Under the pieces are notes generated by a model that was not told the origin of the DNA, ran no database searches, and saw only the letters and a program-made list of their open reading frames with translations. Shown one piece after another: positions 1 through 64,000 of a stretch of DNA of 64,000 nucleotides (the first letter of the stretch is position 1; the number at the start of each line of letters is the position of its first letter). The DNA lies in the NCBI GenBank assembly GCA_051313645.2, contig JBNRSN020000015.1, positions 84,196,001-84,260,000 of the forward strand. Reading direction: 5' to 3'. A program made the translations under genes and the position numbers. The stretch is from Centroscyllium fabricii. Taxonomy: Eukaryota.

Positions 1-38
1 CATTTTTGGATTTTAGCGACGATCTAAGTTTATTAAAT

Positions 39-308
39 TGATACCATCAATTACTCGAGTCAGAGAGCGAGTTAACATAGGCTTTAATAAACTTAGAACA
101 AGCGTAAGGGATCACAGGTATCGTTAGTACAGTACAGTAGAGAGGAGGTCAGAACCCACGAGTGCTGACCTTTATACCCCCCAGGGTCAGAGGCGTGGCC
201 TACCCGAGGTCCTCCAGGTACAGGTCTCCCATGTCTGGCTGGGCAAGAGTAGACACGCCCTAAGGCATGTACATACACATAGTTGGTGTTATAGCCAATA
301 TCACCACA
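39..308 (-). mobile_element. 5' LTR of a Gypsy LTR retrotransposon (element continues off the left edge; putative gag ATG at 3..1)
   Basis: Minus strand reads TGTGGTGATA...TATAAA...TTATTAAAGCC...GGTATCA, the same layout as the LTRs at 12729 and 59912, followed by an AT-rich leader and ATG. Confidence 0.75.
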
Positions 309-633
309 AGTAATAAGCAGTGTCCGAACTGTGTGGCTGCATCAGAGGCATGTGGGTCTAGATCCAAGCGCTCTGGTATCAGGAGTCGATCCATCTCGAT
401 GTTTTAGTTATTAAAATTGATGGAAGGCTTTTAATAACTAAGAAATGTGGTGCATGATCCCACACAGAGTTCTCCAGGTCTAATGACTCATATCATTCTG
501 GAGTCCTTTATAAGCCAAAAGGCAGGGGCGGAGCCCAATATATACAATGGAAAGGTGGGTGGTACATGTACTCACATTACAGTTGAGTCCAGGTGAAAGC
601 ACAGGCTGATGAACATGCATATATTTCATCACA
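309..633 (-). mobile_element. 5' LTR (633-418) and gag N-terminus (394-309) of a second Gypsy element, interrupted by the element at 39-308
   Basis: LTR TGTGATGAAA...TATAAA...TTATTAAAAGCC..TCA; minus translation from 394 MDRLLIPERLDLDPHASDAATQFGHC resembles gag start MESSAVKPEKLDISPQDPATAATYEHW at 60225. Confidence 0.75.
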
Positions 634-681
634 CTCCGGACATCCTAAAGCACTTAACAGCGAAGGAAGAACTTTTGAAGT

Positions 682-1385
682 TTTTTTTAATTTGTTCCTG
701 GGATGTGGGTGTTGCTGGCAAGGCCAGTGTTTATTGCACATCCCTAATTGCCCTTGAGAAGGTGGTGGTGAGCCACCTTCTTGAACTGCTGCAGTCCCTG
801 AGGTGAAGGTACACCCACAATGCTGTTAGGGAGGGAGTTCCAAGATTTTGACCCAGCGACGATGAAGGAACGATGATGTATTTCCAACTCGGGGTGATGT
901 ATGATTTTGAGGGGAATTTGGTGGTGAGGGTGATCCTATGCGCCTGCTGCCCTTGCCCTTCTAGGTGGAAAAGGTTGCGGGTTTGGGAGGTGCTGTCAAA
1001 GAAGCCTTGGCGAGTTGCTGCAGTGTATTTTGTAGCCATGATGTGGAGGTGCAGGTGTTGGACTGGGGTGGACAAATGCAAGAAGTCACGAAGGAGCAGC
1101 GCTCCGAAAGCTTGTGATTTAAAATAAAACTGTTGGACCTAACCTGGTGTTGTGTGACTTTGTGTATTTTTTAGATGGTACACACTGCAGCCACGGTACG
1201 CCGGTGGTGGAGGGAGTGAATGTTTAAGGAGATGGATGGAGTGCCAATCAAATGGGTTGCTTTGTCCTGGATGGTGTCGAGCTTCTTGAGTCTTTTTGGA
1301 GCTGCACTCATCCAGGCAAATGCAGAGTATTCTATCACACTCCTGACTTGTGCCTTGCAGATGGTGGAAAAGCTTTGGGGTAGTC
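682..1385 (-). mobile_element. 3' fragment of a CR1/L2-group LINE
   Basis: Tail ...CACCACCTTCTCAAGGGCAATTAGGGATG...CCCACATCCC + A-run; second copy at 26370-26826; tail shared with SINE at 34828. Confidence 0.8.
1036..1161. mobile_element. Short Penelope-like element remnant (inverted tail joined to truncated hammerhead region)
   Basis: Matches termini of 6302-7060; flanked by near-duplicate GTGTATTTTGTAG/GTGTATTTTTTAG. Confidence 0.75.
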
Positions 1386-1642
1386 AATGTTGTATGTAGG
1401 TGATCTTATGCAAGCTACGTCTTTACAGTAGCTGCATAAAAGGGGTCTGTGAATGTTTGGACCTCCCAGTTTCAACTGTGGCTCAGTTGGTAGCACTCCC
1501 TAGTTGGGAGGGGCTAGGAGTGAGCAGGTGTTACTGGTTGCCTGATTGCTGCAGGGAGTTGGAGTGAATTTGTTAAAAGGTTTGTGGTGGATTGTTTTTA
1601 TTTCAGGTTTTAGGGCCTTTTTGGCACATAAACAACAGCCAG

Positions 1643-3200
1643 ATGGCTGCTGAGGCGTCCAGAGTGCCGGGCCCCTCAGAGGAGAATGTTCCCAAGATGA
1701 ATTAAATTAGGGGAGACACTGTGGTTGGAAGAGAAAGAAAAAGGCCCAAAGATTTGGGACAGGACACCAGGAGGTTTGGAAAAGAAAACACGGTGGTGGT
1801 TCAGTGCGAGGATAAGGAGATACGAGATTGGGATATTATCCAAGCTGCTTTGCCTGCCGACCAAAGCTGAATGTTGGGTTCAAGATGACAGTCAGTGGTC
1901 AAAAGGAGGTGGAAAGACATTTACTCATTTTGAAAGTTGGCAATAAGTTCTTGGAGGTAACTCTGCTATATTCGTAAGAGGTGGTGGTCTCATTCTTAAA
2001 CTTATCAGTTTATATTGAGGACGATGTGCTAATCGAAAAGTTGGAGTCGTGGGACATTAAAATTTGCTCAGCATAAAAAGGAGATACTATCCAGGAGCAC
2101 GGGTAGCAGATGGAACCCGTTACGCAAAGGTGCGGTTCCCAGAGGGGGTGAAGTCATTACCGTACAGCATGAAATTCAAGAAAATGGAAAGTGTGCAGTA
2201 CATCTAAGTACTGCATGATAACCAAGTGAAGGTCTATTATTATTGTCTTGGACACAACCATCCTGTAAGAAACTGTTCAGATTTGTACTGTTATAATTGC
2301 GGCGAGTCTGGACTCATCGCTCGGATCTGCAAGGCAGAGAGCAGTGGGGTGTGTCACAAAGGCTCCATCTGCTGTGAGTGTGAGGCAGAAGGAAGCACTA
2401 TGAGTGATGAGGAGATGGGAGAAGGATCAGGAGGTGTGAGTGGAATGGCCGGAGGAGCGGAGCAGTCGGAGGACACAGCTGGTAAATTGAAGGGGAAAAG
2501 AGCACAGGAAGAAGCAGAAAATTGCGGAGCAGAGAACAGGATGGAGATAGTGGAAAACACACCAAGTACAGTGGAATAGATCAAAGACAGCAGAGGGCAG
2601 AAAGGGTCGAGTGCAGTCTCGAGCCTCAATATAATTCAGCTGTCCCTAAAGAATCTGGTGTCCGCAGGGGAAGAGGAGGTGTGGTAAATGCAAGTACTCC
2701 AAAGAAAGACGGGGAGTCGGACATTTCGGTGAGCAGGACGGGGCAAAACAAGGAGGCAGGAGCCTTAAAGGGGCAGCAGGATGGGAGCGGCGAGACAAGG
2801 ATGGCAGAAGAGAGCAATATAGGTGTGCCATTGTCCCAGGGAGAGAAGGATCAGGGAGCAAGGGACAGAGGTGGAGATGAGGTTGAATGGAGCAGCAATG
2901 TTGGAGAAACCGCGACAGCAGAAAGACTCTCTATGGGAGATGATGTATTTGATAGGGAGCAGGCACAGAGGGTTACAGAAGAGCTTGAGAGTGAGGAATT
3001 AGAGGGGGACAGAGACATGGAAGTGTGGGGTTGGGTGGCATCATGTGGAAAGGGAAAGGTTAGTGAGGGGCAGAAGGAGGGATAAAGGGCAGCTCCTTGG
3101 GCCAAACTTAATGCAAGGAAGAGGCTGAAACAGCAGCAAAGGTTCAAACAGGAGGTGAAAAAGAATCAGAGGCTGCAGGAAAAAGCAACAGCTGGCTGAA
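1643..3200 (+). pseudogene. Tx1-type ORF1 (zinc-knuckle nucleic-acid-binding protein), disrupted
   Basis: ADGTRYAKVRFP motif near 2105-2140, CLGHNHPVRNC and CYNCGESGLIARIC knuckles, acidic low-complexity tail; stops and frameshifts. Confidence 0.75.
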
Positions 3201-3379
3201 AAGCTGGGAAGGAGCATGAGAGGAGGGAAGATCCAGAGATTAAATGATGGGGAGATTAACAGGCATACTTCCCTTCTTCAGAGCCATGATTACATTGGTC
3301 TCGATTAATGTGAACGGACTGAGTGATGAGAAGTCATTTGTAGTAAAAATCTGATGGCAACTGTTGGAGTTGTGGTGTG

Positions 3380-3679
3380 TGATGTATCGTCAATAGTCTA
3401 ATAAAACTAAAGACGCGTAGTTACCTTAACTATAGGCTTTTATTAGCTTACAAAGGAGCTACGCTCCGATTGAACATCAGGTACAGAATGAATGGGGGCA
3501 GGTCAGTCCCCACCTATAAGGCACTCACCTGAGGGGAGGAGTTAGAGGTGTGGCTGACCTGACCCCACGACAGTGTCGCAATACAGGACAGTTGTGTCAT
3601 GCACTCGGCCGCTATACATACAAATAATATTGGTAACAATATTAAGGTGGTAATAAGAGTACATATAACGGTTACCACA
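3380..3679 (-). mobile_element. Solo Gypsy LTR related to LTRs at 59912 and 61021
   Basis: Minus TGTGGTAACC...AATAAAAGCC...GACGATACATCA; 5-bp TSD GTGTG/GCGTG. Confidence 0.85.
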
Positions 3680-3829
3680 GCGTGCGTAATTTATCGCATA
3701 GGGATGTCACATTCAGGGCTTATGAATACATGCAATTATCAGTATGCTAGAGAACTAGCTAGGAATCCGTTGGGTCTTGGCCATGGCCGATGCTCAATTA
3801 GGAAGCTGCGAGTCAAAAGTGTTTAATTG

Positions 3830-5661
3830 AGTAGGCTAAGCAAATCTGCCCAGGATGATTACGTTCCTTGAAGCCCGGTAAGCAATGGTCTCGCGTAATG
3901 CTGCTGCTGGTTGATGAGCTTCTGCAGGATGCTCGCTTGCGGCCTCCTCATCCTTGTCCTTGTCCTCATCCTCATCCTTGTCATCCTCCTCATCACCATC
4001 ATCATTTGAGGAGGGTATGCGAGGAGCCTCTTGGTCGTCACGCATCTGAAAGCCACGGCGCTGTGCCATGTTGTGCAGTGCACAGCAGACCACGACCATT
4101 CTGGAGACCCTGTCTGCTGAGTACTGGAGGGCTCCACCTGATCTATCCAGGCATCTGAAGCGCATCTTCAGCAAACCAATGGTTTGCTCTATAATGCATC
4201 TGGTGGAAATGTGGCTGGAGTTGTAGCGCTCCTCAGCCTCGTTGGCTGGCCTCCTCAATGGCATCATTAGCCAAGTTCTCAGGTGATAGCCAATGTCTCC
4301 AAATAGCCATCCCTCAAGTTCGTGTGGCGGGCTGAAGAGCGGAGGCACAGTAGACTGGCGCAGGATGAAAGAGTCATGGCAGCTGCCAGTGTACCTGGCA
4401 CAAACATGCACAATCTCCTTCTTGTGGCTAAACACCAGCTGAATATTGAGGTAGTGGAAGCCCTTGTGGTTGACAAAAGCCCCTAGGTTGTCATGGGGTG
4501 CCTTAAGGGCCACATGTGTGCAGTCAATGACACCTTGCACCCATGGAAAGCCTGCCAGATGAGCTAAGCCAATCGCTCGCGCCCTCACATTTGCGTGATC
4601 CCTGGTGCAATGGATGTAATTGTGCACGAGGGCAAAGAGGGTATCGGTTACCTATGCGATGCAAGTGTGTGCAGCCTACTGGAAAATGCCACTGATGTCT
4701 GCTGCTGATCCCTGGAATGAGCCTGAGGGAAAAATGTTGAGTGTGGTGGTGACTTTTATGGCCACTGGTAAGGAGTGTCCAACTGGTGCTCTGGGCTCCA
4801 GGGCTTGCTGCAGCATTGCGCAGATGTCAGTCACTACCTGTTATGAAAATCGGAGCCGCCTTTGGCACTGCCGCTCCGTCATATTGAGATAGCTGACCCT
4901 GCGTCTGTAGAGCCTGTTTGGGGGTATCTCCTGCGCCGACAGGCTTCCAAGTGCTGGCCCATTCTGGCCTGTGCTGCCTCTGGAGGGTGAGCAGGAGCCT
5001 GTTGCTCCTGGTTCTGCTGCTGTTGTTGGATCTGCTGCTGCTGCTGTATCTGCTGCTGCTGCCTCCACCGCTGGAGATCCTCTAATGCCACGAAGGGAAG
5101 GAAAAAATGCCCTCCCATGCTTCTGGTGCCTGCCTCCGTTGAGGTAGCATTGACTGAGGGTGTAGTACTGAGTGAGGGTGGACAGAGGGCTTTCCCAGGA
5201 GGTCACACTGCAGAAGTGTGTGGGGCTGGAGCCTTCCGAGGGACTGGTGAAGTCTGCAACAAGTTGCCCCAGGCCTGAGACTGACTGTTCTACCAGCTGC
5301 CAATGAAGGCAGCTTAATTGTGGATCGTAATGATGGACCTGCTGCTGATAATCAGGTAGCCACTTATGTTCCCGCTAGGTTTCACCGGCGGAGTTTCAGG
5401 ATGGCGGGGAATGGGTGGGAAATGCTTCAAAATAGCCGGGGGCCCTTAAAATGGGTTTATCCATAGCAATTATGGGCCCTTAATGAGGGTTACGAGCATC
5501 CCCGCCGTGGCGGGTGGGAAAGATTTGGGCCGCTTAGACGCACCGTCCAAAAATTGCAAAGCGGCGGGGATCCGGCGGGAGGACTCATGACCCCCCGGTT
5601 TTGCAATTTTAAGCCCCGCCCCACCGGAAATCCCCCCTCACGGCCCACCAAAAATTCCCCC
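3830..5661 (-). mobile_element. PIF/Harbinger DNA transposon fragment (one end present)
   Basis: Transposase remnant plus terminus GGGGGAATTTT at 5661 next to TAA. Confidence 0.85.
3836..5118 (-). pseudogene. Harbinger DDE transposase (HARBI1-like), disrupted in the N-terminal half
   Basis: GVIDCTHV, NHKGFHYLNIQLV, GSCHDSFIL, GDIGY, RCIIEQTIGLLKMRFRCL, CCALHN motifs; upstream YLNMTERQCQRRLRFS in a separate, stop-interrupted ORF. Confidence 0.9.
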
Positions 5662-6301
5662 CTAAGTTCCGGGTGCTAAAGGAAGAGTGGGAATTATTGC
5701 AAGCTGAAAAATGCAAGGGAGCCATTCTCCATACAAAGGCTAGAGATGCATTGGAGGGTGAAAGATGCGCTAGATGTTTTCCAGAGCAAGCGAAGCTGCA
5801 ACAGAGATTATCATTAATTGGAGAGTTGAAGGTTGGGGAGATGATCATTCATGAAAGCGGGGAGATTTTAGAGGCGGCTAGCAGCTTTTATCAAGAGTTA
5901 TATACAAAAGAAGACATTTCCAATTTGGCGATGCGGAAGGTTACTGCTTTTATTGAAGAGGAGGATGAGAGAAGCATGTGTGACAATGAAGTAGGATTAG
6001 CAGAAATAAAAATAGCAATAAGTGGAATGAAGGGGGGGGAAGCATGGAGTAAGGGCAGAATTTTTAAAGAATTTTTTGAGATTTTAAGTCCATTGCTCTT
6101 AGAAAATTGATGGAAGCCTGGCCCCATCTATGAGGAGATGTGTCATAAGCTTAGCTTATAAAAATAAAGGGGATAGAAGGGATCTGAAGAATTGGAGGCC
6201 TATCACATTAATAAATGTGGATTATAAGATCTTGGCGAGGGTTATCACAAATCGTATGAAGGAGTTGTTGCCGCAGATAGTTTTGCCCTCTCAGTCCTAT
6301 G

Positions 6302-7060
6302 CATGATGTGGAGGTGCCGGTGTTGGACTGGGGTGGACAAATGTAAGAAGTCACACAAACACCTGATTATAGTCCAACAGTTTTATTTGAAATCACAAGC
6401 TTTTGGAGCGTTGCTCCTTCATCAGGTGTAATAGAGATGCATAAAGACACAGCATATATAGTCGGAGAACAATGTAATCTTTCCAACTGCCCTTCATCAC
6501 ACCTCGGCAGAGAGACATTTATAGCAATCAAAGGTGTGAATAGTGTTCAAACAGGTCAGTCAGGCAGGCACCATCTGAAAAACAATGAAGTGGAATCACA
6601 AAGGGTCAAATGTTGTACAGTCTGGGGTCTGTGTGAAAGCCAACACAGAACAATTAAAAAAAAAGATTTTCCTTGCTGGAAATCGCAGCCGGTACAGCCG
6701 CATCTGTATAGTGAGGACAAGCCAAAGACGACTCGAGTCTGGATGACTCTACGTCAGGTGGGGTTACATGTAGCGTGACATGAAGCCAAGATCCCGGTTG
6801 AGGCTATGCTCATGAGTGCGGAACTTGGCTATCAGTTTCTGCTCAACAATTTTGCATTGTCGTGTGTCTCGAAGGCCGCCTGACTGAACTGTTTGAACAC
6901 CATTCACACCTTTGATTGCTATGAATGTCTCTCTGCCGAGGTGAGATGAAGGGCAGTTGGAAAGATTACATTGTTCTCTGACTATATATGCTGTGTCTTT
7001 ATGCATCTCTATTAAACCTGATGAAGGAGCAACGCTCCGAAAGCTTGTGATTTCAAATCA
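6302..7060 (-). mobile_element. 5'-truncated Penelope-like element with inverted pseudo-LTR
   Basis: GIY-YIG C-terminus-like EQKLIAKFRTHEHSLNRDLGFM (about 6880-6764, minus); ~6385-6565 inverted at ~6880-7058; 14-bp near-TSD CTCTCAGTCCTATG/CTGTCTGTCCTATG. Confidence 0.85.
7015..7049 (+). ncRNA. Minimal type I hammerhead ribozyme motif in Penelope pLTR
   Basis: CTGATGA-A-GGAGC-AAC-GCTCC-GAAA-GCTT-GTG; stem I weakened (AAC/GTG). Confidence 0.65.
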
Positions 7061-7583
7061 CTGTCTGTCCTATGGAGTCATAGGCAGGGACTTGACAGAC
7101 GCGGTGGTCTCAATCCGAAATGCGATAGAGCTCATGGAAGATAGTGGGAGGGAGGCTTATGTAGTAAAGATAGATCAAGAGAAAGCCTTTGATAGGGTCT
7201 CTCATGAGTTTTTATTGAAGGTTTTGGAAGCATTTGGTTTCGGTGAAAATTTCATTGAGGGTATAAGGATTTTTTATTCAAACATATTTAGCTGAGGTAA
7301 ATATAATGGCTTTTTATCCAAGTAATTTCCGATACAGAGATCAGTGAGACAGGGTTGTCGCCTGTCTCCATTGTTGCACACATTGGTAGCAGAACCATTA
7401 GGTTTCATAATGCGAAAGAAACAAGATGTAGTTGGGATTGTGGTTCCCAGTTCTGGGCTGGTATTGGTGACACACCAATATGCAGATGACACAACCTTAA
7501 CATTGAGAAATGGGGAGTCAGTGAGGAAAGCTATGGATGTAGTGAAGGAATATTGTAGACCTTCAGGATCCAGAGTTAATTAT

Positions 7584-8990
7584 TGTAGGATTCACAAAAT
7601 TTCCTGGTTTCCCAGCCCTTGTAAAGAAACTTGCAGTAAAATGGACACATTTTAAAGTGGACAAAATGGAGTCTGGGACCACATGACCGCAGCTGAAAGC
7701 TAGTCATTTCTCCCCAGCAACAGAGCTAGACACAGCTTGTTGTTTCAACTGTGAATGTACTCACTGCTCTGGACAAGAGCATTGAATATGCATTGGAGGG
7801 CCGGCCAGCAGGCCGACTGAAACAAAAGACACTTAATGGGATAACGATCAGCGTTTATTTTGGGCAAACATCAAAACAAGTCACTTCTAATCAACCACAG
7901 ACATACCAGTGTTCAGGTACAGAGCACACAAAACCAGGCCGTAGATAAGGACAGTAGTAGGAAATTTACCGTTTTAAAGTCGTTTTACATTAAGTACCAT
8001 CTTCTGTTACATAGTAACCCGCCAAAATTAAACAAAGGACTGACATGATTTTGGCGCCAGATAAGGCCCTGTTCAAAGAATATAACAGGGAACGACAGTG
8101 AATGGGAAGGACAGCTTGAGATGCCTGAGATGCAGGTGGGCAACCGAAGAAAGTTGGTGCTCCAGTCCGTGCGCAGGCATGACCCCCGGTCCGTACTGTA
8201 GTCCGCACTTTTCCCTGGCCATCGCCCATGCCATACCACGAGGCCGTGACCCAACCAGGGCCAGGTACTAAGTGGGACAGTGAAAACACCTCAGTACGGG
8301 CCGGAGCAAGAGTAGGCTTTGCCCAAGAAATGTGAGTGACGGATTTGTCGCTCCAAACTGACGGCTGACCACGAGAATTTAAAGTCAATAAGTCGGCATC
8401 TGGGATGGCTGGGGTGAGCTTCGAATGATCGGGCCCCCAGCATTCATTCGCCAGAAGAAGTTCCATCAGCTTGGAAGAAGAAGAAGAAGATCCATCGCCT
8501 CAGCAGCCGTAAGACCATGAGGCATCCAGCCCTGAGGGACAAGAAGTTGTGTGGCACATACGCAGTGTAGCCCTGCTGACCATGTGAGGACAGAATGCCT
8601 GAAAGACCAGAGCCAAAACTCAAAACCTTGTTTCATTAATCCCAGGCTGGTAAGCATGAATTCTGACCCTTGGTAGTCGACCTAGGTTAGGTATAGGTAT
8701 AGCAGGGCTGGGAATTAAGGTTAAGGGATTGCTAAAACTTTCATTTATATCCCTTGATGTGCTGTGCACTTCCCAAACCTGTACCAATGTATAGCGATTG
8801 AATTGTTTTTACCTGTAGTGTGCTATCAATAATTTTCTTTTCAATGAAACCTTTATGTTGGTTTGACTCACTCCAGTCATCTGTCTACCTGTGTTATTGC
8901 ACCATCAGAGGTCTGGCAATAAGCCCAGTGTCCAGAATCAGGAGGGGGAGTGGGAGCAATTCAAAACCGCTCACGGGCAGGTATGGGCCA
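7584..8990 (+). mobile_element. Long LTR-like insertion, 3' boundary uncertain
   Basis: Begins TGTAGGA exactly where Tx1 RT similarity stops; no convincing ORF; 3' motif CCAGTGTC...GGGAGCAATTCAAAACCGCTCA shared with 23363-23410. Confidence 0.45.
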
Positions 8991-9004
8991 AACCGACGAG
9001 CAAG

Positions 9005-9335
9005 AAAAATCTTTTTTTTTAATTGTTCTGTTTTGGTTCTCACACAGATCCCAGACTGTGCAACATTTGACCCTTTGTGACTCCACTTCATTGTTCTTCG
9101 GATGGTGCCTGCCTGACTGATCTGTTTAAACACCATTCACACCTTTGATTGCTATGAATGTCTCTCTGCCGAGGTGTGATGTAGGGCAGTTGGAAAGATT
9201 ACATTGTCCTCCGACTATATATGCTGTGTCTTTATGCATCTCTATTGCACCTGATGAAGGAGCAGTGCTCCGAAAGCTTGTGATTTCAAATAAAACTGTT
9301 GGGCTATAACCTGGTGTTGTGTGAGTTCTTACATT
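9005..9335 (+). mobile_element. Penelope-like element 3' fragment
   Basis: Reverse complement of ~6340-6670. Confidence 0.85.
9248..9282 (+). ncRNA. Minimal type I hammerhead ribozyme motif
   Basis: CAC-CTGATGA-A-GGAGC-AGT-GCTCC-GAAA-GCTT-GTG: intact core, 5-bp stem II, palindromic AGCT stem III, CAC/GTG stem I. Confidence 0.75.
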
Positions 9336-10245
9336 TATGAAAGCTGGTATTATATGTGTGAAAGATGTATTATTATACGAAGTAATTCCAGGTTGATTTC
9401 CGGAAGCGATAGTGAGGGACATGGTGTGGGAGGAGGATCAGAAGGTAGAGGAAAAAGCAATAGGGATCATGTATGAGAAGATTGTGAGGGCAATGCCACA
9501 GGATTGGATGGAAGAAATAAATGCGGTAATCTCCAAAGGAAGTAAAATGCGTCCCACTTTTTCAAGCTTTCTGCTGGAGAAAGGGGGAGAATTGGTCCAA
9601 ATTGACAGTTGTAATATTTGAGATTTCTATGAGGTACTTAACAAATGGAGATTCAGTACACCTGCTGGTCAGGAGTTTTGGCAGAGTATATACCCACAGC
9701 TGGACTTCAACAGGATTTGGAAGGGAGTGTGGGCAAATTTTAAATGTCCAGATTGGATTGAACTGGATTTCAAATTGGTTCATAACCGGATTTTTACCAT
9801 GACAGTCTTGTGCAAGATTGCACGAGTAGAAGGGGCAACTTGCCCAGGATGTGGGACATGGGATGAGACTCTGTTCCATTTACTAGTGTTATCTCCACAG
9901 TTAAATGTTTAAGTACTATGTACAACAGTTGTGTGAAGTTTATTTGCTGGGTGGGGATCGAAGAGCGAGAATGAGAATCCCGTGGGACTCAATTTTGAGA
10001 TGGGGGTTGCAGGAGAGTCTGCCCAAGTCTAGCGGAGCGGCAATTAATTTAATGTTCAGTTTGGCTAGATTCGTGATTGTACAAAGAAGGAATGCTCTGT
10101 TTTTTAAGGGGAGGAGAATCAATCGAAAAGAATATTTTTAATATAAGCTAAAAGATCATTATAAGGCTCTGTGGATGTTTTATTCAGAAAGGAATTTAAA
10201 GATAGTATTTTACAATCAATTAATATATGTTACAGGAGACAAATT
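9335..10245 (+). pseudogene. Tx1 ORF2 C-terminal region with CCHC-like zinc motif
   Basis: ELDFKLVHNRIFT...CPGCGTWDETLFHLL. Confidence 0.75.
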
Positions 10246-10249
10246 AAAC

Positions 10250-10588
10250 TTCGGGTACTATCTGTGTGGAGTTTCCACATTCTCCCCGTGTCTGCGTGGG
10301 TTTCCTCCGGGTGCTCTGGTTTCCTCCCACAGTCCAAAGATGTGCGGGTTAGGTTGATTGGCCAGGATAAATTGACCCTTAGTGTTGGGGGGATTGAATG
10401 TGTGGGGTTACGGGGATAGGGTGGGATATGTGTCGGTGCAGGTTCGATAGGGATCGAGGGATATGGGGAGAAGGCAGGGACAGGGTACTGGGTTTGGATA
10501 ATCAGCCATGATCTCATTGAATGGCGGAGCAGGCTCGAAGAGCCGAATGGCCTACTCCTGCTCCTATCTTCTATGTTTCTATGTTTCT
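10250..10588 (+). mobile_element. V-SINE (HE1-like), 5'-truncated
   Basis: V-domain TGTGTGGAGTTT..CCCGTGTCTGCGTGGGTTTCCTCCGGGTGCTC; CR1-type tail with TTCTATGT repeats. Confidence 0.85.
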
Positions 10589-13110
10589 TCAGGTTTTGAT
10601 GTTAAATTGTGCTGGTGGAATGGCTGTGCAGAGCGGCGGAATTGAAATGATCACGATGTTGTAATTGTTCTTAATGTTCAATAAAGTATATTAAAGAAAA
10701 AGTGGGTAGCACACTTGCCTCTGAGTCAGAAGGTTGTGGGTTCACGTCCCAGTCCAGCTAAGTTGACATTCCAGAGCAGTGCTGAGGGAGTGCTGCACTG
10801 TCTGAGGTGCCGTCTTTCATATGAGACGTTAAACCAAGGCACTGTCTGCTCTCTCAGGTGGACGTGAAAGGCACCATATAAATGCAAGTCTTTCATTCTT
10901 TTCTTACTGAGTTGTACTTAAATCTTTCAAGGGATTGTTTGGTTTAAATAAGGTTTTGAAGAACAGGTTGAGCAGTGTAAGATGTATCCATCAGTTAAAT
11001 GTTAAAACAACACTTATTACTGCACCATTGCAAAGCTGAAAAGGTTTATTTCTAAAACTATTAATCTGACCACTGATTATCAATAAAATTAAGGCAATAA
11101 ACTTGATGTAAGCCAAGCTTGCAACTCATCTTCTAAGTGATATTCTATATTGACTCTCATAAATTAACCAACTCCTGAAATAGAGCCCCATATAAATATA
11201 TCAAGTTACCATAATCTTCTATTCCATTCTAAAAGAAGATACATTTCTTTGTACTTTACTGACTGTTTTAGCATAAAACAATAGGATTTTACCTAATTTT
11301 AATATCCTATATAATCAGTAGATGGTCCTGTTACTCTGTGTTCTTATTGAAATCCTTTCACCTATGCTGTGGCTTACTTAAAGTAATGCTTCTGGTGTTG
11401 TCTACTGATACTCTCACTTAATTTACACAAGATTTAGTGTATGTGTAATGTAATATCTATTATTATAACCACCTTTCTGTGTAACTTTCAACATGTTATG
11501 GTTATTGTCTATAATAGTCATCCTGACTGTTAAGTTAATGGGATAGATCCACTTATCCAACAAGGGTTGTAAAATAATGATGGATGGTCGCAGCTTTATT
11601 CTTACCCTATAACAGGGTAACATTCAACACTGTCGAGCAATGATATTCATCAACTGAGTGCCCAGTGGACCATGGCTGGAAGGTGACCCTCTGCACAGTC
11701 AAGAATGAGTATTTATTAGGCACACGGTCAGTCCATATGTCAGTGATAAAGTGAATAAATCCCATTCTACATCTTTTATCTGCGGAAGCACTTTATTTTC
11801 TACAGATGGATAGGTATTTGAAATAATTGGATGTGAAAAGTGAAATCTGGAAGAAATAGCATATCTGGTTTGGAAATAATTAATAAATGCCAGGCATCTT
11901 GAATCCTATACAATAACATGTGGATGGAGGTTAGGAGCTATTTTTGCCCCAATCAACAGTGTAATGTTGGTGGTTGGCTTGCAGAGAATTTGGGTACAGG
12001 TTTAAAGACAGTCAATTGTGATTTCCCCTTCTCTAAGTAAATGCCTTGAAAACTGTAAAGTGATGAAAAGTGAACATAAGAAACCATATGGAGGATAGCA
12101 ACAGAGTTCATATTAATTACTGTACAACTGGTAAAATTAGCATTATAAGAGCCAAGGCTTGATAAATTGCCATTATACTAAGAGCTTGGGTCAAATTTCT
12201 ATTTTTGTCCCCCAAAACGTCACCATCAAAATTACCGACACTCCAATCAATTCTATAGGATGAAAACAGAACAGTTAATGTGACGGCACAATCATACAAT
12301 GTCTATTTTTCTTACTTTTTCCCACCAATATGAACAAATTGCAATCAGTTTATCATAAGATATGAGTTTAAATAATTACGGACGAGAGAAGTTGTTTGCT
12401 CTGCTTATTTTAAATGGGTTAACTATTTTGTTATAATAGTGAGCAGAGGAATGTCACCATAGCATGCTTACCAATTTGTTAAAGATAATGCACAGAAGAA
12501 TTCTTACCTGGAAATGTTTATGCTATGAAATTTGTAATTTTTGATGTTAGTGACAGTATCTTTGTTCCGATTACTTCCACTGATGCTTAAAGTAATTCTT
12601 TGCATTAGCCATGTTAAAATATTTATATTCCAACATAACAGAAACACAGAAACACAGAAGATAGGAGCAGCAGTAGGCCATTCGGCCCTTCGAGCCATTT
12701 TGACAAGATCATGGCTCATCATCCAAACTGTGATAAACTATAATCTGTGCATTTATCACTCATCGTGTTGTATATAATAGGGAACCATAATCTGTACATT
12801 TATCACTCATTGTGTTGTGTATAATAGGGGTGACTCACTTTGCCTGAGACTGTATGTAAATATGTTATGTGTGACTCACCCCAGGTAATGTGATCACGTG
12901 GCCCAACGGACTTCGCCCTTAATTCCTCCCCTCAGGACAGGCTTATAACCTCTGGTTCGCCACCTGAGGGCCAGATTCGTACCGAGCTCTGTTGGACCAT
13001 GTCTAGTTCTAAGATATAATAAAAGCCTTTAATTACTTTCATAAGACGGCCTCCGCTAGCAGTTATTCGTGCTTTAATTTTATTATATCTTTGTTATTTT
13101 CTGGACAACG

Positions 13111-13900
13111 ATGGAGAACATAACATGGTTGAAACCAAAAGTGCTCGACCTCAGGGCCCCTGGCGCTGGCGAGGACATTCAGCACTGGCAGACCATGCTC
13201 GAGGCCTACTGCGCCCTCACCCCAGCTATGAAGGAGGAGCAGAAACTGATCATCCTGCGTTCACGGGTCACTGGCAGAGTGTTCTCGTTCATCCAAAAGG
13301 ACACCACGTTCGATGCCTCCATCGCAACCCTTCGGGACCAGTACATGAGGCCTATTAACGATGTCTACGCCAGGCATCTACTGGCCACACGGAAACAGCG
13401 ACTGGGTGAGTCGATTGAGGACTTCGCTCAAACCCTGCGAGCACTCGCCCGAAACTGCACTTGGCCCACGACCAGTACCACCGCCGCCTATGAGAACGAT
13501 ATGGTGCGGGACTCGCTGGTTTCAGGCCTGCGATCGGAGCAGGCCAGGGAGCGACTGCTGGAGCAGTCGGAATTGACTTTAGATGGAGTGGTTAAGCTGG
13601 CGAATGCTGTTGAGGTGGCAGAGAACATTCCAGCGCTTATTCTAATAACGGCGCTAACGCGGGAGAGCTAAACCGCTGGGGCCTAGCACCCCAAATGCCC
13701 GCCGACGACTGAGCACACGTCACCTCCGCGGCGGCCCCTCCGCCCCGGCATCCACAGACTTGCTACTTCTGTGGTCAAGCAAAGCAAGCCAGACAGCAAT
13801 GCCCGGCCAAGAGCGCTACGTGCACCAACTGCAGAAAGAAGGGGCACTACGCGAAGGTCTGCCGTTCCGGCCTAGCCACCAAACTGCAAGGAGCAGCGTG
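13111..13900 (+). pseudogene. Gypsy gag with zinc knuckles
   Basis: ORF 13111-13671, then CYFCGQ...CTNCRKKGHYAKVC near 13760-13862 after disruption. Confidence 0.85.
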
Positions 13901-14229
13901 TGACACGACGCAGGTACGACCCAGCGCAATGTTCAAGCGGCCCACCGCGAGCCCCCCACAAACACCATCTTTGCCAGCCACGTGCGAGACCCAGCGGGCG
14001 CCGCCATCTTTGTCGCCATGCCTGCCGGTGGTAGCCGCGTGTGAGGAGCTCCGGGCGCCGCCATCTTGGGCGCCATCTTTAGAAACCGCCACCACATGCG
14101 TGATGCAACGGACGCCGCCATCTTGTACGCCCGCATCCACTGACTTCGGTCGATCGGCTCGGGGTTCCAGCTGTCCCATCCAACACCCCCATACCGTCAC
14201 GGCCTCATCACTCGACCAGTCGAGGCCCC

Positions 14230-17051
14230 GCTCGCTTGCGCTGTCCACTGTGCACATCGAGATCAATGGGCAACCCTTTGACTGTTTGTTTGACACCGGC
14301 AGCACCGTGAGTTTTGTACACCCTGACACCGCGCAATGCTTGTCGCTGGTAATACGGCCCTCTCAGTGCCAGATCTCCCTGGCTTCCATAACTCAAACGG
14401 CGGACGCCACAGGGTACTGCACGGTTGCCCTTACAGTCAATGGGGCCCAGTTCCGGGATTTCCGCCTATACACCCTTCCTCAACTTTGCGCTCCGGTGTT
14501 GTTAGGGCTTGATTTTCAGAGCCACATGAAAAGCGTCACCATAGTCTATGATGGACCGCTGCCTCCCTTCCCCATCGGCAGCCCCGCGGCCCCGACCTGT
14601 GGCTTGTCGGCTCTCAAGTCGAGCCCCCCTCTCTTTTTGCCAACCTCACGCCGGAGTGCAGGCCGATAGCAACCAAAAGCAGGCGGTACAGCGCATCAGA
14701 CCGGGCCTTCATTAAATCCGAGGTAGAGCGGCTGTTGCAGGAAGGCATCATTGCCGCCAGCAACAGCCCCTGGCAAGCGCAAGTGGTTGTAGTCAGGACC
14801 GGCGCCAAACCGCGCATGGTCATTGACTATAGCCAAACGATTAACTGGTTCACGTTCCTGGACACCTACCCCCTTCCACGTATAGCTGATATGGTCACGC
14901 AGATCGCCCAATACCGGGTCTTCTCGACCATCGACCTAAAATCGGCGTAGCACCAGTTGCCCATGAGGAAGGCAGACCACCAATACACTGCCTTTGAGGC
15001 GGCAGGCTGGCTGTATCACTTCCTCCAGGTTCCATTTGGTGTTACGAACGGGGTGTCAGTTTTCCAGCGTACAATGGACCGGATGGTCGCTAAGTTCGCC
15101 CTCACAGCTACTTTTCCCTACCTTGACAATTTCACGATCTGCGGCCACGATCAGCAAGATCACGACGTGAACCTGCAGAGATTCCTCCGGGCAGCGGAAC
15201 GGTTGAATCTCACCTATTACTGGGACAAATGCTCCTTCTCCACCACCCGTCCGGCCATCTTGGGCGACGTGGTGGAGAATGGCGTCCTGGGTCCCGACCC
15301 CGAACGCATGAGCCCTCTCCAAGAGCTGCCCCTGCCAGCTAATTCGAAAGCCCTGAAAAGGTGTTTAGGGTTCTTTTCGTATTACTCCCAGTGGGTGCCC
15401 CAATATGCGGACAAGGCCCGGCCACTCCAATAAGCCACCACCTTCCCACTCCCGGCCGAAGCCCACATGGCATTCGCGTCCATCAAACGCGACATTGTCA
15501 AGGCGGCTACGCAGGCCATTGATGAGTCACTCCCCTTCCAGGTGGAGAGCGACGCGCCTGACTTCGCCGTGTCCGCCACCCTTAACCAGGCAGGCCGGTC
15601 CGTCGCCTTCTTCTCTCGCACCCTCCAAGGCCGCGAAACCCGACACTCTTCCGTCGAGAAGGAGGCCCAAGCCATTGTGGAGGCCGTCCATTACTGGTGC
15701 CACTACCTGGCCGGGAAGCGTTTTACCCTACTCACCGACAAACGTTCGGTAGCGTTTATGTTTGATATTAAACAGCGGGGTATGATTAAGAATGACAAAA
15801 TTCTTAGGTGGCGAATCGAACTCTCCACCTATGAATACAATATTCTGTACTGGCCTGGTAAGCTCAATGAGCCCCTGGACGCCCTATCCTGGAGTACATG
15901 CGCCAGTGTACAGATCGACAAATTACGAGCCCTCCATGACATCCTCTGCCACCCTAGGGTTACGAGGCTCGCCCACTTTGTCAAATCCCGCAACCTCCCC
16001 TACTCTATAGAAGAGATTCGGTCCATGACCAAGGAGTGCTCGGTTTGCGCAGAATGCAAACCCCGTTTTTATACCCCGGACCGAGCACGCTTGATCAAGG
16101 CCACCCGACCCTTCGAGCGTCTGAGCATCGACTTTAAGGGTTCCCTCCCCTCTGCTGGCCGGAGTACGTATATCCTCACGATGGTCGATGAGTACTCCCG
16201 GTTCCCCTTTGCCTACCCCTGCCCAGACATGACCACCATGACGGTCATTAAATGCCTCAATCTCTCTTCGCCATGTTTGGCTTCCCCAATTACGTCCACA
16301 GTGACCGGGGGTCGTCATTTATGAGTGGCGAGCTGCGCCAGTTTCTGCTCCAGAAGGGGATTGCCTCGAGCAGAACCACCAGCTACAATCCCTGGGGAAA
16401 TGGACAGGTGGAAAGAGAGAATGGGATGGTTTGGAGGGCCATCACTCTAGCTCTCAAGTCTAGAGGTCTCCCAACCTCCCGGTGGCCCGAGGTACTACCT
16501 GATGCGCTTCACTCTATCCGCTCGCGTTTGTGTACAGCTACGAACTGCACTCCTCACGATGCCCTGTTTTCTTTCCCCAGGAAATCGACCTCTGGGACAC
16601 CGCTCCCGATGTGGCTGACCACCCCGGGACCAGTTTTGCTTAAAAAGCATGTCCCAGGCCATAAGACTGATCCCCGAGTCGAACGGGTACATCTGCTTCA
16701 GCAAATCTGCAATACGCGTATGAGTTGTCCCCGGACGGCCGGGAGGACACGGTCTCCATCCGGGACCTGGCCCCCGCGGGGATCTCGACTGAGGAGCCCC
16801 GGCCACCGCCCGCCCCCGACACCACCCCCGGCGCATACCCATCATACCCCGGCCTGTTCCAGCCCCGGCCTGCCCGCCGCTTGGTCAAAGCTTGCCCCCC
16901 GCTAGAACCCCCTGACTCTGACTCGACCTGCGAACCGCCCCGCCGAGAGCCGATGACGCAGGCCGACCCACTACCGGCACCCCCGCCGCCGCAGCCAGCC
17001 CTTCGTTGCTCTTCAAGGACCATTAAGCCTCCGGAGAGGCTCAACTTGTGA
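14230..17051 (+). pseudogene. Gypsy pol (protease, RT, RNase H, integrase), disrupted
   Basis: LFDTGS, IDLKSA, YLDN, ESDAPDFAV/SVEKEA, HPRV..CSVC, IDFKG, SDRGSSF, NGQVERENG; several stops and frameshifts. Confidence 0.95.
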
Positions 17052-17818
17052 CTATGGGGCCCACTGAAGGACGATGGGGAGGGGCATTCACCCCGCCGGA
17101 CTCAGTTTTTAGAAAGGGGTGAATGTGATAAACTATAATCTGTGCATTTATCACTCATCGTGTTGTATATAATAGGGAACCATAATCTGTACATTTATCA
17201 CTCATTGTGTTGTGTATAACAGGGGTGACTCACTTTGCCTGAGACTGTATGTAAATATGTTATGTGTGACTCACCCCAGGTAATGTGATCACGTGGCCCA
17301 ACGGACTTCGCCCTCAACTCCTCCCCTCAGGACAGGCTTATAACCTCTGGTTCACCACCTGAGGGCCAGATTCGTACCGCGCTCTGTTGGACCACGTCTA
17401 GTTCTAAGATATAATAAAAGCCTTTAATTGCTTTTATAAGACGGCCTCTGCTAGCAGTTATTCGCGCTTCACAAACCCAGCACCCCCCTCCTACCCTCTC
17501 CCCATATCCCCTGACACCCCCAACTCTAAGAACTATATCTCACACACATACTCATGGGCAATGTTTACTATCTCCAATTCACCTAACCTGCATGTCTTTG
17601 GGTGGTGGGAGGAAACCGGAGTACCCGGAGCAAACCCACATGAACATGGGGAGAACATGCAAACTCCATGCAGAGAGGTCCTGGTCCAAGCAGGATTCGA
17701 ACCCAGGAGCTCCTTAGTGCGAGGCAGCAGTGTCATCCCAACTCCAACAAAGAAATGTAAAAACCATGGAGAACATGTTCCTCTGCTTACTACTTTAGTG
17801 AATAAGTATATGCAACTA

Positions 17819-18320
17819 CAGGTTCAGCACCGTTAATCCGGCATGGGTGGGACCAGGCCAGTGCCGGGAAAGTGAAAATCCCGAACGATTGAAGCTTCGG
17901 AGAGCGCATACGCAGACCATTCAAAATGGCTGCCGCGAAAGGCCGGCGGCCAGTTAGAGTGGTCTGCACATGTCCTTATCTTTCAGCGAGTCCCAGCCCA
18001 GCATTGATCGGATGGTACAGGCCCGCGTTCTGGGAATCACGGCCCAGCCCGCGTTCGGGGAATCCTGGCCCAGTGCGCATTCGGGGAATCCCGGCACAGC
18101 CCGCGTTCGGGGAATCCCGGCACAGCTCGCTATCGGCTCGGAGAGACCATTGTGAATGATCTGTGCATGCACTCGCCATTCGGTGGCACATGCGCAGATC
18201 ATTCGCCAAGGCATCAATCGCGGCAGCCATTTTGCGCATGCGCAGCGCAGTCGGGGAAATTATTGCCGGACGTTCGAAGCTGCCAGTTATTCGGGTAACG
18301 GATTAACGGTGCTCAACCTG
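17819..18320. mobile_element. Tc1/mariner (Tigger/pogo-like) MITE
   Basis: 22-bp TIR CAGGTT(C/G)AGCACCGTTAATCCG, TA duplication on both sides, internal ~29-bp tandem repeat. Confidence 0.9.
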
Positions 18321-18326
18321 TATAAC

Positions 18327-18728
18327 GCTGGCATAGTGGTTAGTACTGTTGCCTTACAGCACTAGAGACCCGGGTTCAAATCCGGCCTCGGGTGACTATC
18401 TGTGTGGAGTTTGCACATTCTCCCCGTGTCTGCGTGGGTTTCCTCCGGGTGCTCTGGTTTCCTCCCACAGTCCAAAGATGTGCGTGTTAGGTTGATTGGC
18501 CATGATAAATTGGCCCTTAGTGTTAGGGGGATTGAATATGTGGGGTTACGGGGATAGGGTGGGATATGTGTCGGCGCAGGCTCGATAGGGATCGAGGGAT
18601 ATGGGTAGAAAGCAGGGACAGGGTACTGGGTTTGGATGATCAGCCATGATCTCATTGAATGGTGGAGCAGGCTCGAAGGGCCGAATGGCCTACTCCTGCT
18701 CCTATCTTCTATGTTTCTATGTTTCTAT
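18327..18728 (+). mobile_element. V-SINE (HE1-like), near full length
   Basis: tRNA-like head (TAGTGGTTAG; GGTTCAAATCC), V-domain, CR1 tail. Confidence 0.9.
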
Positions 18729-19329
18729 AAAGTAATATTTCTTTACATTCAAGTCTATTTTTGTTAAAAATAGAAAAATATACCCCCATATTTCTCAAAC
18801 AAAATGAAGAATGTAGTATAAAGACATCAAAAATATATTTTGATTATTATGTTCTTACTTTTTATACACACTAGAATTTTAGCTGAGAGGACAAGAGGCT
18901 TTCTGGACATCTGCACAACTTCTGTCGATGTCATTTTGGCCCAGAATTCCCTAAAAATGGCCTTTATGGCCACTGATAAGGGGATTGCTAAACACAACTT
19001 GTTGTGCAACACAAGGCCATCTGCCATCTTCCTCACGAACTTAATGCGGACATGATGTTATTCTGCTAGCATCCATCTGAATAGGCTCCATTTTGAAATA
19101 ATAGCACCACAAAGTCTCCAATTTTGTTTGCATGAATCATGTTCTGAGCAGTTGCTGCACAGTAAGGAGAACCCTGTGAAACACAAATCTCCACAGAATT
19201 TGTTCACAAGAAACGGAGTAGCTCGCAAAGTTTACTGGGAGGAGCTAAAACAAATCAAAATTAAACCATTGCTTCATATTGGGATTGGTTTCTCAGGAAA
19301 CAAAGGGTGTCTCCTAACTTATTATAAAA

Positions 19330-19697
19330 TGATTTCCGACACGGCAAGAAAGCCCCAGGTGGGCAGAGGAAACGCTTCAAGGGCATCCTCAAAGCCTCCT
19401 TAAAAAAGTGCAACATCCCCACCGACACCTGGGAATCCCTGGCCCAAGACCGCACAAAGTGGTGGAGAAGCATTTGGGAAAACGCCGAATACCTCGAGCA
19501 AGTGGAAGCCAAGCGCGAACAGCAGAAGGAGCGCACATGAACCCAAGCACCCCAGCCACCCGCCCCTTCAACCACTGTCTGCCCCACCTGTGAAAGAGAC
19601 TGTAGGTCCCGCACTGGACTCATCAGTCACCTGAGAACTCATTTTTAATGTGGAAGCAAGTCTTCCTCGGTTCCGAGGGACTGCCTAAGAAGAAGAT
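19330..19697 (+). mobile_element. RTE-clade LINE 3' end
   Basis: GGQRKRFKGILKASLKKCNIPTDTWESLAQDR, CPTCERDCRSRTGLISHLRTH, tail GAGGGACTGCCTAAGAAGAAGA. Confidence 0.85.
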
Positions 19698-20389
19698 AAA
19701 ATGACTACAGTGGTCTCAGACTCAGGAAACCCAAAGATCTAATGGCAACAGACAGTCCCTCCCCTGCCAAAACACACCTCGGAGGTATTAAAAGTTCTCC
19801 TTCCTCCTTCTCTAAAATCTCTAACAAAAGTCACCAGAAATATACTTTTGGAGGAGGAGAGGCAGGGTTTTTTGCATGTTGCAGCAGAGCCAAAAAAACA
19901 GATAATACACTTTGTATTACACCCAGTCCTTCCATAACACTCCCTACAAAAAACATTGCCAGATTCATTTAGTAGCGATGTTCGTTGCGTATTATAGTCT
20001 GTAGATGGTGCAAATTATTTAGAATTTTAAGCTTCTTTAAGTTATGTATATACATCCATGCTGAGCTAGAAAACCAGCAAAAGCTGACCACCAGATTCAG
20101 AAAAGCTGTGAACTCAGAAACAGCCCTGAATAAATGCCCTTGACTTCTAGTTACACTGAGAGAGCAGTGGGACACAGCTTTTTATAACAGAAGCTGCAGG
20201 TATATGCAATATTCTGCCCCTTGTATGGTGGAAGAGTGTGACAAAAACTGTGGAGAAACTATAGGCTTTTGTAGATATGTATCGGTACTAATTTGTGCTA
20301 AATAAGTTTGTTAAATTGTTTATATGCTTATCGCGTGACATGAAATCACTCTTTTCTCTCCCATCACCCCTTTTCTCATTGTGACAGGT

Positions 20390-20490
20390 ACAGTAGCATA
20401 GTGGTTATGCTACTGGACTAGTACTCCAGATGCCTGGAATAATAATCCAGAGGCCTGGAATAATAATCCGGAGACCTGGATACTGGAATA
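20390..20490 (+). mobile_element. tRNA-derived SINE head with three ~20-bp tandem repeats
   Basis: Similar to the head at 34835; CTGGAATAATAATCC repeats. Confidence 0.55.
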
Positions 20491-20504
20491 CAAAGTAGAA
20501 TTTC

Positions 20505-21260
20505 TAATTTTGCCGATGACACCAAACTTGTGGTGTGGCAAACAGTGAGGATGATACTAATCGACTGCAACAAGACATGGAAAGGCTAGCAGAATGGGCA
20601 GACAAGTGGCAGATGGAATTTAATACAGAGAAGTGTGAGGTGATGCATTTTGGCAGAAGGAACATGGAGAGTCAATATACTCTTAATGGCACAGTCTTAA
20701 AGAGTGCACAGAGACAGAGGGACCTGGGAGTTAATTTGCATAGGTTCCTGAAGGTGGCAGGACATGTTGAGAGAGTGGTTAGCAAAGCATATGGGATCAT
20801 GGGTTTCATAAATAGAGGTACTGAGTACAAAAGTAGAGAAGTTATGCTGAACCTTTATAAAGCGCTGGTTAGGCTACAACTGGAGTATTGCGTCCAGTTC
20901 TGGTCACCATACTTTAGGGAGGATGTGAAGGCCCTTGAGAGGGTGCAGAGGAGATTTACCAGAATGGTTCCGGGGATGGGGCTTCTTAGCTATAAGAACA
21001 GTTTGAAGAAGCTGGATTTGTTTTCATTGGAGCAAAGGAGTTTGAGGGATGATTTGTTAGAGGTGTACAGGATATGATGGGTTTGGCTAGGCTAGACGGG
21101 GAAAGGTTGTTCCCACTAATTGATGGTACAAAGACTCGGGGACACAGATTTAAGTATTTGGGCATGATATATAGAGGGACGCAGGACAAACCTTTTTACG
21201 CAATGAATGGTGAGGACCTGAAACTCACTGTCGATGGAAGTGGTGGTACGGAAACACTCA
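20505..21260 (+). mobile_element. CR1 LINE ORF2 3' fragment
   Basis: FADDTKL, WADKWQMEFNTEKCEVMHFG, LEYCVQFWSP. Confidence 0.92.
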
Positions 21261-21264
21261 GTGA

Positions 21265-22162
21265 GGGGAATTTTTAAAAAGCTGTGGGAAGCTGGCAGGT
21301 TTTGGGCGGGTCAGTTTTCTGTCCCGCCCGCCCAAGGACCTGGGAGGCCCGAGCGATTTTGGCTCAAGTGGCCAATTAAATTCCCGCCGAACTGTTGGGC
21401 TTCCACTACACACTAATGGGTGGGGGCAAAGCCCTTTACATTCGCAGTTTAAATTGGGCGGGCTGTTGATTGACAGGTCTGAGTAGTAAGAACTCACTAA
21501 GCTTGATTGACAGATCTGAAGTGCTGCCTTTGTTCCTATGTTTACACAGCCGTGTGAGTCAGATTTTGAAAGAACCACTTGAAACCACAAAACAAACAGA
21601 TGAAGTGAGTCATGTTTGTTTGTGGTTTCAATGGAATGTAAACAGAAACTGATTCCCTGGGTGATTGACAGCTTGCTTCACAGACACAGCGCTGGAGCAT
21701 GATGTCAGTTAAATAGGAGCGATATGAAGGTGAGTGATTTCAAGGTTTTGGGCTCTGAGGTTTCGCACCCTTGGGTGGCAGCTGCACCTCCAGCATGGTG
21801 GAGGTTAGCAAGCTGCTGTGTGGGTGCTGTGCCCATGCCTTGAAAGTGGTAGACACCCAGCCGCCTGGGTTCCCACCACCTTTTTCACGGCGGGTTTTCA
21901 CCCGGCGGGTTTTAGGTGGGAAGAGGGCTAAAATAGCTGAGGGCCCTTAAAATAGGATTAGCCATCCAATTAAGGGCCCTCAATGACCTCAATCTGTGTC
22001 CCCGCCAGCGGCGGGCAGGAAACATGCGGGGCGGCAAAACCTGCTCGACGAAACTCTCAAATGGGCGGGGATCCAGCGGGGTGCCTTCCCGCCCACCGGT
22101 TTGTAATTTTTGAAACTGACCCACCAGAAACCCGCACTCAGGGACCTCCTAAAATTACCCCC
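21265..22162. mobile_element. Harbinger-derived MITE
   Basis: Ends GGGGAATTTT / AAAATTACCCC; subterminal motifs (GGCCCTTAAAAT, GGGCCCTCAATGA) shared with 5390-5660. Confidence 0.65.
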
Positions 22163-22269
22163 AATGTTTTCAAAAGGAGGCTGGATAGGCATTTAGGATT
22201 CACAAAATTCCCACGCCTCCTGCAGTTATTAATATGATAACACTAAGAGAGTAAAAGAGCTTTCAGAAA

Positions 22270-23430
22270 TATGGCTGCAGTTTAAACAGAGGCCAAGCAG
22301 GCCATGGCCAAGGTCAAAGGGTGCAAATTCGACATACCTGAAGGCAAGGAAACCACTCTTGAATTTCAGACAGACAGTGAAGATTTAATACACTCCAAAG
22401 ACAATCGGGCTAGAGAGGTGACCTCATTGCAGACTTGGAGACAATTGAAACTTGTGCATAAATAAGCACCTGCAGTTAACTTGGCCATCAAGGCAGAAAA
22501 CTAGTAACTCGAACTTTGCATAAACAAACATTCCAAAATTCAAAAACAATTCAAAACCCTTCACCAGGCAGTTAACATCCTCCAGGACAATGCACCCAAA
22601 AACAGTAGGGCCATTAAGGGAGGAGACCACCACCCCAAAACTTATTAAGGTGGATGTCCATAATCGGTTCTACAGGCCTGCCAAAATTTGGACAATAGCC
22701 TGGCTTTGATTTGGCAGGTAGATAAGGGGTGCAGAATTTGTATAACTGTAACAGCAAAACGTAGCAAAAGACAGGAGAGTCAGAACACAAGGCGACAGAA
22801 GGCACCAAGGAGAAAACAAAGCATTTGGGCAGGAGGACAAGTGAAGTCGGCAACCAATATGACCAGGAGAATGAAACCTGAAGATCCTATATGCAATTTA
22901 AAGGACTCGGTAAAGACAATATTCTCTCTAAGTGCTAAGGAGAGCAGCAGTGGGTACCCGCCCAACAGCATTCATCGTGCAGATCCTGAGAGGGGGAGAC
23001 CACGTGAGGGCGGCAGGCCCCAAAGGACAAGAAGAAGCAATCCCCAAAATCGCAACCTGCAGTAACAAAGCCTTGCTTGGTGAGCATGAATCCCTGGTTT
23101 CTATAGTGAAATCTAGTTAGGTAGTGGGGGTGGGACCAGGTTAATAGGGGAGTAAATTAAATGTGATTTATCCCTCGTTGTGCTGTGTGTTCCCCATTCC
23201 CAATTTATGTACCTTTTGAACATCTGCATAGTTTATTCCTGTAATATACAAAGTAACTTCTCACTGTTATTACTTTCTTGCATGACTCTAAAATAAAAGC
23301 AGTTTTCTTGCACCAGACCTGTTGTCTACTCCAATTTTGTATCGCAAAACCTGTACCAAAGTCCAGTGTCTCGAACCTCAGTGGTGTGGGAGCGATTCGA
23401 ACCACTCAGTTAGTCAGAGGCAAAAGCTGA
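22270..23430 (+). mobile_element. Long LTR-like sequence, boundaries uncertain
   Basis: AATAAAA near 23292 and 3' motif similar to 8925-8975. Confidence 0.4.
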
Positions 23431-24119
23431 CCCAATTCATGGTGGCTCTCTTTTCCCATTTCAACACATTCATACCAACATTCTTCACCCCCCTCAGGTA
23501 ATGCTGGCACCTCCACTGCACACCAGTTTATGATGGCACCCTATTCTCCCCTCTATTCATGCTAGCATCCTCCTTTGCATTGCTTGGTTCACCTCACAAC
23601 TCAGTCACACTGATACTCTTCTTCGCTCTCCCTCACAACCACTGAACGTATAAGAATGGCATTGACTGACTTGCTTGCTGATATTTCCCTCTCCATTCAT
23701 GCGCCTATCTCTCTGGGGGAAAAGCACTATTTATTCTTAATGATTCCTGCAGGCTGTGACCAGCAACTCGCCTTCTCTGAATCATCACTTTTGCCTAGTC
23801 TGTCTGGTGCTACAGCAGCTTTGGCGATGGAACATTGCTGGTGGCAGAGCTTCATAATTTTGCCCAAAGCAGAACTCCATCCTCCAGAGTAGCTTCAGCC
23901 AGGAGCCAGGAGTAATGCTGAAGGGAAGAGTAGAGAGCAGATGACCTTTGTTCTCCAAACCAGCCAAATGGGTATTGACCTAAAAAAGCTGACTGATCAT
24001 GTGACATTGAAACATGTTGGGCAAGGGAATGCAGAATCAATGGTAGGATACTGAGAAGTGTAGAGGAACAGAGTGACTTGGAGTGCATGTCCACAGATGT
24101 CTGAAGGTAGCAGGACAGG

Positions 24120-24395
24120 TGTGATGAACCTTTTGGTGTGATTCACACTGTACTGTTTTTGTATATAGTTCTGTTTAATGTGTTGTATATATATTGTTAT
24201 ATATCTGTTAATGTCTTTAACTTTCTGTAAGGACCTGTACTGGCTAACCCAGCCTCTGGGTGATAGTATAGAGGAGAACGCTCCGCCCACTGGTCTTTTG
24301 TACTAGGCAGACTCATCGGGGACACGGTTCAGTTCCTTGTTAATAAAAGCCTCTTTATTAAGAAACTCGCTACCATCATAATTTGAGGTATCTCA
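24120..24395 (+). mobile_element. Solo Gypsy LTR
   Basis: TGTGATG...TAATAAAAGCC...TCTCA, 5-bp TSD ACAGG. Confidence 0.88.
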
Positions 24396-24405
24396 ACAGG
24401 TAAAT

Positions 24406-24812
24406 AAACATAGAAACATAGACATAGAAGATAGGAGCAGGAGTAGGCCATTCGGCCCTTCGAGCCTGCTCCGCCATTCAATGAGATCATGGCTGATCAT
24501 CCAAACCCAGCACCCCGCCCCTGCCCTCCCCCCATATCCCTATCGAGCCTATACCGACACATATCCCACCCTATCCCCGTAACCCCACATATTCAACCCC
24601 CCTAACACTAAGGGTCAATTTATCCTGGCCAATCAACCTAACCCGCACATCTTTGGACTGTGGGAGGAAACTGGAGCACCCGGTGGAAACCCACGCAGAC
24701 ATGGGGAGAATGTGCAAACTCCACACAGATAGTCACTCGAGGCTGGATTAGAACCTGAGTCTCCAGAGCTGTGAGGCAACAGTGCTAACCACTGTGCCAC
24801 CGTGCCGCCCCA
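24406..24812 (-). mobile_element. V-SINE (HE1-like)
   Basis: Reverse complement of 18327-18728. Confidence 0.9.
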
Positions 24813-25469
24813 CGGTGGTTAAGAAGGCATGCAGGATACATTCCTTTATAAGTCAAGGTATAGAATATAAGAGCAGGGAGGTTATGTTTGAACTGTATAA
24901 AACACTAGTTAGGCCACAGCTGGAATACTGCGTACAGTTCTGGTCATGACATTACAGGAAAGATATGATTGCACGAGAGAGGGTACAGAGGAGATTTATG
25001 AGGATGTTGCCAGGACTGGAGAATTTTAGCGATGAGGAAAGATTGGATAGCCTGGGGTTGTTTTCATTGGAGCAGGGAATGTTGAGGGGAGACTTACTTA
25101 AAGTGTATAAAATTTTAAGGGGCCTAGATAGAGTGGATAAGAAGGACCTATTTCCCTTAGCAGAGGCGTCAATAACCAGGGGGCATAGATTTAAAGAAAT
25201 TGGTAGAAGAATTAGAGGGGAGTTGAAGAGAAATTGTTTTCACCCAGAGGGTGCTGGGGGTCTGGAACTCACTGCCTGAAAGGGTGGTAGAGGAAGAAAA
25301 CCTTATCACATTTAAAAAGTACTTGGATATACACTTGAAGTGCCATAACGTACAGGGTTACGGAGCAACAGCTGGAAAGTGGGATGAGGCAGGAAAGCTG
25401 TTTTTCAGCCGGCATAGGCACGATGGGCTGAAAGGCCTCCTTCTGTGCTGTAAATGTTTTTGATTCTAT

Positions 25470-26160
25470 GGCCGAAATTTTCCTCCAGGTAGACGGGTTG
25501 GGGGGCGGGGGGGCTTCCGAGGTGGGCGGGATTTAACTATAACAGCAGGGCCTGATTGGCAGGCGAGACCGCTGTTTACCACCCGCAGCCAGCCAGATTG
25601 AGAGGCTGGTTGGCTGCGGGCGGGTAGGCCTGCAGCTGCAGAGAAGGAGCAAGGAGTCGGTCCAGGGGAGGGATCGTGGGTGGGGTGCGGGGCCCGGGGA
25701 TCACGTAGGGTGGGTTAGGCAGGGACCCTGGATCCAGGAGGTAGGTATAAAGCCAGTTACCTCCTGGATCCAGGGTCCGTGCCTAACCCACCCTATGCGA
25801 TCCCCGGACCCCCCACCCCACCTGCGATCCCTCCCCTGGAGGTAGGTATAAAGCCAGTTACCTCCTGGATGCAGCAGTCTCCGCCTCGGTTTAACTGCCG
25901 GATTTCACGAATTGTGTGAAACCCGTCCACGTGCAGTTAAATTCAAAATGGAGGTAAAAAAAGAGGGTCCAGCCTCATTATAATATTTAAATTGATGTAC
26001 TGCTCCCAGGTGCGGGTTGGTCGCCCGGCCCCCATCCCACCTCCGTTAAAACTGGAAGTGGGTGGGTTGGGGGCAGGACTCAGTTCAGGAATCCCATGTT
26101 TAATAATTTAACTGCCACCCCGCGCCAAACCCACCCTCTTTTTAGCGGAAAACTCCGACC
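25470..26160. mobile_element. Harbinger-type MITE
   Basis: Imperfect TIR GGCCGAAATTTTCC / GGAAAACTCCGACC, 3-bp flanks TAT/TAC. Confidence 0.7.
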
Positions 26161-26369
26161 TACGATTCTATGGCTGGTTGGCGTCATTGTATATGTTTGG
26201 GATTCTACACGTGGATAATTTATTTAAACTGTCTTTTTTGTTAAAGGTGGTGGTGTGCTCTATGTCCATCAAAATATTAATGAAAGCAGCAACTAATATG
26301 ACCTCTTCTGCACTGTCTTCTTCAAGGACAGAACCTGTGTTCAATTAAACAGGTGAGCAGATAGACAGA

Positions 26370-26826
26370 TTTTTTTAATATATCCATTGATGGAATGTGG
26401 GCGTCGCTGGCTTGCTAGGCCTGCATTTAGTGCCCATCCCTAATTGCCCTTGAGAAGATGGTGGTGAGCCACCTTCTTGAACCGCTGCAGTCCATATGGT
26501 GTAGGTACACCCACAATGTTGTTAGGAAGGGAGTTCCAGGATTTTGGCCCAGCAACAGTGAAGGAGCGGCGATTCAGGTCCAGGTCAAGATGGTGTGTGG
26601 CTTGGAGGGGAACTTGTAGGTGGTGATGTTCCCATGCGTCTGCTGCCCTTGTCCTTCTAAGTGGTAGAGGTCGCAGGTTTGGAAGGTGCTGTTGAAGGAG
26701 CTTTGGCGAGTTGCTGCAGTGCATCTTGTAGATGGTACACACTGCAGCCACAGTGCGCCGGTGGTGGAGGGAGTGAATGTTGAAGGTGATGGATGGAGTG
26801 CCAATCAAGCGGCCTGCTTTATCCTG
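26370..26826 (-). mobile_element. 3' end of a CR1/L2-group LINE (same family as 682-1385)
   Basis: HSLHHRRTVAAVCTIYKMH...SWNSLP...FKKVAHHHLLKGN and shared tail. Confidence 0.85.
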
Positions 26827-26904
26827 ATTATTTAGATTGCTACAAGGCCTCAGAAACAAAGAACTTGCATATAGTGCCTTTGCGATCTGCAGGCTGTCCC
26901 CAAG

Positions 26905-29900
26905 TGTCATAGATGGAATTCTCCTTTAAGGATTCCATCTTTGAATTCTGGTGTTTAATTCATTTATTACCTTGTTTTCTTGTAAATTACTGCTAATTGT
27001 ACCTCGTTTATCATTTGCATGTATTGGTGGGACAGAGCTGGTCAATCTAATTGGCTGGAGCTGTATATATGCTTTGGGTTGGCAGCTGGAGGTTGCCGGA
27101 TCGTTATTTTCTGTTACTTGATATCTGTGTTCGGTTGCTACTCTCTGTTCCTGTCGTATTGGATTTCTACCTGTTACAGAGGAATTGGATGTACTGCTGA
27201 ACTCAGTGCTGGAATTCATCCCTTCGGTGAAGCGGATTACTTGGAGTTGATCGGTTCCTAGTATTGGACTTATTTCTGTTTATCACCTGAACTCTGGTTT
27301 GGACTTGTTAATTACTATTACCAGTACTCTGGATTATAGACTTGTTTATCCTCTGTTGAACACTGCTGTTAATGACTGTATATATATATATATATATATT
27401 TGAGGACTCAGAAATAAAAGGGTTTTATTTCTAAAGACGGACTTCCGGTGTTCTGCATTTGGGCCCTACCACAAACCCTTACAGAACGATCCGGCCAGAA
27501 ATGGACCCAGCAGAGACACTGAAGCATCTAGAACACCTCGAGGGCGCCCTATTTCACCAGGGGCAGACCTTGATGAATATTTGCACTCGGATGGAGCAGT
27601 TTACCGCTGCCTGGAACCTGCGGGTAGCGTCGGATTCGGCAGGGGTCCCGCTACCACCACCTCCGGCTCCAGAAGGGGGGTTGGCACCCATGCCTCAACT
27701 ACTAGCTCTCACACCCGAACCCCGAGTCGGGGTACCGGAACGGTATGCCGGTGAACCCGAGCAGTGTGATCCTTTTCTCACAAGCTGTTCCATCCTGTTT
27801 TCTTTGCAGCCCCACACCTTTGCCAATGGGAAGGCAAGGGTAGCGTTTGTAATCAATCATCTCACAGGAAGAGCCCGGCTTTGGGGAACCGCTGAGTGGG
27901 AGAGAGATACTCAGGCTTGCTCTTCTTTCGAGGCGTTCTCCACCGAATTAAGAAGGGTGTTTGGCAGGGTGTCCTTCGGCTCTGAAGCAGCTCGGGGACT
28001 CATGAATCTGAGCCAGGAAAATTAGACAGTGGCTGATTATTCTATTGACTTTCGAATCAGGGCTCGTCGGAGTAATTGGAACCAGGCTGCATTACGTGAG
28101 GTTTTTCTTCATGGCCTTTCTGAATACATCAAGGATGAACTGGTCTCCTACGATCTTCCTCCCACCTTGGATGAACTAATTTATCTTGCCACCAGGATCG
28201 ATCTTCGGATCCAGGCGTGTCGACGTGAGAGACGACTGGGAACGTCTGGTCGACATCCGCCGAGTCGGACTCAAGAGGTATTCATGGCACCCAGAGAGAC
28301 TGTGATAGCAGGGTCAGAGCCAGTGGGCCCCGAACCAATGCAGTGGGGTCGCACTCAAGGGAGATTCGTGGCGCCCAGAGATACTGCGACAGCAGGGGCA
28401 GAACCAGGGGGTCCAGAACCAATGCAGTTGGGTCGCACCAGTCTTCGGTTGGCGAAGCATAAGGGACCACACTCACCAGTCAATGGAGTCGTAATGGTGA
28501 GCCGAACTCCTGCTGGACTCTCTTCCAATCCACGACCCTTGTGTCAAGCCAAACTTCTTCTCCCCAGGGGATCCCAGACTCTCGTCATCTGTATTGACTC
28601 GGGAGCGGACATCAATATCATCGATGAGGATCTGGTCACGCAACTGGAGATTGACCGGGTGCCACTGCCACAGCCGGTTCCTGTCAACGCCTTAGACGGC
28701 CATCTCCTGGGAACGGTGACACATCAGACCTCACCTGTTCTTATGCTTCTGTCCGGGGATCATCAGGAGAGCATTCAGTTCCATATCTTGAGATCACCTC
28801 GGATTCCGTTAATTCTGGGACACACTTGGCTTCGCCACCACAACCCTCACATTGACTGGAACACGGGAGCTATTTCGGGCTGGAGTCCCTCCTGTCACCA
28901 GGTCTGTCTGAAACAGGCTCGGACTTCGTTGCTTCGCTCGACGGACCGATACCCGCCTGCTGCCAACCGTCGTCGTTCTGGGGCCCCTGAAAATCAGGTT
29001 GGACAGAAGGGGTGGCTCCCTCCTCCTCGTGAGCTCCACGGTGGGTTGGTCTACACTGTTCGTCACCTACTTCGTTCCCGTCATCATGGGATAGGACTTC
29101 AGTACCTGGTGGACTGGGAGGGGTATGGTCCAGAAGAGAGGTCCTGGGTTTCTGATCACCACATAATGGATCTGCAACTCATTGACGACTTTCACTGGAG
29201 GCACCCCGACCAGCCAAGTAAGAGGACTGCGAATCATGAGGAGTCTGGACAAGTGATCGGCTCCATACAGTTCCAGGAGAGCCTGACCGAGGAGGAGGAA
29301 TCTGCTGATGAGGAAGAATCTGCTGATGAGGAGGATTTCTTTCAATCTGATGATGAGATGGACATAGAGGAGGGCTTCGAGGACTATTAGTTTCTCCCCC
29401 GCACCCCTCCACCCACCCGATCCGGCATTTGGGGTTTTGGGACGTCAGGAGTCGTCCATTGAGGGGGGGGGGGTTCTGTCATAGATGGAATTCTCCTTTA
29501 AGGATTCCATCTTTGAATTCTGGTGTTTAATTCATTTATTACCTCGTTTTCTTGTAAATTACTGCTAATTGTACCTCGTTTATCATTTGCATGTATTGGT
29601 GGGAAAGAGCTGGTCAATCTAATTGGCTGGAGCTGTATATATGCTTTGGGTTGGCAGCTGGAGGTTGCCGGATCGTTATTTTCTGTTACTTGATATCTGT
29701 GTTCGGTTGCTACTCTCTGTTCCTGTCGTATTGGATTTCTACCTGTTACAGAGGAATTGGATGTACTGCTGAACTCAGTGCTGGAATTCATCCCTTCGGT
29801 GAAGCGGATTACTTGGAGTTGATCGGTTCCTAGTATTGGACTTATTTCTGTTTATCACCTGAACTCTGGTTTGGACTTGTTAATTACTATTACCAGTACT

Positions 29901-30059
29901 CTGGATTATAGACTTGTTTATCCTCTGTTGAGCACTGCTGTTAATGACTGTATATATATATATATATATATATATTTGAGGACTCAGAAATAAAAGGGTT
30001 TTATTTCTAAAGACGGACTTCCGGTGTTCTGCATTTGGGCCCTACCACAAACCCTTACA
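26905..30059 (+). mobile_element. Young non-autonomous sushi/chromovirus-type LTR retrotransposon
   Basis: LTRs 26905-27483 and 29477-30059 (3 substitutions plus a TA-repeat length difference by eye), TSD CCAAG, G-run PPT 29461-29473. Confidence 0.96.
27501..29390 (+). pseudogene. Gag-protease-chromodomain fusion ORF with one in-frame TAG (28023-28025); no RT/RNase H/integrase core
   Basis: PERYAGEP..CDPFL (sushi/PEG10-type capsid), IDSGA protease, [16 protein letters not shown] chromodomain, acidic tail; ORFs 27459 and 28029 share a frame. Confidence 0.88.
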
Positions 30060-30410
30060 CCAAGTGCTTCACAGTCAAATAATTATTTAAAAATTGTGAA
30101 TATTGTTGTTACATAGGCAATTTTCACACAGCAAGGAGATGAGATAAATGGCCAGTTGGTTTGTTTTGGTGGTTGGTCAAGGGTTAGATGGTGTCTAGGA
30201 TGATGAAAAAATTCTGCTGCTCTTGTTCACATAGTGCCATGGAATCTTTTACCTCCATCTGGAGAAATTTGGGCGAGACCTTTGCAAAGTGATATTAAAA
30301 TCTTAATTTTAGTTACAAATCTGTTTTTTCAATGTTAATTATGACTTTAGCAACACTTTTGGGAGAAGAAAAGCAACTTTAAAAGGTGTATTTGAAATTG
30401 TGACTTTATA

Positions 30411-31044
30411 TTGGTTGAGCACGGTAATCCGGCACCCGATGGTCCGGCACCTTCAGTGATCTAGCACGAATTGAAACTGGCAGCGCCACCGTTTCCCGCT
30501 GTAAAGCATGTAAATTTATTTTTCAAATTTTTTTATTTTTGTTTTTAAATATTTAATTAAATGCCATTTTAATTAATTTTAAATATGTGATTATTTTTAT
30601 TTATTTGATGTCTAGGTGTATTTTCTGGGGTCTTCCAATTCATACTTATGGGGTTTCCATGCATACGGAATACCAAAAGGAATGAATGGGGATTCGCCTC
30701 TCTCATTCGTTAGGCCGGCCCACGTGATCCCAGGGACGCTCGCGAACCACCTGCATCCTGGGATACGTGGGCCTCTACCCGCCAGCACACGGAGAGTCCC
30801 AGGACCGCAAATCTCCAAACCTCCTGGACCACCAGGTAGGCTCACCAATTTATTTGTGGATCGGTGGCATTTCCCTGCTGGAAGTCTCTGACCACAAATT
30901 CAGCCCCATCAGTTATCTCTGCCATTCCCTCACTCTGAAGTACAAGATAGCTCTGCTAATCACGAAGTTTTCGATCCCTTCTTCAACATTCAGTGGTTCG
31001 GAATTTTCCGGTCCCGAGGGTGCCTGATTACCGGTGCTCTACTG
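30411..31044. mobile_element. Tigger-like MITE containing a Harbinger-MITE fragment
   Basis: Degenerate TIR GGTTGAGCACGGTAATC / GATTACCGGTGCTCTACTG with TA flanks; similar to the 17819 TIR. Confidence 0.6.
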
Positions 31045-33013
31045 TATAAAGCAATTTTGAGCAGATTGAAATATAGGCTTGTCATAAAAATCGACATTTC
31101 ATATAGATGCTGATGCAATCACTTCAAAGAATCAGTCAGACTTTGCAGCCAATGACAAGCAAACAGACAGCAAATTACAAAAAATGTTTACCACTAGGAA
31201 TTAACACGAGGGTGTAATTGGAGAAAATTTCCTCCAAAATTTCCATTTAGATGTTAGATACTTCAGGCTAGGTTTTTTCCTGGGCTCGTGACTACTGCGG
31301 ACCCAAATCAAGAGGTCTGAGGATCAATTGAAATGAGTCCTCGGACCTCATCAGCATACTTGGCATGAGCTGCCAGCACTCTCACACCTCCACTGGCATC
31401 TCGTCTGAATGAAGATATCAATGTCAGACCGCCTGCCTCACTGGAGGTAGGTTCGAGAGGAGAGATTGAAGTGGGATATTGGGTAGGTTTTGGGGTGGGG
31501 GGTAGAGGTTGTGAGGGTTGGGGTGGGATGGGGTTGCTAATCGCAACTCCGACAGAGTTTTAAAGCTGCTTCTGCTCCTCCCGGCTACACAGCTGGAGTT
31601 GACGGCTCTGGGAGCTGCTGAAGAACTTTCATTCATCACTGATTAATTTTTCCATCGTGTCCTTGAACTGGTGGTACAAAAGGGTCCACAAATTTTGCAT
31701 GGGACCAACACCTGTGTAGACTGGGCACCAGCCATTTGACTACTCGTGCGGGCTGGGCAGCTTAATGTCCTTGTTGCACGGTGCGTGCGGGTAGCAGTAA
31801 GCATTTCACTGTCTAAATTGTATTTAGTACATGTGACAATAAACTTGAACTTGAACTTGTACTAAATTGTCATGCTTTGTGCCCGTTTTACAGCCTCCAA
31901 ACGGGCTCAATGTACACAAATTTCTTCCCGTTCATTCCTTCTCTCCTGCTCCAGGTCTAGTGGTAAACTGGGAAGGGTCTCCTGATAATGTTTTCTAAAT
32001 TAAACGTGCTAAATTGGCAGGTAACCAAATCAACTGCTGGAGAGACAGGTGAAGACCAACAATTCTGAGTTTTTTCTCCAAGTGGTCAAAATCCAAATAT
32101 CTTAAGTTCGAATTTTCATTCATTACAGCATGAAAGGTTGTTTGATTGCATGATTGTGAAATTTGTTGAACAGGCCAAAGAATCATTGTATTATAATACA
32201 GAACTCCCTACTGGAAGGTCTATGGTGGTTTCACAGGTGAACACATGAATATAAATGAAAGATAGAGAGATTACATTATACAAAAACTGTGAGTATAGAG
32301 CCAAAGTCATAGCTCTTTAGATAAATCTATTATAAATAAAATATACTTACCTGGGACTTCTAAGGCTGTAATTCAGTATCTACTAATTGCCCAGGCTGGG
32401 ACCACAATTCTCAGTCCCAGCAGTCTGCACAGGTACCTGTCTTTCCTTTGGTATAGAAACATGTATTTGGCTTCTTGACTAAAGTGTATACCCGGAGGTG
32501 TCTCTGACAGACTTCAAAGAAGCATAATGTGCATTTGTGGCCTCTTAAAAACAAATAGACTACCAACAAGTACAAATGAGGATCGGGCAAGGTTAACTCA
32601 GTGCATGCAAAATCTTACGCTCATTCAGAAATATAGAAAATACAGAAAATTATAGTTCATCAGTCAGAAGCTATACACAAAGAAAGCACATTCGCCCTAA
32701 ACTGAAAATGAGGATCCAGGAGTCAGGATTTGCGTGTGACTTCACTAGAAGTGAGTTTATGCCTAAGGTCCTCCATCCAAACAGCAGGATAGACTGCAGC
32801 GTTGTTGAAAGTGCAGGGCTTGTCAAACTATTTAAAGCCTAAAAATACAATTGATGATATTAATGGGTGAATGCTTAAGCGTTTTAAGAACATAAGAACA
32901 TAAGAAATAGGAGCAGGAGTAGGCCAATCGGCCCCTCGAGCCTGCTCCGCCATTCAACAAGATCATGGCTGATCTGATCCTAACCTTAATTTTATTTTTA
33001 CTCCCCAAATCTC

Positions 33014-33258
33014 CAGTCTTCTGCCAGGAATCACACGGTGTTCCGTTTTCATTCTTGCAGAATTTATCTTCAGGAAGTCAGAGCCCCCTCAGCTTTCTAG
33101 TGTAACCCCCCCCCGATCGGGACCTGATCAGAGAGCCGGCCCCTGAATCTGCAGTCTTCTGTCAGGAATCACACTGTGTTCCGGTTTCATTCTTCCAGAA
33201 TTTATCTTCAGGAAGTCAGAGCCCCCTCAGCTTTCCAGTGTAACACCCCCCAATCGGG
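33014..33258. repeat. Tandem duplication, ~139-bp period
   Basis: CAGTCTTCTG.CAGGAATCACAC...AGAGCCCCCTCAGCTTTC at ~33014 and ~33153. Confidence 0.8.
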
Positions 33259-33825
33259 TGGTCGGGCAATCCCCCAGCGGCAATTGATCAGAGAGCACGG
33301 AGAACAGCTGCTGCTCTGCTTCTCCTTTAAGGCCTCATCGGCGGCAGAGACCATGGGGAAGCAAGCAGTTAGTGAGGGAGCGCTGTGCCCGGCAACGGCC
33401 ATTAGCGGCAGCATATTGGCCGCCTGTAAGACGCGCAAGGCGTCAATTCGTGCCAAAATCATCAAGGCCGCCACTAGCGCCAATATCTGCTGCGTCGGCA
33501 CTAATTTAGCGCCGGCGCTAAATTTTAGCACATCACCAAATTTAGCGCCCAATCCGTGCGCTGACGAATTTTTCGGCCATAGTCATTAACAGTGTAGAAC
33601 AGGACTAACAAATGCTTACCAATCTCTGTTTTACAAAGATTATGAAGTGCTGCAATTAATTATATACAATTTATAATTCTGTGCCGCATTATTCTCAACA
33701 CCTAAGAAGAATGGATGAGGAGCAATCAGCTAGTTTTAAATGAATTGTATTTTCAGGAATGCCACATTAGGACATGTTAAAAAATATTTCCCAAAGTTTC
33801 AGCTTTCTCTCACAAAGAGACTGCT

Positions 33826-34272
33826 TAAGAACATAAGAAATAGGAGCAATAGGAGCAGGAGCAGGCCAACAGAAAACGCTGGAAAAACTCGGCGGGCCAG
33901 GCAGCATCTGTGGAGAGAGAAACAGAGTTAATGTTTCAGGTTGAAGACCTTCCATCAGTTCTGACGAAAGGTCTTTGGCCTGAAATGTTAACTCTGTTTC
34001 TCTCTCCACGGATGCTGCCTGGCCTGCTGAGTTTTTCCAGCATTTTCTATTGTTATTTCAGATTTCCAGCATCCGTAGTATTTTGCTATTGCAGGAGTCG
34101 GCCATATGGCCCTTCGAGCCTGCTCCGCCATTCAATAAGATCATGGCTGATCTTCGACCTCAACTCAACTTTCCCGCCCGATCTTCATATCCCTTGATTT
34201 CCCTCGAGTCGAAAAATCTATCTATCTCAGCCTTGAATATACACAATGATTCAGCATCCACAACCTTTGGGA
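33826..34272 (-). mobile_element. CR1 3' tail fragment interrupted by a palindromic element
   Basis: AAGAACATAAGAA tail and GAGCCTGCTCCGCCATTC motif. Confidence 0.75.
33867..34090. mobile_element. Palindromic Penelope-derived short element with hammerhead-like cores
   Basis: ~92-bp inverted arms 33867-34052; AGTT-CTGACGA-A-AGGTC-TTT-GGCCT-GAAA-TGTT-AACT at 33957-33993. Confidence 0.7.
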
Positions 34273-34279
34273 GTAGAGA

Positions 34280-36895
34280 ATTCGAAGATTCAGTCTTTTG
34301 AGTCACACCGCAGAGGAAAGTACAGGTTCAGGAAGGGGAGGGTGTGACTGTTAGGGAGCCAGGTAGCCGGGATTTGCAAGAGGTTGAAGAGGAGGTAACA
34401 CAGACACTGGTCCTGTCCAACAGGTATGATGTACTTGCTACTTGTGAGGATGAGAATAAAGACTGCAGGGTGGACAGCCACAATTCAGACCAAGGCACCA
34501 TGGCTCAGAAGGCTGTCCAAGGGAGGGGGGGGGGGCAGAGAGCAGAATAGAAATATGGTAGAGATAGAGGAGTCGAGAATTAGGGGGATATATAGCCTCC
34601 TCTTCAGCCATGAACTAGAATCCCGAAGGGTGTGTTGCCTACCTGGTGCCAGGAGAAGGGATATCTCACAGCAGCTGGAGAGGAACTTGGAAAAGGAGGG
34701 GGTGAATCCAGTTGTCGTGGTTCATGTTGGAACAAATAGCATTGGTAGGAACAGGGAGCAAAGTCCTGCTGAAGGAGTGTCAGGAGATAAGCTCTACATT
34801 AAAAAGCAGGACCTCAAGGGTAATAAGGGGGAGGCGGTGGCGTAGTGGTTATGTCACTAGACTAGTAAGCCAGAGGCTCAGTCAAATGCTCTAAGGATCT
34901 GAGGATATGGGTTCAAATCCCACCACGGCAGCTGGTGGAATTCAAATTCAATTCAATTTAATTCTGGAATTAAATGTTAGTCTTAGTAATGGCGACCATG
35001 ATACCATTGTCAATTGTTGCAAGACCCCATCTGGTTCACTAATGTCCTTTAGGGAAGGAAATCTGCCATCCTTACTTGGTCTGGCCTACATGTGACTTCA
35101 GACCCACAGCAATCTGGTTGACTCTTAATGCCCTCGGAAATGGCCCAGCAAGCCACTCAGTTGTAAAAAACCGCTGCGCAACATTGTGGATGTACCTAAA
35201 CCATATGGACTGCAGCGGTTCAAGGAAGCGGCTCACCACCATCTTCTCAAGGGCAATTAGGGATGGGCACTAAATGCAGGCCTAGCCAGCCAACGACGCC
35301 CACATCCCATCAATGAATAATTAAAAAAAATCTCTAGGTTATTGCCCAAGCCACGTGCAAATTGGCATAGAGGCAGACAAATCAGGGGAATTAACACATA
35401 GCTAAAGGGCTATGGAACACTGGCAACAGTACTGGGACAGGATGGAGCTGTATCGATGGGACTGGCACCACCTGAACCAGGATGGGCCCCGTGTCCTAGT
35501 GGAAAGGGTAAATAGGGAGGTGGCAAAGACTTTAAACTAGCAAGAAGAGGGGAGGGGTCTACAAGAAATGTAAGCAGCCTAAATATAAACAGAACAGGAA
35601 AAGAGAGCATAGGAAAGAATAAAGTAAGGGAGGACATTGATGCCAAGGGAACAAAGAGAGTTATAGAACAGGAGTCCAAAAAGATGGTTAAACATAAAGT
35701 GAGAGGAAATCCTATTAAAAATATGAGTTAAACTGTCTGTACAGCAATGTACACAGTGTCTGAAATAAATCAGGGGAGCTGGAGGCAATCATGCATTGGG
35801 AGAAACCAGACATCATAGGGATTACTGAGACATGGTACAGAAAAATCAGGACTGGGAATTAAACAGTGCAGGGCATAACATATTTAGAAAAGATAGAGAG
35901 GGAAAAAGGAGAGGTGGAGTAGCTGTATTTATTAGAGATAACATAATGGCAGCAGAAAAAAGGGACGTAGATATCAGCAAGATAAAAATAGAATCCATAT
36001 GGATAGAGATAAAAGATAATAAAGGATAAATCACACTAATAGGCATAGTCTACAGGCCACCAAATAGTAGAAGGGAGGAAGAGGAAGAACTATACAGAAA
36101 ATTAGAGAAATTTGTAAAAAACATAGAATAATAATCATGGGGGATTTCAACTACCCCAATATTAATTGGACAGAAGAGATAGGTAAAAAGGGGATAAGGG
36201 AATGGAGTTGTATAATGTCTACAGGACTACTTTCCAACCCAATATGTAAAACGCCCAACGATGGAGGATTCGCTATTGGATCTAGTTATGGGGAATGTGC
36301 CAGAGCAGATAAGAGACATAAAAGTAGGGGAACATATAGGCAATAGTGACCATAACATAATACAATTTAAGCTAATAATAGAGAAGGACATAATAATGAC
36401 AAAAACAAGTTAATAGATTGGAGAAATGTTGCTTTTGAGGGGCTGAGAATAGAACTTGGGAAGATAAAATGGGCAACAATATTGGCAAACAATGATGTAG
36501 AATGACAATGGGAAACATTTAAAATGATGTTCAAGAGAGTGCAGAAAATATATATTCCACTAAAAGAAAAGAATAAACTGAACACTAATGAGATTCCATG
36601 GATGAATAAAGACATAAGGAAACAATTGAGGGTAAGGAAAGAGGCATACATGAAGTACATAGACAGCAGAGGAGTGCATGGTAAGAGAGAATATGAAAGG
36701 ATTAGGAGAGAAGTCAAAAAAACAATTAGGAAGGCAAAGAGGATCTATGAAATTAAATTATCAAGGAACATAGCAGAAAATAGTAAAATAGTTTACAGGC
36801 ACATCAATAAAAAAAGGAAGGTTCAGATCGGGATAGGGCCATTAAGGGATGGACAGGGCAATACCATAGGTAATGATAGAGATAGCAGAAATATT
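34280..36895 (+). mobile_element. CR1 LINE 5' part: ORF1 esterase remnant and ORF2 endonuclease
   Basis: VCCLPGA, VVVHVGTN (SGNH esterase); ITETW, RKDREGKRRGGVAVFI, MGDFNYPNINW, SDHN. Confidence 0.9.
34828..35329 (+). mobile_element. tRNA-derived SINE whose 3' tail matches the LINE at 682-1385/26370-26826
   Basis: GGTGGCGTAGTGG and GGTTCAAATCC boxes; body GGTTCACTAATGTCCTTTAGGGAAGG; shared tail plus poly(A). Confidence 0.85.
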
Positions 36896-38134
36896 GGGCC
36901 AGAAATTCCAGTCCATCGCACGCTTAGCACCCGCAGGAGTGGCGCCTAATTCCCCGTGCTAGCTATCGCACGGGGCATGCGCAGGAATCCGTGCTTTCCG
37001 ATGCTGAGGCAGAAGAGGCTTCAGCATCCAACACACAAAAGAATTACACCCAAAAATCCCGATGTTTTTGGGTGTAATTCTGTGCGCTAATATGTGGGCA
37101 ACTGGGCTTGGAGTTGCACGGGAAAAAAGGAGTCATTAACCGTGCGTTAGGGAGAGCAGTGCGTTCTTGAAGACGGTAAGTGACGTTTTTAGCATTTAAT
37201 TTAAAGGTTTAGCAATTTTAATTGACTTTTATGATTTATTTGGGCAGTTAACTACTATTTTTTGTGGATTGTGAATTGTTTTGAAAAAAAAATTAAATCG
37301 GCTTTTCAATTTTTATCACCCTATTTTTTGTACAAAATTGTTTGTTTCTAAAGTTTTTCATCTGAAATTTAAAAGTCTTTCTTTGTTTAAAAAAGTTAGC
37401 AAAAAAATCGCTGAAAATCAAAGAGACTTACCTTCGTTGCCAATGTAATGCTGCCCGCCCTTGCTACCTGCCGATTCTGTGTGCGCATAGAAACATAGAA
37501 ACATAGAAGATAGGAGCAGGAGTAGGCCATTTGGCCCTTCGAGCCTGCTCCGCCATTCAATGAGATCATGGCTGATCATCCAAACCCTGTACCCCGCCCC
37601 TGCCCTCTCCCCATATCCCTCGATCACTATCGAGCCTGCACCGACACACATATCCCACCCTATTCCCCTAACCCCACATATTCAATCCCCCTAACACTAA
37701 GGGTCAATTTATCATGTCCAATCAACCTAACCCGCACATTTTTGGACTGTAAAAGGAAACCGGAGCACCCGGAGGAAACCCACGCAGACACGGGGAGAAT
37801 GTGCAAACTCCACACAGATAGTACCCGAGGCTGGATTTGAACCCAGGTCTCCAGTGCTGTGAGGCAGCAGTGCTAACCACTGTGCCACCGTGCCGCCCAC
37901 ATCAGGGGGCGTGTCCATTTAAATGAGACCTTCATGGGCGGGGCATCACACTAGCACACGCACCACGGCAACGCATATTTAGCGCACCTAGCGTGGCTGC
38001 ACTGTTACGCAGACCAGGAACTAAGAAAAATACTGGAATGTTTCACCGCTAAAACGGCAAGATTCTGGTGCGCTGCGTTAGGGGTCCGCATGGCCGTTCA
38101 CCCGCACGAAACGGCCGACTGCAATTTCTGGCCC
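36896..38134. mobile_element. Harbinger-type MITE (contains a V-SINE)
   Basis: Perfect 12-bp TIR GGGCCAGAAATT, flanks ATT/AAT. Confidence 0.82.
37486..37898 (-). mobile_element. V-SINE (HE1-like)
   Basis: V-domain and CR1 tail. Confidence 0.9.
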
Positions 38135-38145
38135 AATAAATCATT

Positions 38146-39367
38146 GGCCCAGAAATTTGGGTCAGAGGCTTCCCGCGGGTGCAAGCGTCCAACCTACACT
38201 TACCCAGCGCGCCGGCTGTTGAGCTGTGGGCCCCCATGGGATTGCGATCCTGGGCCTCCTGCAACTGCCAGCGCGCAGTGCTTGCGTATCCCAGGGGCGC
38301 AATTAGTTTGATGCGTCCCCTGGGATCACATGGGCCATAAACAGTCAAAGGTAGCAGGGAAAGCTTCATTCATAAGATTGACAAGAAGAGCTGTCAAACC
38401 TATAAATACGATAAGCCCCAAAATGTAACTAAAACTTCAAATATTTTTTTTTAAATCACATTTTTAAAATAACTATACATTACATGAAATAACTATTTTA
38501 AACAATAATTCAAATTTTTGAAAAAATTAATTACATTTTCTAAACTTACCTTTCTTTAAAGTATTTTAAAATAATAAACCTGTGGAAAAAATGTTTTAAT
38601 TTTAATTAATTCAGCACTTACCTTGTTAAAAGCAGGCCTTATATATGCTATGATTAAATGAATCTCTTAAAATATGTTAATGCACCTTTGTGTGCTCTGT
38701 CTATCTCTGCTAAGGTGAGATGTGGGAGATATCGGATTTCTCCCTTCGTCCCATATGTGCGTTCTTTAAGTCAGTCTCTCTTTCGCCTGATGAAGGGGCA
38801 AAAGCTCCGAAAGCTTGTGATTTAAAATAAAACTGTTGGACTATAATCTGGTGTTGTGTGACTTCTTGCATTTGTCCACCCCAGTCCAACACCGGCAACT
38901 CCACATCTCGGCTAATGAAGGCAAGTATCCCATATGCCTTTTTAACCACCTTATCTACATGTCCTGCTGCCTTCAGGGATCTATGTACATGCAGACAAAG
39001 GTCCCTCTGATCCTCTGTCTTTCCTAAGGTCTTACCATTCATTGTGTATTCAATTGTTGCTGATTCCTTTAAATAGCGCTGGTGGGGTGTCCTCCCTGCT
39101 ACTGAACACATGTTGAGCTGTTCGTGGTTTGGAGAGGGCATTGAATGATGCGACGACATTCAAAATTGCACATTCCCCATTGATTGTCATCATGATCTGC
39201 CTCATTACTATTTTTCCAGCGAGCACAAGCAACAGCTGCATTGCCAATTTGCCCAAATTGGCGGCTGCTGCGGAACCCAGTCGAAGTGGGTGGAACCGAT
39301 GCGGCCACCATTTTTCCTCCAAAACCGACCTTATGAGCTGGTGCTAAGGCGCCGAATTTCAAGGCCC
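38146..39367. mobile_element. Composite of Harbinger-MITE, Penelope and CR1 fragments
   Basis: Starts GGCCCAGAAATT, ends GAATTTCAAGGCCC; Penelope end ~38700-38908; CR1 (minus) 38910-39055. Confidence 0.6.
38783..38820 (+). ncRNA. Minimal type I hammerhead ribozyme motif (Penelope)
   Basis: TCGC-CTGATGA-A-GGGGC-AAAA-GCTCC-GAAA-GCTT-GTGA; the variant positions keep pairing via G-U. Confidence 0.72.
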
Positions 39368-39499
39368 TTATTTCCTGACTTTTTTGTGTGAAATCCTGAT
39401 AGTTACCAGCAGCAACACAGCACCAATACGGACCATTTGGTAATTGTACAGGCCTAAAAATAATTTTGGGAGAGATGTAAGGCTTTCTAATTACTTGTG

Positions 39500-40290
39500 G
39501 GGGGGGGGGGGGGATTTTCTTGGAGGTGTGGGAACCTTGTGGGGATTGGGCGGGGTGGCTTCCCGTCCTGCCCCGCCAAGGGCCTGGGAAGCCAACGCTA
39601 TTTTACTTTAATTGCTCAATTAAATTGCCGCATGCGGGGTGCTCGTGGCAATTGTTTCAGTCGTGTCGGCAATTACAGAGCACAAACGGCATTCTAGCAG
39701 GTTGTCAGACAGTTGCGGGGACTTTATGTTTATAGTTCCCATGGAAACACTCCGCTGTGACATCACAGTGGAGTGCAACCAATGGGAAAGGCCAAGTACT
39801 CTGAGTGACAGGTGGGCAGGCAGGCTGCAAATCTTTGACAGCTAGGAGCTGGTTGTCACTGGACCTGTCAGTGGAGCTTGAAAGGTAAGATTTCTACGTT
39901 TTTCTCCACAGCTGGTCTTCACCCAAGGGAGTAATTTACACCTCCAGGGTGTTGAAGGCCTGGGAAGCATTTTGCTCTAGGTCCTTCAACACCTTTAATG
40001 AGAAAGTTAGCAAGACCACTGTGCTCCCGCTGGGTTTCACCAGCGGGGTTTTAGGATGGCGGGGTTTGGGTAGGAAGGGGTTGAAAACTGCTAAGAGCCC
40101 TTAAAATGGCATTACAGATGCCAATTCAGGGCCCTTAATGAGCTTAACAATCATCCCCGCCGGCCGCCGGTGGGAAAGATTCGTGGCGGGGAGACAGGGC
40201 GGCGGAAAATGGAAAAACAGCGGGGAACCCATCGGTTCTGCTATTTTGCCATCAGACCCGCCCAAAACCCCGCCTCATGGGGACATGAAC
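39500..40290. mobile_element. Harbinger-derived MITE
   Basis: 40020-40270 resembles the Harbinger end at 5365-5660. Confidence 0.6.
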
Positions 40291-40880
40291 ATTTTGGCCT
40301 TGGACTCATTTTTTTTTGTTCGTTATTTTTTGTGTTTGTACTTTTTAGACATTTTAGGAGGGCATGAATCCCATTATGAAGAAAAATAATGATTTTGATT
40401 TAAGTTTATGTTTAGGTGTTTATGATGCTTAAAGTGGCTATTGTCTTTCCAGTTTCTTTGGTTCAGCACCACTGAGGGTGACAGCATGAGTAATAACTGC
40501 ACACAAGCCTTTGTCAATGAGTGTTCCACTTGTTTAATCTTTCCATTCATCTCTAAAACCTGGTTTAAATTCAGTTCAAGTGTACTGCAAGGAAATATGA
40601 AAAGAATTGCCATGGCATTCCTCATTTGGCTCAATTCAAGCATTTAGGTGCTTACTGTTGACTGGAAACTTATCCTATTTATGTCACGAGAGGTCCCCAT
40701 GTCACAGAGAACAAAGACATTTCCTGTCACAGTATAATACAATTCCAACTTCCTATTCATTTGACATTTGTATTGCTCTGTTAATCTTGTATAGTGTGGA
40801 GCAGTAACAATTAAAACAGAAAACTGAAAACTAAACCCACTGTATAACTGTTTTCAAAGGATGCAGTTAAATAATACATT

Positions 40881-41632
40881 GAGGCAGAAATTCCGATCCC
40901 TCTGAGTGAGTACGTGCTGTGTACTCACCCTTAGGGACATCGGAAATGCCGGTTTCAGGCACGCACTGCGCATGCGCTGGAAATGGGCATTTCCGATCCG
41001 TTAATAAAGCTCTCGACAGATCGAATGCCGGCCCTGGAGCAGGGCCTCTGCGGGTGGAGAGTTCTGTTTTTTGCAGACCCGACACCCGCAGAAAACACTT
41101 ACAATTCTTGCGCCTGCAAAGGCAAGCACAAGGCCTGCTTTTACCAGGCTAAGAGTTGAAGAAAGTAAAAAATTTTTTTCCCACATTTATCATTTTAAAA
41201 TACCTCAAAGAAAGGTAAGTTTATTTTTAGTCCCGTTTAAATCTTTAATTATTTTTTTCAAAAATTTAAGTGTTTGTTTAAAATAGTTAATTTATGTAAT
41301 TTATACTCATTTTAAAAATGTGATTTAAAAACAAATTATTTGAAGTTTTACTTGTGTTTTGGTGGTGTTTGCTATTCATAGATTTGACAGGTCTTCCTGT
41401 CAAATCTATGAATGGAGATTCCCTGCTCTGATTGGCTCCCCATGGCCCACATGATCCCAGGGACGCTGCAAACTACCTGCGCCCCTGGGATACGCGTGCC
41501 CTGCACACCAGCAGTTTGAAGAGGCACGGCAACAGAACTCTGCACCTCCGGGGAGCCCTCCAGTCCAGGCAAGGATTTTTCCAGATCGCAGCCCTCCGCC
41601 TGCGAGAGGGCTGCGAACGGAATTTCTGCGCC
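40881..41632. mobile_element. Harbinger-type MITE
   Basis: TIR G(AG/GC)GCAGAAATTCCG, TSD ATT. Confidence 0.85.
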
Positions 41633-43348
41633 ATTGTTTACCCCATGTGCTACTGCCATCAGCAAAAGATATGTGGGGGTGATTTTATCCCTACCTGCCC
41701 AGCAGAAACTGGGCTGGTGGGCATTTCAAATCACCCAAGTTACTTACCTGCCCTGGAGGCACCAGGAGTTGACAGATTTGGATTTTCACCTGCTCTCCTG
41801 AGCAGGTGGCAAGGACACCTGCCCAAAGCTAGTGTGGTCTTTTTTTAACATATGCATCATCGGGACCTGACTGCAATCTTTACTGGGTAGTCTGAGTTGG
41901 AAGGGGCAGTGCGATTCTGGGCAGACCAACTCGGCGGCAAATAGGAAAGCTCCCCTTTGTTGTTGACTAATTTGGGAAAGGTCCTGGGTGGTGAGGCGAT
42001 GCCGAGGTGGTGGTCTGTGGGGGCGGGGGTGGGTGCTGGTGGTGGTGGTGAGCCCAGGCTGGCAGAGCGCTGCAGTATTTTTATGGAGCCAGAAGGAGCA
42101 GCCCAGCTCCTTCCAGTTCCAGAAAAAAACAAGTGTTGAAATCTTTTGTGGTCGTTTGTTGAACAGCCAGCAGCAGTCCCTTAAAAGGATCACTCCTTAG
42201 GCTGTTCAACATCAGCACACATGGGTGGAGCATGCACATCTCATGTCTAAGTTACACTGCCACTTTTGCATGTATCAGAAGCTGTTGACATCTTCCTTTC
42301 CTCTACAAGGTCCTTACATGTGTTTTTATCTGCCAGATCTATGCCCACCTATCCCACAATTCTCGGTTTGAAACTATTCCACAGCCCGAACCAAAGTCAC
42401 AAACAACATTCTGTTATTGTGACCGGGATGGTGTATCATTCCTTGTCCTCCTTGCCCTCATTGCACAGTCACTCAATTCTCACCAAAATGTCTCTTCCAT
42501 TGTTCAGCTCCATGGAACTCCCCTCAAATCAAAGACATAACGTCTCTACCAATGGTTTTTCTTCCTACCCTCACTTAGGGAGTTCCATTAGGATTGATCC
42601 TGAACCTCTCCCCTCATTCTCATCTAAATGCTGTTGCTTGAAGACATCATCGACAGACATGGGCCAGGATTTTCAGAGTTAAGAACAGGTGGGTTGGAGG
42701 CGTGGGGGGAAGTGAAAGTTGTACAAATGTAAAACCCGACCCCAGCCCGCCTACAACCCGCCCACTTTCACCTTTCACTCAGGTGGGATGGGTGGGTGGT
42801 GCAGGCTGCCAGCCCACTGCCAAGAGGCGGGTTGGCAATTTAAATATGAGGCCTGAGGCCTCTACTTTAACCTGCTTTGCAGGTTTTACTGCAGGTGGCC
42901 GGGGATCTCGGGGCTCGGGAGCTAGTGGACACCATTGATGCTCGCGGTGACTACATTTGCGGCAAGTGTTGCTCGAGGAACTCCGGCTTCGTGTTGATCA
43001 GCTGCAGTCCGAGCTTCAGATACTGCGACACATCAGGGAGGGGGAGAGTTACCTGGACTTTGTGTTACAGGAGATAGCCACACCAAATAGATTAATTAAT
43101 TTAAATGTAGATCGTGGTCAGAGACAGTATGGTGTGACTATGAGTGAGGCAGGTATAGGAATCCAGGAGGTAGTGTTGGAGGAGCCACAGACCTTGCTCT
43201 TGTCCAACAGGTTTGAGGCTCTTACTCCCTGTGAGGGTAGGAGCGGGGACTGTGGGGAGGATGAGCAACCTGGCCACAGCATCGTGGAACAGGGGCCCAT
43301 TCAAGAGGGGGGAGTTAATAGAAATGTTGTAGTGGTAGGGGACAGTAT

Positions 43349-45659
43349 TGTGGCGGCACGCCCACTTGGACACCGAATCCGCCACGGGAACACCGCGGGG
43401 CAGAGCCCCGCTCATCCGGGTGATGCGATGGCATTTCCCAAACCGGGGCCATACCCCTGCCCTCCAGGAATTCCCCCGCCCGCACTCCATTAAGGGGCTG
43501 CAGGAATTTCTGGGGATGGTCAATTTTTATAACCGCTTTATCCCGGGAGCAGCCGCTCTCATGGCCCCCTTATACCAGGCCACACGCGGGCAGTCCAACA
43601 AGGCTGCGGTCGAGTGGATGGCCAACGCCGCCACCGCCTTCACCGCAACTAAAACCGCCCTGGCTAACGCCACCCTCCTAGCCCACCCTAGGCCCAATGC
43701 CAGAGTAGCCCTCACCACTGACGCCTCCGACCACGCGGTCGGGGAAGTATTTGAGCAGTGGACCGGCAACTCGTGGCAGCCCCTGGCCTTTTTCAGCCGG
43801 CAGCTCCGGCCCCTAGTACAGCGCCTTTGATAGGGAGCTCCTCGCTCTCCATCTGGCAGTGCGACATTTTCGCTTCCTCCTGGAGGGCCGCCACTTCACA
43901 GCCTTCGTCGACCATAAGCCACTCACCTTCGTGATGGCTAAGGTCGCCGAACCTTGGTCGGCCAGGCAGCAGCGCCAGCTCGCGGCCGTGTCGGAGTTCA
44001 CGACCGACATTCAGCATATCTCCGGCCGCGACAACGTGGTCGCTGACTGCATCTCACGCCCCACCATTAACGCCGCCCAAATGGCGGTCGATTATGCCCA
44101 GCTGGCCGCAGACCAGCTGGCCGACCCCGACCTGCTCAACCCAGCAGCAAATCTCCCCGGCCTCCACTTGGCCAATATCGCGCACGGCCCCACTGCCACC
44201 GTCGTCTGCTGCGACGTGTCCCTGCCGCAACCCAGGCCCATCGTCCCCCACGCTTGGAGGCGACACATTTTCAAGACCCTCCATGACCTGTCCCACCCCG
44301 GCACCCGCGCATCGATTAAACTTATCTCGGCCCGGTTCGTATGGCGCGGCCTGCGCAAAGACGTCCGCGCCTGGGCCAACTCCTGCATTGCCTGCCAGCG
44401 CTCCAAAGTGCATAAGCACATCAGGGCACCGCTGGAAACATTTAAAGTGCCGGCCAGACGCTTTGACCACGTCCATATTGATCTCATCGGGCCACTACCG
44501 CCATCCCGGGGCCACATGCACGTAATGACCATGGTTGACTGCAACACTCGCTGGCCAGAAGCAGTCCCCCTCGCTGCCACCGGCACCACGGACTTGGCCA
44601 GGGCGTTCATCGCCCGCTTCGGCGTGCCCACCGACATCACCTCCGACAGAGGACCCCAGTTCACGTCAGCACTATGGGCGGCCATCGCCCGCGACCTCGG
44701 GGTAACCTTGCATCGAACCACCACATACCACCCACAAGCTAACGGGCTCTGCAAACGGTTCCACCGATCTATGAAGGCATCACTTTGAGCCACCCTCAAG
44801 GATGCGTCTTGGACCGACCGTCTCCCATGGGTCCTCCTCGGGCTGTGCTCGGCAGTCAAAGAGGACCTAAATGCCTCGGCAGCAGAACTCGTATACGGCC
44901 AGGCCCTAACAGTGCCGGGCAAATTTTTAGCCAAACCAAACGCTCCCTGGTCAGCCAACCAGTACCTAAAAGACTTTGCCAACCCGGCACGAGCTTTCCA
45001 GCCACTACCAGTGGCCCGGCACGGAGAGCCGGCAGCACGAGTACCGGACGGCATTAAAAATGCAAAATTTGTGTTCGTCCGGCGCGACGGACACCGATCA
45101 CCACTACAGCCACCATACGATGGCCCTTATAGAGTGCTTCGGGCGGGAGCTAAAGCTTTCCAGCTTCAAATGGGCAACAGGACAAAAACTGTTACAATAG
45201 ACCGGCTCAAGCCGGCACACGTTATAGCGGGCGAGGCGACAGTCCCCGCGCAACCACCGCAATGCGGACGCCCTCCCGCAACAACACCCGCCCACACTCC
45301 ACCGCAGAACCAGAAGCAACGCACAACACGGGCCGGCCGCAACATCCGGCCACCCCAACGGCTCACATAGACTCTTTTCTATTTCTCCCGGACGGATTCT
45401 GGGGGGGAGCTGTGTGGCGGCACGCCCACTTGGACACCGAATCCGCCACGGGAACACCGCGGGGCAAGGACCCGCTCATCCGGGTGATGCGACGACGTCA
45501 CCACGACTTCCTGCGTAATGACGTCACCAACGGCGGGTAGTTTAAATAAGCTTGTTTCGAGTGGTTCGCTCTCTTTCCTGTTTAACTCTAATGCATTAAA
45601 CAAGTGTTTTCTCTAGCTCTCTGGCTCACGCGTGGTTTCTAGGCCTTGCCGGCGCTACA
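43349..45659 (+). mobile_element. Internally deleted Gypsy element (RNase H + integrase retained)
   Basis: ~80 bp of 5' LTR fused to FLGMVNFY; TTDASDHAVG, HPG..CIAC, HIDLIGPLP, SDRGPQF, GPY; 3' LTR 45413-45659; TSD GTAT. Confidence 0.93.
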
Positions 45660-47283
45660 GTATCATCAGGTGGATAAGATAGGGTTCTCTGCCACCGAGA
45701 GCGGGAGTCCCGAAGGCTGTGTTGCCTGCCCGGTGCCAGGGTTAAGGACATCTCTTCTGGGCTGGAGAGAAACTTGCAGTGGGTGGGGGAGGATCCAGTT
45801 GTCCTGGTACATGTTGGTACCAACGACATAGATAAGACAAGGAAGAAGGTTCTGTAACAGGAGTATGAGCAGCTAGGGGTCAAACTAAAAAACAGAACCT
45901 CAAGGGTAATAATCTCTGGATTATTACCTGAGCCACATGCAAATTTGGCTAGGGTAAATAAAATTAGGGAGTTAAATGCGTGGCTCAAAGACTGGTGTGG
46001 GAGAAGTGGGTTTTCCTTCTTGGGACACTGGCAAAAGTATTGGGACAGGAGAGAACTGTTCCGGCGGGACGGGCATCACCTGAACCGGGTGGGGACCAGT
46101 GTCCTGGCAAATCATATAACTAGGGCTGTAGAGAGGGCTTTAAACAAATTAGTGGGGGGGGGGAGGTTTCTAGATAGCAAATTATAAAAATGACAATGGA
46201 GAAGGTAATGGACATAGGTAACAATGGGGAATTAAAAGACAGAGTGTGTCAGGAAGGGAAAGAATGTATGGAGATAAAGGTAAAGTTGTAAAAAGGGAAA
46301 AAGCAGGAATTAAGTGTCAAACATATTTGAAAGTCCTTTATCTGAATGCACGTAGTATTCATAACAAAATAGACGAGTTGACAGAACAAATAATTACATA
46401 TGGGTATGATCTTGTGGCAATTACAGAAACATGGCTACAAGGTAACCAGCACTAGGAATTAAACATACAAGGGTATTCAACAAATAGGAGGGACAGGCAG
46501 GAAGGAAAGGGAGGTGGGATGGTTATGTTAATAAGGCAAGGAATCACTACAATACAGCAAAATGATATTGGCTCAAAGGATCAGGATAGTGAGACAGTTT
46601 GGGTGGAAATAAGAAATAATAAAGGGAAAAAAACACTAGTGGGTGTAGTCTATAGGCCTCCTAACAGTTGTAACTCAGTTGGTCGGAGTAGAAATTAGGA
46701 AATAGTTGGGCCTAGTAATAAGGGAACAGCTATAATTATGGGAGATTTTAACTTTCATATTGACTGGAGTAATCAAGTTGGACAGGGCAGCCTTGAGGAA
46801 GAGTTTATTGAGTGTATTAGCGATGGGTTCCTTGAACAGTTCGTAACTGAGCCTACCAGGGGGCAAGCAATCTTAAATCTGGTCCTGTGTAATGAGACAG
46901 GATTAATAAAAAATGTCCTAGTAAAGGATCCCCTTGGAATGAGTGACCATAACATGGTCAAATTCCAAATAAAATTACAGCGTGAGAGGGGTGAATCGCA
47001 AACAAGCGTACTGAGCTTAAATAAAGGAGACTATGATGGTATGAGTGCAGAATTGATTAAGGTGGACTGGGAAAACAGATTAAAGGGTAAGACGGTACAT
47101 GATCAGTGGTGTGTATTCAAGGAGTTATCATACAACTTTCAAGAAAAATATATTCCACTGAAGAAAAAGGGGTGTAAAAGAAAAATCAGCTATCCGTGGC
47201 TAAGTAAAGTAATAAAGGAGAGTATCCGACTAAAAACAAGGTTATATAAGGTAGCCAAATCTAGTGGGAAGATAGAAGATCGG

Positions 47284-49179
47284 TGTAAGGGGTTCTGCGC
47301 CGTGTTTATTTACGCGACTTGGGGTCCTATTGCCTTGCTCTAGCCACCGGCCAGGCCTCGCGCAATAATCCTCCCCCGTGAGCGGTTCGACCCGCTCGCC
47401 CTTACGATTCTCTACGCTGGACTTAGATGCAGGAAAGAGTGATGCAGAAACTGGACTCGTTGAAAACTTGGCTTTAGTAGAAGTTCAAAAAATAGATCTT
47501 TATTATAGCAGATCACAGGTTTACACATATCAACCATGGGACACACACGTCCTGTATTAAAATAATATCCAAATATAAGCATTCGTAGATAAACATATAC
47601 CCGACACTTGCTACTATCTTATAAAATGGGGAACACACGACACATCGAAAAAGGGGGCCAACACTCTATCGATTGCCCTATAACCACCCTCCCCTCTATT
47701 GCCTAACTGTGTCCAGGTGTGTAGGATCGGGGAACATGCTCACCACTCGGTTAAACTCGGGGTTCTGCTATGAAGTTCGCGTCTCTCGGCTGCAGCGTTG
47801 GTCGTCACGTGGCTGTGGAAGATTCGGGAGCCCACTTGTTTACGTCTCCCTCTTGGCGGCGGCTGGGTCTGCTCGGGCTGGCCCCGGGCGGGTCTCAAGG
47901 CTTTTCTACCTCTCAACACCGAACCGCACTGTCTTCCTGGCTGAACCGGGCCCTGTGGTGAGCCGGTCCTACCCTCTAAAGCCGATCTGCAACTGGCTGC
48001 CTTTTCCTGCCGTTTGTCCGAATGTCTCTCCCGGGCTATGCTGCCCGTCTTAACTTAAACTGCTGAACTATGGGTTCTGTGCCCAATTCTCCAGTGCCTC
48101 ATTTAGCTTCTTTGACACCACTCCACTCTCGAGGAAATAGCTCTGCCAGTCTCTGTTGAATAGCTCTACCAGCTTCTGGTAACTGGGTCTACGAGGTCCT
48201 TCAGCACCTTCTGCACTATGCCTCAGTGCTAGCAAGCAACTACCTCACACTCTGCAATGGTCACCGCTCAGGCCCAACTCGATCGTCCTGCGCCCTCCAG
48301 TACCTGCTCTTTGCCTAGAGCAGCACCGCGCCTCAGACGAGGAGAGAAGCTGCACCCTTGCCCACCCTGCACCCGGAGATCCAAACGGGAGCCCCCGAAG
48401 AGAGCCCACCAGAGTCACCGAGCGAGTCGAGTCCCTAGGATGTGCCTAGGGTAACCCAGAAAAAAAGAAGACCAACTTCGTGTCCCAAAGAAGCGCCAAG
48501 AAAAAGTCTGTGCTTCAACTTAACTTAAAAAGCTCTGTAACATGTCTAAAGTTATAGTAAGATACTGTGGGCTTATGTCCCGCCCAAATCGTGGAATGCT
48601 TTGTGATGTTAAATGGTTCGAATGTCTCTTTTGTTTAGTTAACCTGTCCGGGATGGCCCGAGAACAGCCTTAACTGCTTGTGAAAGCGTTTTCCTTTGTC
48701 TGGAAATTGTGTGAATGGTCTTGCTGTACAATCATGAATCTGGCTATCCGGGTCAGTTATTCGATCTCTGGCAGTATCATATTTATCCATTAAAAGATGC
48801 TTCTTTAATGTTGGGCTAAACGGGTCCAACAATCGGTTTTGGGGAGGGCTTGTTAGTTCTTTACAAACAAGTGTTATTCCTCAGCGCCTCCATGTCTGGG
48901 CGCTGGCTGGGTTTTCGCGGGCTTTTGCAGAGCTCATGTATTTTCAGGAAAACTATGCATAATGTTTTGTCTCAACGGCAGGTAAGTGTATTCCGATGTC
49001 TCGAGAGTTCTGGTTGGCTTGTCACGGGGTCTAGTGGTCATCTTAGGGGCCCCTTTCTTTCTTTCTCTTTCAATAAGCCGCAGCTCTTTCTGTTCTGCAG
49101 CCATTTTGTTCAATAAAAATGTCCAATTAAACCGGCTGTCTCCTGTCGTTCTTGAATCGGTAAAATTGCGACCTTTACA
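47284..49179 (-). mobile_element. 1.9-kb TG...CA insertion, probable long solo LTR
   Basis: TGTAAGG...CCTTTACA, 4-bp TSD TCGG, CR1 frame resumes across it; minus-strand AATAAA near 47500. Confidence 0.75.
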
Positions 49180-50094
49180 TCGGGAAGCTTTTAAAAGTCA
49201 GCAAAAAATAACAAAAAGATTGATTAAGAAGGGGAAAATAGATTATGAAAGTAAATGAGCAAAAAATATAAAAACACATAGCAAGAGTTTCTATAATTAC
49301 ATATAAAGAAAAAGGGTAGCTAAAGTAAATGTTGGACCCTTAGAGGATGAGACCGGGAAATTAATGGTAGGGAACATGGAGATGGCAAAAACACTGAACA
49401 AATATTTGTATCAGTCTTTACAGTAGAGGACACTCAAAATATCCCAACACTGGATAAATAGGGGGCTCTGGGGGGGAGGAGCTAATTATGATTAAAGTCA
49501 CTAAGGAAGTGGTACTCGGTAAAATAATGGGAATTAAGGCGGATAAATCCCCTGGACCTGATGGCTTATATCCTAGGGTCTTGAGGAAAGTGGCGGTAGG
49601 GATTGTGGATGCATTGGTAATCATTTTTCAAAACTCTCTGGACTCGGCAAAGGTTCCGGCAGATTGGAAAACTGCTAATGTAATACCTTTATTTAAAAAG
49701 GGTAGTAGACAGAAGGCTGGAAATTATAGACCAGTCAGCCTACCAGCTGTGGTTTGCAAAATGTCAGAGTCCATTATTAAGCAAACAGTAACAGGGCATT
49801 TGGATAAACATAATTTAATAGGACAAAGTCAGCATGATTTTACAAAGGGGAAGTCATGTTTGACAAATTTGCTAGAGTTCTTTGAGGACATAACATACAG
49901 GGTGGATAAAGGGGAACCAGTGGATGTAGGGTATTTAGACTTCCAAAAGACATTTGACAAGGTGCCATACAAATGATTATTACTCAAGATAAAAAATCAC
50001 AGGATTGGGGGTAATATTCTGGCATGGGTGGAGGATTGGCTTTCTAACAGAAAACAGAGAATTGGGATAATGGTTTGTTCTCAGTCTGGCAATC

Positions 50095-50594
50095 TGTAAT
50101 GCTTGTAAGTTGGGCCCAAATGCAATACACCGAAAACATACGTAGAAGTAAACTCCTTTATTTCTGAGCAGTCAAAGACATGGGAAACAGTAGGTCAATA
50201 ACGGCAGAAAGTTCACGGAGGCAACAAGTCCAAAACAGAGTTCAGGCAGGAGAGAATCCAAATTCAGAAACAGTAATATACCGGGTAGTCCGACCACGGG
50301 AGCGACAAATCCAAGACAGAGTTCAAGCAGAAGAGAATCCAAATTTCCAGTAAGCAGGTCAGTATCACGAACAGACAGGATCAGAGAGCTAGGAACTAAA
50401 CACAAGTATCGCAGTCAGGAAGAAATAACGATCTGGCAACCTCATGGTGAAAAGTAGGAGCTTATATACAGCTCTTGATACTACTGGTTAATCTGGGCTG
50501 TCCAATCAGGTGCAGGCAGTAGCTAACGAGGTGCTGACCAGTTAAAGGGGAAGAGCCCACCTAGGAGTTAAAGGGGATTAGCAAACCTATGACA
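50095..50594 (-). mobile_element. Solo LTR of the sushi-like family seen at 26905
   Basis: Minus TGTCATAG..GAGCTGTATATA..GGTTGCCAGATCGTTATTT..GCATTTGGGCCC..TTACA; TSD CAATC. Confidence 0.9.
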
Positions 50595-51814
50595 CAATCA
50601 GTGACTAGTGGTGTTCCGCAAGGGTCGGTACTGGGACCACAACTCTTTACAATCTATATTAATGATTTGGAGGAAGGGACCAAGTGCAACATCTCAAAGT
50701 TTGAAGATGATACAAAGATGGAAGGGAGTGTGATGAGTGAGGAGGACATTAAAAACCTGCAAAAGGACATAGATAGGCTAAGTGAGTGGGCAGAAATTTG
50801 GCAGATGGAATATAATGCTGAAAAGCGTGAAGTTATGCACTTTGGCAGGAAAAATAATAGAGCGAGTTATTATCTAAATGGAAAGAAACTGGAAAGTATT
50901 TCAGTGCAAAGGGTTCTGGGGTCCTGGTGCAGGAAACACAAAATGTTAGTATGCAGTGCAGCAGGTGGTCAGGAAGGCCAACGGAATGTTGGCTTTTATT
51001 GCTAAGGGGATGGAGTATAAAAGCAGGGAGGTCTTGCGGCAGTTGTGCAGGTTATTGGTGAAACCACACCTGAAGTAATGCGTGCAGTTCTGGTATCAAT
51101 ATTTAAGAAAGGACATACTTGCTCTCGAGGCAGGTGCAAAGAAGGTTCACTAGGTTAATTCCGGGGATGAGGGGGCTGACATATGACGAGAGGTTGAGTA
51201 GATTGGGCCTCTACTCATTGGAGTTCAGAAGAATGAGAGGCGATCTTATTGAAATATAAAAGATTGTGAGAGGGCTTGATCGGGTGGATGCGGTGAGGAT
51301 GTTCCCAATGGTGGGTGAAACTAGAACTAGGGGGCATAATCTTAAAATAAGGGGCTGTCATTTCAAAACTGATATGAGGAGAAAATTCTTCACTCAGAGG
51401 GTGGTGGGGCTGTGGAATTTGTTGCCCCAGAGAGCTGTGGAAGCTACTTCATTGAATAAATTTAAAACAGAAATAGACAGTTTCCTGGAAGTAAAGGTAA
51501 TTAGGGGTTACGGTGAGTGGGCAGGTAAGTGGACGTGAGGCTAGGTTCAGATCGGCCATGTGATCTCCTGGACCAGTTTTCGATCGCCTAGATGGGTCGG
51601 AGAGGAATTTCCCAGATTTTTTCTCCCAAATTGGCCACTGTTTTTTTTATCTTGTTTTTCGCCTCTCCCGGGAGATCACATGGGTTTGGGCAGGATGGAG
51701 AGTAAAAATAAAATTGAGGTTAGGATCAGATCAGCCATGATCTTGTTGAATGGCGGAGCAGGCTCGAGGGGCCGAGTTGCATACTCCTGCTCCTATTTCT
51801 TATGTTCTTATGCA

Positions 51815-52305
51815 ACAAGGCGGCATTAGCATCCAGGAGCAATCCTTGTAGGCCAGGAGGAGCAGGAGTGCTTCCTTCTAGACCCCCAAACTCCCCACCA
51901 TCGGCCCGCACCCTTTGGGTCTGTGATCGGACCCCCCATGGGACCGGAGCACCCCCCCATACCTGGGACACACTCCCCCCCGCCCCCCCGGATCGCAACT
52001 CAGCCCCGGGGTCAGGAACTGGACACCCCAGGGAGATGGAACCCCACCCTGCCCGCCCCAGCATACCCCCCCGGGCTCGGACCCCCATCATCCTGGGCCC
52101 AGCACTTACCTTGTTCTGTGTCCTCCTGGTCCGTGATACCCACTCGACTGGAAGTCAGCCTGTCAATCAGGCTGACTCCCAGGCGGGGAACCTGCTCTTT
52201 CCATTGCAAGCATAATGGCATGCTGGGAAACCCAAACTGCCGGGTTTCCCGCCGTCTCCTGGGTCCCCCCTCACTTTGCAGGTGGGACCCGGGAAAATCC
52301 AGCCC
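51815..52305. mobile_element. Harbinger-MITE fragment
   Basis: Ends GAAAATCCAGCCC; GC-rich body like other MITEs here. Confidence 0.5.
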
Positions 52306-53242
52306 ATGGAGTCAGATTGCAGATGCATGCTGATGTCTCCCAACTCCACTCTGTCTCACCTCTCTTAACCCATCCACCACCTTTGTGTTGTCAGACTGTT
52401 TGTCTGGCTTCCAGTCTTTGATCAGCCATAATTTTTTCCATCTAAACATTGTGAAGACAGAAGCCATTATCTTTGGCCACCACCACAAACTCTGCTCTCA
52501 CTACTGACTTCATTTCTCTCCCTGGCCACTGTCTTAGGCTGAACCAGACAGTTTACAACCTCGGCATACTGACCTGAGTTTCCGACTCAAACTGTCCTCT
52601 CCATCGCAAAGACCATGGCCGGAGATTTCTGGGGTGGTAGCGGGTGAGATTGGTGGCTGGTTGGGTGGGAAAGTTATTATTTTTGACAGTGGCTCGAGAA
52701 CCCACTGTCATCTCGCTCCCACGTGCCTTTCTCCCCAGGCGCGTCTGTCATCGTGGAGCCAACCTGACCAGCAGTGGCGGGCGACCCAATTGAGGTTACA
52801 GGCACGTAAGAGCTTTTTTTCATTCATTTTTTAAATTTCCCTGCATGGATACAAGATTCATGCAGCTCGGGGACCACGTCTGTTAACCTGAGGCAGGAGT
52901 TCAGTGGCCATTGTTCCAGCTGATTACTTGACAGCATGAAATGTTCAATGAAAGTTCTCACCTGACAGATGATCACTTTCCTCAGGCAGAAGCTGTTGCT
53001 CAGTCCATTTCCAGCACAGATCCTGCAGGCTGCAAGTTTTTCCAACAAAGTCTCCATCGTGTCTCACCTCATTGAAAGAACTCTCTCACCATTGACAGAA
53101 TGCTTCTTTCATCTGTACTTCACCTGCCAACTATTCCATCAACATGGGTGCTGTTTAGACTGTCTCAGCTTGGTCCTCAGAATCGGACCACAATCAGCAG
53201 CAACACCAGCAGCACCAGGCACACCAGCAGCACCAACAACAA

Positions 53243-54478
53243 CATAGAAAAATAGAAACATAGAAGATAGGAGCAGGCCATTCGGCCCCTCGAGCCTGCT
53301 CCGCCATTCAATGAGATCATGGCTGATCATCCAAACTCAGTACCCTGTCCCTGCCTTCTCCCCGTATCCCTTGATCCCTCTAGCCTTAAGAAATACATCC
53401 AGCTCCTTCTTGAATATATTCAATGAACTAGCCTCCACCACCCTCTGTGGTAGAGAATTCCACAGGTTCACCACTCTCTGGGTGAAGAAATTCCTCCTCA
53501 TCTCTGTCCTAAATGAGTTACCCCTTATCCTTAGACTATGACCCCTGGTTCTGGACTCACCGACCATCGGGAACATTCTTCCTGCATCAAGTTTGGCCAG
53601 ACCAGTTAGAATTTTATCCGTTTCGATGAGATCCCCTCTCAATCGTCTAAACTCCAGAGAGTACAAACCCAGTCTACCCAGTCTCTCCTCATACGTCAAT
53701 CCTGCCATCCCAGGTATCAGCCTGGTGAATCTCCTCTGCCCTCCCTCCATGGCAAGGACGTCCTTCCTTAGATAAGGAGACCAAAACTGCACACAGTACT
53801 CAAGGTGTGGTCTCACCAAGGCCCTGTATAACTGCAGCAAGACCTCCCTGTTCCTGTACTCAAACCCTTTCGCTATGAAGGCCAACATACCATTTGCCTT
53901 CTTTCCCGCCTGCTGCACCTGCATGCTCACCTTCAGTGACTGGTGCACCAGGACAACCAGGTCTCGTTGTACTTCCCCTTCTCCCAATCTATTGCCATTC
54001 AGATAATAGTCAGCAGTTCTGTTTTTTCCCCCAAAGTGGATAACCTGGCATTTATCCACATTATACTGCATCTGCCATGTCTCAGCCCACTCACCCAACC
54101 TGTCCAAATCATCCTGGAGCTTTCTGGTATCCTTCTCGCAGCACACACGCCCTCCCAGTTTTGTGTCATCTGCAAACTTGGCGACATTACATTTAGTTCC
54201 CTTTTCTAAATCATTAATGTATATTGTGAATAGCTGGACCGATCCCTGCAGTACCCCACTAGTCACTGCCTGCCACTCGGAAAAAGACCCATTTACTCCC
54301 ACTCTCTGCTTTCTGTCTGCCAACCAATTCTCAATCCAAGTCAATACCTTGCCCCCAATCCCATGTGCCCTAACTTTATATGCTAATCTCTTGTGTGGGA
54401 CCTTGTCGAACGCCTTCTGAAAGTCCAAGTACACCACATCTACTGGTTCTCCCTGATCAATTTTTCCAGTTACAACAC
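53243..54478 (-). mobile_element. CR1 LINE 3' fragment with open RT C-terminal ORF
   Basis: YLDFQKAFDKV, FADDTKL, LEYCVQFWSP, LWNSLP. Confidence 0.95.
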
Positions 54479-55099
54479 AAACCTTCTCCGCAATCAACTG
54501 AAGCTGAACAGGACACAAGGCATCAGCATCTGACCACATTGCTGTCTGGGAAGCCAGGCATGGACTCATCATGGCCAGATTTAGCTAACTTTATGCTGTA
54601 CACCCATATGGTTGCCACATGATGCGCCAGGTTGACACCACTCCACACCGACACCATCAAGCATCCTTACAATGCCCAAGCCATTCTTTTCACACTCATC
54701 ACCATTGTGGGGGGTACCATTATGTCTCACCATTCATTGCAACTCACTAAACCACTTCCAAAGGTGAACACAAATCTGTCCAAGACCAGTAAGTGTTGAT
54801 TTTTTTTTAATGTTTGACATCACATTAACAGAAACTTTACATAATCATTGGATAAAACACCCAAGTGCCTATCCTTGTGTGTTATTAGTTGGTATGATTG
54901 CATTAGGATGAGGATGAGTGTGAGAGGTGGCTAGTGAGATGGGGATGTGATAATATAGATAGAGAGAGAGGGATGGGTGGAGGTGCAAGGTAAGTTGGTG
55001 TGAGTAAGGATGTGCAGGGGTAGGGTAGGGAAGGCAGAGTGATGGGGATGCGATGAGAGGCACAGCAGGATGAGGTTGAGTGTGGCTTTGTACTAATGT

Positions 55100-55310
55100 T
55101 TCCTGATCTAATGAGATAATTGAAACGTTTGCAGCGCTCAGGTCCTCCTGACCACATCCCTGCTTATGACCTCCTCTGCAATCTGCAACTAGGCTGCCTT
55201 GGTTTTCTGGGGCAGTCTTTTCCGCCATTGAAAGGAAAGAGGACCTCCCTACGTGCTCTGACTTCCTTTATAAGCATCTGGAGGGAGTCATCGGAGAACC
55301 TGGGTGCAGC
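55100..55310 (-). pseudogene. Harbinger Myb/SANT-like DNA-binding protein remnant
   Basis: AAPRFSDDSLQMLIKEVRARREVLFP...CKRFNYLIRSG with frameshifts. Confidence 0.72.
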
Positions 55311-56685
55311 ATTTGTGCAGTCATTGTCAGTGTTTACAGCACTCCAATGCTGTAGTGCGTTGACAGCAATATGTTAGATAACACTTCAAATGCAATGCGG
55401 CCATGATCTCTTTAAGGATCCCAGCTGAAAACACATCATGTATGACACCACCAGTCTCGGTCCATCTCATTAGGCCAGGTAATGTGCTGGGCAGGCTTAA
55501 TAGGCCCCATCAAGGTAAGATCATTTTCAATAGTGGGATGGAGCCAGCAGTGGGGTCGCGACCTGCCACGGACACCGGCCGCACTGGACCCGCCCAGGTA
55601 GGCAAAATTCAGGCCCACCTCTTTCAACCTCTGTAACATCACCCACCTCCACCCCATTTCAGCCCATCCACCACTGAAACCCTTATGGATGTCTTTATCA
55701 CCTCCAGATTCAATTACTCCAATACCCTGCTAGCCAGTCTCCTTTTGTCCAAAATACATAAACTTCAGCTCATCCAAAATGCTGATGTCCATATACCTAT
55801 CCCACATTAATTAGTATCCTATCTCTGACTCTGACTTCTGTCTCCTGTGCATCACCCCTTTTATATCTCTCACCATTGGCAGTTGGACCTTTGTCTGCCG
55901 AGATGCCATTCTCTGGAATTTCCTGCCTAAACCCGTTCACCTACCTCCCTTCACCTCATTAAGATCCTCCACAAAACGTACCTTTCTGACCAAGATGTTG
56001 GTCACTGCTCCACACTCTATCCCTAATCTCTGTGTCCATTTTGTTACACCTCCGTGAAGCATCTTGAGCCACTTTCAATGTAAAAGGCACTATATAAATG
56101 TAAGTTTATTGTTGTATAAGAGTCGAGTACCTCACTTGCCAAAGAGGTATTGTCATGAGGAGGCCAATTTCAAAATGATATGTAGCATTAACATTCTCGA
56201 TGGAGGCAAGGAGATCTCAAAGAATAACTTCCTTATCCACAATTTAGCTTAAAAAGGTGCTGTTAACATTAGCATATAGAGACAATTGAGTTGATTTTTG
56301 TATTGGCACTATCTAATTGTTGCACAACGGGAATACACTTAGTTGCAATTTAGAGGTCAGATATTTTAGTGCATATTCCCACTACTGTTAACAAGTAAGC
56401 TAAAAATACAACATAAGGTTGCTGTTACCTTAATAACTCCTGGCTTATGTCAGACAATGTCATATGCTTTGAGACAGAATGACTGTACAGTTCAAGAATG
56501 AACACTGTTAAGGCACCCTTCCAAGATTTTGTTGCAAAAATATTTATCTTGTTCACTCGTTTGCAGATCTGGGTCTATTCATAAGCTGAAGGATCTAATG
56601 GTGTTGGAAAATCAATTCTGCATGATGGATCTTGGATTCTGTACTTCCTCTGAAACATGGGTGACAAATTATCCTTACTTTAAGA

Positions 56686-57078
56686 GAAACATAGAAACAT
56701 AGAAGATAGGAGCAGGAGTAGGCCATTCGGCCCTTCGAGCCTGCTCCGCCATTCAATGAGATCATGGCTGATCATCCAAACTCAGTACCCTGTCCCCATA
56801 TCCCTCGATCCCTATCGAGCCTGCACCGACACACATCCCACCCTACCCCCGTAACCCCACATATTCAATCCCCCTAACACTAAGGGTCAATTTATCCTGG
56901 CCAATCAACCTAACCTGCACATCTTTGGACTGTGGGAGGAAACCGGAGCACCCGGAGGAAACCCACGCAGACACGGGGAGAATGTGCAAACTCCACACAG
57001 ATAGTACCCGAGGCTGGATTTGAACCCGGGTCTCCAGTGCTGTGAGGCAACAATGCTACCCACTATGCCACCGTGCCG
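56686..57078 (-). mobile_element. V-SINE (HE1-like)
   Basis: V-domain and CR1 tail. Confidence 0.9.
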
Positions 57079-57786
57079 TGTAACACATTTTGATTGCAAA
57101 AGTACACAAAAGATTTCTATCGTATGTAAGCTTTCTGTAAGATGAAAGCTCCTTTGGGTTTAAACTATTACAGTTCAAAAGTTTATTTATAGTGCATCCA
57201 TGATTACACAGTAGGAAAGTAAAAGATACACACGAAACATTAAGATGCAATGGTACTCCTATAAGTGAGGATATTAGCTGTGATGGAATAAGCCAAAATT
57301 CAGAAAAATACACCATAATATGAACAGAATTGTAATATTTATTAATACATGATATATTGGGTTTAAAAATCGGAAGCCTCGGAGACACAGGCTGCAAAAA
57401 GAAAACAGGCTTCTGAGATGGGATGGTTTGATAACAAAGTTATAAACACCACAAACTTTGAAATGGGAATTGGTTAAATATACTAAAACAATGACCCTAT
57501 TGGAATAGCAGTCCCATCTAATGACAAGGGCAGGGATATTGAAATTGATTCACTGAGGTACAGACAGTCAGTGAAGCTCTGTGAGGGAAGGACGCAGATT
57601 AGAGGGGTTGGGGGTGGGGTAGGTGGCGGGGTGGTTGTTATGTGCAGAACTTTGTGCAGAAGGGGCCCTGGACTCCAAAGTTCTGGATTAGCTGAAGTTT
57701 GTGATATGTGGAGATTGAGAAGTTGGCAAGGAGATCACTGAGAAGCTGATGAAGGTGTGGATAAGAGTTTCAGCAATGTTGGGAAT

Positions 57787-58097
57787 TGTGGTAAACCACT
57801 CTTCTATATATTATAAGTATATCTATCCACTCTGTCTTGTATATATATGTATTGTTGTAATCGTACTATTCACCATGTTGTAACATAGTTCATTGTATAC
57901 GATTACCTGGACATGCCCATGCTGGCTCCGCCTGCGACTCCTCCCTCCCGGGGCCAGGTACATAAGCGGCCGTCTCCCATCCCCCTGCCATTACTGGGGA
58001 CGGTCGACTAGCTGGTGCATGTCCACCTTTAGTGAATAAAAGCCGAATTGTTTTACCCTCTTAACTACTCGTCCACGAGGTTGTTATTTCGGTCACA
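57787..58097 (+). mobile_element. Solo Gypsy LTR
   Basis: TGTGGTAAAC...AATAAAAGCC...GTCACA, TSD GGAAT. Confidence 0.88.
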
Positions 58098-59224
58098 GGA
58101 ATGAGATGCATGCATGAGCTGCTAATACTTTGATTTTACAAATAAGGTAGCAACACTAATTGGGGGAAACAAAGCATTTTCCTCATTTTTGTATTGTTAC
58201 ATGAAAGCAAGTTGGGTTGATTGAACTGAGTGAGTCTGGCCATAACTGTTGCTCTGTATGTTCGCTTGCTGTGAAATAAATTGGCTTAACAATTTATGTC
58301 TGGACTTTTCTTACTAAATGGTTTTTTGGTTCACCTTCAAAAATATTTGAGCGGAGTGCATGGAGGCATATGTGAATACCACGAAAGTGCAATTATTGTT
58401 ATGTCCCTAGATTGCACATTCAAATAGTTAAATATTGTCCAGTACAGTCAGACCCCTAAAGGATAAGTTCTCAGACTACATCTGGGAGTAATTACACCAC
58501 TCTTTCCGAGAGAATATCTAAGACAAGACGGCAACTTGTAAAATGCGCACATACTTTTGATGCAAAGGCATTAACCAGCTCAATAAAAATAACACCGAGA
58601 AATTTCAACATCCAAAAGTCTTGAAATCTTATGGTGAATTTAGTGAAGCTGTGGCAAGTAATAAAGGGGTCGAGCACCATGTTACATTTTGTGTCTTTCT
58701 AACCTCCTTGTCCTAGATTATTTTGACTATATTTTAGATTACTTTTATAGAGTCCCAACTCCCATTAACTGTTAAAGCCTCTATCCTTGCCTGGAGCTCT
58801 AGGTAAGCTTTTTTGTAACATCCCTAAGAGCTGAACAGAAAATTTGCATGATTGTTTTTAGTCACTGGATCCATCCTGGGCTTTTGTAGGTTCTCATTCA
58901 AATCTTTGACAGATTAAAATATCAAGTGTATTTATTTTAGAAAAGATGAACAAACACATCAGTAAAAGTCAGATAATATGGTTACATATTTACAGTTGAA
59001 ATCTTTTGACCAAATTTCTTGAGTAGACAAAATAAACAGATCACTGCCCAGAAATTGAATCGCTCTCAAACCGGTACGCGGTCCTGATGGTGAGAACGCT
59101 GCATCCGTCTAATGAAGGCTGGCAGTAAAACCACAGCAATTTGGTCCGCAGGCCTTTTTTGCTTATGAATGGCGAGTTGCAGGCTCCAGTTGTTGCCCGA
59201 GAGGCAGCTTGCTGGTTGCAGAGG

Positions 59225-59911
59225 TGAAGACAAAGGGATTAATTAAGAAGGTGAAAATAGGATATGAGAGTAAGCTTTCAGGGAACATAAAAACTGACTG
59301 TAAAAGCTTTTATAGATATGTGAAGAGAAAATGATTGGTGAAGTCAAGCGTAGGTCCCTTGCAGTCAGAATCAGGGGAATTTATAGAAACATAGAAACAT
59401 AGAAGATAGGAGCAGGAGTAGGCCATTCGGCCCTTCGAGCCTGCTCCGCCATTCAATGAGATCATGGCTGATCATCCAAACCCTGCCCCTGCCCTCTCCC
59501 CATATCCCTATCGAGCCTATACCGACACATATCCCACCCTATCCCCGTAACCCCACATATTCAATCCCCCTAACACTAAGGGTCAATTTATCCTGGCCAA
59601 TCAACCTAACCTGCACATCTTTGGACACAAACCATCTTCCAGAGATGTCGGGGAACACGGGGTCTAATGAAAGAGAGGAACTGAAAGAAATCAGTATTTG
59701 TAGGGAAATGGTGTTAGAGAAATTGACAGGATTGAAGGCCGATAAATCTCCAGAGCCTGATAATCTACATACTAGGATACTGAAGGAAGTGGCCCTAGAA
59801 ATAATGGATGCATTGCTGGTCATATTCCAAAATTTGATAGACTCTGGAACAGTACCCATGGATTGGAGGGTAACTAATGTTACCCCACTGTTCACAAAAG
59901 GTGGTAGAGAG
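59225..59911 (+). mobile_element. CR1 ORF2 fragment with partial V-SINE (59383-59627, minus)
   Basis: KSFYRYVK, KADKSPEPD, DWRVTNVTPLF. Confidence 0.85.
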
Positions 59912-61020
59912 CGTGGTAACCATTGTATGTCTACCATACCGCTGTACCACTATGGCTAATGATGGGCTGTGCAGATGTTAGGCACAGCCCTGTAAACTGT
60001 GACACTGTTGGGAGCCAGGTCAGCCACACCTCCAACTCCTCCCCCAGGTGAGGCCCCGTTATAGGTGAGATCTGACCGAGGCTCCTTCATTCCTGTACTG
60101 TAGTTCGTCTGGAGAGTAGCTCCGTTCTTAGCAATTAAAAGCCTTTAGTTTCGGTAACTACGCGTCGACTCTTTTAATCGAAGATATTGACGATACGTCA
60201 ATTTTAATTGCTAATTATTTTTAAATGGAGAGCAGCGCAGTTAAACCTGAGAAGCTGGACATCAGTCCCCAGGACCCTGCCACTGCCGCCACGTACGAAC
60301 ACTGGTTCGGTCTACTGGAGGCCTACATGGACGCCGCCAAGGCTACAACAGACAGGGACAAGCTGCATGTCCTACGATCGAGGATCTCCAGCAGGGTATT
60401 CACCCTCATCAGGAACGCCTCAACCTACTTAGCGGCTGTACAAATTCTGAAGAAATGTTACGAGCGCCCGGTCCATTCAGTCTACGCCCGACATGTGCTG
60501 GCGACCAGATCTCATCTACTGGGTGAGTCCAATGAGCAGTTCGAGCAAGCGCTCCTGGCCCTGGTACGGGTCTGTGGCTGCAAAGGCACAACAGTTGAAG
60601 AGGAGGAAGAACTCCTCGTTCGGGACGCTTATGTTACAGGACTGAAGTGTGTGGAAGCCCGCCAGCGGCTACTAGAGAAAGACGAATTATCCCTCGAGGA
60701 GGCGACTAAGATAGCCAAATCAGTAGAGGGGGCCCGAAGCAAGTTACAGGCATACAGCGGCACTAACCCGCAAGCCTACAACATATGAGCCGCGCCACAA
60801 CAGGCCCAGGCCTGGGCGCAACGGGTCGAGGCCCCCACGATGGCCGCGACGGCCACTAAAGACACTAAAGACAAGCGCTGCTACTTCTGCAGCCAGGGAC
60901 TGCACCCAAGAGCGAAATGCCCAGCCAGGACGGCGACCTGCGAGAAATGTGCGAAGAAGGGACACTACGCTAAAGCCTGCAGATCAGCCCCAGCAGCGCC
61001 CAACTCAAGGTACAACAGTG
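59912..61020 (+). mobile_element. Gypsy element: 5' LTR (59912-60200) and gag (from 60225), interrupted by a related element
   Basis: Gag similar to 13111; CYFCSQGLH..CEKCAKKGHYAKAC knuckles. Confidence 0.9.
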
Positions 61021-64000
61021 TGACGTATCGTCAAGGTCTTCAATTAAAAGAGTCGACGCGTAGTTACCGAAACTAAAGGCTTTTAATTACTAAAGAACGG
61101 AGCTACTCTCCTTACGAACTACTATACAGGAATGGATGGAGCCTCGGTCAGACCACACCTATATCGGGGCCTCACCTGGGGGAGGAGTCGGGGGTGTGGC
61201 TGACCTGGCTCCCAGCAGTGTCATAGTAAACAGGGCTGCGCCTAACATCTGCACAGCACATCATTAGCCATGGTGATACAGTGGTAATATAGCTGTAAGA
61301 CGGTTACCACACTCACCCCTTCTTAAAAACTTTGAGTCCGGGGGGGTGAATGGATCGAACAGTTCATAATTAATCTGGCCGGCGGTCGTGTCTGCCTGGA
61401 GGACCGCCGGAGCTCCGGTGTTGGTGGTGATGCCTCCAGGGTCGAATAGCCCGCATCTGCCGGCGCTGTGACTTCAGGTGGCGGTGGGCTCGGCTGGTCC
61501 CCGCCGTCCGGGTCTCAGTCGGGGAAACTCGGGGGCCATCTTGCGTCTGGTGGTTGAACGACCTGCTGGCCCGCAGGGGGCGCTGTGGTGGTGTTTCCGG
61601 CAGGGGCCAGGTCCCTGATGGACACGGTGTCCTCACGCCCGTCTGGGAACTGCACAAAGGCGTAGTGCGGGTTCGCGTGTAGGAGCTGTACCTTGTCCAC
61701 CAGGGGGTCCGTCTTGTGGCTCCGGACGTGCCTTTTAAGCAAAACCGGCCCCGGAGTCGTCAGCCATGGAGGGAGTGCTGTCCCCGAAGTCGACCTCCTG
61801 TTAAACGAGAAAATAAGATCGTGCGGGGTGGCGTTAGTAGCAGTACATAACAGTGATCTGATAGAGTGCAGCTCATCTGGGAGGACTGCCTGCCAATGGG
61901 ACACTGGAAGGCCTCTGGACTTCAGAGCCATGGTGACCGCCTTCCAGATAATCCCATTCTCCCTTTCTACCTGGCCATTCCCCCGGGGGTTATAACTGGT
62001 CGTTCTGCTCGTGGCAACCCCTCTCAGGAGCAGAAACTGGCGCAGTTCATCGCTCATGAACGATGACCCCCGGTCGCTATGGATATAGCTGGGGAGACCG
62101 AAAATGGCGAACAGCGTGGTGAAGTGTTTGATCACCGTTGCGCTCATCATGTCTGGACATGAAGGCGAAGGGGAAGCGGGAGAACTCATCCACTACCGTG
62201 AGGAAGTATGAGTTGCGGTCGGTGGAAGGGAGGGGGCCTTTGAAGTCCACGCTGAGACGTTCAAAGGGGCGGGTGGCCTTGATGAGGTGCGCCGTGTCTG
62301 GCCAGAAAAAGTGGGGTTTGCACTCGGCGCAGACAGGGCACTCTCAGGTTATAGCCTTGATCTCCGTGATGGAGTAGGGGAGGCTACGGGATTTGACGAA
62401 ATGGGCGAGTCTGGTGACACCCGGGTGGCAAAGGCGGTCGTGGAGGTCCTTCAGCCGGTCTAGCTGGGCACTGGCGCATGTTCCCCTGGACAGTGCGTCT
62501 GGGGGTTCGTTGAGTTTGCCTGGTCGGTAAAGAATGTCGTACTCGTAAGTCAAGAGTTCGATCCGCCACCGCAGGATCTTATCATTCTTGATTTTACCCC
62601 GTAGTTTATTGTTAAACATAAACGCCACCGACCGTTGGTCGGTGAGCAGGGTAAAACGCTTACCGGCCAGGTAATGTCGCCAGTAGCGCACGGCCTCCAC
62701 GATGGCCTGGGCCTCCTTTTCCACTGCTGAGTGGCGAGTTTCGTGTCCCTGTAAGGTGCGGGAGAAAAACGCTACGGGCCTGCCTGCCTGATTCAGGGTG
62801 GCAGCAAGGGCAAAGTCCGAAGCGTCGCTCTCCACCTGGAAAGGGATGGATTCATCAACAGCGAGCATGGTCGCCTTGATAATATCTTCCTTTATCCTTG
62901 TGAATGCCATTTGGGCTTCTACAGAAAGGGGGAAGACGGCAGCCTTGAGGAGTGGTCTAGCCTTATCTGCGAACTGTGGGACCCATTGTGCATAATAGGA
63001 GAAAAATCCTAGACATCTCCTCAAGGCTTTGGGGTTCTGAGGCAGGGGCAGTTCTTGCAAGGGTCGCATACGCTGCGGGTCGGGGCCGAGGACCCCGTTC
63101 TCCACCACGTATCCGAGGATGGCGAGCCGGGCTGTATTAAAGACACATTTGTCTTTGTTATACGTGAGGTCTAGCTTAGCCGACGTGGCGAGAAACTTGG
63201 CCAGATTGGCATCGTGGTCCTGCTGGTCGTGGCCGCAGATGGTCACATTGTCCAGGTAAGGGAAGGTGGCCTGCAAGTAATTTTGGTCGACCATACGGTC
63301 CATCTCCCGTTGGAACACTGACACTCCGTTGGTCATGCCAAAGGGGACCCGGAGGAAGTGGTAGAGCCGACCGTTCGCCACGAAGGCGGTGTAGGGGCGG
63401 TCGGCTTTCCGAATCGGGAGCTGGTGATACGCCGATTTAAGGTCGATCGTAGAGAACACCTTGTACTGGGCGATCTGGTTTACCATTTCTGAGATGCGGG
63501 GAAGGGGGTAGGCGTCGAGCCCGGTGTAGCGGTTGATAGTCTGGCTGTAATCGATAACCAGCCGCTGTTTTTCCCCAGAATTAACCAGTACAACTTGGGC
63601 ACGCCAGGGGCTGGTGCTGGCTTCAATAATCCCCTCCTTCAGCATCCGCCCGACCTCCGACCTGATAAACGTGCGATCCCCCTCACTGTACCGCCGACAT
63701 TTAGTGGCAATGGGTTTGCACTTTGGATCGAGATTGGCGAACAGCGAGGGGGGGTCGATTTTCAGGGTGGAGAGGCCGCAGGCCGGGGTCCACTTTGGGG
63801 GGAGATTGTCCCGGTTACTGAGGGTGAGGGGGGGTAAGGTCCCGCCGAACTCCATTGTCACACTCCTGAAGTGGCACTGGAAATGCAAACCTAGTAAGGC
63901 TGGGGCACACAACTGTTGGAGGGTATACAATTTAAAATTACGGTACACGCGCCCCTGGACGGTGAGCGTGACGGAGCAGTAGCCGGTGATGTCCGCGGTG
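61021..64000 (-). mobile_element. Gypsy element 3' half: pol, PPT (61312-61328) and 3' LTR (61311-61021)
   Basis: LTR similar to 59912-60200 in inverted orientation; PPT AAGAAGGGGTGAG. Confidence 0.95.
61370..64000 (-). pseudogene. Gypsy pol (protease end, RT, RNase H, integrase) with a stop at 62344 and frameshifts
   Basis: 534-aa ORF with YLDN, ESDASDF, HPG; integrase IHSDRGSSF, NGQVERENG. Confidence 0.95.

Follow-up and report, generated by a model that had tools for sequence, protein, structure and literature searches.

How does a retrotransposon without a tRNA site start its reverse transcription? The left edge of a 64,000-nt stretch of the Centroscyllium fabricii genome (contig JBNRSN020000015.1, positions 84,196,001 to 84,260,000; hereafter the window) raises this question, as 15 nt just past the long terminal repeat (LTR) of a Ty3/Gypsy retrotransposon, element A, are the exact reverse complement of a segment inside that same LTR. 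To our knowledge, self-priming has been shown experimentally only for Tf1; it is regarded as a hallmark of the Tf1/sushi group, with a few further cases predicted in plants.

A self-complementary junction in element A

The initial annotation had described 23-37 and 83-97 as perfect reverse complements, the first placed 1 nt past the LTR end and the second containing ATTAAA followed by GCC, and these descriptions hold in full: pairing is exact over 15 bp across a 45-nt loop with a mismatch at each flank, 23-37 begins 1 nt beyond the LTR end, and 83-97 ends in ATTAAA with GCC next. Gag-pol runs on leftwards from position 1, as had been expected, and 39-308 has a partner in a 98.9% identical 3′ LTR (L013 5262-4994, 4.2 kb left of the window) as well as many genomic copies. 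The features of element A within the window are:

39..308, minus strand: 5′ LTR of element A, 270 nt, TG...CA; the Ty3/Gypsy retrotransposon continues left of the window
23..37, minus strand: candidate primer-binding site, 15 nt from 1 nt past the LTR end, pairing with 83-97
83..97, minus strand: LTR arm and predicted 3′ end of the self-primer, terminating in the poly(A) hexamer ATTAAA
79..82, minus strand: GCCT just inside the stem, conserved among families, with a predicted cut at AAA/GCC
171..176, minus strand: TATAAA box, ~80 nt upstream of the arm, with a predicted start near 138-148
1..3, minus strand: gag ATG, start codon of gag-PR-RT-RH-IN
309..313, minus strand: target-site duplication (TSD) TTACT, the same 5 bp on both sides of the element

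Element A is 4515 nt long, has the order gag-PR-RT-RH-IN (Pfam and motif positions) with no chromodomain found by Pfam, and carries a polypurine tract (PPT) before its 3′ LTR. The window copy contains a single stop codon, at codon 995, and 13 of 18 other copies read have no stop before the end. At the catalytic motif of its reverse transcriptase (RT), residue 637 (L013:6222-9203, minus strand), the copy reads YLDN and not YxDD, with YLDD in some relatives. A genome query with LTR A gave 349 candidates (40 scored), and the same 15-mer was found 1 nt past the 5′ LTR in 20/20 fetched copies. The probability of a 15-mer match by chance inside a 270-nt LTR of this composition is 3e-7. Perfect stems of at least 15 bp with short loops occur six times in the 64-kb window, so the element A stem is not unique, and the evidence lies in position and covariation and not in length alone.

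The locus into which element A inserted (309-582; L013 4705-4990) was already rearranged or nested, as the truncated gag start of another element (element C) there meets an opposed LTR of another member of its family. A contig from another organism that is 99% identical to LTR A (L013 9150-9508) consists of PPT, LTR and primer site without flanks, and could be an assembly collapse, a circle or RNA. Two candidate features of element A were rejected. TGGTATCA, which ends LTR A and resembles the start of a tRNA-iMet site, sits within the LTR, and other families do not conserve it. A seeming NTACT target preference was an artefact of an LTR query that carried 12 nt of flank.

Four such stems are present in the window, the first being that of element A. 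The others, together with an internal control, are:

404..441, minus strand: third instance, in the older related element C; 13-bp stem, with the gag start interrupted at 309
13011..13091, plus strand: element B instance; 14-bp stem, 13011-13024 with 13078-13091
60128..60214, plus strand: fourth instance, 13-bp stem, in family F, whose aberrant copies map the RNA start
27095..27495, plus strand: Tf1/sushi-type control outside the clade described below; 11-nt primer at 27095-27105, site at 27485-27495

The 12-nt loop of element C reflects a deletion: of 12 family copies sampled, the 6 that include a 5′ junction have a loop of ~53 nt. Element B has LTRs at 12729-13076 and from 17124, the TSD CAAAC and no chromodomain. 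The control element (26905-30059) is chromodomain-bearing, RT-less and of the Tf1/sushi type, with its 11-nt self-primer 31 nt after TATA.

Covariation of the stem across families

The analysis covers 118 gag 5′ junctions; another 15 matches were excluded because the N-terminus was absent or too little DNA lay upstream. In 102 of the junctions the right arm begins 1 nt after the LTR CA and forms at least 11 of 13 Watson-Crick pairs, namely in junctions from arbitrary genome stretches (18/22), from around the window (12/12), from targeted copies (46/52) and from metagenome contigs (26/32). Drawn from the junctions that passed this stem filter, 31 families (below 80% gag identity) were obtained from the genome and metagenome contigs. 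By comparing own with swapped partners at positions 5-13, we found that own partners pair at 8.77 of 9 positions and swapped partners at 4.95, with a maximum of 6.16 in 20,000 permutations. Aligned with MAFFT, 13 junctions have 98.1% of their cells paired, and 9 of the 13 pairs show double changes, while sliding the register by 1-3 columns lowers pairing to 22-53%. Both analyses show that the compensatory change noted earlier between element A and the 13011 case is real and general. Within families, 19 double changes were counted along with 43 and 11 single changes, the single counts being inflated by misaligned or deleted copies.

Chance, or identity by descent inside one repeat family, is an extremely improbable source of this pattern: the arms are A+T rich and a foreign arm in the same scan reaches 11 of 13 in 11.4% of trials, but it reaches 13 of 13 in 0.1%, own-partner pairing is kept at RT identities down to 43%, and the swapped-partner and slid-register controls refute it. 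The self-pairing site is real, clade-wide and covarying. It lies 1 nt past the LTR and is complementary to a segment ending at AAA/(G/A)CC, and no tRNA site accompanies it: a TGG site (the complement of the tRNA 3′ end) within 0-5 nt of the LTR was found in 0/31 families, and the site itself varies between families. The LTR end and the gag start are separated by 15-35 nt in 27 of 30 families. The bases just inside the junction are G, C, C and T in 26, 27, 28 and 28 of 31 families, and the arm carries a poly(A) hexamer in 23, with the stem kept without a canonical hexamer in the other 8. Fold prediction gives a local 5′ hairpin in 26 of 30 cases. TATA at a distance similar to that in element A, within 100 nt, was found in just 2 of 15 metagenome families.

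The G-C pair at stem position 10, counted from the junction, is conserved in 28 of 31 families amid variable neighbours, and is possibly a recognition point. By eye, GCCT or ACCT past the junction can pair with AGGC or AGGT in the loop at four metagenome loci (L083, L085, L088 and L159), a pairing seen in some families and absent from element A. Named relatives come from sharks, rays, coral, anemone, nematode, insects and spider, and viral contigs gave just 3 zinc-knuckle matches.

Placement of the clade outside Tf1/sushi

An LTR finder blind to family, applied to 872 kb, returned 35 TSD-flanked elements. Fifteen have a TGG site and a self-complementarity of 8 or less. Two are of the Tf1/sushi type; their 11 paired nt follow TATA by 31 nt and precede the hexamer by 265-308 nt. 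The remaining 18 belong to the clade, and in 14 of these the stem is perfect over 12-15 bp and lies at offset 1. The hexamer occupies the inner end of the stem, and TATA precedes the arm by 66-83 nt in 13 of the 14. Initiator-like motifs lie ~28-33 nt after TATA.

A quick, midpoint-rooted RT-RH tree of 42 rows (4 elements without an RT row and one short row were left out) places all 26 stem-bearing rows on one side of a branch with SH-aLRT 100, apart from the single Tf1-type row. RT identity of the clade to Tf1-type, Mag-like and tRNA-primed rows is 25-31%, and no chromodomain (PF00385) was found among the 120 relatives listed. The tree, the identities and the blind-finder controls together indicate elements that probably work like Tf1 and stand outside the Tf1/sushi group. 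The clade is thus non-chromoviral Ty3/Gypsy and not Tf1/sushi.

Aberrant copies and the start of the RNA

We searched for copies in which, after the LTR end and primer site, the sequence upstream of the arm reappears as its reverse complement. All four families searched gave matches (family A 6, F 114, B 11 and G 58), while reversed-control searches and a like search in a Tf1-type family gave none. These searches needed extra bases upstream of the arm, and primers ending at the stem leave no trace in them. Copies examined numbered 6/6 in family A, 75/114 in F, 11/11 in B and 25/58 in G. Among 20 aberrant copies fetched at length, 16 have a match to a 3′ LTR and 9 of these 16 have an exact 5-bp TSD by automatic call; exact TSDs mark the aberrant copies as integrated reverse-transcription products.

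Family F shows a peak: 38 of the 75 copies break off 51-54 nt upstream of the junction, 34 of them at 52-53 nt. The end point is the A of TCATTCC, an initiator motif that follows TATA by 28 nt. The other stops fall at 21-50 nt (16 copies), at 61-93 nt (4), at the LTR start (13) and beyond it (4), so that stops fill the interval of 21-54 nt and are sparse beyond it (16 versus 4, p 3e-4). Of the 38 peak copies, 26 rejoin gag at one site through a 7-nt microhomology, and this microhomology could itself favour the end point. Without these 26, there are 12 peak copies (landing elsewhere or unmapped) versus ~1 expected (p 2e-9), and the peak has p = 2e-7 after removal of two non-independent pairs. 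The hot spot for rejoining is near family F element position 444 (for instance in L234, L236 and L248), with the gag start deleted, and 28 distinct combinations of leader and landing occur among the 38 peak copies.

The family F template therefore ends 52-53 nt upstream of the junction, and a stop at the initiator puts the arm at RNA nt ~41-53 and not at the 5′ end. The peak could also come from a template switch onto uncut RNA, and would then map the start and not the primer. The initiator peak appears in family F alone: outside it we found 0/6 in R in family A, 1/11 (at 53 nt) in family B and 0/25 at the predicted 49 nt in family G. Copies reaching the LTR start make up 5/6, 5/11 and 16/25 in families A, B and G, respectively, and 10 of all 117 copies run on into PPT or pol.

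Proposed self-priming and its alternatives

From the sequence, we infer that 23-37 functions as a primer site. It would pair with the element's own LTR, and the probable primer of reverse transcription is a ~50-55 nt 5′ piece of the element's own RNA, released by a cut. Transcription would start at the initiator, ~52-53 nt upstream of the junction, and RNA nt ~41-53 would fold onto the site; the element's RNase H would then cut at AAA/GCC, as in Tf1, to leave a 3′-OH, the simplest reading being a capped primer of ~53 nt in which a leader of ~40 nt is unpaired. Poly(A) cleavage usually occurs 10-30 nt downstream of the hexamer. Since the hexamer sits at the junction, R would then extend 10-30 nt beyond it. 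Strong-stop DNA would consist of the loop only (21-66 nt) and use this stretch, between hexamer and poly(A) site, for the first strand transfer. A primer that is not removed would sometimes be copied to the cap by the plus strand, giving rise to aberrant copies. Because the minus strand offers a copied leader nothing to pair with, the leader would either rejoin through microhomology, leaving initiator stops, or anneal to R and extend as far as the LTR start, giving palindromic mini-elements. Weighing against this mechanism are the confinement of the initiator peak to family F, the microhomology and template-switch explanations of that peak, the scarcity of a comparable TATA in metagenome families, the missing outer pretzel duplex and the choice of the 31 families by the stem filter.

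Since the stem can form only at the 5′ LTR, it may in addition conceal the 5′ poly(A) signal, a second role compatible with self-priming from the RNA 5′ end. With slightly less than even confidence, we extend this to an animal-wide Ty3/Gypsy clade that would self-prime independently of Tf1 with an internal primer, the stem both masking the 5′ poly(A) signal and being cut just past it to give a ~50-nt capped primer. If true, one junction would set the primer end, the poly(A) site and the strand-transfer window, and failed genomic products would record primer length.

An alternative is that the primer is the 3′ end of genomic RNA, with the arm of the 3′ R trimmed at AAA/GCC and circularising the RNA or linking two RNAs. 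It is favoured by the many aberrant copies that extend across U3 as far as the LTR start and have a TSD at either end (7/9 in F and 8/13 in G with a whole left end), and by the copies that continue into PPT or pol. Such products would, however, also arise if plus-strand strong-stop DNA annealed to its own or another R, and the local 5′ hairpin should out-compete a distant arm. In none of the 31 families is a hexamer present 8-45 nt upstream of the junction, so polyadenylation would not end the RNA there, and this reading does not predict the initiator stop. We regard priming from the 3′ end as unlikely.

Plain Tf1 geometry, in which a second start lies at the arm and the primer is the first 13-15 nt of the packaged RNA, appears unlikely as well. 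Every self-primer described in the available text of 10.1101/2022.12.06.519325 is at the RNA 5′ end, primers ending at the stem would be invisible to our searches, and the start position in family A rests on prediction. Against this stand the spacing of TATA and arm in the perfect-stem elements, more than twice the 31 nt of both Tf1-type elements, the initiator-like motifs downstream of TATA, the filling of 21-54 nt by family F stops, and the empty matching search in the Tf1-type family.

That the stem merely masks the 5′ poly(A) signal in the manner of the HIV-1 polyA hairpin, with some other primer in use, is more improbable still. It would account for the hexamer in the arm of most families and for a partner arm at the 5′ LTR only, and HIV-1 offers a precedent in the portions of PMC2645353 available. 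Masking, however, does not need an exact start 1 nt past the LTR end, the 8 families without a hexamer keep the stem, and there is no other primer site and little room for one.

Comparison with known self-priming elements

As in the clade, Tf1, Tf2, Tj1 and other Tf1/sushi elements (chromoviral Ty3/Gypsy) have no tRNA site and a site just past the 5′ LTR that complements their own LTR. They differ from the chromodomain-free clade in forming a separate RT branch (31% identity), in pairing over 11 bp and not 13-15, and in the position of the arm: it is the first 11 nt of the RNA, 265-308 nt upstream of the poly(A) signal, in Tf1/sushi, whereas it is internal (nt ~41-53) and at the signal in the clade. 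This internal arm is the feature that separates the clade from Tf1, as judged by TATA spacing, the family F template end and, in family A, prediction. A counterpart of the outer duplex of the Tf1 pretzel, between the loop and the 25 nt after the site, was not found (own −8.1 versus swapped −9.1 kcal/mol). The loop self-fold is weakly stable (mean z −0.9), and neither pretzel nor leader pairings gained support.

HIV-1 primes with a tRNA. Its polyA hairpin, according to the available part of PMC2645353, resembles the clade stem in holding AAUAAA in a hairpin that represses 5′ polyadenylation, but it lies within R and forms at both ends, while one arm of the clade stem is outside the LTR in the primer slot. 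For Tf1, the accessible text of PMC7175516 places the RNase H cut between bases 11 and 12, and that of PMC11042837 describes a copied primer tail on about half of the cDNA, a likeness to the clade in that the primer is apparently kept and at times copied. For the plant TAR elements (Houba, Osr-1; Copia) and Tcn1, the sections available of PMC6317226 predict self-priming from a sequence 0-5 bp past the LTR that is complementary to it, and say nothing on where the primer lies relative to the start site or poly(A) signal. These elements belong to another superfamily or clade, and the TAR elements indicate that self-priming can arise outside chromoviruses. The Cigr-1 clade of Ty3/Gypsy (Ciona; molluscs) is a candidate related system. 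The portions available of PMC6238403 name this clade, with 0 occurrences of 'PBS' or 'primer binding' in its text or in the 5 supplements searched.

Within the full texts searched, self-priming is described for Tf1/sushi, Tcn1 and plant TAR only (PMC6317226, PMC4600332, PMC5341516, PMC6934838, PMC3601003, 10.1101/2022.12.06.519325), and the available portions of PMC8220671 and PMC10680173 hold nothing further on such priming. Judging from sequence comparison, the clade's internal self-primer is likely a variant of the Tf1 trick, of which no prior description was found in the literature searched. If a second, abundant clade of animal elements does use another geometry, a self-primer need not be the first bases of the RNA, and tRNA priming has been lost or replaced on more than one occasion. 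Elements that prime themselves would also evade control based on tRNA fragments, and their self-complementary site would be overlooked by LTR finders relying on tRNA-site scores.

Aberrant copies would in turn allow DNA-only mapping of start sites and primer length in any genome. Among them are palindromic mini-elements of 456-521 nt (L232, L240, L293, L298, L299, L321, L322, L336, L341 and L342), which consist of LTR, primer site and inverted R-U3, have two U3 ends and 5-bp TSDs, and were apparently integrated by integrase via two left ends.

Follow-up and report, generated by a model that had tools for sequence, protein, structure and literature searches.

A Ty3/Gypsy clade without a tRNA primer site in Centroscyllium fabricii likely primes reverse transcription with a 52-nt 5' fragment of its own RNA

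The locus and its retrotransposons

The window, the whole stretch of DNA analysed here, covers 64,000 nucleotides of Centroscyllium fabricii (GCA_051313645.2, contig JBNRSN020000015.1, positions 84,196,001 to 84,260,000 of the forward strand). Near its right end lies a plus-strand retrotransposon whose gag is interrupted by a nested minus-strand relative (Table 1). The limits of the plus-strand 5' LTR are supported by the flanks of 30 copies; this LTR begins with CG, most copies begin with TG, and no clear target duplication of the element's own was found. Beyond the nested relative the plus-strand element resumes at L032:3719 and ends in a second LTR (L032:6843-7131) that is 96.9% identical to the first and is followed by no complement of the kind described below.

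Table 1. Features of the window (positions are those of the 64,000-nt stretch)
Feature	Position	Strand	Basis or remark
5' LTR of plus-strand Ty3/Gypsy element	59912..60200	+	289 bp, ends CGTCA
TATA-like box	60060..60063	+	motif 80-86 nt before arm end in 10/11 arm variants of this genome
Initiator-like TCATTCC, putative transcription start A60089	60087..60093	+	ends of over-extended copies
Putative 52-nt self-primer (5' RNA fragment)	60089..60140	+	same 52-nt spacing in 12729 family (12973-13024)
Small predicted hairpin just 5' of paired arm	60110..60124	+	MFE and centroid fold
Upstream arm TTAGCAATTAAAA	60128..60140	+	contains poly(A) hexamer ATTAAA, 60134-60139
GCC behind putative cut 60140/60141	60141..60143	+	cut itself putative
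Second, LTR-internal complement CTTTTAAT of hexamer region, competing helix	60171..60178	+	sequence
Predicted hairpin at U5 edge, stacked on primer helix	60187..60201	+	predicted fold
Single spacer base between CA of LTR and primer-binding site	60201	+	
Primer-binding site (PBS), complement of arm, 1 nt after CA, no TGG	60202..60214	+	sequence
gag, two CCHC motifs, one in-frame stop	60225..61020	+	ATG 60225; interrupted at 61020
Left copy of 5-bp target duplication CAGTG of minus-strand element	61016..61020	+	
3' LTR of nested minus-strand relative	61021..61312	-	arm TTTAGTAATTAAAA at 61094-61081
pol of minus-strand element: protease end, RT (YLDN), RNase H, integrase	61515..63999	-	no chromodomain match
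Element of second family of same clade	12729..17469	+	TATA 12944, putative start 12973, arm 13011-13024, PBS 13078-13091
Third family of clade	23..97	-	15-nt arm 97-83, complement 37-23
Chromodomain element without RT, Tf1/sushi geometry, internal contrast	26905..30059	+	11-nt arm 27095-27105 about 30 nt after TATA, PBS 27485-27495

Pfam matches give the order gag, then PR-RT-RNase H-integrase, which is that of Ty3/Gypsy, and the solved structure nearest to pol is the Ty3 RT (E 6e-49). The TG...CA LTRs, a polypurine tract and the short target duplication also agree with Ty3/Gypsy. No Chromo match was found in the integrase ORF, nor among the Pfam domains for the 120 listed homologues out of 732. 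Judged by its sequence, the element is a Ty3/Gypsy retrotransposon that has neither a chromodomain match nor a tRNA site.

The 732 homologues score at E 1e-100 or better. Names among the 120 listed include two rays, which are the closest named relatives among them, together with Actinostola, Mytilus, Ischnura and Trichuris; corals and a jellyfish were added from homologue cluster members, and a viral contig collection yielded no relatives. RT trees place the fold-back elements together on a single long branch, with SH-aLRT 91 in a quick tree of 42 rows and 100/100 in a more careful one of 15 rows. Their RT shares just 28-31% identity with the RTs of other elements in this genome (chromovirus, CsRn1-type and Mag-type; 29% for the chromovirus and 28% for the Mag-type elements). 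The best tree separates the clade from the single chromovirus sampled, and with this sparse sampling a tree joining them is not rejected (p-AU 0.21). The clade and the Mag-type elements fall on the same side of an 87/82 branch in the unrooted 15-row tree, at the 28% identity already given. Except for CsRn1, the clade labels of these outgroups (e.g. Mag-type) are presumptive, being assigned from motifs. Two CCHC motifs in gag are a Mag trait, and membership in Mag, which the gag suggested, was considered and dropped. The clade has no TGG after the LTR; the Mag-type controls have it. The TGGTGAC site of the CsRn1-type element matches the one described in PMC3587641.

Two further observations concern these coding regions. 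The active-site motif of RT is YLDN, not YxDD, in the minus-strand element (62347-63999, minus strand) and in many relatives, and YLDD in others. A copy elsewhere in this genome (L196:3895-5121) has LTRs that are 100% identical and an RT 58% identical to that of the window; the RT groups with a metagenome contig and not with the families of the window, its arm resembles those of metagenome relatives, and recent horizontal transfer is possible.

A fold-back junction in place of a tRNA site

The preliminary description had drawn attention to a perfect 13-nt pairing between 60128-60140 and 60202-60214, just before a gag start codon at 60225. The two segments are indeed exact reverse complements, and the ATG opens the gag ORF. 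A perfect 13-mer complement occurred in none of 20,000 shuffled LTRs (at least 12/13 in two), and a fold-back of at least 13 in the register one base past the terminal CA (CA+1) in none of 20 shuffled windows. Exact junctions of a single subfamily number 7,501 copies in this genome.

The same description noted TTAGTAATTAAAA in the 3' LTR of the minus-strand element at 61093-61081, which is correct, and from it predicted a 5' LTR junction of TTAG(T/C)AATTAAAAT-TGACGTATCG to the right of the window. That LTR lies at L032:3428-3718 (window-equivalent 73428-73718) and is 98.6% identical to its 3' partner, and the CAGTG target duplication flanks the element on both sides. The junction reads TTAGTAATTTAAAT-TGACGTATCG, which agrees at 23 of 24 bases, has the T variant and departs from the prediction by one substitution. 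The T at the variable position sets the element's own LTR apart from that of its neighbour. The junction has no canonical TGG tRNA site and its complement is present, and thus neither outcome that had been named as contrary was found. The distance was misjudged: the junction lies 9.4 kb past the right edge, not about 2 kb, because an ERV-like insert of about 7.9 kb splits the minus-strand gag, which breaks off about 2 kb past the edge. The reading implied by the prediction is therefore supported and holds across the clade: a tRNA site is absent, and what follows each LTR is a complement to that element's own LTR variant. In the two families examined, the arm appears to lie about 40 nt inside the RNA and not, as in Tf1, at its extreme 5' end.

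The ERV-like insert runs from L031:4455 to L032:3318 (window-equivalent about 65455-73318) and contains 630-bp repeats that are 97.7% identical, an RT fragment with YIDD, and a TGG site, which we take to resemble the 3' end of tRNA-Gln. The ends of its repeats appear to be AGTT and not CA, and its flanks showed no clear target duplication. Members of the fold-back clade are often nested in one another, and several more copies occur within 45 kb to the right of the window (L032, L034, L035).

The other instances reported for the window all exist, but the four are not of one kind. The one at 27095 has the classical Tf1/sushi geometry, and the ORF at 28026 matches Chromo. The element that contains it (26905-30059) encodes gag, protease and chromodomain but neither RT nor integrase. 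Its close relatives in the genome number at least 150, many with an open frame of 650 codons and some in tandem; this family is non-autonomous and keeps its coding frame. A solo LTR of a related subfamily at 3380-3679 (minus strand) has the arm TAAGCTAATAAAA and no complement after the LTR.

Covariation of arm and primer-binding site

Eight arm variants were found in this genome, each followed by GCC and each with its own complement one base after CA. The frequency of the arrangement among relatives comes from an unselected metagenome survey of 75 loci, in which 44 gag starts were located; three of these were too near a contig end, leaving 41 scorable loci. Pairing at 12 or 13 of 13 positions was found in 35 of the 41, with 30 of these in the CA+1 register, and pairing of at least 12/13 in 0 of 164 shuffled control regions. 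Four other loci score 11 with shifted fold-backs and two show none. The 35 pairing loci comprise 23 distinct arms, and many of the loci come from one assembly.

The pattern of pairing was analysed in 33 variants. These were hand-picked for showing a fold-back, and therefore the rate is taken only from the 41-locus survey. Positions 1-13 pair in 30-33 of the 33 variants, with up to four pair types per position, and pairing drops to 20-21 of 33 at positions 14-16 and to 6-13 of 33 beyond. Arms match their own PBS at 12/13 or better in 30 of 33 cases, compared with 24 of 1,056 cross pairs. The CA+1 register is fixed in 31 variants, and GCC or ACC directly follows the arm in 27. An AG is conserved as counted from the putative cut, with A at position 11 in 28 variants and G at position 10 in 30. 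One variant (L101) scored 8/13 because its arm lies at a contig edge; it is fully paired and was kept in the counts. Elements of other clades in the same genome served as controls: TGG sites are present in L217, L219, L220 and L192 (three Mag-type and one CsRn1-type), and the chromovirus L215 has an 11-nt arm of the sushi type about 30 nt after its TATA.

Fourteen copies were examined because of arm/PBS mismatches. In mismatch copies with both LTRs, the change is mostly in one place, either the 5' LTR (L221, L227, L230) or the PBS (L226, L228). In one case (L231), the arm is mutated in both LTR pieces and the PBS is unchanged, as expected if the LTR arms of progeny derive from the 3' LTR of the parent.

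Over-extended copies and the 5' end of the primer

Genomic junctions were searched for copies in which the complement continues three bases past the normal end, with the reversed pattern as control. The search found 107 such over-extended junctions and none with the reversed pattern, against the 7,501 normal ones (about 1.4%). End-points were mapped for the 100 copies listed of the 107. Nearly half (48) stop at LTR positions 176-182, 30 of them exactly at position 178, which corresponds to A60089. This A lies in TCATTCC, 29 nt after the TATA at 60060, and we take the TCATTCC at 60087-60093 to be initiator-like. Another 12 copies stop at positions 185-212 and only 4 between positions 4 and 175 (at 40-169); 17 stop at the limit of the search pattern itself, mostly in a subfamily with a 16-nt site. 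The other 19 run through U3 to the LTR start, and 7 reach the polypurine tract and in some cases pol.

The 48 copies continue into 18 different onward junctions. One onward junction in gag is shared by 29 of them, which may descend from few events, and these were counted as one class; on this count, 18 of the 34 junction classes between LTR positions 4 and 213 fall within the 7 bases. The 12729 family has the same A at TATA+29 (12973) and the same 52 nt to the arm end, and among its 9 over-extended copies one stops at 12973 and another 5 nt short of it. No non-templated C of the kind left by cap copying is evident at 60089 among the mapped copies. A TATA at this spacing is seen in few metagenome relatives and is absent in most, and the length of 52 nt may therefore be particular to the families of this genome. 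Over-extended chromovirus copies gave 0 matches, in a weak control whose pattern came from one copy and whose denominator was uncounted.

These end-points are most simply read as the product of a reverse transcriptase copying a template that began with base 60089 and had its base 52 against the LTR edge. Since 48 of 100 copies stop within 7 nt, and 30 of them at an initiator A 29 nt after a TATA, the primer is likely to be a 52-nt 5' fragment of the RNA. What these stops map is the 5' end of the RNA, and an identical trace would result, with no covalent primer involved, if a nascent plus strand annealed to the 5' end of an intact RNA. Even under that scheme the start site would be fixed, and no primer but the element's own R can pair with the site.

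Two unusual classes of copies deserve mention. The 29 copies that share the gag junction (L237, L241, L242 and 26 others) carry a 52-nt fold-back that leads into gag at a point about 160 nt from its start, with at least three gag variants; the junction is either a recurrent template-switch hotspot or the mark of a non-autonomous subfamily with a 52-nt primer site. Near-palindromic inserts (L258, L299, L301, L305, L306, L321, L326) consist of a whole LTR, an inverted U3-R and a second LTR start.

The putative cut site

Among fold-backs that run through U3 and have a truncated upstream LTR piece, 8 of 13 pieces start between -13 and +6 of the putative cut, an interval that was chosen after seeing the data. 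These comprise 4 of 9 in the first family and 4 of 4 in the second, and two start exactly at the cut (L314, L271). When LTR pieces beginning at the putative cut were sought by an unselected pattern test, no excess was found at LTR position 230 over control position 236. The 12 matches at 230 were made up of 6 unrelated inverted-repeat insertions, 5 local mutations and 1 relevant junction, and about 9 of the 19 matches at 236 had foreign upstream DNA. The inverted-repeat insertions are MITE-like and look like six separate events at the same GCC site of the LTR (L344, L346, L348, L350, L353, L355).

Predicted folding and the poly(A) signal

The arm-PBS helix is present in the predicted MFE and centroid folds of both leaders in the window. 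Whole-leader folding energies showed no excess stability over shuffles (z of -0.8 and -1.1). In a copy with a mutated PBS, the competing helix at 60171-60178 wins the predicted fold. The arm includes AATAAA or ATTAAA in 22 of the 33 variants, and the predicted fold leaves no base of the hexamer unpaired; the helix would therefore hide the poly(A) signal of the 5' LTR. Compensatory changes preserve the helix in variant L132, which lacks a hexamer; in L099 and L135 an AATAAA occurs apart from the arm, 26-28 nt downstream of it. These three variants make masking unlikely as the main role of the helix.

Alternative explanations

Self-priming in some form is very probable, and the alternatives that retain it differ in where the primer comes from. 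Under the exact mode of Tf1, the RNA would start at the AG 11 bases before the cut and furnish a fully paired 11-nt primer, and the TATA start would be minor or secondary. The conserved A at position 11 and G at position 10 would fit such a start, as would their (Y)TAGT context, which we take to be initiator-like, and most metagenome relatives have no TATA at -80. The primer of Tf1 itself is 11 nt long, as described in PMC7175516, and the 11-nt geometry may be the true one in invertebrate members of the clade. Against this mode, covariation extends to pairs 12 and 13, at each of which four pair types occur, and the duplex therefore includes bases upstream of the AG; furthermore, the over-extended copies of this genome continue to 60089 and stop there, and a TATA-like motif at -80 to -86 is found in 10 of its 11 variants. 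We consider the exact Tf1 mode unlikely for these reasons. Somewhat less likely again is priming by the 3' copy of R, in which the RNA would circularise, be cleaved behind the same hexamer, close to its 3' end, and prime there. The 19 copies that pass through U3, including the 7 that reach the polypurine tract, are what this scheme would produce. That class fits a plus-strand strong-stop hairpin as well, or the annealing of this strand to a second RNA, and the 48 copies that stop at the putative start do so at a position that is an end only in the 5' copy.

The helix might instead serve mainly to mask the 5' LTR poly(A) signal, forming only at the 5' end, with some other primer in use. The hexamer in 22 of 33 arms and its complete pairing in the predicted fold speak for such a role, but no TGG or other conserved site remains for another primer, the CA+1 register is fixed in 31 of 33 variants, and L132, L099 and L135 separate helix from hexamer. 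On balance this explanation too is unlikely. Chance complementarity of AT-rich sequence, or local inverted duplication, can be dismissed: the arms are AT-rich, and the window has other inverted repeats of this length in unrelated repeats, but the shuffled LTRs (0/20,000) and control regions (0/164), the 23 distinct arms in 35 loci and the prediction borne out beyond the window refute it.

Proposed mechanism

The reading that we prefer, with a probability of roughly 0.7, is that this tRNA-less Ty3/Gypsy element primes with a cut-off 52-nt 5' piece of its own RNA, the last 13 nt of which are paired to the PBS. Start, cut and primer are all deduced from DNA. Transcription would begin at A60089, as the copy end-points and promoter motifs suggest. 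RNA bases 40-52 would then pair with the site after U5, a step for which complementarity and covariation are seen and the helix is predicted. The RNA would next be cut after ...UUAAAA and before GCC, probably by the element's RNase H by analogy with Tf1. The capped fragment would prime synthesis of minus-strand DNA, which would run through the spacer base, U5 and the remainder of R and then jump to the 3' R. When plus-strand synthesis copies the primer back, it would rewrite the PBS from the LTR arm and so keep the two matched. Normally 13 bases would be retained, and more in about 1.4% of junctions, often up to the first base of the RNA. As a side effect, the helix would probably hide the poly(A) hexamer of the 5' LTR. 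A 5' primer by itself does not account for the 19 of 100 copies that extend through U3, of which 7 reach the polypurine tract.

A broader version of this model can be put forward tentatively, at somewhat less than even odds. A pan-animal clade outside the chromoviruses would have its own form of self-priming, in which an internal cut at a conserved AAA^RCC site frees a capped leader of considerable length, here 52 nt, and the final 13 nt of this leader act as both primer and poly(A) lid. The PBS would be rewritten in each cycle when the primer is copied back, and arm and PBS could thus drift freely together.

If these proposals are true, the over-extended copies are a genomic record from which the first base of an RNA can be mapped without RNA data. 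It would follow that a self-primer does not have to be the very 5' terminus of its RNA, which would raise the question of how RNase H selects an internal RNA-RNA site, and priming would be tied to the choice of poly(A) site. Such elements would also escape control by tRNA fragments and go unnoticed by annotation software that depends on a tRNA PBS. The predictions of the model are exact to the base: a start at 60089, a cut at 60140/60141 and a capped RNA of 52 nt.

Comparison with known systems

Self-priming is given in the description of some Gypsy entries in Repbase, and part of the present finding could thereby be anticipated. A literature search found no report of self-priming in a non-chromovirus animal Gypsy clade, nor of a long, partly paired self-primer; the mapping of a primer's 5' end by means of over-extended genomic copies is new here. 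Self-priming has so far been demonstrated for Tf1 and predicted mainly for its chromovirus relatives and one plant copia lineage, and the present clade, if correctly interpreted, would be a second, very abundant animal clade with a different geometry.

According to PMC6317226, Tf1/sushi elements are reported to self-prime, and the same is predicted of Tcn1 and of the TAR lineage of copia. The TAR/Houba/Osr-1 elements resemble the present ones in that self-priming is predicted from complementarity, but they are Ty1/copia elements of plants and thus an unrelated lineage, and the relevant passages of PMC6317226 do not give their primer geometry. The Mag lineage is alike in its two gag CCHC motifs. 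It also has short LTRs and a 5-bp target duplication (PMC3286476, PMC6238403). It differs in its tRNA PBS, for which mosquito Mag elements use tRNA-Leu, Ser or Arg (PMC3286476); in this genome the Mag-type elements carry a TGG site, and their RT is 28% identical to that of the clade. The Cigr-1 clade, widespread Ty3/Gypsy elements of marine animals, may be the same clade; the section of PMC6238403 that lists it in molluscs gives no PBS type. The homologues of the present element named above come from rays, corals, a sea anemone, a jellyfish, a mussel, a damselfly and Trichuris.

The closest parallels are with Tf1 and its relatives. Tf1 and Tf2 of Schizosaccharomyces pombe, Tj1 and Tf1/sushi elements likewise have no tRNA site and a PBS after the LTR that complements R, according to the descriptions in PMC7175516, PMC4600332, PMC5341516 and PMC6317226, and Tf1/sushi elements share the Ty3/Gypsy pol order and a predicted hairpin at the U5 edge. 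[quoted passage not shown] Instead of these fully paired first 11 bases, the present elements appear to have an arm of 13-19 nt at the 3' end of a putative 52-nt leader, and the arm usually covers a poly(A) hexamer. The start suggested by copy end-points and by the TATA and initiator motifs lies 39 nt upstream of the arm, in contrast to Tf1/sushi. Unlike the Tf1/sushi chromoviruses, moreover, the clade has no chromodomain match, its RT is 29% identical to that of the same-genome chromovirus, and in the best tree it forms a separate long branch. The element probably works like Tf1 and, departing from Tf1/sushi in two defining features, is not established as a member of that group.
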